A DNA stretch of 51,217 nt from Candidatus Dadabacteria bacterium (GTDB lineage Bacteria; Desulfobacterota_D; UBA1144; Nemesobacterales; CSP1-2), in the NCBI GenBank assembly GCA_040289575.1, contig PSLL01000004.1, forward strand, positions 50,002 through 101,218, given 5' to 3'. The notes below the pieces were generated by a model. The model did no database searches. It was not told the origin of the DNA and was given only the letters and a program-made list of their open reading frames with translations. Position numbers and translations under genes: made by a program. The stretch's first letter is position 1, and every line of letters starts with the position of its first letter. Below are positions 1-51,217 of the stretch, in pieces.

Positions 1-1563
1 CTCTTCATCCAATTCCTCTTCAATTGCCTCTTCAGGCTCCAGTGATCCCAGGATATTCTGAAGTTCCTCTGTATACTTGCCCACGAGTTTTTCAGGCAAA
101 TCTCTATTAACCACATTACGCTCTACCAAAGTATCCGCCCATATTTTGCGCACCGTAGGATGCCTCTCTATTTTCTTGTACATAAGTGGCTGGGTAAAGG
201 TTGGCTCATCAGACTCATTGTGGCCATATCGCCTATATCCTATAAGATCAATTACAAAATCCTTATGAAATCTAGCGCGATAGGCATAAGCAAATGCCAT
301 GCGCGCAGCCTCGATACAGGCCTCCGGGTCGTCAGCATTTACATGGACAACCGGAATCTCAAATCCCTTTGCCAGATCACTTGCATAGAGCGTGCTTCGC
401 CCTTCTCTAGGACTCGTCGTGTAGCCTAACTGGTTATTTGTGATAATGTGAATCGTGCCACCGGTTCTATATCCAGGCAGACGAGAGAGATTGAGCGTCT
501 CGGCTACAATCCCCTGTCCTGGAAATGCGGCATCACCATGAATTAATATAGGTAGTGTCGCCGTATAATTGATCTTGGGCGAACCAGGTTCATTTACACT
601 TGTGCTTGCCGCACGAGCCATGCCCTCCACTACTGGATTAACCGCTTCTAAGTGGCTGGGATTGGGCGCTACAGTAACCACTAAATCCACCGGCTCACCA
701 CCTTTCATTGCCCTTCGCGCACCCTTATGGTATTTCACATCCCCCGTCCAGCCCAGGTCATCACGAAAACTATATGTTTGCACAGGGTCTTTGAATTCAG
801 CCAGAATCTGTGCATAAGGCTTATTCAAAATATGTGCAAGAACATTGAGACGACCACGGTGGGCCATACCAATTAATATGTTTTTAATACCAGTTTCCGC
901 CGCCTCTCCGATTAACTCATCGAGCATAGGCACCATCATATCAACCCCCTCTATGGAGAATCGGAATTTTCCGGGGAATATACGGTGCAGAAACTGCTCA
1001 AATACCTCTACTTGTGTGAGCCGTTCAAGTAGTGATTCAGTATCAATCGGGTCCTTAGGAGGGCGGAAAATACCCGATTCAGCCGCGTGCCTAAGCCATT
1101 CCCTTTCTTCCGGTACGTAGACGTGGCCATAGTCGTAACCGATTGTAGACGAATAGACTTTATACAAGGCTTCAATTGCCTCAAGGGCGTTTGCCGCCCT
1201 TTCAGCGATGGGACCGCCGATGAGGCTTGCAGGAAGCTGACGCAAGTCCTCCTCTGTTAATCCATGAGCCTTTGGGTCGAGCAATGGGTCTCCTGGAGGC
1301 GGACTACCCAGAGGGTCGAGTTTAGCACTTAGATGGCCATGCTTCCGAATGGCTTGAGCAAGGTTAACCACACCAACAATCTTATCAATGCCAAGTGCCG
1401 GTGTTGGTGCAACCCCGATAGCCACACCATCTATAGGAGGGGTCCATCTATCAAAGTACGCCCTTGTAGACGGATCAACAGAGCTTGGATTCTGTTTGTA
1501 TTGCTCATAAAGCTCCAATACATATCCCGCATTAGGTCCGTGAAAATCTTCCCAAATATTCAT
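1..1563 (-). CDS. sucA: 2-oxoglutarate dehydrogenase E1 component (N-terminal part; runs off the window edge)
   Basis: Absent from the ORF track because it has no stop in the window. Manual translation from ATG 1563 gives MNIWEDFHGPNAGYV..., KFRFSIEG, GMAHRGRLNVL, GDVKYHKG, NPSHLEAVNPVVEG, the TPP motif IHGDAAFPGQG...NNQLGYTT, and GYRRYGHNE. Confidence 0.96.
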   Translation of the reverse strand, partial: MNIWEDFHGPNAGYVLELYEQYKQNPSSVDPSTRAYFDRWTPPIDGVAIGVAPTPALGIDKIVGVVNLAQAIRKHGHLSAKLDPLGSPPPGDPLLDPKAHGLTEEDLRQLPASLIGGPIAERAANALEAIEALYKVYSSTIGYDYGHVYVPEEREWLRHAAESGIFRPPKDPIDTESLLERLTQVEVFEQFLHRIFPGKFRFSIEGVDMMVPMLDELIGEAAETGIKNILIGMAHRGRLNVLAHILNKPYAQILAEFKDPVQTYSFRDDLGWTGDVKYHKGARRAMKGGEPVDLVVTVAPNPSHLEAVNPVVEGMARAASTSVNEPGSPKINYTATLPILIHGDAAFPGQGIVAETLNLSRLPGYRTGGTIHIITNNQLGYTTSPREGRSTLYASDLAKGFEIPVVHVNADDPEACIEAARMAFAYAYRARFHKDFVIDLIGYRRYGHNESDEPTFTQPLMYKKIERHPTVRKIWADTLVERNVVNRDLPEKLVGKYTEELQNILGSLEPEEAIEEELDEE

Positions 1564-1664
1564 AATTCTCCCTAAACCTACTAATTATGAAAAGATATAT
1601 AAAATAATAACACAGATTTGAATTTTTTCTAAAAGCCAATTATAGTTAAATCATTTTCCACGGT

Positions 1665-1736
1665 TGTCATTGTGAGCGTAAGCGAAACAATTTCTATTTT
1701 TGAGATTGCTTCGTCTTTCTACTCCTCGCAATAACA
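1665..1736. repeat. Degenerate (C/T)GTC-tagged palindromic REP-like repeat, copy 1
   Basis: TGTCATTGTGAGCGTAAGCGAAACAAT...GAGATTGCTTCG...CTCGCAATAACA has complementary ends; a related copy lies at 9663-9745. Confidence 0.7.
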
Positions 1737-1754
1737 AGAAATAGGAGCCAGGCA

Positions 1755-2180
1755 ATGAAAAACGGAAAAACAGAGAGTCTCTACCATGTGGCAATTGCAG
1801 TAAAAAGCATTGATGAGGTATCAAAGCTCTATGAGTCTGCACTCGGCCTTAAGGTTACCCACACAGAGACTGTGGGGGAGCAGGGCGTAAAGGCAGCGAT
1901 GCTTGAGCCGGAGGACGGCGGAACCGCAATAGAGCTTCTCGAGCCGCTCAGCGACAATTCGCCAATCTCAAAATTCCTGAAAAAAAGAGGGGAAGGAATA
2001 CACCACATTTGCTTCCTTGTAGACGATATTGATTTGGCACTTGAGAGATTAAAAAAGGAGGGCGTACAGTTAATTGACCAATCCCCGCGCCCCGGAGCGC
2101 ATGGAACAAGGGTAGCATTCCTCCACCCAAAAGCCTTAAAAGGGGTTTTAATAGAGATTGCCGAGAGAGAAAAGAGGTAG
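1755..2180 (+). CDS. mce: Methylmalonyl-CoA epimerase (VOC family)
   Basis: HVAIAV, IELLEP, KFLKKRGEGIHHICF, RVAFLHPK, GVLIE motifs; AGGAG RBS; meaB nearby. Confidence 0.92.
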   Translation: MKNGKTESLYHVAIAVKSIDEVSKLYESALGLKVTHTETVGEQGVKAAMLEPEDGGTAIELLEPLSDNSPISKFLKKRGEGIHHICFLVDDIDLALERLKKEGVQLIDQSPRPGAHGTRVAFLHPKALKGVLIEIAEREKR

Positions 2181-2253
2181 ATGATTTAGGAATGACCGCC
2201 GCTAGACAAAACCCTAGAGATAAGCACGAGAACTAAAATAATAAATTGAGGGA

Positions 2254-2496
2254 CTACTTTGCTTCCTTTTTTTCGGTTGCCTTACCAGCGGTCTCAAGAT
2301 GAGTGCTTTCAATTCGACTGGTTTCATCCTTAGGCGGAGTCACATCAATCTCATCCGGCTCGCGCATAGCCTTTTTAAACCCCTTTATGCCCTTTCCAAG
2401 CGAAGAGCCTAGGTCTCCGAGTCTGCTTGGGCCAAATATTAAAAGGAGAATGACTAGAATTATAAGGAGTTCTCCCCAACCAAGATGACCAAACAT
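2254..2496 (-). CDS. tatA: Twin-arginine translocase TatA/TatE subunit
   Basis: LGWGELLIILVILLLIFGPSRL...LGKGIKGFKKAM; GAGGAGG RBS. Confidence 0.95.
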   Translation of the reverse strand: MFGHLGWGELLIILVILLLIFGPSRLGDLGSSLGKGIKGFKKAMREPDEIDVTPPKDETSRIESTHLETAGKATEKKEAK

Positions 2497-2556
2497 ATAT
2501 TACCTCCTCTTTTAAAAGGTTACCGAATAGAGCACTAATGTCAACAGACCGAAATT

Positions 2557-2585
2557 TTGACAAATCGAGTCCGCCGATTTATCGT
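2557..2585 (+). promoter_or_regulatory. sigma70-type promoter of meaB (TTGACA-N17-TATCGT), likely leaderless
   Basis: Consensus -35 with 17-nt spacer; -10 ends 7 nt before ATG 2593; no SD. Confidence 0.6.
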
Positions 2586-2592
2586 ATCTTCC

Positions 2593-3546
2593 ATGCCGAT
2601 TTCAGATAGAGAAGTAACACTCGTAGATAAAATGCTCCGTGGCGACCGCGTGGCGCTTGCGCGGCTTATAACCACTATTGAGAGCCGTCACAGTTCGGTT
2701 CCCGAAATCCTCAAGCGAATAAATTCAAAAACGGGACGGGCGTATATAATCGGTGTTACCGGCCCCCCGGGGGCTGGGAAAAGCACCCTGGTAAATGAGG
2801 TAATTCAATCCCTCAGGAAAAGAGGTAAAAAAGTAGGAGTAATAGCCATTGATCCATCAAGCCCGTTTACAGGAGGAGCGGTGCTTGGAGACAGAATCCG
2901 TATGCAGAACCACACACTCGACGAGGGTGTGTTCATAAGGAGTTTGGGGAGTAGAGGAAGTCATGGGGGATTATCCAGGGCTACAAGGGAAATAATGAAG
3001 CTCTATGATGCATTTGGCATGGACTATATCATTATCGAAACCGTAGGCGTGGGGCAGACGGAGCTTGATATTGTAGAGCTTGCAGATACTGTAATTGTTG
3101 TGTTTGTCCCCGAAGCGGGTGATTCGATTCAGACTATGAAGGCAGGGCTTATGGAAATCGGAGACATCTTTATCGTGAATAAGGCCGACAGAGAAGGAGC
3201 GGATAAACTATCGAGAGAGATTGAATATATGGTTTCCCTAAAACCGAGAGGGGATGAATGGAAAATCCCGGTCGCCCTTACAAGTGCACATGAGGGACGT
3301 GGAATAGAGGATGTGGTAAAAGCAATTGAGAATCATAAGGCATTCCAGATTAAGGACAGTCTACTTAAAGCGAAAAGAGAAAAGAGACGAGAAGAGGAAT
3401 TCCTGCGAATTATATCGGAAATCATAGAGCACAAGATTTCTGAAAAACTAAGAAGCAGCGAAATGAGGAGAATCTTAACCCTGGTCAAAAATGGAGAAAT
3501 AGACCCATACGAGGGAGCGGATTTAGTGATTTCAAGGATTCTTTAA
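2593..3546 (+). CDS. meaB: Methylmalonyl-CoA mutase-associated GTPase MeaB/ArgK
   Basis: GPPGAGKST, DPSSPFTGGAVLGDRIRM, ETVGVGQTE, NKAD. Start moved to ATG 2593 because the track's TTG 2557 is the -35 box. Confidence 0.95.
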   Translation: MPISDREVTLVDKMLRGDRVALARLITTIESRHSSVPEILKRINSKTGRAYIIGVTGPPGAGKSTLVNEVIQSLRKRGKKVGVIAIDPSSPFTGGAVLGDRIRMQNHTLDEGVFIRSLGSRGSHGGLSRATREIMKLYDAFGMDYIIIETVGVGQTELDIVELADTVIVVFVPEAGDSIQTMKAGLMEIGDIFIVNKADREGADKLSREIEYMVSLKPRGDEWKIPVALTSAHEGRGIEDVVKAIENHKAFQIKDSLLKAKREKRREEEFLRIISEIIEHKISEKLRSSEMRRILTLVKNGEIDPYEGADLVISRIL

Positions 3547-3748
3547 CGACTTTTTAACACAGCACAAAGGCAAGAGGAATGGATTTTTTCCCCAATTCCG
3601 TCAAAAGAACCGATTTTTTCAAAAACACTCAACTTGATTATAAATCCTATATTCGGTAGAATCTCCTTCGGGCAGACAGATTACAGGAATCAATTTGGGA
3701 GAGACTGGGGGGTTCTCACTACAAATTAACTGATTCCGGGATATACTC

Positions 3749-4477
3749 ATGGAATTTTTTATACTGGCTCTAACTCTTTTATCCATATTTTTGATTGCCA
3801 ACCTCTCCATACCCGAAGACGACAACAATATCTATACACAGAGGCGATGGGAGATGATTGAGACACAGATTGTCTCACGCGGGATTCGGGATTCAAAGCT
3901 CATTCGGGCAATGCTCAAGATACCAAGACACAAATTTGTTCCCGAAAATTTAAGAGACATTGCCTACGGTGATAATCCCCTTCCGATAGGGATGGAGCAG
4001 ACAATCTCTCAGCCCTATATCGTTGCCCTTATGACAGAACTCTTAAAACTAAATAGTGGAGAAAAGGTGCTTGAGGTAGGCACAGGCTCCGGTTATCAAA
4101 CGGCGATACTCACTGAGATGGGATGTGATGTCTATACAGTAGAAATACTCGAGCCTCTTTTAGAGAAGGCACGGCGGATTCTGAAATCCCTAGGGTACAA
4201 GAATATACATTACAAAGCCGGGGACGGATATAGAGGCTGGCCACAATTTGCGCCATTCGATGCAATAATCGTCACAGCCGCCCCAGACCATATGCCCCAA
4301 CCGCTTATTGAACAACTCAAGGTAAATGGCAGAATGATAATCCCGGTTGGAGCACAATACCAGGAACTTCTCCTTATAAAAAAAACCGACAAGGGCACAG
4401 AGATGAAGACCGTAACCCCGGTTCGGTTTGTCCCAATGACAGGAGAGGCACAGAAATCAAAAACCAGGGAAAATTAA
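3749..4477 (+). CDS. pcm: Protein-L-isoaspartate(D-aspartate) O-methyltransferase with hydrophobic N-terminus
   Basis: QTISQPYIVA, VLEVGTGSGYQTA, GDGYRGW..APFDAIIVTAA, VRFVPM. Confidence 0.95.
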   Translation: MEFFILALTLLSIFLIANLSIPEDDNNIYTQRRWEMIETQIVSRGIRDSKLIRAMLKIPRHKFVPENLRDIAYGDNPLPIGMEQTISQPYIVALMTELLKLNSGEKVLEVGTGSGYQTAILTEMGCDVYTVEILEPLLEKARRILKSLGYKNIHYKAGDGYRGWPQFAPFDAIIVTAAPDHMPQPLIEQLKVNGRMIIPVGAQYQELLLIKKTDKGTEMKTVTPVRFVPMTGEAQKSKTREN

Positions 4478-4497
4478 TAAGGCCCGCCTATTATAAC

Positions 4498-5505
4498 CTA
4501 AAGGTCTAATCTCACCGCATCGCCCTTTTCTATCTGCCTTGTACTTTCAATAATAATCCCGGTGGCAGCCTCCTTCTGAACATTAAGCACAACGAGCCTT
4601 CCAAGAAATGTGCCAGGAATGACCACATCCCTTCTGGCATCCGGGTCAAAAGCCCTGCGAGGGAGCTTATAGATTGAGAATGTATTTCCAGGAACCACTC
4701 CATCCTCCTGACCTACATCAATGTAGACGATGTCTCCCTTGCCGCTTAGTTCCACACTATTGAGAGTATCAACTACATACCCATCAACCTCCTCAATCCC
4801 CTTTTTAAGCACTACCTCCTTCACAAAAGGTTCAATGGGTCTAATCTTAGCTCCGCGCGTAATCTCTCTATATGAAGACGTGATTTTCGCAGATGACATC
4901 TTCTTACCTAAAACCTCTAATATCTCAATCTCTCCGAGAACAGCCACTTTATATCCGATTCTCCTTCCGGTTAAAGGATGAAGCACCGCCTTTGATGAAC
5001 GGAATACCGTAAATCTGTCTCCCAGTTGAACATTATCCTCTGAACCGACGTTTGTATAAACTATGTCACCCTCGCCAAGGAGAATCTTAGGCGGTTCAGA
5101 ACTAATAATGGTGCCCATATTCTCCCATTCATCGGGCAGTATAAGACCTTCGCTCCCTCCACGGGAGTAGAAGAACACAGGTGGCGGAGGCTCAATCATA
5201 CCAACAGTTTTTGATTTAATCTTCGGAGTAATTTTGACTACAGGGAGCGTAGGGACCTCAGGCGGAGCGGGCTTTAGGGAGAGCACATCGCCAGGATATA
5301 TAAGATTGGGATTATCAATGTAGGGGTTTAATTCCCAAAGACGGGGCCACAGGAGTGGGGTATTGAAAAACCTTTTTGATATCTTCGAGAGCGAATCCCC
5401 GGGGCGAATTACATATATAGTTACACCGCCTTTAGGTTCTGGAAGTTCCTGGGCTAAAGCCATACCGCCTAAAAAAACTGCCACCAGAATTAACTTTAGA
5501 CGCAT
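4498..5505 (-). CDS. Exported LysM peptidoglycan-binding protein with FlgT-C-like beta domains
   Basis: Signal peptide; YVIRPGDSLSKIS...WPRLWELNPYIDNPNLIYPGDVL; YIDVGQEDGVVPGNTF. Confidence 0.85.
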   Translation of the reverse strand: MRLKLILVAVFLGGMALAQELPEPKGGVTIYVIRPGDSLSKISKRFFNTPLLWPRLWELNPYIDNPNLIYPGDVLSLKPAPPEVPTLPVVKITPKIKSKTVGMIEPPPPVFFYSRGGSEGLILPDEWENMGTIISSEPPKILLGEGDIVYTNVGSEDNVQLGDRFTVFRSSKAVLHPLTGRRIGYKVAVLGEIEILEVLGKKMSSAKITSSYREITRGAKIRPIEPFVKEVVLKKGIEEVDGYVVDTLNSVELSGKGDIVYIDVGQEDGVVPGNTFSIYKLPRRAFDPDARRDVVIPGTFLGRLVVLNVQKEAATGIIIESTRQIEKGDAVRLDL

Positions 5506-5765
5506 CCTCTTGATACCTCCTTTAGGTATATATTATAGACCTCTACTTTAAACCCGCTTTCATACCTACCAGAAATTTACACCCTTTTGAAATAATTAAA
5601 AAGAGGCTCATAATTCTTCAAATCGTGTGTTTCCTAAGTTTATTGCTTTTTACATTTACACGCGCCTAATAGATTAGCCCATCCAATCTTTCATATATTT
5701 AACTTATAGTCTATAATTAACTCACACAGCACCCAAGATTCACGGGTACTCAATACACAAACTAT

Positions 5766-7253
5766 ATGGAAAGCCTCATCCTTATAAACGTGACCTTCAA
5801 TGAAACCAGGGTTGCCGTTGTAGAGAACGGAACACTTGCTGAGCTATACGTAGAGAGGAAATCACAGCCTCGAACAGTGGGCAACATCTATAAGGGAAGG
5901 GTCGGAAAGGTCATCCCCGGAATGCAGGCAGCATTCATTGATCTTGGGCTTGAAAGGTCGGGATTTATCTCTGTAGAAGACGTGCACGAAGACTCGTTTC
6001 TTGAATTCTTTCTGGAAGAAGACGAAATACAGGCGCAAAGAAGGCGTAGTAAGTCTCTAATCCAGGACATGCTTCGAGAGGGGCAGGAGGTCCTCGTTCA
6101 GGTTTTAAAGGAGTCCACCGGCGGAAAAGGCGCCAAACTATCCTCGCACATCGCTCTTCCGGGGAAATATCTCGTATTTCTCGGCACGGCCGACTTTGTA
6201 GGAATATCAAGAAGAATAGAGAATGAAGATGAGAGAAAAAGATTAAGCGATATTATAAGAGGCTCTAAGCCTAAGGGAGTCGGCTTTATTGCAAGGACGG
6301 CAAGTGCAGGGCGAACGGAAGATGAGATACGACAGGATATGGAGTATTTAACTGCACTATGGGAAGGAATTAAAAAGAGGGCGGATGAACAAAAAGCCCC
6401 CGTGCTTCTTTATGAGGAGCCTAGTCTCCATATAAGAGTCGTAAGAGACCTGATTACAAGCGACGTAAAGGGAATAATCGCAGACTCCGAGGATGTCTAT
6501 AAGGAAATATTGAGCTATTTTATGTCGCGTTTTCCTGAGCTGAGCACCAATATTGAACTTTACCGGGATCAGACCCCCCTTTTTATTCAGTTTGGAATAG
6601 AGCCTGAGATAAAGAAGATCTTTGAGAAAAAGGTTTGGCTTAAATCGGGCGGCCACCTTATCATAGAAGAGGCCGAAGCCCTGACTGTAATAGACATAAA
6701 CACCGGGAGATACCTGAGCGGTGGCACTCAGGAAGAAACCATATTCAAGATTAATATGGAAGCGGCTTCGGAGGCAGCGCGTCAGATACGGCTCAGAAAC
6801 CTCGTAGGGATAATCGTTATAGATTTCATAGATCTCAAGAATCGCTCAAAGAGGGAGGAGATTTTTCAAGCCTTCATTGAAGCCCTGAGAAAAGACAAAT
6901 CTCGCTCGGCGATACTCGAGATGTCCTCATTTGGAGTCGTTCAGATGACACGTCAGAGGATAAGAGAAAGCCTCCTTAAATCCCTCTCTGAACCGTGCAG
7001 CCACTGCGGCTCAGTCGGATACGTAAAATCTAAGGAGACGGTCTCTTATGAAATTATAAGGGGGATAAAAAATCATATAGCAAAACCCCTTGTGAGAAGA
7101 ATTCTGGTGCGTGCAAACGTAGATGTCATAAAAACTATGAATAAGATCGAGTTGGATGGTCTTAAGCAACTCGGGGCAGAGCGTGGAGTGGAAATACTCT
7201 TTGAGCCTAAGGAGACCCCGGATTTCGAGGATTTTGATATAAAAGCCGAATAG
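5766..7253 (+). CDS. rng: Ribonuclease G/E family endoribonuclease
   Basis: GNIYKGRV..VIPGMQAAFID, TVIDINTG, RLRNLVGIIVIDFID, PCSHCGSVG; length fits RNase G. Confidence 0.93.
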   Translation: MESLILINVTFNETRVAVVENGTLAELYVERKSQPRTVGNIYKGRVGKVIPGMQAAFIDLGLERSGFISVEDVHEDSFLEFFLEEDEIQAQRRRSKSLIQDMLREGQEVLVQVLKESTGGKGAKLSSHIALPGKYLVFLGTADFVGISRRIENEDERKRLSDIIRGSKPKGVGFIARTASAGRTEDEIRQDMEYLTALWEGIKKRADEQKAPVLLYEEPSLHIRVVRDLITSDVKGIIADSEDVYKEILSYFMSRFPELSTNIELYRDQTPLFIQFGIEPEIKKIFEKKVWLKSGGHLIIEEAEALTVIDINTGRYLSGGTQEETIFKINMEAASEAARQIRLRNLVGIIVIDFIDLKNRSKREEIFQAFIEALRKDKSRSAILEMSSFGVVQMTRQRIRESLLKSLSEPCSHCGSVGYVKSKETVSYEIIRGIKNHIAKPLVRRILVRANVDVIKTMNKIELDGLKQLGAERGVEILFEPKETPDFEDFDIKAE

Positions 7254-7254
7254 C

Positions 7255-7283
7255 TTGACACCAATTGGTTTCTAGCTTAACGT
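7255..7283 (+). promoter_or_regulatory. sigma70-type promoter upstream of rpsU (TTGACA-N17-TAACGT)
   Basis: Perfect -35 with 17-nt spacer, about 40 nt before the rpsU start. Confidence 0.55.
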
Positions 7284-7322
7284 TTATCTATACCATAATA
7301 AAAAGGGGGTGAGATAGAATAA

Positions 7323-7517
7323 ATGGCAGAAGTAATGATTGGGAAAAACGAAACCCTTGATAACGCCCTGAGAAGATTCAAAAGGCTCGTTGAAAAAGAG
7401 GGGATAATATCGGAGCTAAGAAAAAGAGATCACTATGAAAAGCCGAGCGATAAGAAGAAAAAAAGGGCACGCGCGGCAAGGCTTAGGCTTCTAAAGAAGA
7501 CCTCTAAAAAAGAGTAG
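7323..7517 (+). CDS. rpsU: 30S ribosomal protein bS21
   Basis: [31 protein letters not shown]. Confidence 0.96.
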
Positions 7518-7526
7518 ATAGAATAT

Positions 7527-8285
7527 ATGGGCAAAATGCTCTTCCGGATATTTTTGGTTTCTCTGCTGATTGTCTTCTCGTGTAGCGGATCGGAAGACAA
7601 GGGCGGAGAAACCAAAATCCCTCAAAATCTCCCTCTCCAAACTATATCAAATAGAGAGCTTAAAGTCCAAAGGAATATCAATAAGGAGGAATCTAATACC
7701 CACTTTTCGTCTACTGACATAGGGAAAAACCATCCTCCGGAGGTCACATCAATCAGTATCGCTTATGTTTCTGATAACAATCCAAGGGGCGGATTAAGGA
7801 CTGTCGCGCGTGCAAAGGATCCGGATGGAGACGAGGTCAGTTTCAGATACCAGTGGAAGAGAAATGGGGAGAAAATCATAGGGGCGGTTGGCGATGCTCT
7901 AGAGTGGCAGGACAATTTTAAGAAGGGAGATAAAATCTCGGTAGAAGTCATTCCATATTATGGAAAGGATGAAGGGATCTGGAAGGCGGAAGGAGAGTTT
8001 ACTATTCCAAATTCCCCTCCGAGAATAACCTCGGAACCTGAGGCGAAAATGGAAGGAGGAAAATTTAGGTACGCCGTGAAGGCTGAAGACCCGGACGGAG
8101 ATCCAATAGAATTTACCCTAAAAGACGCTCCAAGGGGGATGTCAATAGACCCTAAAACTGGGATTATCACCTGGGATTTCAATGAGAAGGACGCCGGAGA
8201 ATATAGGGTTGAAGTAATAGCCTCAGACCCCGAAGGGGCTAAGTCCTCTCAAATACTTACCTTAACTATTCCCAAAGCTAAGTGA
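7527..8285 (+). CDS. Lipoprotein with Ig-like/cadherin-like domains
   Basis: Lipobox VFSC; two NxPPx...DPDGD units; GMSIDPKTGIITW. Confidence 0.75.
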   Translation: MGKMLFRIFLVSLLIVFSCSGSEDKGGETKIPQNLPLQTISNRELKVQRNINKEESNTHFSSTDIGKNHPPEVTSISIAYVSDNNPRGGLRTVARAKDPDGDEVSFRYQWKRNGEKIIGAVGDALEWQDNFKKGDKISVEVIPYYGKDEGIWKAEGEFTIPNSPPRITSEPEAKMEGGKFRYAVKAEDPDGDPIEFTLKDAPRGMSIDPKTGIITWDFNEKDAGEYRVEVIASDPEGAKSSQILTLTIPKAK

Positions 8286-8458
8286 ATGTAAAGGCGGTGA
8301 CCGTTCGCCCATAATGGCTCCTAATCCAGCACATACGGTTTATCCAGGTTTCATACAACAGTCTGCTAAATCCTGGAGCGAGTTTTAACCCATCCTTCCT
8401 AACTGATATAGAGGCCTGCAACTTTCCTCCCCTTCACTATCTGTTATCCTTAATTAAC

Positions 8459-9583
8459 ATGGTATCTATCGCAAGGCGCAATCTATTCTATGATAAAACC
8501 AGACTCGCCATTACGCTTGTGGGAATAATGTTTGCGGTGGTCCTCATGACCGCCCAGATTGGAGCGTATCTCGGGTTCGTAAGCAACGCCTCTCAGATTA
8601 TTGACCATTCCCCTGCAGACATCTGGATTACATCCAAGAATGCGGTGAATTTCGACTCGGCAAAACCATTTTCGGAAAATAAGATAGACAAGGTAAGAGA
8701 AATCAAAGGGGTGCTCTGGATTGAAAAGCTTGCCCAAACCTGGGGGCTTATGAAACTCAGAAACGGCGCTACGGAATCGGTTCAGATAATAGGCTTTAAC
8801 CCAGAGACTGGAATAGGCGGTCCTTGGAGGATGAAAGAGGGGGATATAAAGGACGTGAAGGTAGGAAACTCAATTATAGTTGATGAATCATCTTTGAGGA
8901 GGCTAAATGTCAAGCCCGGCGATAAGGTAGAGATATTTGACAAACAGACTAAGGTCGTTGGAATAAGCCAGGGCGTAAAATCATTCACGACTTATCCCAT
9001 AGCCTTTACCTCATACAAGACCGCAAAAAGCTATTCACGGATAATGAGAGATGATCAAACCACATTTGTCCTGGTAAAACTTCGGCCGGGAGTTGATGTC
9101 AATTCCGTCGTAGAAAAATTGAGGGAAACAATGAGCGGTGTTGACGTCTATACAAAAGAGGATTTCAGCGAAAAAACGAGAAGGTACTGGAGGGTTCAGA
9201 CTGGAATAGGAATTGGAATCGGAGTCACTGTACTACTTGGATTCATAGTAGGAACCGTAATTGTCGGACAGACTATATATTCTTCCACCATGGAGCACCT
9301 GCGCGAATTCGGAACACTCAAGGCGATCGGAGCTACAAACATGGACATTTACAAAATTATTTTTCAGCAGGCGCTCATCAATGCATGCATTGGATATGGA
9401 CTTGGTTTCGGGTTTACTCTGATTACAAGGAGCTTATACGAACGCCTCGGGGTGGTTCTGGTTCTGACTCCCCAGCTTATAGTGGCAATGTTTTTTATAA
9501 CTATGTTTATGTGTCTACTTTCTTCATTCATCTCAATTCAGAAGGCGGCAAAGGTTGACCCTGTGATTGTATTTAGGGCCTAG
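8459..9583 (+). CDS. ABC transporter permease (DevC/MacB-FtsX family)
   Basis: N-terminal TM, periplasmic domain, EFGTLKAIGA motif, three C-terminal TMs, DPVIVFRA end. Confidence 0.9.
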   Translation: MVSIARRNLFYDKTRLAITLVGIMFAVVLMTAQIGAYLGFVSNASQIIDHSPADIWITSKNAVNFDSAKPFSENKIDKVREIKGVLWIEKLAQTWGLMKLRNGATESVQIIGFNPETGIGGPWRMKEGDIKDVKVGNSIIVDESSLRRLNVKPGDKVEIFDKQTKVVGISQGVKSFTTYPIAFTSYKTAKSYSRIMRDDQTTFVLVKLRPGVDVNSVVEKLRETMSGVDVYTKEDFSEKTRRYWRVQTGIGIGIGVTVLLGFIVGTVIVGQTIYSSTMEHLREFGTLKAIGATNMDIYKIIFQQALINACIGYGLGFGFTLITRSLYERLGVVLVLTPQLIVAMFFITMFMCLLSSFISIQKAAKVDPVIVFRA

Positions 9584-9662
9584 TGCTTGAAATGTGTATA
9601 TTTGGCGCTAGATATTAGGTAGGATCAACAATGCCAATTCGCTTACCTAGTATAGAGAAACT

Positions 9663-9745
9663 TGTCGTGGCGCGGAAACTTAATTACAAAGCGATCCCAT
9701 CCTCAGACCAGGCATTGAGATTGCTTCAACACGCTCGCAATGACA
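9663..9745. repeat. Degenerate (C/T)GTC-tagged palindromic REP-like repeat, copy 2
   Basis: TGTCGTGGCG...GAGATTGCTTC...CTCGCAATGACA; 3' arm matches copy 1. Confidence 0.65.
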
Positions 9746-9767
9746 TCTACTTGAATATAAATAGAAT

Positions 9768-10448
9768 ATGAAGCAGATAGAGGTAATTGACATACATAAG
9801 GTTTACGAAGAAGGCTCAGTTAAAGTTCACGCAGTAAAAGGGGTGAATTTATCTGTAAATGCAGGGGAATTGGCCCTTCTTATGGGCCCATCGGGAAGCG
9901 GAAAGACAACGCTTCTATCGGTGATGGGGTGCATACTTAAGCCGACAAAGGGCCGTGTGCGGATTATGGAGGAAGAGATAAATGACTGGGATGAAAATAG
10001 GCTTCCCCTTATAAGAAGGAAACACATAGGATTTATATTTCAGCACTTTAATCTCCTGAGCGCTCTTACAGCCCTTGAGAACGTGGAGGCCTCTCTAAAC
10101 CTCAAGGGTATAAAAGACAAGGATGCAAAGAGTGAGGCAATGAGATTGCTTGAGCAGGTTGGATTGGGAGATAGATGTGATTTTCTGCCCAGGGATTTAA
10201 GTGGGGGAGAAAAGCAGAGGGTTTCGATTGCAAGGGCACTTGCCGGAAATCCACAGATTATTCTGGCAGACGAGCCTACGGGCAATCTTGATTCCCAAAA
10301 CGGGCGGATGGTAATTGAGCTTCTCAAAGGCCTCACCGACAGAGAGAACAAGTCCGTAGTAATTGTCACACACGACAACAGAATCACAGATCTTGCCGAT
10401 AAGATTTATCATATGCAAGACGGCGTTATTGAGAATGGACTTCCGTAG
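9768..10448 (+). CDS. ABC transporter ATP-binding protein (DevA/LolD-like)
   Basis: GPSGSGKTT, LSGGEKQRV, ADEPTGNLD, VTHD. Confidence 0.93.
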   Translation: MKQIEVIDIHKVYEEGSVKVHAVKGVNLSVNAGELALLMGPSGSGKTTLLSVMGCILKPTKGRVRIMEEEINDWDENRLPLIRRKHIGFIFQHFNLLSALTALENVEASLNLKGIKDKDAKSEAMRLLEQVGLGDRCDFLPRDLSGGEKQRVSIARALAGNPQIILADEPTGNLDSQNGRMVIELLKGLTDRENKSVVIVTHDNRITDLADKIYHMQDGVIENGLP

Positions 10449-10482
10449 GAACACTACCTTGAATATGGAATTGCCCTTAGAA

Positions 10483-11247
10483 TCAAGCCTTAATAGGCTC
10501 TGCGAGTTTTCTTCTTTGAGCTCTAATCTGGATGAGCTTTAAGACCCCTGCAATTATTAATCCAAGAGACATAAGCTGAGCTAAAGAGATTCCTGGGATA
10601 AAACTCGGTGTCGTATGCCTTATAAACTCTATAAGAAACCTCTCTACCCCAGTCAGTATTAAAACCATTGATGTAAGCCATCCAATGGGCATGTTTCTTT
10701 TACGAATCTTCCATATATAAATAAATATTCCCAGCGTCAATAGTACTTCATAGATTTGAGTTGGATGCACCCTCTCATTCGTCGGGGGAGAGCCGATTGG
10801 AAAAGACATAGCCCATGGGAGATTTGAAGGAGTTCCGTAGTCGTCGCCCACAAGAAAACAGCCAATCCTAGCAATTGCATAGGTAATAACAATGGGAGCC
10901 ATTGCGTCGGCGGCGAGCCAAAAATTTACTCTCTTTATATGCATGACAGTCAAAAAAAGCAGAGCCGCACCCACAAAACCTCCCAAGTATGTAAGCCCTG
11001 ATGAGAGATACCTTACAGGGTCGGATATGAATTGTGAGAGTGTTACATTCTCTAAGAGAAAGAGAATCTTCGCCCCTATAAGCCCCCCGATTATACTTGC
11101 TATAAAAGCCATATCGAGAAGGTCTTCCCCCAAACCCTTTCTTTTAAACTCGCTCTCGCACAGCTTATAAGCCACAAGGAAACCAATAATCATCATTACT
11201 GTATATGAAGAGATTGTAAAACTGCCTATTCTAATTATTGGATACAT
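10483..11247 (-). CDS. lgt: Prolipoprotein diacylglyceryl transferase
   Basis: GLTYLGG, ARIGCFLVGDDYG, HPTQIYE, RFLIEFIR. Confidence 0.92.
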   Translation of the reverse strand: MYPIIRIGSFTISSYTVMMIIGFLVAYKLCESEFKRKGLGEDLLDMAFIASIIGGLIGAKILFLLENVTLSQFISDPVRYLSSGLTYLGGFVGAALLFLTVMHIKRVNFWLAADAMAPIVITYAIARIGCFLVGDDYGTPSNLPWAMSFPIGSPPTNERVHPTQIYEVLLTLGIFIYIWKIRKRNMPIGWLTSMVLILTGVERFLIEFIRHTTPSFIPGISLAQLMSLGLIIAGVLKLIQIRAQRRKLAEPIKA

Positions 11248-11360
11248 TTATATTCCCGGCTCCCAGTTTGGAATTATTAAGGCTAAATTAACATAGAGTC
11301 AATTTCCCCGCAAATACATTGATGTAAAGCCTTTAATAACACGAGGCCACGGATCGGTTT

Positions 11361-12632
11361 CTAGGGAGTTTCGTCCCTGCATCCGCCCTCTTTGAGAATC
11401 TTTTCTATCTCGTATCCCGCCGCAATGGTCGCCGTGCAGGCAATCAGTTGATACGCAAGAGGAAAGAATTTCTCGCATTCTCCATTCTCACAGTCGCCTT
11501 CCTTTTGAAAAGAAAGGCATGAAAATTCCATCCCCCTTGTGTTTAGATTGTCAAACTCGCTTTTTCCCCTATTTAGCCTGAGAAAACCGCCCGCCGTCTT
11601 TGCTTTAACGAGATAAATCACAGGTTCCCCTACGGTTTCCGAATCCAATCTCAATGATGTCGGTATTCCCTCCTGAATCACCACATCCCTTACGGGCTTT
11701 CCGCCCTTTGAGACCCTCATCTGCTTCCTCCTCTCTGCATTGAGCGTCCTTACTTCATCTGCGCTGAAGACGCTTATCACAGCCATCCCGTATGTGCCTG
11801 AGTTGCTCTTTAAGAAGAGAAACGGACTTTCTCGGACACCCCTTTTTTTATATTCGTATCTAAGTTCACTGAGAACCAAGTCTACAGATTGTGCCACCCT
11901 TTGACGATCCTCAGGATTGTCAAAATCCACTCCGCCTTGCGAAACCGTTTTTATAGAGATTGTCCAGGGGTCGATTCCGATTATCTCTGCAACCTCGAAA
12001 GCGAGTTTGTTATAGAAATCAAAGTGAACGCTCTTTCTCCTTGTATGCCAGCCGATCTCTACAGGAGGCTCAACGGGTTGCCGAACGCCTCTCAGTATTT
12101 CAGGGCACTTTGATGAAAAATCGTTATTTATCAAGATGAGGTCTGGGGTAAAGTCCGAAACAAAAACCGTGTCGCCGTCCCTTTTTAATCTAAAAGCCCT
12201 AACATACTCTCCGGTTATGGTTTTAAATCCCACTTCATCCTCATAAAGCTCATCACTTACAAGCCCAACCCCTACAAGAAAACCCACACTCCCAAGAATA
12301 GATTTAATCGCATATATGTTTTCCCAGTAGTAAGGGTTCCTTGTATGAAGCTCAGGGATTATGAGAATCCTCTTTGCACCGGGATAACTCTGAATGAAGT
12401 GCTCTCTAAAGAGTTGTGCCGCACGCCTTCTAAAGACCGGACAGAGATTATTAAACCCAGCGGGAAATACATTAGTATCAACCGGAGTAATTTTATGGTG
12501 AGAAATCCGCAGATCAACCGATGCATAGAGCGGGACATCTACCTTCCGGCACTGCTCGTCTATCCAGCCTTTAATCTCCTCTGCTTTTTCCCCACTCTTT
12601 CGATTTATCTCATCAAGAAATTCCATTGTCAC
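11361..12632 (-). CDS. gshA: Glutamate--cysteine ligase, Acidithiobacillus ferrooxidans-type GshA family
   Basis: LYASVDLR, PVDTNVFPAGFNNL, LIIPELHTRN, LINNDFS, GTYGMAV, VVIQEGIPT, NLNTRGM. Confidence 0.88.
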   Translation of the reverse strand: MTMEFLDEINRKSGEKAEEIKGWIDEQCRKVDVPLYASVDLRISHHKITPVDTNVFPAGFNNLCPVFRRRAAQLFREHFIQSYPGAKRILIIPELHTRNPYYWENIYAIKSILGSVGFLVGVGLVSDELYEDEVGFKTITGEYVRAFRLKRDGDTVFVSDFTPDLILINNDFSSKCPEILRGVRQPVEPPVEIGWHTRRKSVHFDFYNKLAFEVAEIIGIDPWTISIKTVSQGGVDFDNPEDRQRVAQSVDLVLSELRYEYKKRGVRESPFLFLKSNSGTYGMAVISVFSADEVRTLNAERRKQMRVSKGGKPVRDVVIQEGIPTSLRLDSETVGEPVIYLVKAKTAGGFLRLNRGKSEFDNLNTRGMEFSCLSFQKEGDCENGECEKFFPLAYQLIACTATIAAGYEIEKILKEGGCRDETP

Positions 12633-12653
12633 AGATCGACTCCAATCCTAAAA

Positions 12654-13523
12654 TCATTCCTTTACAACATAAGTTCCAGCAAACTTATCGTGCCATGCCT
12701 GACTTTTTGAATCAAAAACTGCCCAGATAAATCCGATAAATATGAAAAATGCAGATACATAATACCCAAGCCACCTTACGAAAGCCTCCCAGAGCCTCAT
12801 TGATTCCCCATCGTCTCTTATTATCCTAATTCCCAAGATCATCTTTCCTATGGTTTTCCCAGTAATCCCTTCGAGAAAAACGAAATAGGTGGAGCCTAAG
12901 AAAAGCAGGATAATATATACCGGAATGAGCACATCTACACCCTCTCCCCAGCCAAGGCTAAAACTGGTACCGGCAAATAAAAGGCCGATCCCAAGTGTAA
13001 GCGTCGCGATTCCAAAAATAATTATGAGATCAATGATAAATGCCGCAATCCTTGAGCCGATTCCGGCGAGATTAAAAGAAATCGTCTTTTCTTTAGATTG
13101 TAAATCTTCAGGCACGGAGTTGTATGCAGAGTATATGGAAGGAACGGGCGATTCCGTATCATCCCATTCTTCTTGTCGGGATTGCCCGGATGAGGACCTA
13201 TAAGGCAAGAATTCAGAAGGAATGGACAGATTGAGAGATTCATCCTCTTCCATTTTATTTTCATCTGAGATTGATCGAATCTGAGGCTCATTCAAAGTCC
13301 CCGACGGCGTCTGCGCGCGGGATAAATCAGGTGCAGACAATACAGCACCAGATACAGGTTTTTCTAACGCTCTTTCATCTATTTTTGCACTCTCCTTCTT
13401 TTCCGCCTCGGATACGGATTCATAAATAGCCTTATATATTGGGTTTGGCTTAAGCGGATTTCCACACCTCTTACACGTGCTTAGGTAATCAAAACTGTTG
13501 AATCCGCAATTGGGACACTTCAT
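12654..13523 (-). CDS. RDD-family membrane protein with N-terminal zinc ribbon
   Basis: MKCPNCGFNSFDYLSTCKRCG; RIAAFIID, TIGKMILGIRI, WHDKFAGT. ATG 13523 preferred as start. Confidence 0.9.
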   Translation of the reverse strand: MKCPNCGFNSFDYLSTCKRCGNPLKPNPIYKAIYESVSEAEKKESAKIDERALEKPVSGAVLSAPDLSRAQTPSGTLNEPQIRSISDENKMEEDESLNLSIPSEFLPYRSSSGQSRQEEWDDTESPVPSIYSAYNSVPEDLQSKEKTISFNLAGIGSRIAAFIIDLIIIFGIATLTLGIGLLFAGTSFSLGWGEGVDVLIPVYIILLFLGSTYFVFLEGITGKTIGKMILGIRIIRDDGESMRLWEAFVRWLGYYVSAFFIFIGFIWAVFDSKSQAWHDKFAGTYVVKE

Positions 13524-13686
13524 TGTGTTTTTAAGATAACACAACGTAAACGGAATCACAATTAAAAATCCAACCCTTGACAGAATAAAATCCCCATGAT
13601 ACCTACTTAAAACCTTTAGTCACAGAGAAAAGAAAATTATTTATTGATTCGTGTTTAAATCATGTTATTAAAAAGGAGATAAGAGA

Positions 13687-14704
13687 TTGAAGAAAAAAAA
13701 GAGAAGAGTACTTACACACCCCTGTGCTTCAGCCATCCGTAAGAAATATAAAGAGTATAGGGAACTATGTCCACGCCTTTTCCAATATGTCATTCCAAGC
13801 AAGGGCACTCGGTGAGGGGGCAAAAACCCTTTTTGAGATGGTCAAGGCTCCTGATTGTTTAAAAACACTCACCATAGCTGGAGCCCCCGTGCCCGGAGGG
13901 CTTCAGGGCGTAATATGCGACTTGATCGAACTCAAATTTATAGATGTTATTGTCACTACAGGTTCCCAGATCGCGCACGATTTAGTAGAAGCCCTGGGAT
14001 TTAGCCATCATAAGGGTCATCATATGATGGATGACGTAGAGCTTAGAGACCTGAGAATTGACAGGATGTATGATGCCCTTTTAGACGAGACAAAACTAAA
14101 TGAGGTAGACCTTATCCTAAACAGGCTCTGGAAAAGATTAGAAAAGAGGATTCTTTCTACGCCGGAGATCTTTATAGAGATTGCGAAATACATTACAGAA
14201 ACCGGGCTTAATAAAGGACAGAGCTTTCTTATAAGTGCAGTAAAAAATAACGTCCCTATATTCTCTCCAACGATCCACGATAGCGAGATTGGAATTTCTC
14301 TTACGACATTTAACAAGAAAAACCCCAAAGGAAGAATAATAATTGATCTCCTTCTTGATAACGAAAAATATATAGAAATCTTCTCCGATCAGAGATATAA
14401 AAAACACGGAGTCCTTATTCTAGGGGGCGGTGTTCCGCGCAACTGGACGCAGCAGGTAACGCCTATGATTGAATTTATAAAACATGGGGTTCAAATATTA
14501 GAAGACAGGGAGATCGGCTATGATTACGGGATTCTGATCACAACAGACCAGCCACAGTTTGGAGGCTTAAGCGGAAGCACGCTTGATGAAGCCATATCTT
14601 GGAACAAATATGCACCTTAAGCAAGATTCGCCACAGTCCACTGCGATATGACAATTGCCCTACCCATTATGGTTGGAGCCGTAAAGGAATGGATGGGGAT
14701 TTAA
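13687..14704 (+). pseudogene. Deoxyhypusine synthase-like (possible homospermidine synthase), interrupted twice
   Basis: GGGVPRNW, GGLSGSTLDEAISWNK. +1 frameshift in the A8 run (13693-13700) after AGGAG...TTG. In-frame TAA at 14618-14620 is followed by the conserved tail ARFATVHCDMTIALP. Confidence 0.85.
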
Positions 14705-14709
14705 TAATT

Positions 14710-14737
14710 GTAGGGGCGCACAGCGATGCACCCCTAC
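14710..14737. repeat. GTAG-type REP-like palindrome between convergent genes
   Basis: GTAGGGGCGCACAGCGATGCACCCCTAC hairpin. Confidence 0.75.
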
Positions 14738-14750
14738 ACCAAAAGCAAAA

Positions 14751-15746
14751 TTAAAGATTTCCGGCAAGGCTTGAATCAATAGCGGCTTTTAAAGCCTCAT
14801 AATTAGCGCCTTGAACGGGAAGTCCGTTTACAAAAAATGAAGGCGTTGAGTTCACACCAACTGATACCCCTTCTTTAATCTGATTCTGGACTTTAGTAGC
14901 CGTGTCGGGAGAACTGAGGCAGGAGTTGAATTTATTTGTATCCAGTCCCGCGTCCTTTGCAAAGCCCTTAAGCTGATCCATTGATTTTTCAGCTGTGATC
15001 TCCTTCTGTTTGGTAAAAACCAAGTCATGGAATTTCCAGAACTTATCGTTCCCCTGTTCATAGGCACACACCCCAGCAATCGCCGCATTCTTAGCCCAGG
15101 GATGAATCTGCTCGAGTGGGAACTGTTTGTATATGAGTTTTACCTTGCCATCGTAATCCTTTAGAATCTTAGGAAGAACATTGGTGCTGGCGGACTGACA
15201 GAAAGGACACTGAAAATCCGAATATTCAACTATCGTAACCTTTGCATTTTGATTTCCCATTACAGGAACGCCCTTAAGGGAAATCTTTTTCATTGTTTCC
15301 TCAAGCGGATTGACCTTTGAGTCAACCAATTCTCCAAGGATTATATACTTTCCATCCTTACTCATTAGTACAGGAACCGACTGGCGCCCCAAAGCAATTG
15401 CTCCCCTCTTAAGTCCCGGCACGCCGGTATCCTCAAATTTTTGAGTGTCTATGGGCTCTCCAAAAACTAGATACCTTCCATCATTGCTGATAAGAAATGG
15501 AACATCCCCTGAACCCCTAGAAGACTGAACCACAAAACTGCCCTTTTTGAACCACTCGAGAGGAGCCTTTTCATACCCCTTTACATCAATCTTCGCATCC
15601 GCAGGAAGACGCGCTCCCAACGTCCTTCTGAGAAGAAGCTGTAGCCTCTTTACATCATCAGCCGATATGTTTTCGGCAAATACCTGAACTCCAACCACAA
15701 GAATGGATAAAACCGATACAATTATCCAAAAATACTTAAACCTCAT
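14751..15746 (-). CDS. Exported DsbA/DsbC-like thiol-disulfide oxidoreductase
   Basis: Signal peptide, EYSDFQCPFC, FPL..IHPWA, GVNSTPSFFVNG; GGAGG before ATG 15746. Confidence 0.9.
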   Translation of the reverse strand: MRFKYFWIIVSVLSILVVGVQVFAENISADDVKRLQLLLRRTLGARLPADAKIDVKGYEKAPLEWFKKGSFVVQSSRGSGDVPFLISNDGRYLVFGEPIDTQKFEDTGVPGLKRGAIALGRQSVPVLMSKDGKYIILGELVDSKVNPLEETMKKISLKGVPVMGNQNAKVTIVEYSDFQCPFCQSASTNVLPKILKDYDGKVKLIYKQFPLEQIHPWAKNAAIAGVCAYEQGNDKFWKFHDLVFTKQKEITAEKSMDQLKGFAKDAGLDTNKFNSCLSSPDTATKVQNQIKEGVSVGVNSTPSFFVNGLPVQGANYEALKAAIDSSLAGNL

Positions 15747-16025
15747 CTTTATTCTTCCCTCCATAACTAATTTATGTGCGTAAATATACCACCATCCATC
15801 TGGAAAGCAAATAAATTCGCTTCACTTAAGAAGTTGAGATAGGAAAAACCTCTCGCCGGATTGAATCTAAGTTTAGCGTTTGAGTTGAAATCTCCAAAGT
15901 GATATGGGATGCTGTTATAGGATGCGACATTATAGAACTTTTGAAAAAGATTCTAAAGCCCATATTCCAGTAAAATCATATTTAATTAGAGCCTTCTTAG
16001 GAATCTAGAAACTAGTTAAGTCTCT

Positions 16026-17330
16026 TTAGAGACTCTGATCAGAAAACACCCTATTGAATATATAATCAACATTCTTTAGGTCGCGCTCTACGCTAAAGCA
16101 CTCCTCTATCTCATCCGTGGAGAGATGGTTTGACAGTTGACTATCTTTAAGAAGCAAACCTTTAAAATCCTCTTTCTCTCCCCATGCCATCATCGCATTC
16201 TTTTGCACAATCCCATAAGCCTCTTCCCTCGATAATCCCTTTTCAATCAACTTAATCAGAACCTTCTCTGAAAAGATAAGCCCGCGTGTGAGCCAGAGGT
16301 TTTTTTCCATATTCTCCGGGTATATCTGAAGTCCATCAAGGAGACCCCCGAGCCTATAGAGCATGAAATCAATCAGGATTGTGGCATCGGGACCTATCAC
16401 CCTCTCTACGGAAGAATGGCTTATATCGCGCTCGTGCCAGAGGGGAATGTTTTCAAGTACGGAGATTGAGTAAGAGCGAACGAGTCTTGAAAGACCGCAT
16501 AGATTCTCCGCAAGTATTGGATTTCTCTTATGCGGCATAGCAGACGATCCCTTTTGCCCCTCTGTAAAAGGCTCTTCAAGCTCAAGCACCTCGGTTCTTT
16601 GAAAGTGCCTGACCTGAAGCGCAATCTTCTCAACCGTTGCGGCAATAATCGAGAGCGTAAGAAAATACTCGGCATGTATGTCGCGCTGAATAATCTGAGT
16701 AGAAATCCTTGCAGGCCTGAGTCCGAGAATCTCACACGCGCGCTCCTCTACACGCGGAGGCACGTTTGCAAATGTCCCAACCGCACCGGATATCTTGCCA
16801 ACGCTTATAGTCTCCCTCGCCCTTTCCATACGCTCAAGGTTTCTCATCATCTCGTCATACCAGATGGCAAAAACAAGTCCCAGTGTTGTAGGCTCTGCAT
16901 GAATACCGTGGGTTCTTCCAACTATTGGTGTGTATTTGTGTTTAAACGCAAGCCTCTTTAGAGCCTCAATTACCTTTTTTATATCATCAATTATTATTGT
17001 CGCCGCATCCCTTAACTGAATCGCAAAAGCTGTATCGAGCACGTCTGAGGATGTGAGTCCGAGGTGTATATATTTCGACTCCTCCCCTACGTGCTCGGCA
17101 ACGGCGGTGAGAAAGGCAATGACATCGTGCTTTAAGGTCTTCTCAAGCTCATCAATACGACCTACATCAAACCTCGCACGTTCTTTAATCTTCTCTAAGG
17201 CCTCGGTTGGTATTTGTCCAATCTCAACCCAGGCCTCGCATACAGCGATCTCCACACAGAGCCAATTCTGATATTTGGCTTCATCACTCCAGATTTTTGA
17301 CATCTCAGGTCGAGAGTATCTCTTAATCAA
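16026..17330 (-). CDS. purB: Adenylosuccinate lyase
   Basis: (M)IKRYSRPEM, HDVIAF, GRTHGIHAEP, GSSAMPHKRNP, ERDISHSSVER. TTG 17330 overlaps the upstream stop. Confidence 0.97.
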   Translation of the reverse strand: MIKRYSRPEMSKIWSDEAKYQNWLCVEIAVCEAWVEIGQIPTEALEKIKERARFDVGRIDELEKTLKHDVIAFLTAVAEHVGEESKYIHLGLTSSDVLDTAFAIQLRDAATIIIDDIKKVIEALKRLAFKHKYTPIVGRTHGIHAEPTTLGLVFAIWYDEMMRNLERMERARETISVGKISGAVGTFANVPPRVEERACEILGLRPARISTQIIQRDIHAEYFLTLSIIAATVEKIALQVRHFQRTEVLELEEPFTEGQKGSSAMPHKRNPILAENLCGLSRLVRSYSISVLENIPLWHERDISHSSVERVIGPDATILIDFMLYRLGGLLDGLQIYPENMEKNLWLTRGLIFSEKVLIKLIEKGLSREEAYGIVQKNAMMAWGEKEDFKGLLLKDSQLSNHLSTDEIEECFSVERDLKNVDYIFNRVFSDQSL

Positions 17331-18073
17331 AGTGTTAAAACCTCCCCTAAAGCTTTTCTCTGGGCTACGATGAGCCTTGTATGGTCCGCACACTTAATAA
17401 CTGAAGAGGCGGCTTCTATCGCCTTTTTCGGCGTATTATTCGATTCGCTCAAATGAGCCAGAACAACATACCTGAGGCCATCATGTATAAGACCCTTAAG
17501 AAGCCCCGCTGCATCCCTATTCGACAGGTGCCCCAGACGGCTCTTTATTCTCTGTTTTAAGTCCCAGGGATAAGGACCGTAAATCAGCATCTCCTCGTCA
17601 TGATTGAATTCCAGGATAAGCACATTCACCCCCTTTAGTCTCTCTCTTACAAGAGCCGTAACAGAACCTATGTCTGTTACCACACCAACCTTTTTATGGT
17701 CTGTCTGTATCGTAAACCCTAGGGGTTCTATCGCATCATGAGGGATTGGAAAAGGAGTAACTAAGGCGTCGTTTATATAAAACGCAGAGCCAGTATCGAA
17801 TTCCCTAAGATTCTCAACCCTATCCTTCCAGAGAAATGTTGTAGCTGAAGCGACATATACAGAGGCATTGAGAAACGGGAGCGCGGCAATGTGGTCTGTG
17901 TGCTCGTGTGTGACAAGCACCGCGTCTATCTCCGATATCTGAATGCCGAGAGCCTTAAGCCTGATGGCAATCTGTCTCTGGCTTATCCCCGCATCCACGA
18001 GAATCTTCGCCCTCTCTGTTTGGATAAACAGGGAATTTCCTGAGCTTCCGCTTGCAAGGGTGCAGATTCTGAT
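17327..18073 (-). CDS. MBL-fold metallo-hydrolase (YycJ/WalJ family)
   Basis: THEHTDH, PHDA, EFNHD, GHLSN, LAHLS. The frame extends upstream through the conserved (I)RICTLASGSSGN to an ATC 8 nt after AGGAG. Confidence 0.9.
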   Translation of the reverse strand: MRICTLASGSSGNSLFIQTERAKILVDAGISQRQIAIRLKALGIQISEIDAVLVTHEHTDHIAALPFLNASVYVASATTFLWKDRVENLREFDTGSAFYINDALVTPFPIPHDAIEPLGFTIQTDHKKVGVVTDIGSVTALVRERLKGVNVLILEFNHDEEMLIYGPYPWDLKQRIKSRLGHLSNRDAAGLLKGLIHDGLRYVVLAHLSESNNTPKKAIEAASSVIKCADHTRLIVAQRKALGEVLTL

Positions 18074-18208
18074 TTTATCTTCTCCTGATTAAAACTGACG
18101 ACAAATTAGCTACAGAGAGAATTAGGAGCTAACCTCAGTAGAGGTTCCGGTCTTGTCTAAAACATTCAATACCCTCTGCAGCTAATAAGATTATGAGCCA
18201 TGAAAAAT

Positions 18209-19057
18209 TCAGTTGTCAATTCTATTTAATCTTCTTAATCTCTTCCTTAAGAACCGATTCAACCACAATCTCGGTTTTTGATTTCTCATCAAGGGCTTCG
18301 ATTTTTTAGCATCCGACTCCGTATTTGGTATTTGTTCTATAAGTTCTTCTTCAAGTAGTATTATCTCCTCATTAAGCCCAGATGCCCCCGGTTCTATCTT
18401 TATTTCTTTAGTATCGTTGTTATACCCAGCCTCCCCCTGTGATTCGCATTCTTCTTCAAGCAGAATTATATCATCAGAATCAGGCACCTCTTGTTGTATT
18501 TTGACTTCTTCAGTGCCGTTGCCACAATCCGATTCTTTATATGATCCATAGTCCAGTGGCTCTTTGTAAATTGTATATTCATTAAGCATCTCAAACCCAT
18601 CGGACTCTCCTACTACCTCGGTATGGGAAAGCGAATTAAATATAGAGCCTATCTCCCTCCGTTCATACTGATTGATTAAAGATTCCACCTTTTTTATTAT
18701 TCTTTCAGATTTGAGAGGCTTTATTAGAAAATCGTCCGCGCGTGCCCCCGCGGCTTTCACCTCATCGAATACACCGAGCGAAGACGCAATTAAAATAACG
18801 GGGATATATTCGAGAGCCGGATCACCTTTTATCTTTCCCGACACCTCATATCCATCACCATTAGGTAAAGAGACATCAACTAAGATTATGTCCGGTTTCA
18901 TCTCCCTAGACTTCGATATAGCATCCGCACCGCTTGATACATGTACAACCCTGTAGCCGAGATCGGTAAATAGAGAACCGATAGATCCCCTTATAGCACT
19001 GTCCTCATCAGCAATGAGAACGGTTTTCATACCTTTTCTTTTCACTACATTATTCAT
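18209..19057 (-). CDS. Response regulator: receiver domain plus acidic linker (RomR-like); probable frameshift near C-terminus
   Basis: LIADED, PDIILVD, DDFLIKP; the alternative frame after the T6 run gives ...EIVVESVLKEEIKKIK* (stop 18222). Confidence 0.75.
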   Translation of the reverse strand: MNNVVKRKGMKTVLIADEDSAIRGSIGSLFTDLGYRVVHVSSGADAISKSREMKPDIILVDVSLPNGDGYEVSGKIKGDPALEYIPVILIASSLGVFDEVKAAGARADDFLIKPLKSERIIKKVESLINQYERREIGSIFNSLSHTEVVGESDGFEMLNEYTIYKEPLDYGSYKESDCGNGTEEVKIQQEVPDSDDIILLEEECESQGEAGYNNDTKEIKIEPGASGLNEEIILLEEELIEQIPNTESDAKKSKPLMRNQKPRLWLNRFLRKRLRRLNRIDN

Positions 19058-19253
19058 ATAGAAACGGAACTCTTAAAATATATTTTATAATTCAACGCAG
19101 ACAATCTTCAAACGCAACCGTATACGAAACGCACAGAGACACTCTTCATAATTATACCTAAATTATTAAACAATGCGTTGACAAGAAATCCTATCTAATA
19201 TACTTTCTTTGATAAATGCCCAAGACAGGTAAGAATAGAGGAGGAGAGAATAG

Positions 19254-20059
19254 ATGCCTAAAGTAAAAGCAAACGGTATAAATATGAATTATGAGAAAAC
19301 AGGGAGTGGAGAACCACTCATTCTTATACCCTTTTTAAGTGCCGATAACGCCTGCTATGCCTTTCAGATTCCGGAGTACTCAAAGCGCCTCACGTGCTTC
19401 TCCGTAGATACAAGAGGGGCTGGTGAAACCGACAAACCAGAGGGCACCTACTCCACAGAGCTATTTGCCGATGACATAGCAGGGTTTATGCATGCGGTAG
19501 GAATAGAAAAAGCCCATATAGCGGGTGTTTCATTAGGCGCAGCTATAGGTATGTGGCTTGCGGCAAAATATCCGGATAAGGTTAAGTCGTTATCACTACA
19601 TAGTGGATGGACAAAGACTGACTCCTTCCTTAAAACTGTTGTGGAAGGCTGGCAGGTAATTGCCAAAGCCTTGGGGAGTGTTGCGGAGATGGTGATTTTA
19701 GGTATTTTCCCGTGGTGTTTTACCCCCGAACTCTATGCTGCTAAACCCGATTACATAAAGGCACTTTCTGATTTTGTAAGGGGAAGACCGGCACAGCCCG
19801 TGGACGCATTTATAAGACAGTCCGATGCCGTTATATCTCATGACTGTGAATCCCAGTTGGGTAAGATAAAGGCACCCACGCTTATTACATTTGGTAAATA
19901 TGATATGGTAACCTCAATCCGTTTTGCCAATACAATGAAGAATAATATTAAAAATTCTGAGTTAGTAGTTTTTGAGGGCTGTTCTCATGCTGGGCTCTAT
20001 GAGAAGACTGAGGAGTTCAACCAAAAAACCTGGACTTTTTGAAAAGGCACACCGGATAG
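19254..20059 (+). CDS. Alpha/beta hydrolase (enol-lactonase-like), frameshifted in its last codons
   Basis: DTRGAGET, GVSLG nucleophile motif, GKYD, SHAG. One added C at about 20030 restores ...NQKTLDFLKRHTG*. Confidence 0.85.
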
Positions 20060-20135
20060 AAATTCATAGGGACGTATTGCAATAGACTCTACCATAGCGA
20101 ATCACGAAATCCAAATCACAAGATACAAAAACAAA

Positions 20136-20903
20136 ATGAAGTTGCAAGATAAAATCGCCCTCATAACAGGTGGAGGAACAGGAATAGGAAAGGCTACAGC
20201 CATCCTCTTTGCCCAAGAAGGAGCAACAGTAATAGTAATCGGAAGGAGGAAGAGTAAGCTCGTAGAAACCGTAGATGCAGCTCAAAGAAATGGTGGCAGG
20301 GCCGACTATGTTGTCGGCGATGTATCAAATGTAAACGACACAGAAAGAGCTGTTAAAGAGACGGTACGCAGGTTTGGTGGCTTGGACATACTTATAAACA
20401 ACGCAGGCGTGTTTCGGGGAATTAAGATAACCGATGTTACCGAAAATGAGTACAACCGCATTATGGATATTAATCTCAAAGGTATATTCTTTATGTGCAA
20501 GCATGCGGTCCCTGAGATGGAAAAAAGGGGCGGAGGCACAATAGTAAATGTCGCAAGCATATTAGGAATAAAGGGATATAGAGCGGGTTCAACATCGGTA
20601 TATTCGGCCTCAAAGGCGGGCGTAATAATGCTCACAAAAGCGCTCGCACTTGAGCTTGTCCCCTATAAAATAAGGGTAAATTGTGTGTGTCCGGCAGTGG
20701 TAGAGACAGAGATATTTGAAACCCTAGGGATTCCAAAAGAGAGAATCCCTGAGCGTATGAAGAAGTGGGAATCTTATCACCCGATGGGAAGAAACGGAAG
20801 GCCTGAAGAGGTTGCCCGTGCCTTACTATACTTTGCATCCGACGATTCATCCTGGGCTACGGGATCAATACTCAATCTGGACGGGGGTGTGACGGCAGAG
20901 TAG
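20136..20903 (+). CDS. Short-chain dehydrogenase/reductase (FabG-like)
   Basis: TGGGTGIG, NNAG, YSASK, IRVNCVCP, LDGG. Confidence 0.93.
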   Translation: MKLQDKIALITGGGTGIGKATAILFAQEGATVIVIGRRKSKLVETVDAAQRNGGRADYVVGDVSNVNDTERAVKETVRRFGGLDILINNAGVFRGIKITDVTENEYNRIMDINLKGIFFMCKHAVPEMEKRGGGTIVNVASILGIKGYRAGSTSVYSASKAGVIMLTKALALELVPYKIRVNCVCPAVVETEIFETLGIPKERIPERMKKWESYHPMGRNGRPEEVARALLYFASDDSSWATGSILNLDGGVTAE

Positions 20904-20977
20904 ATAAACTAAGAGTCAATGCACCTACTTAGAAAACTACACCCGGAAGCAATATGCGTTACTGCAAGATATAGCCT

Positions 20978-21810
20978 TCATCTGCTTTGGCGGTGCTTGA
21001 CAGGGCCAGCCGCTTTTGTCAGGTTGAGCACAGTATTTATTAGCCCCACATGTGAAAACGCCTGGGGAAAATTTCCTATAAGCCGCCGTCCCTTTGTGTC
21101 GTATTCCTCTGACAACAAGCCGACATCATTGCGCAAATCCATCAGACGCTCAAAACCCCCCTCGAGCCCGCGAGGATCTCCGAGGCGTCCCTCATCATCA
21201 TCCTGGCCGCCTCTGCCTGGTTCTCGACCTGGATCCTCTGGGGCAGCTTCCTTATATCGTCCCTGTAGAGCAAGATTATCGGCTAACCAAAACGTGCAGA
21301 TCAGAAATACCCCTTCACCTGAAGGCAGGCCATCAATCTCTGGGTCACTGGAGTAGCGCCTGACAAATCCGTCTTGCATTAACCGTTTCTGTATTGCTTT
21401 CACTGTACCCTGAATACGCAGATCCTTTGGTGGTAAGAAGCCCACAAGCGGAAGCATCAATAGGCTGGCATCAAGTCTCTTTGATCCGTAGTACTGAACA
21501 AAAGAGTTTAGTTCTGGATCAAAGCCTTCACGGCAGACCTGGTCATGGATTTCCTTGCGCAGGCGACGCCACTTATCAATAGGACCACTAAGTCCGAATT
21601 TCTCAACCGACTTTACTGCGCGATCCACGGCAACCCATGCCATTACCTTGGAGTGTGTGAAGTGCCGTCTTGGCCCCCGAATCTCCCAGAGCCCTTCATC
21701 AGGCTTTTCCCAATCAGTTTCAAGAAACTCCATAAGCGCCTGTTGCACTCTCCATGCATTTTCGTTCGGCTCCAGCCCGACGCGTCGAGCAAAATAAAGC
21801 GCGTCTATAC
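20978..21810 (-). pseudogene. Glycoside hydrolase family 15 C-terminal remnant with foreign insert
   Basis: PDEGLWEIRG, HSKVMAW, LDASLL, EGVFLICTFW, GLLSEEYD, GNFPQAFSHVGL; N-terminal half missing. Confidence 0.9.
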
Positions 21811-21866
21811 AAATCCAAGCCAACCAACATAATAGACCTAACTGTCGGCAAATAATGACTCTTTAG

Positions 21867-21944
21867 TGGCGGGGGCGATGGGACTTGAACCCGCGACCTC
21901 TGGCTTGACAGGCCAGCGTTCTAACCGGGCTGAACTACGGCCCC
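21867..21944 (-). tRNA. tRNA-Asp(GTC), CCA encoded
   Basis: Cloverleaf with anticodon arm CTGGC-CTGTCAA-GCCAG and T loop GTTCAAGTC; two stem mismatches. Confidence 0.93.
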
Positions 21945-21987
21945 CAAGATTAGTTGATAACTAAGAACTATCAACTCTCAACTAACA

Positions 21988-22062
21988 TGGTGGGCGGTAC
22001 TGGTTTCGAACCAGTGACCTCTTGCTTGTAAGGCAAGCGCTCTTCCACTGAGCTAACCGCCC
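21988..22062 (-). tRNA. tRNA-Val(TAC), CCA encoded
   Basis: GGGCGGTTAGCTCAG...CTTGC-CTTACAA-GCAAG...GTTCGAAAC...ACCGCCCACCA. Confidence 0.96.
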
Positions 22063-22205
22063 TAAATCAATTCTCCCACAAGTGTTGCCTTCACCAATTA
22101 TAAAAAAGAAATAAGGGCGAATCTTGCATTATTTCGAGTGCAGTACCGTGAGAAATGAAATAACATAGATTGGCCCCTACATTCTAGAACAAAATTTAAG
22201 CCTTA

Positions 22206-24644
22206 TCAAGAAAGATTTACATTAGTTTCGACTATACTCTCGCCGATTGGAAGCGGGCCTAAAGGAGAAGTTGCTACATCATGAAGCACAGGGGTATCTG
22301 AAACTATAGCTTCCCTTATGACCTCATCCATATGCTCAACCATTTTGATCTCTATATCTTTCAAAATCTTGTCGGATATATCCTTTAGGTCTTTTTCATT
22401 TTCTCTAGGAATAATAACCTTCTTTACCCTACCACGATGGGCTGCTAATATCTTCTCCTTCAGTCCTCCGATAGGAAGCACCCTTCCACGGAGAGTAATC
22501 TCCCCTGTCATCGCTACATCATGCCTTATGGGTTTTCTCACGAGTGCAGACACAATAGCCGTCGCAATTGCAATACCGGCTGAAGGGCCATCTTTAGGAG
22601 TAGCACCCTCAGGAACGTGTATGTGTATATCTATCTTCTGATAGAAGTAGCGCTCAAGCCCTAGCTTCTCGGCTCTCGATCTAACATAACTCATTGCGGC
22701 CTGAGCAGACTCCTGCATTACCTCTCCGAGCTTTCCCGTAATTGTGAACGTTCCTTTACCAGGCACAATACCGACCTCAATCGTAAGGAGTTCTCCGCCA
22801 ACCTCAGTCCAGGCAAGGCCGGTTGAAATCCCAACCTGGTCTTTTTCCTCAATCTCCCCGAATCTAAACTTTGGAATCCCAAGATACTTGTGTATGGCAC
22901 CTGAATTAATCCTCGATACATGGTCGGGACCGTGCTTTACAACCTCTTTTGCCACCTTTCTGCAGAGTGTCGCGAGCTCGCGCTCCAGGGTTCTCACACC
23001 CGACTCACGCGTGTACTGTCTTATCACCGTTAAGATGCCGCTATCGGAGATTTTAAAATTCTCCGGCTTTAGCCCATGAGCCTCGAGTTGCTTAGGAATG
23101 AGAAACTTCTTTGCAATTTGAAGCTTTTCATCCTCTGTATAGCCGGGGAGGCGTATAATCTCCATTCTGTCTTGAAGCGCCCAAGGTATGGTATGGAGCA
23201 CATTTGCAGTGGTTATAAAAAGCACATTTGAAAGATCATAGTCTGCATCAATGTAATGGTCATTAAACGAATGGTTCTGCTCCGGATCAAGCGCCTCAAG
23301 AAGGGCCGCTGCGGGGTCACCTCTAAAGTCCATTCCAAGCTTATCAATCTCATCGAGCAAGAATACCGGATTGATAGTTCCCGCTTTTCTCATTCCCTGA
23401 ATAATCTTTCCAGGAAGTGCACCGATATATGTGCGGCGATGCCCTCTGATCTCAGCTTCATCCCTTACGCCGCCCAGTGATACCCTCACAAACTTTCTTC
23501 CCATAGAGCGGGCTATTGACTTGGCAAGGGAAGTCTTTCCAACCCCCGGAGGCCCTACAAAGCAAAGGATTGGTCCCTTCAGTTTCTTTGTAAGCGCCCG
23601 AACGGCAAGATATTCGACGATTCTCTCTTTCGGCCTCTCAAGCCCATAGTGGTCTTCATCAAGTATTTTAGCTGCCTCATCAATGTCGAGTCTATCCTCG
23701 GTCTTCTCATTTGTCCAAGGAAGGGAAAGAAGCCAGTCAATATAGTTCCTTACAACAGTAGCTTCAGCAGACATTGGGGACATCATCTTGAGCTTTTTAA
23801 TCTCACGCCTGACCTTTTGCTCAACCTCTTCGGGAAGGTTTTTTTGTTTTAATTTCTCCTCAAACTCCTGAATCTCAGATTTAAGGTCATCTTTCTCTCC
23901 TAGTTCCTTCTGAATTGCCCTCATCTGCTCAGTGAGATAATACTCCTTCTGAGCCTTCTCCATCTGCTTCTTTACCCTTGTTCTAATCCGCTTCTCTATC
24001 TGAAGGATTTCAACCTCGCCCTGTAGCTTCTCGTAGAGCTTCTCGAGCCTTTCGGCAGGGCTGAGGGCTTCGAGTATCTCCTGCTTATCCTGAAGCTTAA
24101 GTCCAAGGTGCGAGGCGATTGTATCTGAAAGACGCCCCGGCTCATCAATTGACGATATGGTTACAAGCACCTCAGACGGAATCTTTTTATTTAATTTTAC
24201 ATAATTCTCAAATGCGGTAATGAGCGTACGCATGAGGGCTTCAGTCTCAACCCTTCCATCGTCAACCTCAGAAACCCTCTCGGCTTCAACTAGGAAAAAG
24301 CTCGGATTCGGAATATAACGAATGATCTGTGCCCTTCTTTTCCCCTCTACCAATACCTTTACGGTTCCATCAGGGAGCCTAAGCATCTGGATTATAGTGC
24401 CTATAGTCCCAATTTTGTAAATATCCTCTTCATTCGGGTCATTTGTCTTGGCGTCCTTTTGAGCAACAAGTAGGATCTCTTTATCCTTTCTCATCGCCTC
24501 CTCAAGCGCGCGAATGGATTTCTCGCGGCCCACAAAAAGGGGCGCAACCATATAAGGGAAAATCACCACATCCCTAAGAGGCAAAAGCGGTATAGTGACT
24601 ATTTCCTGTTTTCTCTCTCCGTCAAATTTAAAGAACATTGGCAT
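22206..24644 (-). CDS. lon: ATP-dependent protease La
   Basis: [33 protein letters not shown]. Confidence 0.98.
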
Positions 24645-24668
24645 CTTTCTTCCCCTCTACTAATAGAT

Positions 24669-25946
24669 TTATCCAGAACCTAAACGCCTTTCCTCCTCAT
24701 AGAAGAAAAGCGGAGCACCCGCGCCTTGTATTAAATCCTCCGTTATTACACAGCGTCTAAGTCCATTTAGAGATGGAACTTCGTAGGATATATCGAGCAT
24801 TATATTTTCGATTATAGCTCTCAGCCCACGCGCTCCGGTCTTTCTCTTGATTGCCTCCTGAGCAATCGTCTTCAGTGCACCCTCCGTAAATTCCAATTCA
24901 ACCCCCTCGAGTTCCATAAGTTTCTGAAACTGTTTTACAACTGCGTTCTTTGGCTTCGTAAGAATCTCAGTGAAGGTCCGTTCATCAAGCTCGTCCAGAG
25001 TCGCAACAACCGGAACCCTACCTACAAACTCCGGAATCATACCGAACTTTATCAAATCCTCCGGTTGAACCTCTTTTAAGATCTGACCCAAGCCCTTATC
25101 CTCTCTTTTGCCCAAGTTTACCCCAAAACCAATTGATTTTTCTCCAATTCTACGTCCTATAATATCCTCAAGCCCACAAAAAGCACCGCCACATATAAAA
25201 AGGATATTTGTCGTATCAACCTGAATAAACTCCTGTTGAGGATGCTTTCTCCCTCCCTTTGGGGGAACATTTGCCTTTGTGCCCTCTATGATCTTCAGCA
25301 GTGCCTGCTGAACTCCCTCTCCCGAAACATCCCTCGTAATCGAGGGGCTATCGCCCGATTTACGGGCGAGTTTATCTACCTCATCTATATATATAATACC
25401 TTTTGAAGCCCTTTCAACATCATAATCGGCGGCTTGAAGGAGACTCACTATCATATTTTCAACGTCCTCTCCCACATAGCCTGCCTCCGTGTAGCATGTA
25501 GCATCAACTATGGTAAATGGAACATCGAGAAACTTAGCAAGTGTCTGTGCCAGAAGCGTTTTTCCGCATCCCGTAGGACCCACGAGAAGGATATTACTCT
25601 TTTGAATGTCCACATCATTGCTCCGTTTCCCACTGTAGACATTGAGTTCTATCCTCTTATAATGGTTATAAACAGCTACAGCTAATATCTTTTTTGCTCT
25701 TTCCTGACCAATTACATACTCATCCAAAAATGTCTTAATCTGATACGGAGTAGGAAGCGTCGAGTAGCGACGCCTCAGATGACCTTCCTTTGCCTCCTCT
25801 TCAGCTATTATTTCATTGCATAGCTCAATACACTCATTGCATATATAAACAGTAGGACCTGCAATAAGCTTTTTGACCTCTTTCTGGCTCTTTCCACAGA
25901 ATGAACAATAAAGATTCCCGTCTCTTCCTTCACGTCTTGTAGTCAC
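24669..25946 (-). CDS. clpX: Clp protease ATP-binding subunit ClpX
   Basis: CSFCGK zinc finger, [21 protein letters not shown] loop. Confidence 0.98.
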
Positions 25947-26542
25947 TTTGCCGCTTCCTCCCTTTTTGCGATTATAGCATCAACTATGCCATACTCTAAG
26001 GCATCTTTAGCCGTGAGAAAAAAATCCCTCTCCGTATCCTTTGATATTCTCTCAAGCGGTTGTCCCGTATGCTTTGAGAGAATTCGGTTTATCTCTTCGC
26101 GAACCCTCAGAATTTCCTTGGCATGAATCTCAATGTCTGCGGCTTGCCCCTCAACACCACCTAAGACCTGATGAAGCATCACACGGGCATGAGGGAGAGC
26201 GTATCTTTTTCCCTTTGTACCGGCGGCAAGAAGCACAGCAGCCATGCTTGCAGCCTGACCAATGCAGATAGTTGCAACATCTGGCTTTATATACTGCATG
26301 GTATCATACATAGCAAGCCCTGCAGTGACGTGACCACCGGGAGAGTTGACATAAACGTAAATATCCTTTTCGGGATTTTCGGATTCCAGAAAAAGCAGTT
26401 GGGCGATTACCGTGTCTGCAACCGCATCCGTAATCGGAGACCCAATAAAAACAATCCTGTCTTTTAAAAGACGGGAGAAAATATCATATGCCCTTTCTCC
26501 CCTGTTGGTCTGCTCGATCACAATAGGCACATAACTGGACAT
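25943..26542 (-). CDS. clpP: Clp protease proteolytic subunit
   Basis: [26 protein letters not shown]. Confidence 0.98.
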
Positions 26543-26553
26543 TCTGCTGGTTT

Positions 26554-26582
26554 AGTATACTGATTTTGACCCTCTTTGTCAA
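26554..26582 (-). promoter_or_regulatory. Internal sigma70 promoter for clpP (TTGACA-N17-TATACT)
   Basis: Near-consensus boxes fill the tig-clpP gap; 11 nt from -10 to ATG; no SD. Confidence 0.7.
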
Positions 26583-26583
26583 T

Positions 26584-27870
26584 CTAAGATTCCCCTCTTG
26601 AAACCTCTTCTACATTAGATTTTTCAATGAGAAATCGAAGAACTTTATCTTCAATTAAACGCGCCTCTAACTCTTCAATCATATTATTTTTTTCATAGAT
26701 CTCTCTTACCTTCTCAAAAGGGATCCGTACCGCTCTTGAAATCTCAGTGAGCTTATCCTCTATCTCTTCATCCTCTGCCTTAATTCCCTCCTTCCTCGCA
26801 ATTGCCCCCAGGATTATAGATGCCCTCACGTTATCAACTGCCCTTTGCCCGAGTTTCTCTTCAGCCTCATGACTCAGTTGTGGAACCTCAATTCCATGCC
26901 TCTGGAGATTATACTCAAATTCACGCCTCATACGAGCCACTTCATTCTCTATGAGACTTGGCGGAACATCAAAAGAGTTCTTCTCAAGGAGAGATTTGAT
27001 AATATCTCCCTTCAGCCTGTCCTCGGATTCTCTCTCTAGCCTTTTTTCTAAGTCCTCTTTAATCCTTTTCTTCAAACCTTCGAGACTCTCCTCACCCAAA
27101 TCCCTTGCAAACTCATCATCTATTTCCGGCAGGATTCTCTCAAGAATCTCTTTTACATTTACCCTAAATCTTACGGCCTTTCCGGCAATGTCCCTTATCT
27201 GAAAATCCCCAGGGTAGGTGAGCTCAAACTCCTTTTCTTCTCCTTTTTTCATCCCAATGAGATTATCCTCAAACCCCGCAATTAATTTTTTCTCCCCTAC
27301 TACAACATGAACATCTTTTGCCTGAAGGTCTTTAACAGGTCTTCCCTCGAGAAACCCCGTATAATCAATTATCAAGTAATCCCCTAACCTGACCCCTCTA
27401 TCCTCTTCAATAGGGTTAGCCTGAACCGACTGCTCTCTTATTTGATTTATTGCCCGCTCAACATCCTCGTCCTTTATATAACGCTTCTCCTTTTTCAGTT
27501 CAATCCCAATATAGTCTCTTACCTCAAATTCCGGGATCACCTCAAAGGTTACTGTATAGTGGAATTCCTTATCCTGCTCAATCTTGTCCGTTGTGATCCG
27601 CGGTCTGGATATTGGGATCACAGAAATCTCTTCAAGGGCCTTTTTAAATGACTCAGATATGAGTTTTGAAGACACCTCCTCAAATATATAGCTCCCGTAT
27701 TCAGCTTCTATAATCTTTCTCGGAGCCTTGCCGGGACGAAATCCCTTGATTTTCGCACTCTTCTTGATTTCGTTAAAAACCTCCTCTATCTTTGCCGCTA
27801 CATCCTCAGGGGGAATAAACACCTCGACCTTTTTCTCCGTATTGCTAAGCGATTCAACATTGACTCTCAT
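26584..27870 (-). CDS. tig: Trigger factor
   Basis: GFRPGKAP signature, FKBP domain (IAGFEDNLIGMK), synteny with clpPX-lon. Confidence 0.97.
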   Translation of the reverse strand: MRVNVESLSNTEKKVEVFIPPEDVAAKIEEVFNEIKKSAKIKGFRPGKAPRKIIEAEYGSYIFEEVSSKLISESFKKALEEISVIPISRPRITTDKIEQDKEFHYTVTFEVIPEFEVRDYIGIELKKEKRYIKDEDVERAINQIREQSVQANPIEEDRGVRLGDYLIIDYTGFLEGRPVKDLQAKDVHVVVGEKKLIAGFEDNLIGMKKGEEKEFELTYPGDFQIRDIAGKAVRFRVNVKEILERILPEIDDEFARDLGEESLEGLKKRIKEDLEKRLERESEDRLKGDIIKSLLEKNSFDVPPSLIENEVARMRREFEYNLQRHGIEVPQLSHEAEEKLGQRAVDNVRASIILGAIARKEGIKAEDEEIEDKLTEISRAVRIPFEKVREIYEKNNMIEELEARLIEDKVLRFLIEKSNVEEVSRGES

Positions 27871-28040
27871 GAAAATGAAACCCCTTTTTTATTTTAGCCG
27901 CAATTGAGCAAGGATTTACACAAATAGAATGATACACAATTCATAATACGACAAAGTACTTGCATGTGCCCTGCATCGTGTATCTTGCATCTTGTTGCCT
28001 TCTGATGATCTTCATTTGTGGCTAATTAACTTAGAATATG

Positions 28041-28122
28041 TGCGAGAGGGGGGAGTTGAACCCCCACGGGAAATCCCACTGGATCCTAAGTCCAGCGCGT
28101 CTGCCAGTTCCGCCACTCTCGC
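28041..28122 (-). tRNA. tRNA-Leu(TAG), CCA not encoded
   Basis: GCGAGAGTGGCGGAACTGGCAGACGCG-CTGGA-CTTAGGA-TCCAG, long variable arm, GTTCAACTC. Confidence 0.95.
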
Positions 28123-28173
28123 TTGCGGTTCCCTAAAATCCTCCCTCTTTGATCGCTACCCCAGATCCCGGAG

Positions 28174-28247
28174 TGGGCTGCGAGGGATTCGAACCCACGA
28201 CCCAGTGATTAAGAGTCACTTGCTCTACCAAGCTGAGCTAGCAGCCC
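28174..28247 (-). tRNA. tRNA-Lys(CTT), CCA not encoded
   Basis: GGGCTGCTAGCTCAG...AGTGA-CTCTTAA-TCACT...GTTCGAATC...GCAGCCCA. Confidence 0.95.
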
Positions 28248-28601
28248 ACTGTATCATTCCAATATCTTACAACACATTATGAATTTTCCAAATCCCTAAG
28301 GATGAAGGTTTCTTCCTTGTAAGCTCAATATTCAAATAACCTAAATATTCGTTTATCGCTACAATACAACTCCACTTTCACCTACCCTTGTTCCCGCTAT
28401 ATATCTGAGATCGTGAATTTAAGCTCTTTAATTAGTATGCCCGTGGGTGTTGAGAAAGGCGATTCTCACGTTCTTAATAGGCCTTTCGATTTTTCCGATT
28501 AGCTTTTCATGCTATTCTCAAGTCACATTTAAAGAAGAATCCCATTAAATTTAGTAGCACTTATTATAAACACGTTATTTTCAAAATCAACATTTCCCCT
28601 T

Positions 28602-28992
28602 TTAACAGTGATTCAATCGCAAAGACTCACCATCACTTTATGGGGTTTTCAACAAAACCTTTAAGTGCAACAGCGTTATTATGTTCTCTATCCTTTGCAC
28701 TGTAGATTAAAGTAAGATTCCCCCTTCGCCATTTCGGCGAGCCTTATAAGAAACCTCCTTTTTTCTTCGTTACCTGTGAATTCCTGTTTATACCTCTTAC
28801 AAAATTCCTTCCATCGAGAGGGAAGATGGGAAAACCATTTTCTAAGTTCAGTGCTTGGAGCAACTTCCTTTAACCACAGGTCAATCTTAATTTCCTCTTT
28901 TTTAAGCCCCCTTGGCCATAATTCGTCAACCAGAGCCCGTATTCCATAATCTTTTTCCACTTTATCATAAACTCTAATTTCGTCTTAATCAT
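28602..28992 (-). pseudogene. DUF488/YeaO-family protein with two frameshifts
   Basis: Pieces MIKTK / RVYD...[28 protein letters not shown] / [20 protein letters not shown] are separated by frame changes. Confidence 0.85.
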
Positions 28993-29150
28993 GATACACT
29001 ACCCCTTTTTAAGACATTCAACTCCAAATATAGTAAAGCCCTTCCAAAAGTCACCAATAAATCACACGGGGTTTTAAGATTATGGAGAAATACTCTTTAT
29101 AGCCCAATCTCCTGGGTTTGGAATTATCCTTTTTTATTAATCGGTATTTG

Positions 29151-29843
29151 TTAAATTTCTAATCTACTGCAATCACTCTTTAACAGCAATCTGATCCTGT
29201 CAAACACCACCGATACCACACGATCGCAACGTGTGGCATCAAACTGGAATGCACCCACAGTCGCAATCCCGATGCGTGAATAGATCTCTTCGCGCAGTAA
29301 AGCACGCGCCCTGTGCAAGCGTGTCTTGACGGTCTCCTCAGTAATGTCGAGACACTCAGCCATTTCAGCAGTGCTCATCCCCTCAATCTCCCTCGGCACG
29401 AAAACCGAACGATAACTCTCAGGCAGTGAATCAACCGCGGCTTCTAATACCGCCTTCAGTTCCCCGGTTAGTAATTGCTGCTCGGGATCAGGTGTTTTGG
29501 ATATACCCATACCCTCCCTCCATGATTTTGATACCAAGTCAATATCCACAAATCGGCCGCGTCGGCGAACCCGCGCCAAAGCCTCATTTACGGCGATCTT
29601 TGTCAGCCAGGTTGAGAATTTAGCCCGTCCAGAAAACTGATTAAGGTGTGTGTATGCATGGACGTAGGCGTCTTGCATCACATCCTCCGCCTCGCTGTCA
29701 TCCCCCAGTATGGCACGAGATACACGGTAGAGCCGCTGGTTGTACCGACGCATGAGGATTTCAAATAGCGTGATTTCACCGGCGAGTATTAGCCTCTCCA
29801 CCTCTTCGTCGGACATAGCATCGGCATTTGCTCCGGTACTCAT
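29151..29843 (-). CDS. ECF sigma factor with C-terminal F-x-F-x3-RCD extension
   Basis: Region 2 EAEDVMQDAY, FSTWLTKIAVN; region 4 TVKTRLHRAR; tail AFQFDATRCDRVV. Confidence 0.92.
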   Translation of the reverse strand: MSTGANADAMSDEEVERLILAGEITLFEILMRRYNQRLYRVSRAILGDDSEAEDVMQDAYVHAYTHLNQFSGRAKFSTWLTKIAVNEALARVRRRGRFVDIDLVSKSWREGMGISKTPDPEQQLLTGELKAVLEAAVDSLPESYRSVFVPREIEGMSTAEMAECLDITEETVKTRLHRARALLREEIYSRIGIATVGAFQFDATRCDRVVSVVFDRIRLLLKSDCSRLEI

Positions 29844-29885
29844 TACAGCTCAGCCCCCTGTGTGGTTTACCAACCCTAATATAAT

Positions 29886-29913
29886 ATAGAGTCATCTACA
29901 AACAAAAAGTTAC
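29886..29913 (-). promoter_or_regulatory. Putative autoregulatory ECF promoter GTAAC-N16-ACTCTAT
   Basis: Identical boxes and spacing to the divergent motif at 29933-29960. Confidence 0.7.
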
Positions 29914-29932
29914 GAGTTTTCTTCTCGAATCT

Positions 29933-29960
29933 GTAACCAATCCTTTCCTTAAAACTCTAT
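29933..29960 (+). promoter_or_regulatory. Putative ECF promoter GTAAC-N16-ACTCTAT for the 30013-31007 operon
   Basis: Mirror copy of 29886-29913; AAC-type -35 is typical of ECF promoters. Confidence 0.7.
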
Positions 29961-30012
29961 GTTCTATAGAGCAAAGATCAAATCTACTCTCAATTAAGAG
30001 GGAGGAATAGAA

Positions 30013-30438
30013 ATGAAGCGAATAAGCATAGGTTTAATGCTCTTGGCTCTCTGTCTTCTGGCTTTAGGAGGCAGTGCACAGACTGCTCTGTCACAGGAGA
30101 TGGCCCCTCCAGGAGGCAAGTACAAGAAAGTTAGCTCGCTTGTGAAATTGCCAGATTTTCTCCCCGGCCTCGGAACGCTTTATGTAGACCCAGACACACT
30201 ACCAGCAGGCCCATTCCTGGCCTATGACCGTGAAGGCCACCTTGCCAGCACAGTCTATATGATTCCACTTAAAGACATCAACGACCACAAGGCCTTCAAC
30301 AATCTGGCCGTTGCACAGGGACAAAAGGTAGACCACGTTGATATATACTATAGTGCGGGACATCCGGGCGTGCCCGAGCCGCACTATTACATCATACTTT
30401 GGTATATCTCACCTGAGAAGGCGGCAGCACTCCCGTAG
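30013..30438 (+). CDS. Exported TTHB210-like (DUF5602-related) protein
   Basis: Signal peptide; LPDFLPGLGTLYVDPDTLPAGPFLAYDR..DHV...GHPGVPEPHY closely recalls Thermus thermophilus TTHB210 (recognised from memory). Confidence 0.75.
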   Translation: MKRISIGLMLLALCLLALGGSAQTALSQEMAPPGGKYKKVSSLVKLPDFLPGLGTLYVDPDTLPAGPFLAYDREGHLASTVYMIPLKDINDHKAFNNLAVAQGQKVDHVDIYYSAGHPGVPEPHYYIILWYISPEKAAALP

Positions 30439-30446
30439 GAGGCATT

Positions 30447-31007
30447 ATGCCGACACGGCGAGAGTTCATCAAGACCGGCGGGTTGGCTCTCGTCGGCCTT
30501 GTATTCTACAACACACCTAGACCCCACACACCACACACGGCTCATGTTGTTGAGATCTATATGAAGAGCGATAATCTGGGCAGTAGGGTATGGTTTGATC
30601 CTATCGGAATATATATCGAACCCGGGCAAACGGTACGGTGGATTGTTGTTGAGAATGTACACACGACATCTGCATACCATCCTCGAAATAGCAACCATTC
30701 ACTGCGGATTCCCCCAAATGCTACCCCCTGGGATTCTGGATTTTTGTCACCCGGTGAACACTTTGATGTAAAACTCAAGACACAAGGTATCTACGATTAC
30801 TACTGTACGGCACATGAAGAGGCAGGCATGGTAGGGCGTATTATTGTCGGAAAGCCCACCGGACCAGGTGCTTTACCATTCAACTACTACGTGGGAAGAT
30901 CAGATACAACAAACTGGCGACCAGTACCTCCTGCAGCCCAGAAAGCATTTCCAAGCATAGAGCAGATAATGCGTGAAAAGGTTGTCCGACTCAGATGGAC
31001 AATATAA
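30447..31007 (+). CDS. Tat-exported type-1 blue copper protein (plastocyanin/azurin/halocyanin family)
   Basis: TRREFIK Tat motif; FDPIG...PGQTVRW; His in NVHT plus YYCTAHEEAGM (C-x2-H-x4-M). Confidence 0.9.
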   Translation: MPTRREFIKTGGLALVGLVFYNTPRPHTPHTAHVVEIYMKSDNLGSRVWFDPIGIYIEPGQTVRWIVVENVHTTSAYHPRNSNHSLRIPPNATPWDSGFLSPGEHFDVKLKTQGIYDYYCTAHEEAGMVGRIIVGKPTGPGALPFNYYVGRSDTTNWRPVPPAAQKAFPSIEQIMREKVVRLRWTI

Positions 31008-31030
31008 TGAATACTATGACGTAGATACCT

Positions 31031-31693
31031 TCAAAAGTAGACCAATCTATAAATTACAGGCCAGAGCAGGACAACAAAATACCAGAATATTCCGCATGTC
31101 TCTAAGTCAACCATATTCTTAGGAAATTTCTTTACTATTGCACGAATGGAAGCGGCAATTAGCCACAGACATGATATAAGAACATGAATAGCATGGAACC
31201 CTACAATTATATAGAATATAGAACCATATATACTCGATGTCATTGTAAGTCCATAGGCTACTAACTTAATCCATTCATTTTCCTGAAGAACAAGGAATAA
31301 AATTCCAAGAATTATTGTAAGGATAAGAAAAAAAGTCAGTTTTTTATAACTCGTATCCCCCTTGTGCCAATTTCTCCTGAAGAGAAACATCGTCAACCCA
31401 CTTAAAAGAAGAACGGCGGTATTTAAAGCAGTCGTTTGAGCAGGGTATCTTGGTTGGCCCGGAGGGGGCCAGGGAGAAAGGTTATGTTTATAAGCAAGGA
31501 ATGACCCGAGAAGTCCCCCAAATAGCATTATCTCAGAAAGTATAAAAAGCATTAATGCAAACCTGGCAAGGGCAAGGCGTGAGCGGAGATGATCATCTCC
31601 GCCATTTCTCCTTCCCATCCCAATATTGATAGGCTTAGACTTCTTTTCAACAGGTTGCCTTTTTATTCCTATTTCCGCAATCTGTTGCATCAT
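31031..31693 (-). CDS. Haem-copper oxidase subunit III, second copy
   Basis: FILSEIMLFGGL, NTAVLLLSG, GFHAIHV, FWYFVVLLW. ATG 31693 is coupled to the subunit IV stop. Confidence 0.9.
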   Translation of the reverse strand: MMQQIAEIGIKRQPVEKKSKPINIGMGRRNGGDDHLRSRLALARFALMLFILSEIMLFGGLLGSFLAYKHNLSPWPPPGQPRYPAQTTALNTAVLLLSGLTMFLFRRNWHKGDTSYKKLTFFLILTIILGILFLVLQENEWIKLVAYGLTMTSSIYGSIFYIIVGFHAIHVLISCLWLIAASIRAIVKKFPKNMVDLETCGIFWYFVVLLWPVIYRLVYF

Positions 31694-31995
31694 CTCTTTA
31701 AAGTCACAATAGCATCCGGCATAAACCCAAAGAACGCTATTATCAGGAGTGTTAATGGCACTAAAACGGCACATACTATCAGTATCTTTTCAAATCTTAG
31801 GTGCATAAAGTTCAGTGCTATCAAAACCGCTTTTATCCCCGCGAGGGCAAAGAGGATAAATGCGGCTAAATACCTAAACTCTATATGGTGCCTGGGATTC
31901 AGTATGACGGATGTTAGTATGCTCAATGTCGTAAGCCCGCAAAGTACAATCCATACAAGAAGATAGTTGGGATGAGTAAGGTGTTTATTAGCCAT
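31690..31995 (-). CDS. Cytochrome c oxidase subunit IV
   Basis: Three TMs, KAVLIALNFMHL; AAGGAGG RBS. Confidence 0.88.
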   Translation of the reverse strand: MANKHLTHPNYLLVWIVLCGLTTLSILTSVILNPRHHIEFRYLAAFILFALAGIKAVLIALNFMHLRFEKILIVCAVLVPLTLLIIAFFGFMPDAIVTLKR

Positions 31996-32022
31996 TTTTA
32001 AACCTCCTTTAATCTTGCACCA

Positions 32023-32643
32023 TCATGAGAGATAGAAGAGCGGAAGAAGAAACACCCAAACAATGTCCACGAAATGCCAGAAGAGTCCTGCATTCTCAAC
32101 AAGAGAACCCGGGTTACCCGGTTTTTTCTTACGGCTAATTAGGATTAGGACAACTGTATTTATAACGGTTCCTGTAAAAACGTGTACCGCGTGAAAACCC
32201 GTTAAACCGTAATAAAAAGCCCAGAACGGCCCCGAATGGAAACCATATCCGTGTTCGATCTCTCCCGCATATTCTATAGCTTTAATCGCTAAGAACAAAA
32301 GACCTGATATGATCGTAAGAAATATATATAGATATGCAGACCTAAGATTCCTCTCATCCACCATTTTATGCGCGAGAACGATTGTGAAGCTACCCGTAAT
32401 AAGCACGAATGTGTTTATAGAACCTGTTAAGGCGTTAGTTTCACCAGAGAACTCATGCCACTGCGGATAACTCAGCCTAAAAAGAACGCAGGTTATAATG
32501 AGTCCGCCGAAAATAAGGACTTCACCGGATAGAAACACCCACATCCCCACCTTTGATGATGGTATGCCGACTGAAGACTGACCAACTGCGCTCTGCGATT
32601 CCAAAGACTCTATTCCTACATTAGTGTTTTCCAATTGGTGCAT
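32023..32643 (-). CDS. Haem-copper oxidase subunit III, first copy
   Basis: GMWVFLSGEVLIFGG, TGFHAVHV, WHFVDIVW. Confidence 0.92.
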   Translation of the reverse strand: MHQLENTNVGIESLESQSAVGQSSVGIPSSKVGMWVFLSGEVLIFGGLIITCVLFRLSYPQWHEFSGETNALTGSINTFVLITGSFTIVLAHKMVDERNLRSAYLYIFLTIISGLLFLAIKAIEYAGEIEHGYGFHSGPFWAFYYGLTGFHAVHVFTGTVINTVVLILISRKKKPGNPGSLVENAGLFWHFVDIVWVFLLPLFYLS

Positions 32644-34348
32644 CTGTTCCCTCCCTAAATACCTCCTCTCTAGAAATGAGTATACCCTGGGGCTTGAAGT
32701 CTTCTCGCTCCTCTTCCGGAGAATACTCGTAAGGGTCGTTTACAACTATGGGAACCATGCCGTTCCAGTTATGGTGGGGCGGGGGGGATTCCGCAAGCCA
32801 CTCAAGGGTAGTAGCCTTCCACGGATTGCGTTCCGCCTGCTTGCCCTTAAATATGCTTACAAAGAAATTGATGATAAATGGGGCCTGGGATGCGATAAGT
32901 AATATTGCCCCAACAGTTGATAGGACATGAATCCATTGAAAGTGCCTTAGGTAATCAATGTGTGTAATGTCATAATATCTCCTCGGACCCCCTGCAATTC
33001 CTAAAAAGAATAGAGGAAATGCAAAGATATTAAACCCTATAAAGGTTCCCCAGAAGTGAACCTTGCCCCAGGATTCACTCATCTTTCTCCCAAACATCTT
33101 GGGAAACCAGTAGTATATACCCGCAAAGCTAGCCAAAATGACAGATGGAAAGATCGTATAGTGAAAATGGGCTATTACGAAATACGTATCGTGGAGGTAA
33201 ACATCTAATACTTGAGCTCCCAGAAATAATCCCGTAAGGCCGCCGATGATAAATGCAACAAAGCTCCCCAATGCGAAAAGAAAGGAGGAGGTAAACCTTA
33301 TTGAACCATTCCATAATGTTAAGGCAAGACAGACAAGTATTACAGAAAACGGAACGGAGATTGCAATTGTTGTAACAGCAAATGGGTATGAAAGGGACGG
33401 ATTCATTCCTGAGACAAACATGTGATGACCCCATACTACAAAGCTCAGTATGGCCGAAGCTATTGTCGCATATACAATTGATTTATATCCAAATATAGGT
33501 TTTCTGGTATGGGACGCAAAAACCTCGGCTATTATCCCAAGCCCGGGAATTAAAACCACATAAACCTCCGGATGCCCGAAGAACCAGAAGATATGTTGCC
33601 ACAAGAGCGGATCCCCCTGACTCTGAGCCGTCACCCTGAAAAATGAGGTTCCCACAATTACATCAAGCAAAAGAAACCCAACTCCGGCCACAAGCGGGGT
33701 TACGGAAAGCAGAAAAATAAGGGCAGCAATAAACTGCATCCATACAATTATAGGAAGCCGCATCATACTCAAGCCCCTTGTACGAAGGTTAATAGTCGTA
33801 GTAATGTAGTTTATTCCGCCCATAAGCATGGAGGCAAACTCAAGAATGAGGGCGAAAAGAAAAAGGATCCCCCCCATCTTGGCTCCTGTAAATCGCGGAT
33901 CCGCCGAAAGCGGTGGGTAGATTGTCCAACCAAAGGGCGCCGGGCCGCCGGGGACAAAGAACGATGAAAAGAGAACTATACTTGAGATGAAAAACACCCA
34001 GTATGAGAGCATATTCAATCCTGGAAATGCCATATCCTTTGCGCCCACCATAAGCGGTATGCAGAGATTCGCAAACGCGCCTATTAAAAGCGGCATGGCA
34101 ACCCAGAAGATCATAATTGCTCCGTGCATTGTAACAGACGCATTGTATGACTCCGGGGTAAGTATCGCTCCGGGTGATGCAAGCTCGGTCCTGAAAAACA
34201 ACGCTAGTAGAGCCGCTGTTAGCGCCCATATAAGGGCAGTAATAAGGTACTGAATAGCGATTACCTTATGGTCTGTTGAAAATATATATCTCCTAATAAA
34301 ACCCTGGTGTTCGGTGTGCGCATCTTCAATTGTGATTATACTCTCCAT
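32621..34348 (-). CDS. ctaD: Cytochrome c oxidase subunit I, A1-type, lacking K-channel residues
   Basis: TDHK, MHG, DMAFPGLN, FFGHPEVY, WGHHMF, HDTYFVIAHFHY, PRRY. Confidence 0.96.
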   Translation of the reverse strand: MESIITIEDAHTEHQGFIRRYIFSTDHKVIAIQYLITALIWALTAALLALFFRTELASPGAILTPESYNASVTMHGAIMIFWVAMPLLIGAFANLCIPLMVGAKDMAFPGLNMLSYWVFFISSIVLFSSFFVPGGPAPFGWTIYPPLSADPRFTGAKMGGILFLFALILEFASMLMGGINYITTTINLRTRGLSMMRLPIIVWMQFIAALIFLLSVTPLVAGVGFLLLDVIVGTSFFRVTAQSQGDPLLWQHIFWFFGHPEVYVVLIPGLGIIAEVFASHTRKPIFGYKSIVYATIASAILSFVVWGHHMFVSGMNPSLSYPFAVTTIAISVPFSVILVCLALTLWNGSIRFTSSFLFALGSFVAFIIGGLTGLFLGAQVLDVYLHDTYFVIAHFHYTIFPSVILASFAGIYYWFPKMFGRKMSESWGKVHFWGTFIGFNIFAFPLFFLGIAGGPRRYYDITHIDYLRHFQWIHVLSTVGAILLIASQAPFIINFFVSIFKGKQAERNPWKATTLEWLAESPPPHHNWNGMVPIVVNDPYEYSPEEEREDFKPQGILISREEVFREGTDAPIGKH

Positions 34349-35045
34349 AAGCTGTATACTCCGATTTATCGTTTTCCTCCAACCACGCCCTATAATTCTT
34401 TAAAAATCTTTCATATTCGTCTTTACTGACAACCTTTAATTTTGCCTGCATCATAAAATGCCCCGGACCGCAAAGCTGTGTACATGTAATAGGATAATCG
34501 CCCACCTTCTTTGATATAAACCACTCCGTGGTTTCTCTGCCAGGGACCGCATCGTATTTCACTCTTAGATTAGGTATGAAGAGTGAATGTATAACATCCC
34601 CGGAGGTAAGTGTGAGAATTACCGTTGTATCTACAGGAACTACAAGATAGTTACCAAGGGTAAAGTCATCATTGGTCCCGAATTTTCTATCCAGTCCGGG
34701 ATAAACAAAGCTCCAGAAGAACTGCCTTCCAATGACCCTTGTCTCTACGTAATTTTTATGTTCTTCAATCAATTCTTTTCTACCCTGTATCACATGGCTC
34801 CACCCTACAGAACTAAAAGAGACCATAACAATGTCAAGTATAAGCAAAACTACATCCAAGTATACGAGCTTAGAAATGAGCCCTAATTTGCGCGTTGCTC
34901 TGGGATTTTTAGATTTACGGAATGCAATCAGAGAGTATCCGATTATTACAAATGAGAGTATAGCTACAGCAACGGTTATGACAGATACTAAGATCATAGT
35001 ATTATCAATCCAATACCCGTATGCAGAAATATCCTTTGGCCACAT
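34326..35045 (-). CDS. ctaC: Cytochrome c oxidase subunit II (CuA)
   Basis: Two TMs, GRQFFWSFVYPG, DVIHS, CTQLCGPGHFMM. Confidence 0.94.
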   Translation of the reverse strand: MWPKDISAYGYWIDNTMILVSVITVAVAILSFVIIGYSLIAFRKSKNPRATRKLGLISKLVYLDVVLLILDIVMVSFSSVGWSHVIQGRKELIEEHKNYVETRVIGRQFFWSFVYPGLDRKFGTNDDFTLGNYLVVPVDTTVILTLTSGDVIHSLFIPNLRVKYDAVPGRETTEWFISKKVGDYPITCTQLCGPGHFMMQAKLKVVSKDEYERFLKNYRAWLEENDKSEYTAYGEYNHN

Positions 35046-35047
35046 AT

Positions 35048-36241
35048 CTAGCTTGAGTTCTCCTTATGATACTTTTCATGTAGAAATTCTACATAAGAGA
35101 CAAGGTTCCATATTTGATCAGGGGGAAGTGAAAAACCAGGCATCGGTGTCCCTTTTATACCAAGCCGTATCGTTCTGTATATCTGTTCTGGCGACCCCTT
35201 TTTGAATGGTTCGGTTGCAAAATTCCTCGGCAATATATCTATGGGCTTGCCGTCTTGCCCAAGCCAATTGGTTTCCAGATCAAGTCGCTTCGCATTCTTC
35301 CCTAAATCCTCTATATCACCGTGGCACACACCGCATGCGGCTTGAAAAAACGTTCTGCCCTTCTGTATCCTATCATCTACAGGTTTAAAATTGTCGGTTT
35401 TCAAAGCCTCAGCCAAGTCATCCGGCACCTTCAGGTCAACGACGGCAGGGTCTGGTTTCTTCATTCCGAACCTCCATTGCATGTATCCGAAGCCCATAAC
35501 ATATTCAGTAAGCGCTTTGATCTCCTCTTCGGTTAGATCGGCAAACCCCGGCATAGGGGTTCCAGGAAGACCATTTCTTATCGTATCCTCTATATCTTCC
35601 TCCAGAGCGGGACCTTGCTGGGCCGAGCTAAATTTAAAAACCACTTTTCCGTCTTTTACTATATTCCCATCACCTCTAATAAAATGGGATTCACCGGTAA
35701 AATCCCTTGGGGCAACCGCGAGTTTTTCAGGGGTCCTCGGATGGCCGTTTCCCTTCTCGCCATGACACGATACACACCGGTATTCGTAAAGGTTCTGCCC
35801 TTCTTCCATGAGTTTAAAATCAGGCTCCCAGTATATCTCTAGTTCTCCCAAAAGGTTTTTAATATCCTCAATTTGTGGAATATCTGGATGTGATCCGTTG
35901 GACAGAAGGGCTATGGTGCCTTCGACTAGACTGTTGTTTTCATCTTTGGGCAGAACCTGTTTTAGTTTGCCAACGTTTGATCTCACCTCCTCTAGTCTCT
36001 CTTTCAGACCCTCTACTTTTTCTCCTTCCATCTTTGTCTTTTTAAGCCCGTCCACTGCGGCATCTATTGCTGAATCTATTTCTTTTACCTTAGCGGTTCT
36101 AAATGAAATCTCCTTCGCTCTGAGCGCCTCCTCTTTAACCTCCTGAGGATACAAACTCGAACCCGCCTTAATGAAAAAAAATGATAGAGACATGGCCAGT
36201 GCTATACAAAGAACGGCTATTACAGAAAGGAAAACCCTCAT
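35048..36241 (-). CDS. Membrane-anchored di-haem c-type cytochrome with helical N-terminal stalk
   Basis: CVSCH and CGVCH, each followed by PRxF and GTPMPGF; N-terminal TM; first gene of the oxidase operon. Confidence 0.9.
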   Translation of the reverse strand: MRVFLSVIAVLCIALAMSLSFFFIKAGSSLYPQEVKEEALRAKEISFRTAKVKEIDSAIDAAVDGLKKTKMEGEKVEGLKERLEEVRSNVGKLKQVLPKDENNSLVEGTIALLSNGSHPDIPQIEDIKNLLGELEIYWEPDFKLMEEGQNLYEYRCVSCHGEKGNGHPRTPEKLAVAPRDFTGESHFIRGDGNIVKDGKVVFKFSSAQQGPALEEDIEDTIRNGLPGTPMPGFADLTEEEIKALTEYVMGFGYMQWRFGMKKPDPAVVDLKVPDDLAEALKTDNFKPVDDRIQKGRTFFQAACGVCHGDIEDLGKNAKRLDLETNWLGQDGKPIDILPRNFATEPFKKGSPEQIYRTIRLGIKGTPMPGFSLPPDQIWNLVSYVEFLHEKYHKENSS

Positions 36242-36287
36242 CGCAGGAACCACCGTTCAGATTCTAAAAAGCTAAACGACTAATATA

Positions 36288-36315
36288 ATAGACTACCTTA
36301 AGTCGAATGTGTTTC
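36288..36315 (-). promoter_or_regulatory. Putative ECF promoter GAAAC-N16-AGTCTAT upstream of the oxidase operon
   Basis: 10 of 12 positions and the spacer match the motif pair at 29886-29960. Confidence 0.5.
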
Positions 36316-36402
36316 AACTGACTTTTTATATCTTTCGATACTTCTGACATAAGTTTCGGCGTATATTCCGTTGTATTGTGTCATAACAAATTCTTATGGT
36401 GA

Positions 36403-36432
36403 GGTGGGTGTATATGTATATTACACCCACCT
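36403..36432. terminator. Hairpin downstream of 36466-36780
   Basis: AGGTGGGTGTA...TACACCCACCT inverted repeat. Confidence 0.55.
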
Positions 36433-36465
36433 TCCTTCTCAAATTTTAATTACTTAGCCCATTGG

Positions 36466-36780
36466 CTAATTCTCCATACCCTCAGAACCACCCATATTCT
36501 TGATATTGTGGATCACGGCTGCCCTTCTATTTCTCATTCCAATAATGACATTATCACCAACCCGAGCCCTTTCGAGTTGTAATGGTGCAGCGGGTATAAC
36601 TATGTGTATTGTACCCCTGCTGTCCTTGACTACGAGACTATCCCCTTCAATATCATTTATCTGACCCATAAGGGTTATCTCCCGGGTGTTTGTCTCTGTT
36701 TTTGTACCATTAGCAAACGAGCTTACTCCGCCAAGGGTGAGCCCCGCCGCTATAAAAATAGATATAAGTAACAATCTCAT
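36466..36780 (-). CDS. Small exported protein, probable OB-fold
   Basis: AAGGAGGT RBS, signal peptide, GQINDIEGDSLVVKD...RVGDNVII beta pattern. Confidence 0.7.
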   Translation of the reverse strand: MRLLLISIFIAAGLTLGGVSSFANGTKTETNTREITLMGQINDIEGDSLVVKDSRGTIHIVIPAAPLQLERARVGDNVIIGMRNRRAAVIHNIKNMGGSEGMEN

Positions 36781-36972
36781 CGGACTTACCTCCTTCTTAC
36801 CCTATTCTATGGATAAGCTTAATTAAATCATCGGATGGCCATTTCTCAATCCCGGATAACTGCCTACACCGTTAGTATTTTGCATACACCGTACCTTTTC
36901 ATCTTCTTATAAATACCCCTTTGCCTCATGCCGGAATGTTCGGCAACAAGCCTCACGCTCCCTTTAAACCTC

Positions 36973-37155
36973 TTAAGAAGTGCCAATAAATATTCCTTTT
37001 CTGCCGCACCCCGGACACCTCATATAGCAGAGTTCCTTTATAGCCCGCTCCTGCCTTTCCAAAATCTCCTGCTTTATTTTCTCTTTGAGACGCTTTATCT
37101 TTTCTGCATTCTCTCTAACAAAATATTCATCCTCTATTTTTCTTAACTTGTCCAA
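36973..37155 (-). pseudogene. Truncated coiled-coil plus zinc-ribbon protein (only first CxxC kept)
   Basis: EDEYF...IKELCYMRCPGCG, then a premature stop. Confidence 0.55.
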
Positions 37156-37649
37156 CCCCCTAAATTAACTGTCTTATAAAATCAATAAATCCCGCTCCCC
37201 CCACACCCGGTGTTATGAGAACTTTGAATAGGATTTTTTTATGACTAGGTAGCAATAAGAAGCCATACTGTCTAGTCGTCTCCAGTTGTATGGTAAGCTC
37301 AAGTTCGAGTCCGGGCATTATGAGCCGAGCATATTATGCTCCTCTAACATAGTGCATAGGCCATGCCAGAATAAAGAAGATTCAATACCGAGAAATTCTC
37401 ATGTATTTACTGGCAATTATGATGGACATGATTTATACCAGTTGATTAAATACGAACTTTTCGTTCGTAATAAGAACTCTTAGTTCAAACTTAAAAGTCA
37501 TGCATATGTCAATTTTCATTTTGAAATATTACATTAATAAATATAGTCCTCACATATACTTAGATAGACTACGAGTCTGCCCATTGTCTTAAACGTGAAA
37601 GTGCCTTAATGATACATCTCAATGGGAAATTGGGATTAGGATAGATTTA

Positions 37650-38086
37650 GTGAAGCTCCCCCACCACAGGTGGGGACTTCTTTAAAAAATCCTTATGAGC
37701 AGCGTAGTAGCCTCTAAAAAAGACTTAACTGTCTACAAGAAATCTCCTCATACTTATGATACTCTATGTACTTGCGTATCTGCTCTGCTGTAACCTCATC
37801 TCCCACTGTCTTTACAAAATACCCTCTCTCCCAGAAATTGATTCGCCATAGCTTTAGCTCCTTCCTATCTATCAATCTCCATCTGGTGATTTGAAGCTAT
37901 CTCCTGAAAGATTTCTTCAACTCGACTTCTTATCTCTTTCCTATCTATCCACCCCCTGTATTTAGGAGTCCAAACAATGTGATATTTGGTATCATGTGGG
38001 GTACGTTTCAGTGTCATACAAAACTGTATCACACTGAGTGTGCCTTTCATCCCCCACTACAAATGGGGGCTTTCAGGCACAATTCA
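37650..38086 (-). mobile_element. IS200/IS605-family element, internally deleted, both ends intact
   Basis: Left end TTAC|...AAAG-CCCCCA..TGGGGG; right end GAAG-TCCCCACC..GGTGGGGG..TCAC|; tnpA remnant inside. Confidence 0.9.
37714..38017 (-). pseudogene. tnpA: Y1 (HUH) transposase remnant
   Basis: KYHIVWTPKYR N-terminus and FWERGYFVKTVG...IRKYIEYH C-terminus; HUH segment deleted; internal stop. Confidence 0.9.
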
Positions 38087-38108
38087 GTAATTTTAGAAAC
38101 TTAGATTC

Positions 38109-38124
38109 TGGTATGGAGTTTGCA
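38109..38124 (+). promoter_or_regulatory. sigma54-like -24/-12 motif TGGTAT-N5-TTGCA
   Basis: GG-N10-GC upstream of the HMA gene. Confidence 0.45.
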
Positions 38125-38169
38125 ACTCCACTGTCATAAAAAGCGTCTAAACCTTAGAGGTAAACAGAT

Positions 38170-38702
38170 ATGAGAGGTTTTGTTTGGGGATTAATAATTG
38201 GAATGATTTTTCTCTTATCGGCTGGACTCAGCACCGAATCAGCTGAAGAATGGCAAACCCTAGAGCTCAGGATATTTGGTGTATGTCCGGCCTGTGATAG
38301 CGATGTCAAATCAAGGGTCTTAAGCATTCCCGGAGTCGCTGAGGCTAATCTTGATCTTATCAAAAAGAAACTCTTTGTGACATTTGATCTGGAATCTGTA
38401 AGTGAGACGAAAATAATAATAGCTCTGGAGGAGGGGGGTATGAAGTAAGGCGTCCATTTAGGAAGAAGAGGCTTGAGAGGGTGATCCTTGAGGTCTCTGG
38501 AATAAAGGATAAAAGCGAGATAACCGAGATCGAAAGGACGTTCTATGCCTTCTATGATGTAGATAGAGTGGAGATATCAAAGCACTCGGGTAATCTCATT
38601 ACAACCATAGATTTTAGAAGGGATGGGCTTGACCCAGGGCAGTTGGTTATGTCACTGAAGGACAGCTTGCCCCATGCATGTGTGGAAATAATACCAAGCT
38701 GA
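38170..38702 (+). pseudogene. Exported heavy-metal-associated (HMA, CxxC) two-domain protein split by a frameshift
   Basis: Signal peptide; IFGVCPACD...IPGV. One more G in the run at 38433-38438 joins both ORFs via EEGGYEVRRPFRKKRLERVILEV. Confidence 0.75.
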
Positions 38703-38927
38703 CAGACGCTGGAGACCCAGGTCGGGACAGAGATAAAAGCGCAGGACGTTAAGCACCAGTAAAATTGTATGGAATGAAATCAAATTGAAACTGGCGGCAG
38801 GAGCTATTGTTGATCATGTGCCATAAGACCATTAATCGTACCCTAAATCTGCGCAATTTGCTATAGGGAATAATCCCTTATTTTTATAAGTACTTGAAAA
38901 GATTCATATCATGATTAGATTAAATAC

Positions 38928-38943
38928 TGGCACAGAATTTGCA
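38928..38943 (+). promoter_or_regulatory. sigma54 promoter TGGCAC-N5-TTGCA
   Basis: Consensus -24/-12 about 30 nt before ATG 38973; IHF-like TAAGTACTTGA at 38887-38897. Confidence 0.75.
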
Positions 38944-38972
38944 CAGATGATAAAGTTAGGAGGCAAAAATAA

Positions 38973-39188
38973 ATGACAATAACAATAGCTCCCTTCACGG
39001 TTGACTCAAAAGGCAGCTACACGGCACCGCTAGTTGGAGATACAGAGAAGGAGAAACCTACTCAAAAGAATTCTCTTACCTATTGGGGAATCTACATAGA
39101 CGACAAATACGTTTCCTACACATCGAGTAAAGAGTTGGCTGAAAAGACAAAAGTATGGATGGAGAAGTGGCTAAGGAATAGACTTTAA
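38973..39188 (+). CDS. Hypothetical 71-aa protein
   Basis: AGGAGG RBS, sigma54 promoter, downstream hairpin. Confidence 0.7.
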   Translation: MTITIAPFTVDSKGSYTAPLVGDTEKEKPTQKNSLTYWGIYIDDKYVSYTSSKELAEKTKVWMEKWLRNRL

Positions 39189-39192
39189 AAGA

Positions 39193-39226
39193 AAAAGAGA
39201 GCCTCATAAGGGTTCTCTCGCTCTTT
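39193..39226 (+). terminator. Putative intrinsic terminator
   Basis: GAGAGCCT-CATA-AGGGTTCTCTC hairpin just after the stop. Confidence 0.5.
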
Positions 39227-39502
39227 GAAAAAGTTTCCGGTTAAATACCTTTAACAGGATATGCTTTTTAGAAACCATCTAATAATAAATTCGAGCGCAA
39301 GAAGTACTGTTAAGAAGGGTGCGCCGTCATTATTTGCAGTAGCCCGTATTTATTAGTTTCTTCATTATTCCCAGATTATTGTGATATATACTAAGCGAGA
39401 TTGTAAATTCGCTCAGACTGAAACCTATACCGACCCTATCAGTTTAAATACCTGAAAGGGTCAAAATACCAAACTAGTCTTTCAAATAAGGAGATTAAAA
39501 AG

Positions 39503-40822
39503 ATGAAAAAGAAACTCATAATGATTGGCTTGGCATTGGCGATGCTTTTTAGCATTGAATATGCAAGGCAAGTTCAAGCCCACACGACAGTTAGCTTCAA
39601 TCTGTTTTTCGATGCCCTTGCCCCCTATGGCAACTGGGTATCAACGCCGGACTACGGATATGTATGGTCTCCCACTGATGTGGGACCTGATTGGGAGCCT
39701 TACACTAACGGATACTGGGTCTGGACAGATTACGGATGGACATGGGTCTCTTATGAGCCTTGGGGCTGGGCCCCGTTTCACTATGGAAGATGGGTATATA
39801 CCGATTATTATGGATGGGTCTGGATACCCGGTACTGTTTGGGCACCTGCATGGGTTACATGGTATAAAAGCCCTGACTACATAGGATGGGCACCCCTTCC
39901 ACCCGACGAGCGATTCTCGCTCGAAGTAGGCATAAGTTTTTCCAACCGTAATTACTATGTACCATACAGGGATGTTGTGTTTGTTCCTTCGCACGCTTTC
40001 CTAAGTACTCACATTCGTAATGTAATCGTTCCGCGATCGAGAAATATTACTATTATCAGAAACACGAAAGTCATAAACAACATAACAATTCAAAATAACA
40101 GGGTTATAAATCGGGGCCCTGATGTGAATTTTGTTGAGAGAGCTACAAGAGCAAGGATTCAAAAGGTGAATCTGGTTGATAGAGATGTAGACCAGCGTAC
40201 GGTTATCAGAGGCGGTAAAATTAACCAAATAAAAGGAAAGGACTTTTATGTATACCGTCCCGATGTGATTAGGAAGGGAAATGAAGCACCCGTAATTAAA
40301 AAGAATGTTGAAAAAAATACTATCCAAAACAGAAACAGAAATGTAGAAATCGAGAATAAAAACAGGAAAAATGTAGAAATCCGAAACGAGGGCTACCTCA
40401 CACCTAATCAAGGGCATACGGTATTTAATAGGGATGCCGAAAACAACCCTATGAAAATCAAGAATAAAAATAAAGAAGTCTACAACCCAAATGAAAAAAA
40501 GATTAAGAAACAGGAAAGAATTGAAAACCGGAATAACCCTCAGAACCCGAAGCCGCATCAACAGTACCCAATGAGACGGGATGATAATAATAGAAAAGGG
40601 AATCCTTTTGTAATGCAAGATACCTTTAAATCCCACAGCCCTGTTATACGTCCAGAAAACCGCCAGCCGGTATATAGAAATACCGAGAAAGAGGCTCCAC
40701 ATTATCAATTTAATTCGGACATTAAAGGACAGAAGTTCCAGAAGAAGGACTTTGGACAGCACCCAAACAACAGAAACCTGGATTCACGCCGAAACCATAA
40801 GCAAATCGATCGGAACGGTTAA
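39503..40822 (+). CDS. Exported Trp/Tyr/Pro-rich repeat protein (DUF6600-like) with disordered tail
   Basis: Signal peptide; LAPYGNW, WEPYTNGYW, PWGWAPFHYGRW, WAPAWVTW, GWAPLPP; N/K/R-rich C-terminus. Confidence 0.85.
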   Translation: MKKKLIMIGLALAMLFSIEYARQVQAHTTVSFNLFFDALAPYGNWVSTPDYGYVWSPTDVGPDWEPYTNGYWVWTDYGWTWVSYEPWGWAPFHYGRWVYTDYYGWVWIPGTVWAPAWVTWYKSPDYIGWAPLPPDERFSLEVGISFSNRNYYVPYRDVVFVPSHAFLSTHIRNVIVPRSRNITIIRNTKVINNITIQNNRVINRGPDVNFVERATRARIQKVNLVDRDVDQRTVIRGGKINQIKGKDFYVYRPDVIRKGNEAPVIKKNVEKNTIQNRNRNVEIENKNRKNVEIRNEGYLTPNQGHTVFNRDAENNPMKIKNKNKEVYNPNEKKIKKQERIENRNNPQNPKPHQQYPMRRDDNNRKGNPFVMQDTFKSHSPVIRPENRQPVYRNTEKEAPHYQFNSDIKGQKFQKKDFGQHPNNRNLDSRRNHKQIDRNG

Positions 40823-40842
40823 TCCAATAAATAACCAGAGAT

Positions 40843-40882
40843 AAAAAAGGGGAAGTACCTTGCACGGTACTTCCCCTTTTTT
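40843..40882. terminator. Bidirectional intrinsic terminator
   Basis: AAAAAAGGGGAAGTACC-TTGCAC-GGTACTTCCCCTTTTTT. Confidence 0.85.
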
Positions 40883-40928
40883 ATAGAACGCCCTTATAAT
40901 CCCCCATATACCCCAGGCTATATAAGAT

Positions 40929-42530
40929 TTGTTTATTACAAATCCATTTGGTAAAGTAGTTAGTTTTACTGGCCCTAACAGGAGCACAAAAGTCATATCC
41001 AACAAAGATCAAATAGCTATCTTACTTATACCTATCACTTTATTGGGAATATTTCTCCGACTCTACAGGCTCGGCTCAAATAGCCTATGGTTTGATGAAG
41101 CCGTGAGTGTTTGGTTTGCCAACCGCTCCTTAAGAGACGTGCTCTTGATGCAGCCAAGTGGGGATGTTCATCCGCCTCTCTATTACTTGATTCTCAACCT
41201 ATGGATAAAGGTCTTTGGAATCAGGGAGTTTCAAGTGAGGCTCATTCCGGCCATCTTCGGGATTGCAAGTATCCCTTTGCTCTATATCGTTGTAAGAACC
41301 CTATTTAGAAATCCATCGGTGGCTTTAGTTTCAGCACTTATTCTTTGCATATCTCCATTTCATGTCTACTATTCACAAGAATCGAGAATGTATAGCCCTC
41401 TTACATTCTTTGTTCTTCTATCAATTCTCTTTATGGCTAAGATGCTCTCTATAGACAATCAAAAGGAGGTAGGAAAGAGTCCGTTTCTTTACTTTATCGG
41501 CTATGTCCTCTCTACGGCAGCGGCTCTCTATTGCCACAATATTGCACTATTTCTGCCCGTAGCCCAAAATCTCTTTTTTATATTTTTTTGGAGGAGATAT
41601 AAGTCCCTGTTAAAATTTTGGATACCGTCTGTATTGATAATCCTGATTCTGTGGACTCCATGGATCTCTTTTTTCTTCAAACAAACCTCAATGGTGCACA
41701 AAGATTTCTATGCCCCTCGGATCACATGGGGGAGCATAGCCGACGTTTTCGCCACTTTTGATAACGGCCCTGCTTTTTGGTTATTTAATTGGATGGGAAT
41801 AGACCATTTAAATCTCATCCGAGGAAGGTTGGTTCTATTAACCCTTATCTTATTCGGTACTCTATTTTTAATCGGGGTTATTTCTGCGCGCCATAATCCT
41901 CAGCCTTTTGTGTTTCTTTTGCTTACCCTCTTTGTTCCGATAGGAGCCGAGGTTTTAATAAGTTTAAAGCGCCCTATTCTCACCACACAAACCCTTATAT
42001 GGGCTTCCGTGCCCTATTATGTTTTAATCGCAAATGGAATTGTTGCATTAAGAAACAGATGGACGGTTGGTATGGGAATCGTTTTAATTACCATATTTAG
42101 CTCCTCTGCCCTTTATAAATACTACGCCGATTTTGAGAAAGAGCGCTGGGACCTTGCCGCCCATTACGTTGCCAAAAACCTAGACAAGAATGATCTGATT
42201 CTCTTTAATTCGGGCTTTGGACAGATTCCATTTGATTATTATTTTGATAGATATCATAAGCTAAATACAGAAGAGCACGGCGTTCCGAAAGACCTCAGCG
42301 AGAAAAGAATGGATTTAGAGAGCTTGCCCGAACTGAAAAAGTCAATACAGGGTTATAAAAGAGTATGGCTTATATACAGCCATGAAGAATTTACAGATCC
42401 TCAAAGGCTCTCTAAGGCAACCCTCGAGAAGAGTTATTGCATCTCCAATCAGAAGGATTTCAAGAGCAGCCAAAACAAAATTATATGTTACTTATTTGAG
42501 AGATGTGATAAGGATTGTTTAAATGAATGA
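40929..42530 (+). CDS. GT-C fold glycosyltransferase (PMT/GT39/ArnT-like)
   Basis: SLWFDEA, DVHPPLYY, YSQESRMY, many TMs; start uncertain. Confidence 0.88.
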   Translation: MFITNPFGKVVSFTGPNRSTKVISNKDQIAILLIPITLLGIFLRLYRLGSNSLWFDEAVSVWFANRSLRDVLLMQPSGDVHPPLYYLILNLWIKVFGIREFQVRLIPAIFGIASIPLLYIVVRTLFRNPSVALVSALILCISPFHVYYSQESRMYSPLTFFVLLSILFMAKMLSIDNQKEVGKSPFLYFIGYVLSTAAALYCHNIALFLPVAQNLFFIFFWRRYKSLLKFWIPSVLIILILWTPWISFFFKQTSMVHKDFYAPRITWGSIADVFATFDNGPAFWLFNWMGIDHLNLIRGRLVLLTLILFGTLFLIGVISARHNPQPFVFLLLTLFVPIGAEVLISLKRPILTTQTLIWASVPYYVLIANGIVALRNRWTVGMGIVLITIFSSSALYKYYADFEKERWDLAAHYVAKNLDKNDLILFNSGFGQIPFDYYFDRYHKLNTEEHGVPKDLSEKRMDLESLPELKKSIQGYKRVWLIYSHEEFTDPQRLSKATLEKSYCISNQKDFKSSQNKIICYLFERCDKDCLNE

Positions 42531-42900
42531 AGAACCTCGGGAGAAAAAAGAAATTCATACAATCAACCTGGATGAATTTCTTGCTGCATCATTTGTAAGT
42601 AGAGAAAAACCGCTAAGGATTGAAATCTGTAAAGAGGGAACCCAAGGCTATATATCGGTCCTAGTATCTACAGCCGAAGAAGATATAGAGGAGGATGGTA
42701 TAGATTTCGAATTGTCTCCGTGTGAGTGCCTAGATTTTGACAATATGCAGGTTTCAGATTTTCTTAAAAAGCCCGTTTTTACGAGCTCTGCCTATGAGTT
42801 TTTCGACTTTATGTTTATGTTCTTCACCTCTCTTGAGTGCATTGTGGATTTTACAGGAAACACATGGAAGGTAAGGGTCTTAAGAACCAATAAGATTTAG
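42523..42900 (+). CDS. Hypothetical acidic protein
   Basis: 125-aa ORF overlapping the upstream stop. Confidence 0.65.
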   Translation: MNEEPREKKEIHTINLDEFLAASFVSREKPLRIEICKEGTQGYISVLVSTAEEDIEEDGIDFELSPCECLDFDNMQVSDFLKKPVFTSSAYEFFDFMFMFFTSLECIVDFTGNTWKVRVLRTNKI

Positions 42901-43002
42901 ATTATCCTGAAATATATTACGTTCATCTCGCAGTATCCATACCAACCGGTTTGTTTCTTGATTTTTCAATATTCATAGAAGGTTACAAAAGAGAATCATG
43001 AA

Positions 43003-43095
43003 AAATTAGAAGGGGAACCCTACTTAGGAGTTCCCCACTTTCTTAAAGGAGGATGGAGGATGACATTAAAGTTAAGTTGTTTTATTAACTTATAA
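43003..43095 (-). ncRNA. Candidate small RNA with tandem anti-SD (CCUCC) motifs
   Basis: TTGACA-N17-TATTTT upstream, CCTCCATCCTCCTTT core, GGGGAAC..GTTCCCC hairpin with T-rich tail. Confidence 0.4.
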
Positions 43096-43235
43096 TATAA
43101 AAATAAAGCCATTTACTTTAAATGTCAAGGGGTAAATTCAAAATAATCGAAATTTTGGCTTCTACCCAATCTCAGATATAATATTCAGCCAGCCCAAAAG
43201 TACTAGGTCAATCAACTAGGAGGAGAAGAAAAGAG

Positions 43236-43559
43236 ATGAAAGTAAAAGATCTTGATAAGATAGTAGAAGCGTGGAAAAGCCACATTTTGGTGGATGCCCT
43301 TTGGGGCTACTCTCTAGAGATTGACGAGGATGTACCCAGGGAATTTGCGGCAATAGCTCTCTACCTGGACTCATTAACTGTTCGAGCGGCAGGTGAGACC
43401 ACTGAGTTTTACGATGGCTATAGAAAGGCCTCAAAGGATGTTTTAGAGCTAATCGGTGTCGAGATGATACAGGATGATGAGATGAAAACAATTCTCATAA
43501 AGCGGAAAATTACCGAAGAAGACAAGCAAGAGATATTAAAACAGTATATCTGGGGGTAA
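43236..43559 (+). CDS. Hypothetical protein
   Basis: AGGAGGAG RBS; 107-aa ORF with globular composition. Confidence 0.75.
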   Translation: MKVKDLDKIVEAWKSHILVDALWGYSLEIDEDVPREFAAIALYLDSLTVRAAGETTEFYDGYRKASKDVLELIGVEMIQDDEMKTILIKRKITEEDKQEILKQYIWG

Positions 43560-43591
43560 CTTCTGAGGTTAATCGCTACATTCCTACTTAG

Positions 43592-44386
43592 ATGAAAATT
43601 GCCGATTTATTTGACCACTTTTTAATTGACCTAGATGGCGTGGTCTATGTCGGAGATAAACCAACTGCCGGGGCTAAAGAAACCATTGCAACCCTAAGAG
43701 CAATGGGAAAGAGTGTGGTTTTTCTTACGAATGACCCAAGAAGCTCATCCGGCGAATACGCAGAAAGGCTAAAGTCTATGAGCATCCATGCAACCCCAAA
43801 TGACGTAATAACATCGGGGATGGCAATTGCCCTCTACATTAAAGAACACTATGGACCGGATTGCGGCAAAGCATATGTTGTCGGAAGCCCCGCGCTTAAA
43901 GAAGAGATCAAAAAGGTTGGGCTCAAGCTTGCCGACGGTGAGGAATCCAAAAAAGCAAACTTTGTTATAGTCGGCGGACATCCGGAATTCAATTATGAGG
44001 AAATGAAACTCGCCACAATCGCAATAAGGGGCGGCGCCCACTTCTTCGGAACAAACCGTGATCCGCTCTTTCCCACACCCGAAGGGCTAGTTCCCGCAAC
44101 GGGAGCAATAGTGGCATCAATCGAATTTGCTTCAGGGAAAAAGGCAATTACAGCCGGGAAACCAGAGCCCATAATGTTTGATGTGGCAAAGAGGCTCCTT
44201 TCATCTCAAGAGAGAATCGCAATTATAGGAGACAGGCTCGACACAGATATTGCGGGAGGCAAACGCGCAGGGATTGCCACGATACTCGCCCTCTCGGGCT
44301 CTACAGATAGAGATGAACTCTCTCGAGCTGACATTATCCCCGATTACGTTATTGATGATCTGAGGGATTTGCTAATGGAAATGTAA
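43592..44386 (+). CDS. HAD-IIA hydrolase (NagD-like)
   Basis: DLDGVVY, FLTN, GKPEP, IGDRLDTDI. Confidence 0.93.
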   Translation: MKIADLFDHFLIDLDGVVYVGDKPTAGAKETIATLRAMGKSVVFLTNDPRSSSGEYAERLKSMSIHATPNDVITSGMAIALYIKEHYGPDCGKAYVVGSPALKEEIKKVGLKLADGEESKKANFVIVGGHPEFNYEEMKLATIAIRGGAHFFGTNRDPLFPTPEGLVPATGAIVASIEFASGKKAITAGKPEPIMFDVAKRLLSSQERIAIIGDRLDTDIAGGKRAGIATILALSGSTDRDELSRADIIPDYVIDDLRDLLMEM

Positions 44387-44441
44387 TAAAAGACTTTTTG
44401 GCTAAAATTATTTTAATCTCAGGACTCAAAAGGGGATAACA

Positions 44442-45245
44442 ATGCCTAGAATAAAAATCAATGGTATCAGCCTTAATTACGAGCTTAATGGTAGTGGATC
44501 AACAGTTATGCTTATAAACGGCCTGACTATGGACGTAAACGGGTGGTATTTGCAGGTCCAGCCCTTTTCAGAAAGGTATACAGTTTTAAGATACGACTGT
44601 CGGGGTCAGGGACAGTCTGACAAACCTGATACAGAATATTCCCAGGAAATGCACGCAGACGATTTAAAGGGATTAATGGATAAGATTGGGATACAAAAAG
44701 CCCATTTGGTTGGCATCTCAAACGGCGGTATGATAGCCCAGCACTTCACACTAAAGTACCCGGAGAGAGTCGGTGCTTTGGTTCTCGTTGATACATGCAG
44801 CCACATAGACACCCTCCTTGAGATGATAATAAAGGTTTGGATAAGGGCAACAGAGATTGGAGGGAGTGAATTTAGATATGATGTATCCCTTCCGGTCCTC
44901 TTCGCAGAGAGTTTTATAAAGAAAAATTTGGAAGTCATATTATCTATGAAAGAAATCAGTGTAAAAAACAATCCTCCAAAACCCATCATAAACCTGGCAA
45001 AGAGCTGTCTCAAACATAACGTTGATGACCGAATCCGAGAGATTAAATCTCCGACGCTTATTATTGTAGGCGAGGAGGATATCCTCATTCCCATTAAGTA
45101 CTCAAAAATACTGAATGAAAAGATTGAAGGCTCAAGGCTCGTCGTTATAAAAGATTGTGGCCATGTGCCCATACTCGAAAAGCCGGAGGAATTCAATAGG
45201 ATTGTGCTGGATTTTTTAAAAGACCATGACGGACTCCTCGTATAA
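44442..45245 (+). CDS. Alpha/beta hydrolase (3-oxoadipate enol-lactonase-like)
   Basis: YDCRGQGQS, GISNGG, GEED, CGH. Confidence 0.9.
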   Translation: MPRIKINGISLNYELNGSGSTVMLINGLTMDVNGWYLQVQPFSERYTVLRYDCRGQGQSDKPDTEYSQEMHADDLKGLMDKIGIQKAHLVGISNGGMIAQHFTLKYPERVGALVLVDTCSHIDTLLEMIIKVWIRATEIGGSEFRYDVSLPVLFAESFIKKNLEVILSMKEISVKNNPPKPIINLAKSCLKHNVDDRIREIKSPTLIIVGEEDILIPIKYSKILNEKIEGSRLVVIKDCGHVPILEKPEEFNRIVLDFLKDHDGLLV

Positions 45246-45524
45246 GTTTTTACACTGGAAACTTGCTTTAATATCATATAATTTAATGGATATGCTTTGT
45301 TGCAAACATCGTCTCTTAGGGGTTGCTTGCTCAATATTAATTCTATGGATAGGCATCGTTGTATTGTAGGGACTGATGCCCTCATCAGCCATAATTATCA
45401 TTTGGTGAAAGAGCCCTACATTTTGGTATAGAATCTAAAGAGGTTAGAAAATCCCATCTATCGTGTTATATATGATCTTTACAACAGAGCATAAGGGATA
45501 AATAAAACAAAAAGGAGATTCTAA

Positions 45525-46571
45525 ATGAAAGCGGCGACTTATCATGGTCCAAGAGACATAAGGGTTGAAACGGTTCCTGACCCTAAGATTCAAGACCCGA
45601 ATGATGTAATTCTCAAGATTACAAAGAGCGCAATCTGCGGCTCCGACCTACACTTTTATCGCGGTCACGTGACTATAGATGATGGATTCATAGTAGGACA
45701 TGAATTTATGGGGATTATAGAAGATATTGGGAAGGGTGTAAAACTATTTAAGAAGGGTGACAGGGTAGTAGCCCCCTTCTGGGTAAGCTGCGGGGTTTGC
45801 ACAAGCTGCCGAAATCAGGTTCCGACATCGTGCACGGGAGGCGGCGGATGCTTTGGCTTTGGAAATGCCTTTGGAGGATTCGCTGGCGGTCAAGCTGAAT
45901 ATGTAAGGGTTCCATTTGCGGATAGCACACTTGAGAGGGTTCCAGAAGGGATTGAAGACAATAGAGCTTTATTTCTCGGAGATATACTCTCGACGGGCTA
46001 TTTCTGTGCTGAATGGGCGAATATAAAGCCAGGAGATACAGTCGCCGTATTTGGCGATGGCCCGCTCGGGCTCCTTGCTACAGCCTCTGCAAGGCTTTTT
46101 GGGCCATCCCAGATAATAACAATCGGGAGGCATGACTTTCGACTCAATGTGGCAAAAAGGATGGGAGCCGATGTTACTATAAACTCGAATAAAGAAAACC
46201 CGATTGAAAAAATATTTGATATGACAGATGGAAAAGGCGTGGATAGAACCTTAGAGTGCATAGGTTCTGAAAGAGCACTCCTTGATTCTATTAAAATAAC
46301 AAGACCTGCAGGAACGATTTCATTTATTGGGTTCTTTGCTCAGCCTATAGCGATTCCGATGTTGGATTTCTATCTAAAGGATCTTACTCTAAGAGGAGGT
46401 GTCTGCCCTGCGAAGAACTATATACTAAAACTCATGCCTCTTGTTGAGAAAGGAAAACTCGATCCGACTGCTGTAATTACGCACGATCTCAGGTTAAGTG
46501 ATACACCAAATGGATATAGGCTCATGGATAGCAAAGATGAGAATACAATAAAGGTCGTGCTTACACCATAA
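45525..46571 (+). CDS. Zinc-dependent alcohol/aldehyde dehydrogenase (MDR family)
   Basis: ICGSDLH, GHEFMG, CGVCTSC..C, DILSTG, VFGDGPLG. Confidence 0.93.
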   Translation: MKAATYHGPRDIRVETVPDPKIQDPNDVILKITKSAICGSDLHFYRGHVTIDDGFIVGHEFMGIIEDIGKGVKLFKKGDRVVAPFWVSCGVCTSCRNQVPTSCTGGGGCFGFGNAFGGFAGGQAEYVRVPFADSTLERVPEGIEDNRALFLGDILSTGYFCAEWANIKPGDTVAVFGDGPLGLLATASARLFGPSQIITIGRHDFRLNVAKRMGADVTINSNKENPIEKIFDMTDGKGVDRTLECIGSERALLDSIKITRPAGTISFIGFFAQPIAIPMLDFYLKDLTLRGGVCPAKNYILKLMPLVEKGKLDPTAVITHDLRLSDTPNGYRLMDSKDENTIKVVLTP

Positions 46572-46577
46572 AGACAA

Positions 46578-46787
46578 CTATCCCCAGATAAATATCTTCT
46601 TTGCGGATACGTCAAAACGGACTTTGCGGCCGGCGCACTCAGGATAGAGCTTGTATATTTTATCGATCATCTCTCTATCCAACTGCGCAACCTTGCCCCT
46701 ATCATTAGCAAGCACAGCTTTCTGTATGGACTTTTGCAAATCCCATAAGACTCCATAGTCTTCTTCTCTAACGGGTATGGGATTCAT
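46578..46787 (-). CDS. Hypothetical 69-aa protein
   Basis: AAGGAGG RBS; converges on the dehydrogenase gene. Confidence 0.65.
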   Translation of the reverse strand: MNPIPVREEDYGVLWDLQKSIQKAVLANDRGKVAQLDREMIDKIYKLYPECAGRKVRFDVSAKKIFIWG

Positions 46788-47019
46788 TATCTATTCCTCC
46801 TTATATTGGAGCCAAATTCCTGACATTAGGGGTTATTTTAAATAATTTTATCCCTATTGCCAATTAAATCCACTTGTGTCCATAAGAGCAATTAGGATTA
46901 ACTCAATTGAAAGATAAACAGCTTTGGAGAAAAAACTCACTTAATATGGATATTCTTTATGTGATAATCGGGTAAAATTTCATCCGTGAAATTAATCTAA
47001 GGAAGAAACATAACAGTCA

Positions 47020-47952
47020 ATGCGAATCCTGGTGATAAGACGGGGGGCAATCGGGGATACTGTTGTTACACTACCCACACTCGAGATTTTGAGAGAAAAC
47101 TATCCGGATGCCTACATAGAGGCTATAGGCAACTGTGAATATTGGGAGATAGCACACAATAGATATTACATAGATGCCGTCTCAAGTGGAGAAACTCGGT
47201 TCCTACATGAAATTTATTTAAGAGATGGGCAATACAGCAAAGAGACTATTGACTATTTTTTTTCATTTGATCTAATCTTCGCATATGTAAGTGATCCCGA
47301 AGGAATCGTCTTTGAGAATTTAACGAAAATCGGTGCAAAGAGGATCATTATCTACCCCCCTTTTCCCAGAGGAGAGAGCCATCATGCAGCTGATTACACA
47401 GCCCTTATTCTTCGAAAAATAGGCATCAATGTTAATCCTCCACTATTTCCTAAGATCCATCTAAGTAGAGAAGACCTCAACTTTTCATCTCAATTTCTTT
47501 TCCCTTTTATGGAATATCAACCCCTGGTGGCAATACACCCAAGAACCTTTGGTCCTAAAGGATGGGCGATCGAGAGGTTTATTAACATAGCGACGTGGAT
47601 TGAAAACACACTCAATGGAAAATCAATTTGGATAATAGGTCCGGCAGAAGAGGAAAATATAACCCTAATCAAATCAAATCTTCCTTCTTCCCCTGTTCTT
47701 CAATTCTACTCTCTTCCCAAGATTGCCGCTGTTCTCAGATCCTCCCATCTCTATTTTGGCTGCGATACGGGAATTTCTCATCTTGCCGCCGCGGCCGGAG
47801 CGCGTGTTCTTGCACTCTTTGGCCCCACAAATCCTCGGGTCTGGTGCCCAAGGGGAGAAAATGTCTGGATTATAAAGGCGGATGAAATGTCTAAAATTCA
47901 AGAGGATAAAGTGAAAGGCACTATTATTAACACATTACGAGCAATGATATAG
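47020..47952 (+). CDS. Glycosyltransferase family 9 (LPS heptosyltransferase-like)
   Basis: ILVIRRGAIGD, DTGISHLAAA, ALFGPT. Confidence 0.92.
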   Translation: MRILVIRRGAIGDTVVTLPTLEILRENYPDAYIEAIGNCEYWEIAHNRYYIDAVSSGETRFLHEIYLRDGQYSKETIDYFFSFDLIFAYVSDPEGIVFENLTKIGAKRIIIYPPFPRGESHHAADYTALILRKIGINVNPPLFPKIHLSREDLNFSSQFLFPFMEYQPLVAIHPRTFGPKGWAIERFINIATWIENTLNGKSIWIIGPAEEENITLIKSNLPSSPVLQFYSLPKIAAVLRSSHLYFGCDTGISHLAAAAGARVLALFGPTNPRVWCPRGENVWIIKADEMSKIQEDKVKGTIINTLRAMI

Positions 47953-48089
47953 GATATAAAGTAATTCAGTAGTGAAAAGCCGAATCGGGTTATGTCTCAC
48001 AACCCCCTGAGTATATGGCTTTAGTAACTGTCTGGCTTCAAAAGTTTTTTGATTCTCTCTGTACATTATAAAATTCTAAGATAAATACA

Positions 48090-48855
48090 ATGATTCCTTA
48101 TATAGATAAGGCAATTGATTTAGTTAAAGAACTCAAGCTAACAACAAACCATCACCCCTGGGAGATTCAGCATGGTATTTTAGCAAACGGAATTGAATAC
48201 AAAATCTCCGACCCATGGGATAACGAGATTAATGCCTTGGATTTTCTCCTACGCGGAACAAATGTAGAATGGTATCCAATTCCTGGAGGCATTGTTCGAG
48301 AGGATGAAAATGGCTATCCGTATTTTATAGAGAAAGAGAGAGGGTTAGAAGCCGATATTCATCTAAATCTCTTTCTTGGGGAATTCTCAACTATTGATGT
48401 AGACCTAGATTCAAATACCGTTTTAACCAATCTGGTAAATGAATATCCACTTAGAAAAGCTTTGGAGAGGGCCATGCTTTATACCTTTCCTTCTGAGTGG
48501 AAAGAAGATAAAGAAGAGCCTACTTGGATGATTACTGCTTTTAGCAGGTATCTACCCTCAGGGGTTATGGAAAAATATTAAAGGGGAAGAAGTCGGTCTT
48601 AAGGATATAGTGGCATATGCTAATGAACTGGAAATAGGATTTGGTTCATGTATGGGAACGCACGTTATGGAAGGTTTAGCAACTGCTATAATAAATTATA
48701 TGAAAAAGACTGGCCTCTCTCCCGATGAGTTTCGAAGCCCCTGGCACCAAGCACATCAGAAGCTTGAGCTGGCCATTTCTCTTGTAAGAGAGCATCAGCG
48801 AAAAGACGGCTCCATTCCCCGCCTGTGGTTTAAATCGGATCCGATGCCTAGGAAT
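48090..48855 (+). pseudogene. Alpha-helical hypothetical protein, frameshifted and C-terminally deleted
   Basis: HPWEIQHGILANG, EPTW, WKNIKGE, CMGTH, QRKDGS..WF. An extra G at 48561-48564 splits it. Confidence 0.55.
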
Positions 48856-50552
48856 CTAAAAGCAGATCATCTAAGCGAGCTTTGGATACATACAAACAAC
48901 TCGTGCAACCTCCAGTGCGCCCACTGTCTTGTAAGCTCGGCCCCCTGGGAAGACAGAGGAATGCCAAAAGAAGAAATAAAACGCATCATTGACCAGGGAC
49001 GTGAGCTTGGAGTGTTTCGGTTCTATTTCACGGGCGGGGAACCATTTATAAGAAAGGATATTTACGAGCTAATAGACTACGTCACTCGTGACGAGAATTC
49101 AGAGCTTATCGTTCTTACAAACGGAATGTTCTTCAACCAAAAAGAAAAGCTCAATCAGCTTCTCGAATTAGCCAGAGGTCGCTTTAAACCTCAAATCAGC
49201 CTCGACGGCTCAACCCCTGAGATAAACGATCCGATTCGCGGGAAAGGCACGTTTGAGAAGATCATAGAAGGGATAAAAATAGCCGCGGAATCAGGTTTAA
49301 ATCCAACGGTCACCACAGTGGTCACGGCGGCAAACGCCGAAGACATTCCAAACATTACAAGGAAAAACTCAGGTCAAAAAAATTTACGAGATTTGATCTC
49401 AGCAATGCCTGCTGGGAAAGCCTATGCGTTTATTCAAACGGAGAGGTTTACCCGTCTGCCGCGTTTGCAAATTTTGACGGTCTAAGCTGTGGGAACGTAA
49501 AAGAGAAATCCCTCAGAGAAATCTGGCAAAGAAGTCCTATCTGCCAGATGTTTAGAAGCGCAACGGTTCAGAAAAAGACAAAGTGCAATAACTGCTATCT
49601 GAAATTCATATGTGGAGGCGGCGATATTGAACATTCATATTTCTACTCAGCCGCCACATTTGGCGAAGGAAGTGTACATGGGCTTGATCCTTATTGCGAT
49701 CTCCATCAGGACATGATTAGATCGGTCTTATTTGAAATGGCTGAAGAAAAGCGCAAAGCCCACAACCTCAAATCCGGATTTAACGCGCCCACCGTTTTTC
49801 TCAGCATGGGAGAAGGCGCTCTGTCGTGCGGTACAAATGGAAACAGAAATGGCAAGTTAAAAGGCTCCCTGGATTTTAGCATAGAAGTATCACACTCAAA
49901 CTGCGTGCTTTCGTTTGATATAGACAAATCACGCGAGATTGTCAGGCAGTTTTATGGAAAGGCGGCTGAAGAACCGCAGAAAGAACTGTGCTGCTCTACA
50001 GGCTATCCCACTGAAGACATAAGCCATATCCCTCAAGAGGTCATTGACAGGTTCTATGGATGCGGAAGTCCAATGAGTATCGCCGATATTAAGCCCGGAG
50101 AAGGCGTAGTTGACCTCGGCTCAAGAGCAGGAATTGACTGCTTTATTGCCGCAAAGAAGACAGGGCAAAGTGGACGAGTAATTGGAGTAGATATGACAGA
50201 TCAGATGCTTAGCGTTGCAAATGAGTGCCGCTCTGTAGTCGCCAATAATCTCGGATACGACGTCGTAGAATTTAGAAAGGTTTTTAGAAGAAATACCGAT
50301 TGAGGATAAATCGGTTGACCTAATTACATCAAATTGCGTAATAAACCTCTCACCCAACAAAAAGAAGGTCTTCTCCGAAATGTGGCGAATTCTCAAGGAT
50401 CACGGAAGAATCGTAATTTCAGATATTGTGTCGGAGGTAGAGGTTCCTCCTCACATAGTTACAAATGACAAGCTATGGGGCGAGTGTATAGCTGGGGCAT
50501 TGACGGAGGAACAGTTTGTCTCCTATTTAGAACAAGCAGGATTCTGCTGTTA
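48856..50552 (+). pseudogene. Radical SAM/SPASM fused to arsenite methyltransferase (ArsM-like), degraded
   Basis: CNLQCAHC, TGGEPF, ISLDG; SPASM-type CNNC..KFICGGG; ArsM motifs LCC, FYGCGSP, SNCVINLSP, GECIAGAL. Deletion near 49360, frameshift near 50280, both ends truncated. Confidence 0.88.
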
Positions 50553-50584
50553 GATCAAGTGAATTTAACTCAAAACATAAGGAG

Positions 50585-50973
50585 AAATTCAAGGGAAAAT
50601 CCCTAGGTGAAAAGATGGCAAACGCATTTACCAAGACCTTTTCTCTCGGAGCCAAAAAGGCCGTTATTATCGGAACTGACTGTGTTGAGATTTCGGATCG
50701 GATAATCTCTCAAGCCTTTGACACACTTCACAGGGTAGATGTCGTATTGGGTCCGGCAGAGGACGGTGGGTACTACCTTCTAGGACTCAAAGACCTGAGA
50801 TTTTCAGCGGCATTCACTGGAGTACAAACCTCGTCCTGAATCAAACATTAAAGAAGCTAAAGGGAAGAGGGTTAAAGTTCAAACTATTAAAAACTTTAAA
50901 AGACATTGACACAATCAGCGATGTTAATGATGAGTTGCTACTTAAGATTCGAGAAAGGGAGGACGGGGAATGA
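50585..50973 (+). pseudogene. TIGR04282/DUF2064-like glycosyltransferase, N-truncated and frameshifted
   Basis: LGEKMANAF, IIGTDC, VLGPAEDGGYYLLGL, then in another frame IFSGIHWST...DIDTISD. Confidence 0.88.
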
Positions 50974-51217
50974 TTACCGCTGCTCTTATCGTACTTGTAG
51001 TCATGCTTTCATTTGCAAACGGTTCAAATGACGTTTCAAAGGGGATTGCAACACTCGTTGGAAGCAGAATAACCGACTACAGAAAAGCCATTATATGGGG
51101 AACAATCTGGACTATGGCCGGGGCAATAGTTTCTGCGTTTTTTGCACTTGAGATGGCAAAAACCTTCTCCGCCAGTGGGGTAGTAAAATCAACCACTAAT
51201 CTAAATCAAATGTTTCC
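50970..51217 (+). CDS. Inorganic phosphate transporter (PiT) family, partial
   Basis: MITAALIVLVVMLSFANGSNDVSKGIATLVGS; GGAGG RBS; runs off the window. Confidence 0.85.
   Translation, partial: MITAALIVLVVMLSFANGSNDVSKGIATLVGSRITDYRKAIIWGTIWTMAGAIVSAFFALEMAKTFSASGVVKSTTNLNQMF

Follow-up and report, generated by a model that had tools for sequence, protein, structure and literature searches.

An operon in a 51,217-nt stretch of DNA from Candidatus Dadabacteria bacterium (the window; contig PSLL01000004.1, positions 50,002 to 101,218) carries a haem-copper oxidase, the query here, in which the K-channel residues are replaced by hydrophobic ones, and in the alignment this replacement holds throughout the clade of its nearest homologues. 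We rate it an even chance, from the sequences, that the operon encodes a working cytochrome c:O2 oxidoreductase that would use protons without the canonical K path, via the D channel. A modified D channel is the most likely proton route, and a route at the interface of subunits I and II is its main rival.

The oxidase operon and its genomic setting

The operon lies on the reverse strand and has the order dihaem cytochrome c, COX2, COX1, COX3, COX4, second COX3:

35048..36253, minus strand: first operon gene, encoding a dihaem cytochrome c of 401 aa with a membrane anchor and two CxxCH motifs (Pfam Cytochrome_CBB3/Cytochrom_C, two stretches)
34326..35045, minus strand: subunit II (COX2) with the CuA domain (PF00116, E 2.8e-17)
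32621..34348, minus strand: subunit I (COX1), A1-type, 575 aa (open reading frame, Pfam, alignments, AlphaFold2 model)
32023..32643, minus strand: subunit III-like protein, 206 aa (PF00510, E 5.1e-15)
31690..31995, minus strand: prokaryotic subunit IV, 101 aa (PF03626, E 2.4e-09)
31031..31693, minus strand: second subunit III-like protein (PF00510, E 3.1e-24)

The likely start of the second COX3 gene (ATG at 31693) overlaps the COX4 stop (ATGA). The same order through the second COX3 gene occurs at loci L009, L010, L015, L018 and L089; the locus scans, two with at least 600 matches each, were used through their best 80 loci. A cytochrome c gene stands upstream of COX2 in 3 of the 4 Lys-less loci scanned, and also in L089. 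Genes for a cupredoxin, a TTHB210-like protein and an ECF sigma factor lie beside the operon; these were excluded as parts of it, and they are not adjacent in L089. A search upstream of the operon revealed neither a rus-like layout nor an outer-membrane cytochrome resembling Cyc2; the region at 36.3–39.5 kb holds only small open reading frames, IS200-like fragments and HMA-domain proteins.

A variable island by tRNA genes and IS-like fragments houses the operon, which is present in 2 of the 41 related genomes searched. The genome has a haem A synthase gene. Other oxidases are also encoded in it, namely an A2-type enzyme with the K-channel Lys, a cbb3-like enzyme and a B-like/NOR-like enzyme.

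Subunit I is an A1-type oxidase with an intact active site and D channel

By sequence, subunit I is a haem-copper oxidase of the A family, A1 variant, and is noncanonical by its K channel only. Its open reading frame matches PF00115 (E 1.5e-136), its top solved relatives are aa3-type CtaD/CoxI proteins (E 1e-125 to 1e-112), and its AlphaFold2 model has 12 helices (mean pLDDT 85.2, pTM 0.89). The A1 assignment made in the initial annotation is borne out by the PF00115 match, the metal ligands, the Glu of HPEVY and the CuA-bearing subunit II, in which the CuA ligands (H153, C188, C192, H196 and M199) are invariant in 20 of 20 sequences.

We then aligned the query with its 120 nearest homologues (the clade alignment, 121 sequences). 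The six His ligands (H75, H259, H308, H309, H394 and H396) are each present in 121/121, as are E261 and Y263 of the helix VI motif GHPEVY (258–263). Y263 is the cross-link Tyr as judged from residue identity, the covalent bond itself being beyond sequence. In the D channel, D105, N94, N112, S115 and N180 are each found in 121/121, S173 in 97/121, and Y34 is invariant; the Arg pair R456/R457 is also complete (121/121). The initial annotation had called the D-channel residues, the six His, the cross-link Tyr and the Arg pair intact in this one enzyme, and each residue that it named is conserved in the entire clade.

The K path is replaced by hydrophobic residues in the whole clade

Three positions of subunit I mark the change:

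33338..33340, minus strand: Ile337 at the K-channel Lys site (codon ATA; placed by alignment)
33347..33349, minus strand: Phe334 at the K-channel Thr site (codon TTT; Phe in 114 of 121, Val in 7)
33527..33529, minus strand: Ala274 at the S255/S299 site (codon GCC)

In the HMMER alignment, 'isvpfsvilv' of the query pairs with 'iavptgikff' of solved mycobacterial CtaD, so that Thr becomes Phe334 and Lys becomes Ile337. Alignment and codon check thus agree with the replacements first read from the sequence (T316 to F, K319 to I and S255 to A). The bovine numbers follow what we take to be the usual conventions; the site equivalences themselves come from the alignments.

Lys occurs at the K site in 0/121 sequences, and the nearest homologues span 54–90% identity. 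The column instead holds Ile (36), Leu (26), Thr (19), Met (15), Val (10), Ser (6), Phe (4), Gln (2), Ala (2) and Cys (1). At the S299 site Ser is kept in 4/121, and the S365 site has Ala in 75, Ser in 20 and other residues in the remainder. Judged from these columns, the absence of Lys from the 120 nearest homologues is not a chance pattern. Strain-specific damage, which had been named as the finding that would refute the reading, fails as an explanation since 120 of the 120 nearest homologues are also without Lys.

The change extends to subunit II. None of 10 Lys-less loci, of which the query is one, has the entry Glu of the TM2 motif 'LExxWT', which is present in nearly all Lys-containing loci, among the loci listed. 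This agrees with the initial annotation, which had noted a subunit II without the entry motif. The CuA loop of the query reads CTQLC, with Gln in place of the usual Glu. We dropped a tie between this Gln and the loss of the K channel, since Glu occurs here in other Lys-less COX2 and Gln in some Lys-containing ones.

The Lys-less clade is monophyletic and under purifying selection

A FastTree tree was built from 237 sequences, leaving out 38 of 275 that covered <80% of the profile. We found that the Lys-less clade (53 sequences) is monophyletic with a support of 1.0, and that its sister is a group of 39 Lys-containing sequences that includes the CoxN-type of Bradyrhizobium (support 0.977). Hence, Lys was lost from Lys-containing ancestors. 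The Lys-less homologues are spread over many phyla, and the exception is common near the query and not marginal: of 148 representative clusters that could be aligned at the Lys site, 60 are Lys-less and 88 have Lys.

Against two relatives, dN/dS was 0.040 and 0.076 for COX1, 0.121 and 0.077 for COX2, and 0.059 and 0.069 for COX3. Hence, the operon genes are under strong purifying selection.

A probable second buried carboxylate in the D channel

Three further residues of subunit I set the clade apart:

33839..33841, minus strand: Glu170, helix IV, at the site of the D-channel-lining S197 of R. sphaeroides (codon GAG)
33356..33358, minus strand: Ser331, at the site of the K-channel-lining A356 of R. 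sphaeroides (121/121)
33008..33010, minus strand: Phe447 (Phe in 113/121), at the P-side end of helix XI, replacing a His that is conserved in Lys-containing relatives

Glu170 is present in 121/121 sequences of the clade alignment, and separates 53/53 Lys-less from 0/72 Lys-containing sequences. The offset of +27 to R. sphaeroides is constant through D132, N121, N139, S142 and N207, which places Glu170 at S197; we take this equivalence from the alignment offsets together with the customary motif numbering. S197 lines the D channel and A356 lines the K channel in R. sphaeroides (PMC10341450). The Ser331 column holds Ala (51), Gly (17) and Ser (4) in the 72 Lys-containing sequences, and the Phe447 column holds His in 70 of them. 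Glu275, at the bovine H256 site, was a candidate for a compensating entry residue but was set aside, since Asp or Glu is also common there in Lys-containing enzymes.

Across the 148 clusters, Glu at the helix IV column occurs in 12, all of them Lys-less (12/60 vs 0/88), and these fall in about 4–5 separate lineages; the 150 representative clusters are those nearest the query and their lineages are related, so this contrast is not a statistical test. In one group (the ~840-aa proteins with Lys replaced by Gln or His) the helix IV Glu falls one residue later in the HMM alignment and may be non-equivalent, and for representative P0206 the placement of the Lys site differs between the pairwise and the HMM alignment.

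These results suggest a mechanism in which the protons of the reductive half-cycle, normally supplied by the K path, would enter by the D channel. In the sequence, Glu170 appears to give the D channel a further buried carboxylate, a short way beneath the gating Glu261. Such an A-type oxidase would run on a single channel, the converse of the B-type with its K-like channel only, and subunit II Asp71 may supply an additional or substitute route. D-channel-only chemistry, as first proposed for this enzyme, is plausible and is supported by the invariant extra Glu170, and it is still something that we infer. K-channel mutants made in canonical enzymes show almost no activity despite an intact D channel; hence, the D channel by itself is not known to be enough. 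According to the accessible text of PMC8239185, mutating the end residues of either channel abolishes activity. The D-only reading also leaves the invariant Asp71 of subunit II unexplained. We hold only tentatively, at somewhat longer odds than a working oxidase without the canonical K path, the fuller statement that this is a widespread natural A1 oxidase in which either the D channel is the sole N-side route by way of Glu170, convergent with Lys loss, or an inter-subunit route runs on a subunit II Asp.

Acidic residues of subunit II are predicted to face helix VIII

Two residues in TM2 of subunit II bear on the inter-subunit route:

34833..34835, minus strand: subunit II Asp71, buried in TM2, clade-invariant (codon GAC)
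34854..34856, minus strand: subunit II Asp64, a helical turn above the column of the canonical Glu (codon GAT)

Asp71 is present in 20/20 sequences of the alignment, in 19/19 Lys-less loci with COX2 among the loci listed, and in 32/32 nearest COX2 homologues, and is absent from 'LExxWT'-type COX2. Position 64 is Asp in 30 of the 32 nearest COX2 homologues and His in the 'PH' sister subclade. A third subclade is non-polar at position 64 and has a second Asp at 75. The two positions are related as i and i+7 and hence lie on the same helix face as the canonical Glu column (i-4).

In a model of the subunit I–II complex, the COX2 residues that touch COX1 are 57–58, 60–61, 63–64, 67–68, 71, 74–75 and 77–79, and the helix VIII residues that touch COX2 are 328–329, 331–332, 335–336 and 338–340. 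The register is antiparallel (i+j of about 399–400), with Asp64 level with 335/336 and Asp71 with 328/329. The model scored 0.88 vs 0.00 for the best of 3 controls, the runs agreed in at least 99% of contacts, and partner pLDDT was at least 83. The mark for this score, reached by 116/157 solved complexes and 2/215 mismatched pairs, is rough here because of the custom alignments. Complexes of subunits I and II are already solved, so the pass may reflect memory, and we used the model for the facing residues and not as proof of binding. Asp71 is thus predicted to lie on the TM2 face placed against helix VIII.

This arrangement points to the main rival of the modified D channel, a rebuilt K path, which we consider possible at roughly one chance in four. 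Protons would enter from the N side at the I/II interface and pass from Asp64 (or His) and Asp71 to Ser331 and Thr327, and on to Tyr263. The invariance of Asp71 argues for it, as do the recurrence of Asp or His at 64, the predicted placement of both Asp residues against helix VIII, the invariant Ser331 at a K-channel-lining site, and a Glu at subunit I 336, adjoining the Lys site, in a sister subclade. However, 334 and 337 fall outside the interface list and their bulky hydrophobic side chains would fill the old lumen, Asp64 is not universal (the third subclade has Asp75 instead), and Asp71 is known from one lineage and so has no convergent support. The description of the K channel as erased fits the Lys, Thr, S299 and S365 sites and the lost subunit II Glu, and may be too strong: with invariant Ser331 at a K-channel-lining site and, on the TM2 face modelled against helix VIII, invariant Asp71 plus Asp64 in the query's subclade, a rebuilt polar route is conceivable.

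Asp71 could instead be the inner end of a short polar stripe, lying in the outer half of subunit II TM2, through which the chemical protons of the reductive phase come from the periplasmic (P) side, as in cNOR, with less energy conserved; we regard this as improbable. The invariant Trp82, at the outer end of TM2, comes just 11 residues after Asp71, the stretch following Asp71 is polar (Ser76, Ser78 and Ser79 in the query; Asp75/Arg/Asp in another subclade), and the His of Lys-containing enzymes has become Phe447, so the P side is remodelled. The conserved D channel, however, points to N-side uptake and pumping, and we know of no A-family enzyme that takes its chemical protons from the P side. 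In its favour, cNOR is described in the accessible text of Murali et al. 2024 as having no conserved N-side channels.

Oxygen is the favoured substrate

Reduction of O2 is favoured; the cross-link Tyr is tied to O2 reduction in the available passages of Murali et al. 2024. The initial annotation had raised another substrate, NO or H2O2. That the enzyme is an NO reductase or a peroxide-reducing enzyme and not a respiratory O2 reductase seems to us quite unlikely. Laboratory K-channel mutants do retain peroxide-driven steps, and the other oxidases of the genome (A2-type, cbb3-like and B-like/NOR-like) could cover O2 respiration. But the CuB His triad, the cross-link Tyr and Glu261 are all retained (121/121), leaving another substrate without support in the sequence, and the operon provides a CuA subunit and a cytochrome c donor, as in aa3/caa3. 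Nor are there the NOR features described in the available part of Murali et al. 2024, an FeB-type Glu ligand pattern and loss of the Tyr.

That the operon is a decaying or inactive paralogue with a chance open frame is hardly credible: its variable island with tRNA genes and IS-like fragments nearby, missing in 39 of the 41 related genomes searched, would fit, but dN/dS of 0.04–0.12 across three subunits, identical substitutions held over 54–90% identity and many phyla, the conserved six-gene order and the invariance of all catalytic residues (121/121) speak against it and uphold the earlier remark that this is not general decay.

Significance

Reviews describe, in their accessible portions, two conserved proton channels in the A family and K-channel mutants that are nearly dead (Murali et al. 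2024; PMC8239185). Here, a large clade under purifying selection in many phyla appears to have the whole K path gone in both subunits and the rest kept, which makes it a natural test case for proton supply in such oxidases. If the reading is right, nature offers an exception to the two-channel rule of A-family oxidases that is selectable and comes with a defined residue for compensation, and the long-debated division of labour between D and K channels becomes directly testable by one- or two-residue swaps. Glu170 of subunit I and Asp71 of subunit II are concrete mutation targets for asking whether one channel can replace two and at what pumping cost. The clade also raises the question of why the variant spreads by transfer to owners of canonical oxidases. 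For annotation, metagenome surveys treat the enzymes of this clade as ordinary aa3 oxidases or give them the wrong label 'cbb3-type'; one member, P0016, carries the source label 'Alternative cytochrome c oxidase subunit 1'.

Comparison with known systems

We compared the query with the canonical A1 aa3/caa3 oxidases of solved structure, namely mycobacterial CtaD (7rh6/6adq) and the Paracoccus (1ar1), Rhodobacter (1m56) and bovine (1occ) enzymes. They have in common the 12-helix subunit I, the metal ligands, the Glu and Tyr of HPEVY, the D-channel Asp, Asn and Ser, the Arg pair and CuA. Unlike them, the query is without the Lys, Thr and Ser of the K path and the entry Glu of subunit II, and adds Glu170, Ser331, Phe447 and subunit II Asp71.

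The nearest Lys-containing sister (0.977) is the CoxMNOP-type (Bradyrhizobium CoxN; L027, L028, L033, L041 and others). CoxMNOP also has two subunit III-like genes (coxO and coxP). In the CoxN-type, Thr and Lys are retained in the subunit I stretch 'PTAIKVYNW', and 'LEWW' in subunit II; positions 170 and 447 of subunit I are Phe and His, and in the query clade Glu and mostly Phe. We rejected membership in the CoxN clade, since the query clade is sister to it and outside it (0.977 and 1.0).

Lys-less A-family oxidases were known before, in acidophilic Fe2+ oxidisers and their relatives (Degli Esposti et al., bioRxiv 10.1101/2020.03.01.968255; PMC8239418, Front Microbiol 2021) and in Ferrigenium straubiae (bioRxiv 10.64898/2026.01.22.701106), so the initial annotation was right, as far as the accessible texts go, that K-deficient variants might already be in surveys. 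In those texts the Fe2+-oxidiser-type COX has a hydrophobic residue (e.g. Ile) in place of Lys, a replaced subunit II entry Glu and a retained D channel, all of which the query has in common with it, and Degli Esposti et al. describe it as A2-type and the deepest branch of the A family. The query differs in the A1 Glu of HPEVY and in its position beside CoxN. This helix VI Glu argues against membership in the A2-type Acidithiobacillus-like COX, a distinction that follows the published description in its available part. Neither a Glu in helix IV nor an Asp in subunit II is mentioned in the same available text. In the literature searched, we found no description of the A1 Lys-less clade and its compensating residues; the supplements of PMC8239418 and of the bioRxiv papers may list the clade.

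The query is distinct from the NORs (cNOR, qNOR, eNOR and others). According to the accessible text of Murali et al. 2024, O2 reductases are recognised by the cross-link Tyr and the CuB His triad, neither of which occurs in NORs, these having no cross-link Tyr and an altered third-metal site with a Glu ligand; the query clade keeps the Tyr and the triad in 121/121.

B-family oxidases run on one proton channel, and ba3 S309 is named in the first of the two sources (Murali et al. 2024; PMC8239185; available parts). The query resembles ba3 chains weakly (E 1e-10 to 1e-13) and falls outside the B family. Ba3 S309 presumably occupies the same position as Ser331 of the query. The B family (ba3) keeps a K-like channel and is without the D channel; in the query, this is reversed.

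Oxidase operon lacking the K-channel Lys

We found six closely packed oxidase genes on the minus strand, with neighbours overlapping or sitting a few bases apart.

Oxidase genes of the operon (window positions)
35048-36253, minus strand, membrane-anchored dihaem cytochrome c
34326-35045, minus strand, subunit II (COX2)
32621-34348, minus strand, subunit I (COX1, the query; PF00115, E 1.5e-136)
32023-32643, minus strand, subunit III-like gene
31690-31995, minus strand, prokaryotic subunit IV (COX4)
likely ATG at 31693, overlapping the COX4 stop, minus strand, second subunit III-like gene (COX3')

The top solved relatives of subunit I are aa3-type subunit I chains (E 1e-125 to 1e-112), and a haem A synthase gene is present in the window's genome. 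The order COX2-COX1-COX3-COX4-COX3' is kept in all four Pfam-scanned loci that lack the helix VIII K-channel Lys (Lys-less loci) and also in L089, a 90%-identical metagenome locus; upstream of these genes, three of the four scanned loci have a cytochrome c gene and the fourth a UbiA-family gene.

Aligning helix VIII of the query ('isvpfsvilv') to the mycobacterial 'iavptgikff' with HMMER, we found the K-channel Thr replaced by Phe334 and the Lys by Ile337 (query numbering). The codons lie exactly where the initial annotation had placed them (33347-33349 and 33338-33340), and the Ala it reported at S255 is Ala274, at the S255/S299 site. The remaining core is intact, as had also been claimed: the six His ligands, the helix VI gating Glu (Glu261), the cross-link Tyr (Tyr263), the Arg pair and the D-channel residues D105, N94, N112, S115 and N180 are each found in 121/121 sequences (the query and its 120 nearest homologues). 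Subunit II was said to lack the entry motif, and among the loci listed, the TM2 'LExxWT' Glu is missing in 10/10 Lys-less loci but found in nearly all Lys-containing ones. This Glu is E101 of R. sphaeroides, described as the K-path entry (PMC8239185, PMC10341450). Hence, the K path was given up jointly in both subunits, and the observation of K-channel loss stands.

The CuA loop of subunit II (34476-34490) reads C-T-Q-L-C; in place of the Gln, most relatives have a Glu, which additionally serves as a ligand at the Mg/Mn site. A link between this Gln and K loss was rejected, as Glu occurs in other Lys-less COX2 and Gln in some Lys-containing ones.

Conservation and recurrence of Lys loss

Strain-specific damage had been considered initially, with close homologues retaining the Lys. 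It does not account for the loss: we found Lys at the K site in 0/120 nearest homologues (54-90% identity), which, where named, carry labels such as Planctomycetes, Chloroflexi, Deltaproteobacteria, Latescibacterota and Binatia. Of 145 loci with readable COX1 from scans of species genomes and metagenomes (best 80 per scan), 23 are Lys-less and 122 Lys-containing; labels of the Lys-less loci listed include Puniceicoccaceae, Gemmatimonadales, Myxococcota, Longimicrobiales, Flavobacteriaceae and Eisenbacteria. The operon is under purifying selection, with dN/dS of 0.04-0.12 for COX1, COX2 and COX3 against 98%-identical and 91%-identical relatives. Several members of this Lys-less A-type clade carry the source label 'cbb3-type cytochrome c oxidase subunit I', a mislabel that would distort oxidase counts in surveys.

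A tree of 237 sequences (FastTree, LG+gamma, midpoint root) was built from 113/150 representatives at 50% identity, 80/80 genome loci (best 80 listed), 42/43 sampled clade members, the query and the window genome's own A2 enzyme; 38/275 sequences covering <80% of the profile were left out. The query clade holds 53 sequences, all Lys-less (support 1.0), and its sister (support 0.977) holds 39 Lys-containing sequences, including Bradyrhizobium CoxN-type enzymes. Hence, the clade descends from a Lys-containing ancestor in which the Lys was lost. Assigning the clade to CoxMNOP was rejected because the CoxN type, unlike the query clade, retains both 'PTAIKVYNW' in subunit I and 'LEWW' in subunit II. 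Of the 150 representative clusters closest to the query, 148 could be aligned at the Lys position, 88 with Lys and 60 Lys-less (I 18, L 12, Q 11, V 7, M 4, others). Since the Lys-less clusters are spread over several separate branches, Lys loss is recurrent in the A family.

Lys-less oxidases are already in print for Fe2+ oxidisers and relatives, so the suggestion that surveys might hold K-deficient variants was correct. Degli Esposti et al. reported Lys replaced by residues such as Ile in the COX1 of Fe2+-oxidising acidophiles and of relatives (Thioclava, Actinobacteria MAGs, Chloroflexi MAGs), with the subunit II Glu replaced too and the D channel retained; they class these enzymes as A2 and also place them deepest among the A-family branches (bioRxiv 10.1101/2020.03.01.968255). 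The journal version of that preprint mentions variants of the K channel and its repeated loss in archaea (PMC8239418), and a 2026 preprint calls the meaning of a Lys-less COX in Ferrigenium straubiae unclear (bioRxiv 10.64898/2026.01.22.701106). In the Lys-less oxidase literature searched, we found no description of the A1-type clade beside CoxN, though supplementary figures may include members, and none of the helix IV Glu or the subunit II Asp detailed below. The clade matters to oxidase specialists because the residues to test are named.

Genomic setting

Of 41 genomes searched from the same genus, family and order, with the window's own among them, two carry the Lys-less enzyme: the window's own and that of a congener, whose protein is 98% identical. 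The others have only 38-44% identical matches, with the canonical Lys in 4/4 checked. The operon lies in a variable segment directly after two tRNA genes and followed by multi-copy repeats and IS200-type transposase-like fragments (segment, repeats and fragments within 28631-38100). Of three relatives compared by DNA, only the congener carrying the Lys-less enzyme matched 28631-36303. Transfer is indicated by this position and match and by nearest homologues labelled as other phyla, and the segment looks like an acquired island. Lon protease homologues with 80-88% identity carry the labels Thermodesulfobacteriota or Candidatus Dadabacteria.

Features around the operon
28040-28247, tRNA-Leu(tag) and tRNA-Lys(ctt)
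30013-31007 (plus) and 29151-29843 (minus), TTHB210-like protein, Tat-signal cupredoxin (plastocyanin/azurin family) and ECF sigma factor
37714-37875 and 37865-38050, ORFs, IS200-type transposase-like fragments (read by eye)
38170-38702 (plus), two small adjacent ORFs, the first with an HMA (heavy-metal-associated) domain, CxxC motif and signal-like N-terminus
39503-40822 (plus), DUF6600 protein, its N-terminal domain rich in Trp/Tyr, with a long low-complexity tail rich in Asn/Lys/Arg

The TTHB210-like, cupredoxin and ECF sigma genes flank the operon in the congener too and do not adjoin it in L089. The HMA-domain ORF could encode a copper chaperone. A 96-aa ORF at 27992-28282 (plus) reads across both tRNA genes and was rejected as an artefact.

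The window's genome (3.06 Mb) has other haem-copper enzymes on four contigs (loci L001, L003-L008): an A2-type subunit I ('WFYSHPAVY') with canonical Lys adjoining a haem A synthase gene (C59), a 480-aa cbb3-like subunit (C86), a subunit of B-like or NOR-like type ('WYFGHPLVYFWLMPAY') whose sequence is divided between two frames (C88), and a COX1 in at least five fragments with stops (C116).

Clade-specific residues in subunits I and II

Comparing 53 Lys-less with 72 Lys-containing subunit I sequences column by column, we found Glu170 in 53/53 and 0/72, respectively, and in 121/121 of the query and its 120 nearest homologues. R. sphaeroides numbering is that of the query +27, constant through D132, N121, N139, S142 and N207, which are residues of conserved motifs; hence, Glu170 is at S197. 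In an MD study, the D-channel lining includes S197, S200, S201, N207 and E286, and A356 is counted as K-channel lining (PMC10341450). The A356 site is Ser331 in the query (121/121 in the same set), which also discriminates the two groups, as does Thr398, one turn past the haem a3 His. Phe447 (33008-33010), at the P-side end of helix XI and adjoining residues in contact with subunit II, is Phe in 113/121 clade members versus His in 70/72 Lys-containing relatives; in the representative tree, Phe is found in 19/50 Lys-less clusters and 5/63 with Lys.

Glu occupies column 170 in 12/148 representative clusters, all 12 Lys-less, from about four or five separate lineages; in one of these, the ~840-aa K->Q/H group, the HMM alignment places the Glu one residue later. 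This apparent convergence, among few and related lineages in the clusters nearest the query, is the strongest hint that the extra D-channel carboxylate is tied to lacking Lys.

Asp71 of subunit II does not vary within the clade (20/20 COX2). It is also present in 19/19 Lys-less loci with COX2 found (among the loci listed) and in 32/32 nearest COX2 homologues (40-91% identical), and 'LExxWT' is absent from all 32. From the 33rd homologue on, the canonical motif is back and Asp71 gone, except in five sequences of another Lys-less subclade, offset by MAFFT. Asp64 is Asp in 30/32 of these nearest homologues and His in a sister subclade. The initial interpretation is half correct: the whole clade has lost the canonical channel, yet it carries new carboxylates of its own that may take the channel's place.

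The predicted subunit I and II complex scored 0.88 versus 0.00 for the best control. The mark was passed by 116/157 solved complexes and 2/215 mismatched pairs, counts that apply only approximately because own alignments were used. At least 99% of contacts agree between runs, with partner pLDDT of at least 83; the model was used for the interface list only, as its pass may reflect memory because solved oxidase structures exist. TM2 of subunit II contacts subunit I through 57-58, 60-61, 63-64, 67-68, 71, 74-75 and 77-79, and helix VIII contacts subunit II through 328-329, 331-332, 335-336 and 338-340; 334 and 337 are not among these modelled contacts. In this antiparallel register, Asp64 lies at the height of 335/336, flanked by the former Thr and Lys sites, and Asp71 at that of 328/329, at roughly Tyr263 depth by the heights in PMC10341450.

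A sister subclade of the Lys-less clade, 'PIAE(M/L)', has Glu immediately preceding the position of the former Lys (L010-L013, L018, L024, L065, L147; P0121) and subunit II 'PH', with His at the Asp64 column. This His and Glu could pair at the I/II interface, as deep in the membrane as the lost Lys.

Proton supply

The O2-reductase active site is complete, the D channel intact and the canonical K path absent. Our preferred reading, to which we give about even chances, is that the D channel would supply all N-side protons, reinforced by Glu170 beside Glu261. The main alternative, a route rebuilt along the I/II interface via Asp64/Asp71 and Ser331, is tentative and appears less probable. Chemical protons drawn from the P side via subunit II TM2 (outer half) seem improbable. 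A shift of substrate to NO or H2O2, as suggested initially, is more doubtful still and is disfavoured by the retained Tyr and CuB triad. Decay of the oxidase genes is contradicted and barely credible.

With the D channel as its sole N-side supply, as we propose, the query clade would reverse the arrangement of B-type enzymes, described as running on a K-like channel alone (Murali 2024; PMC8239185).
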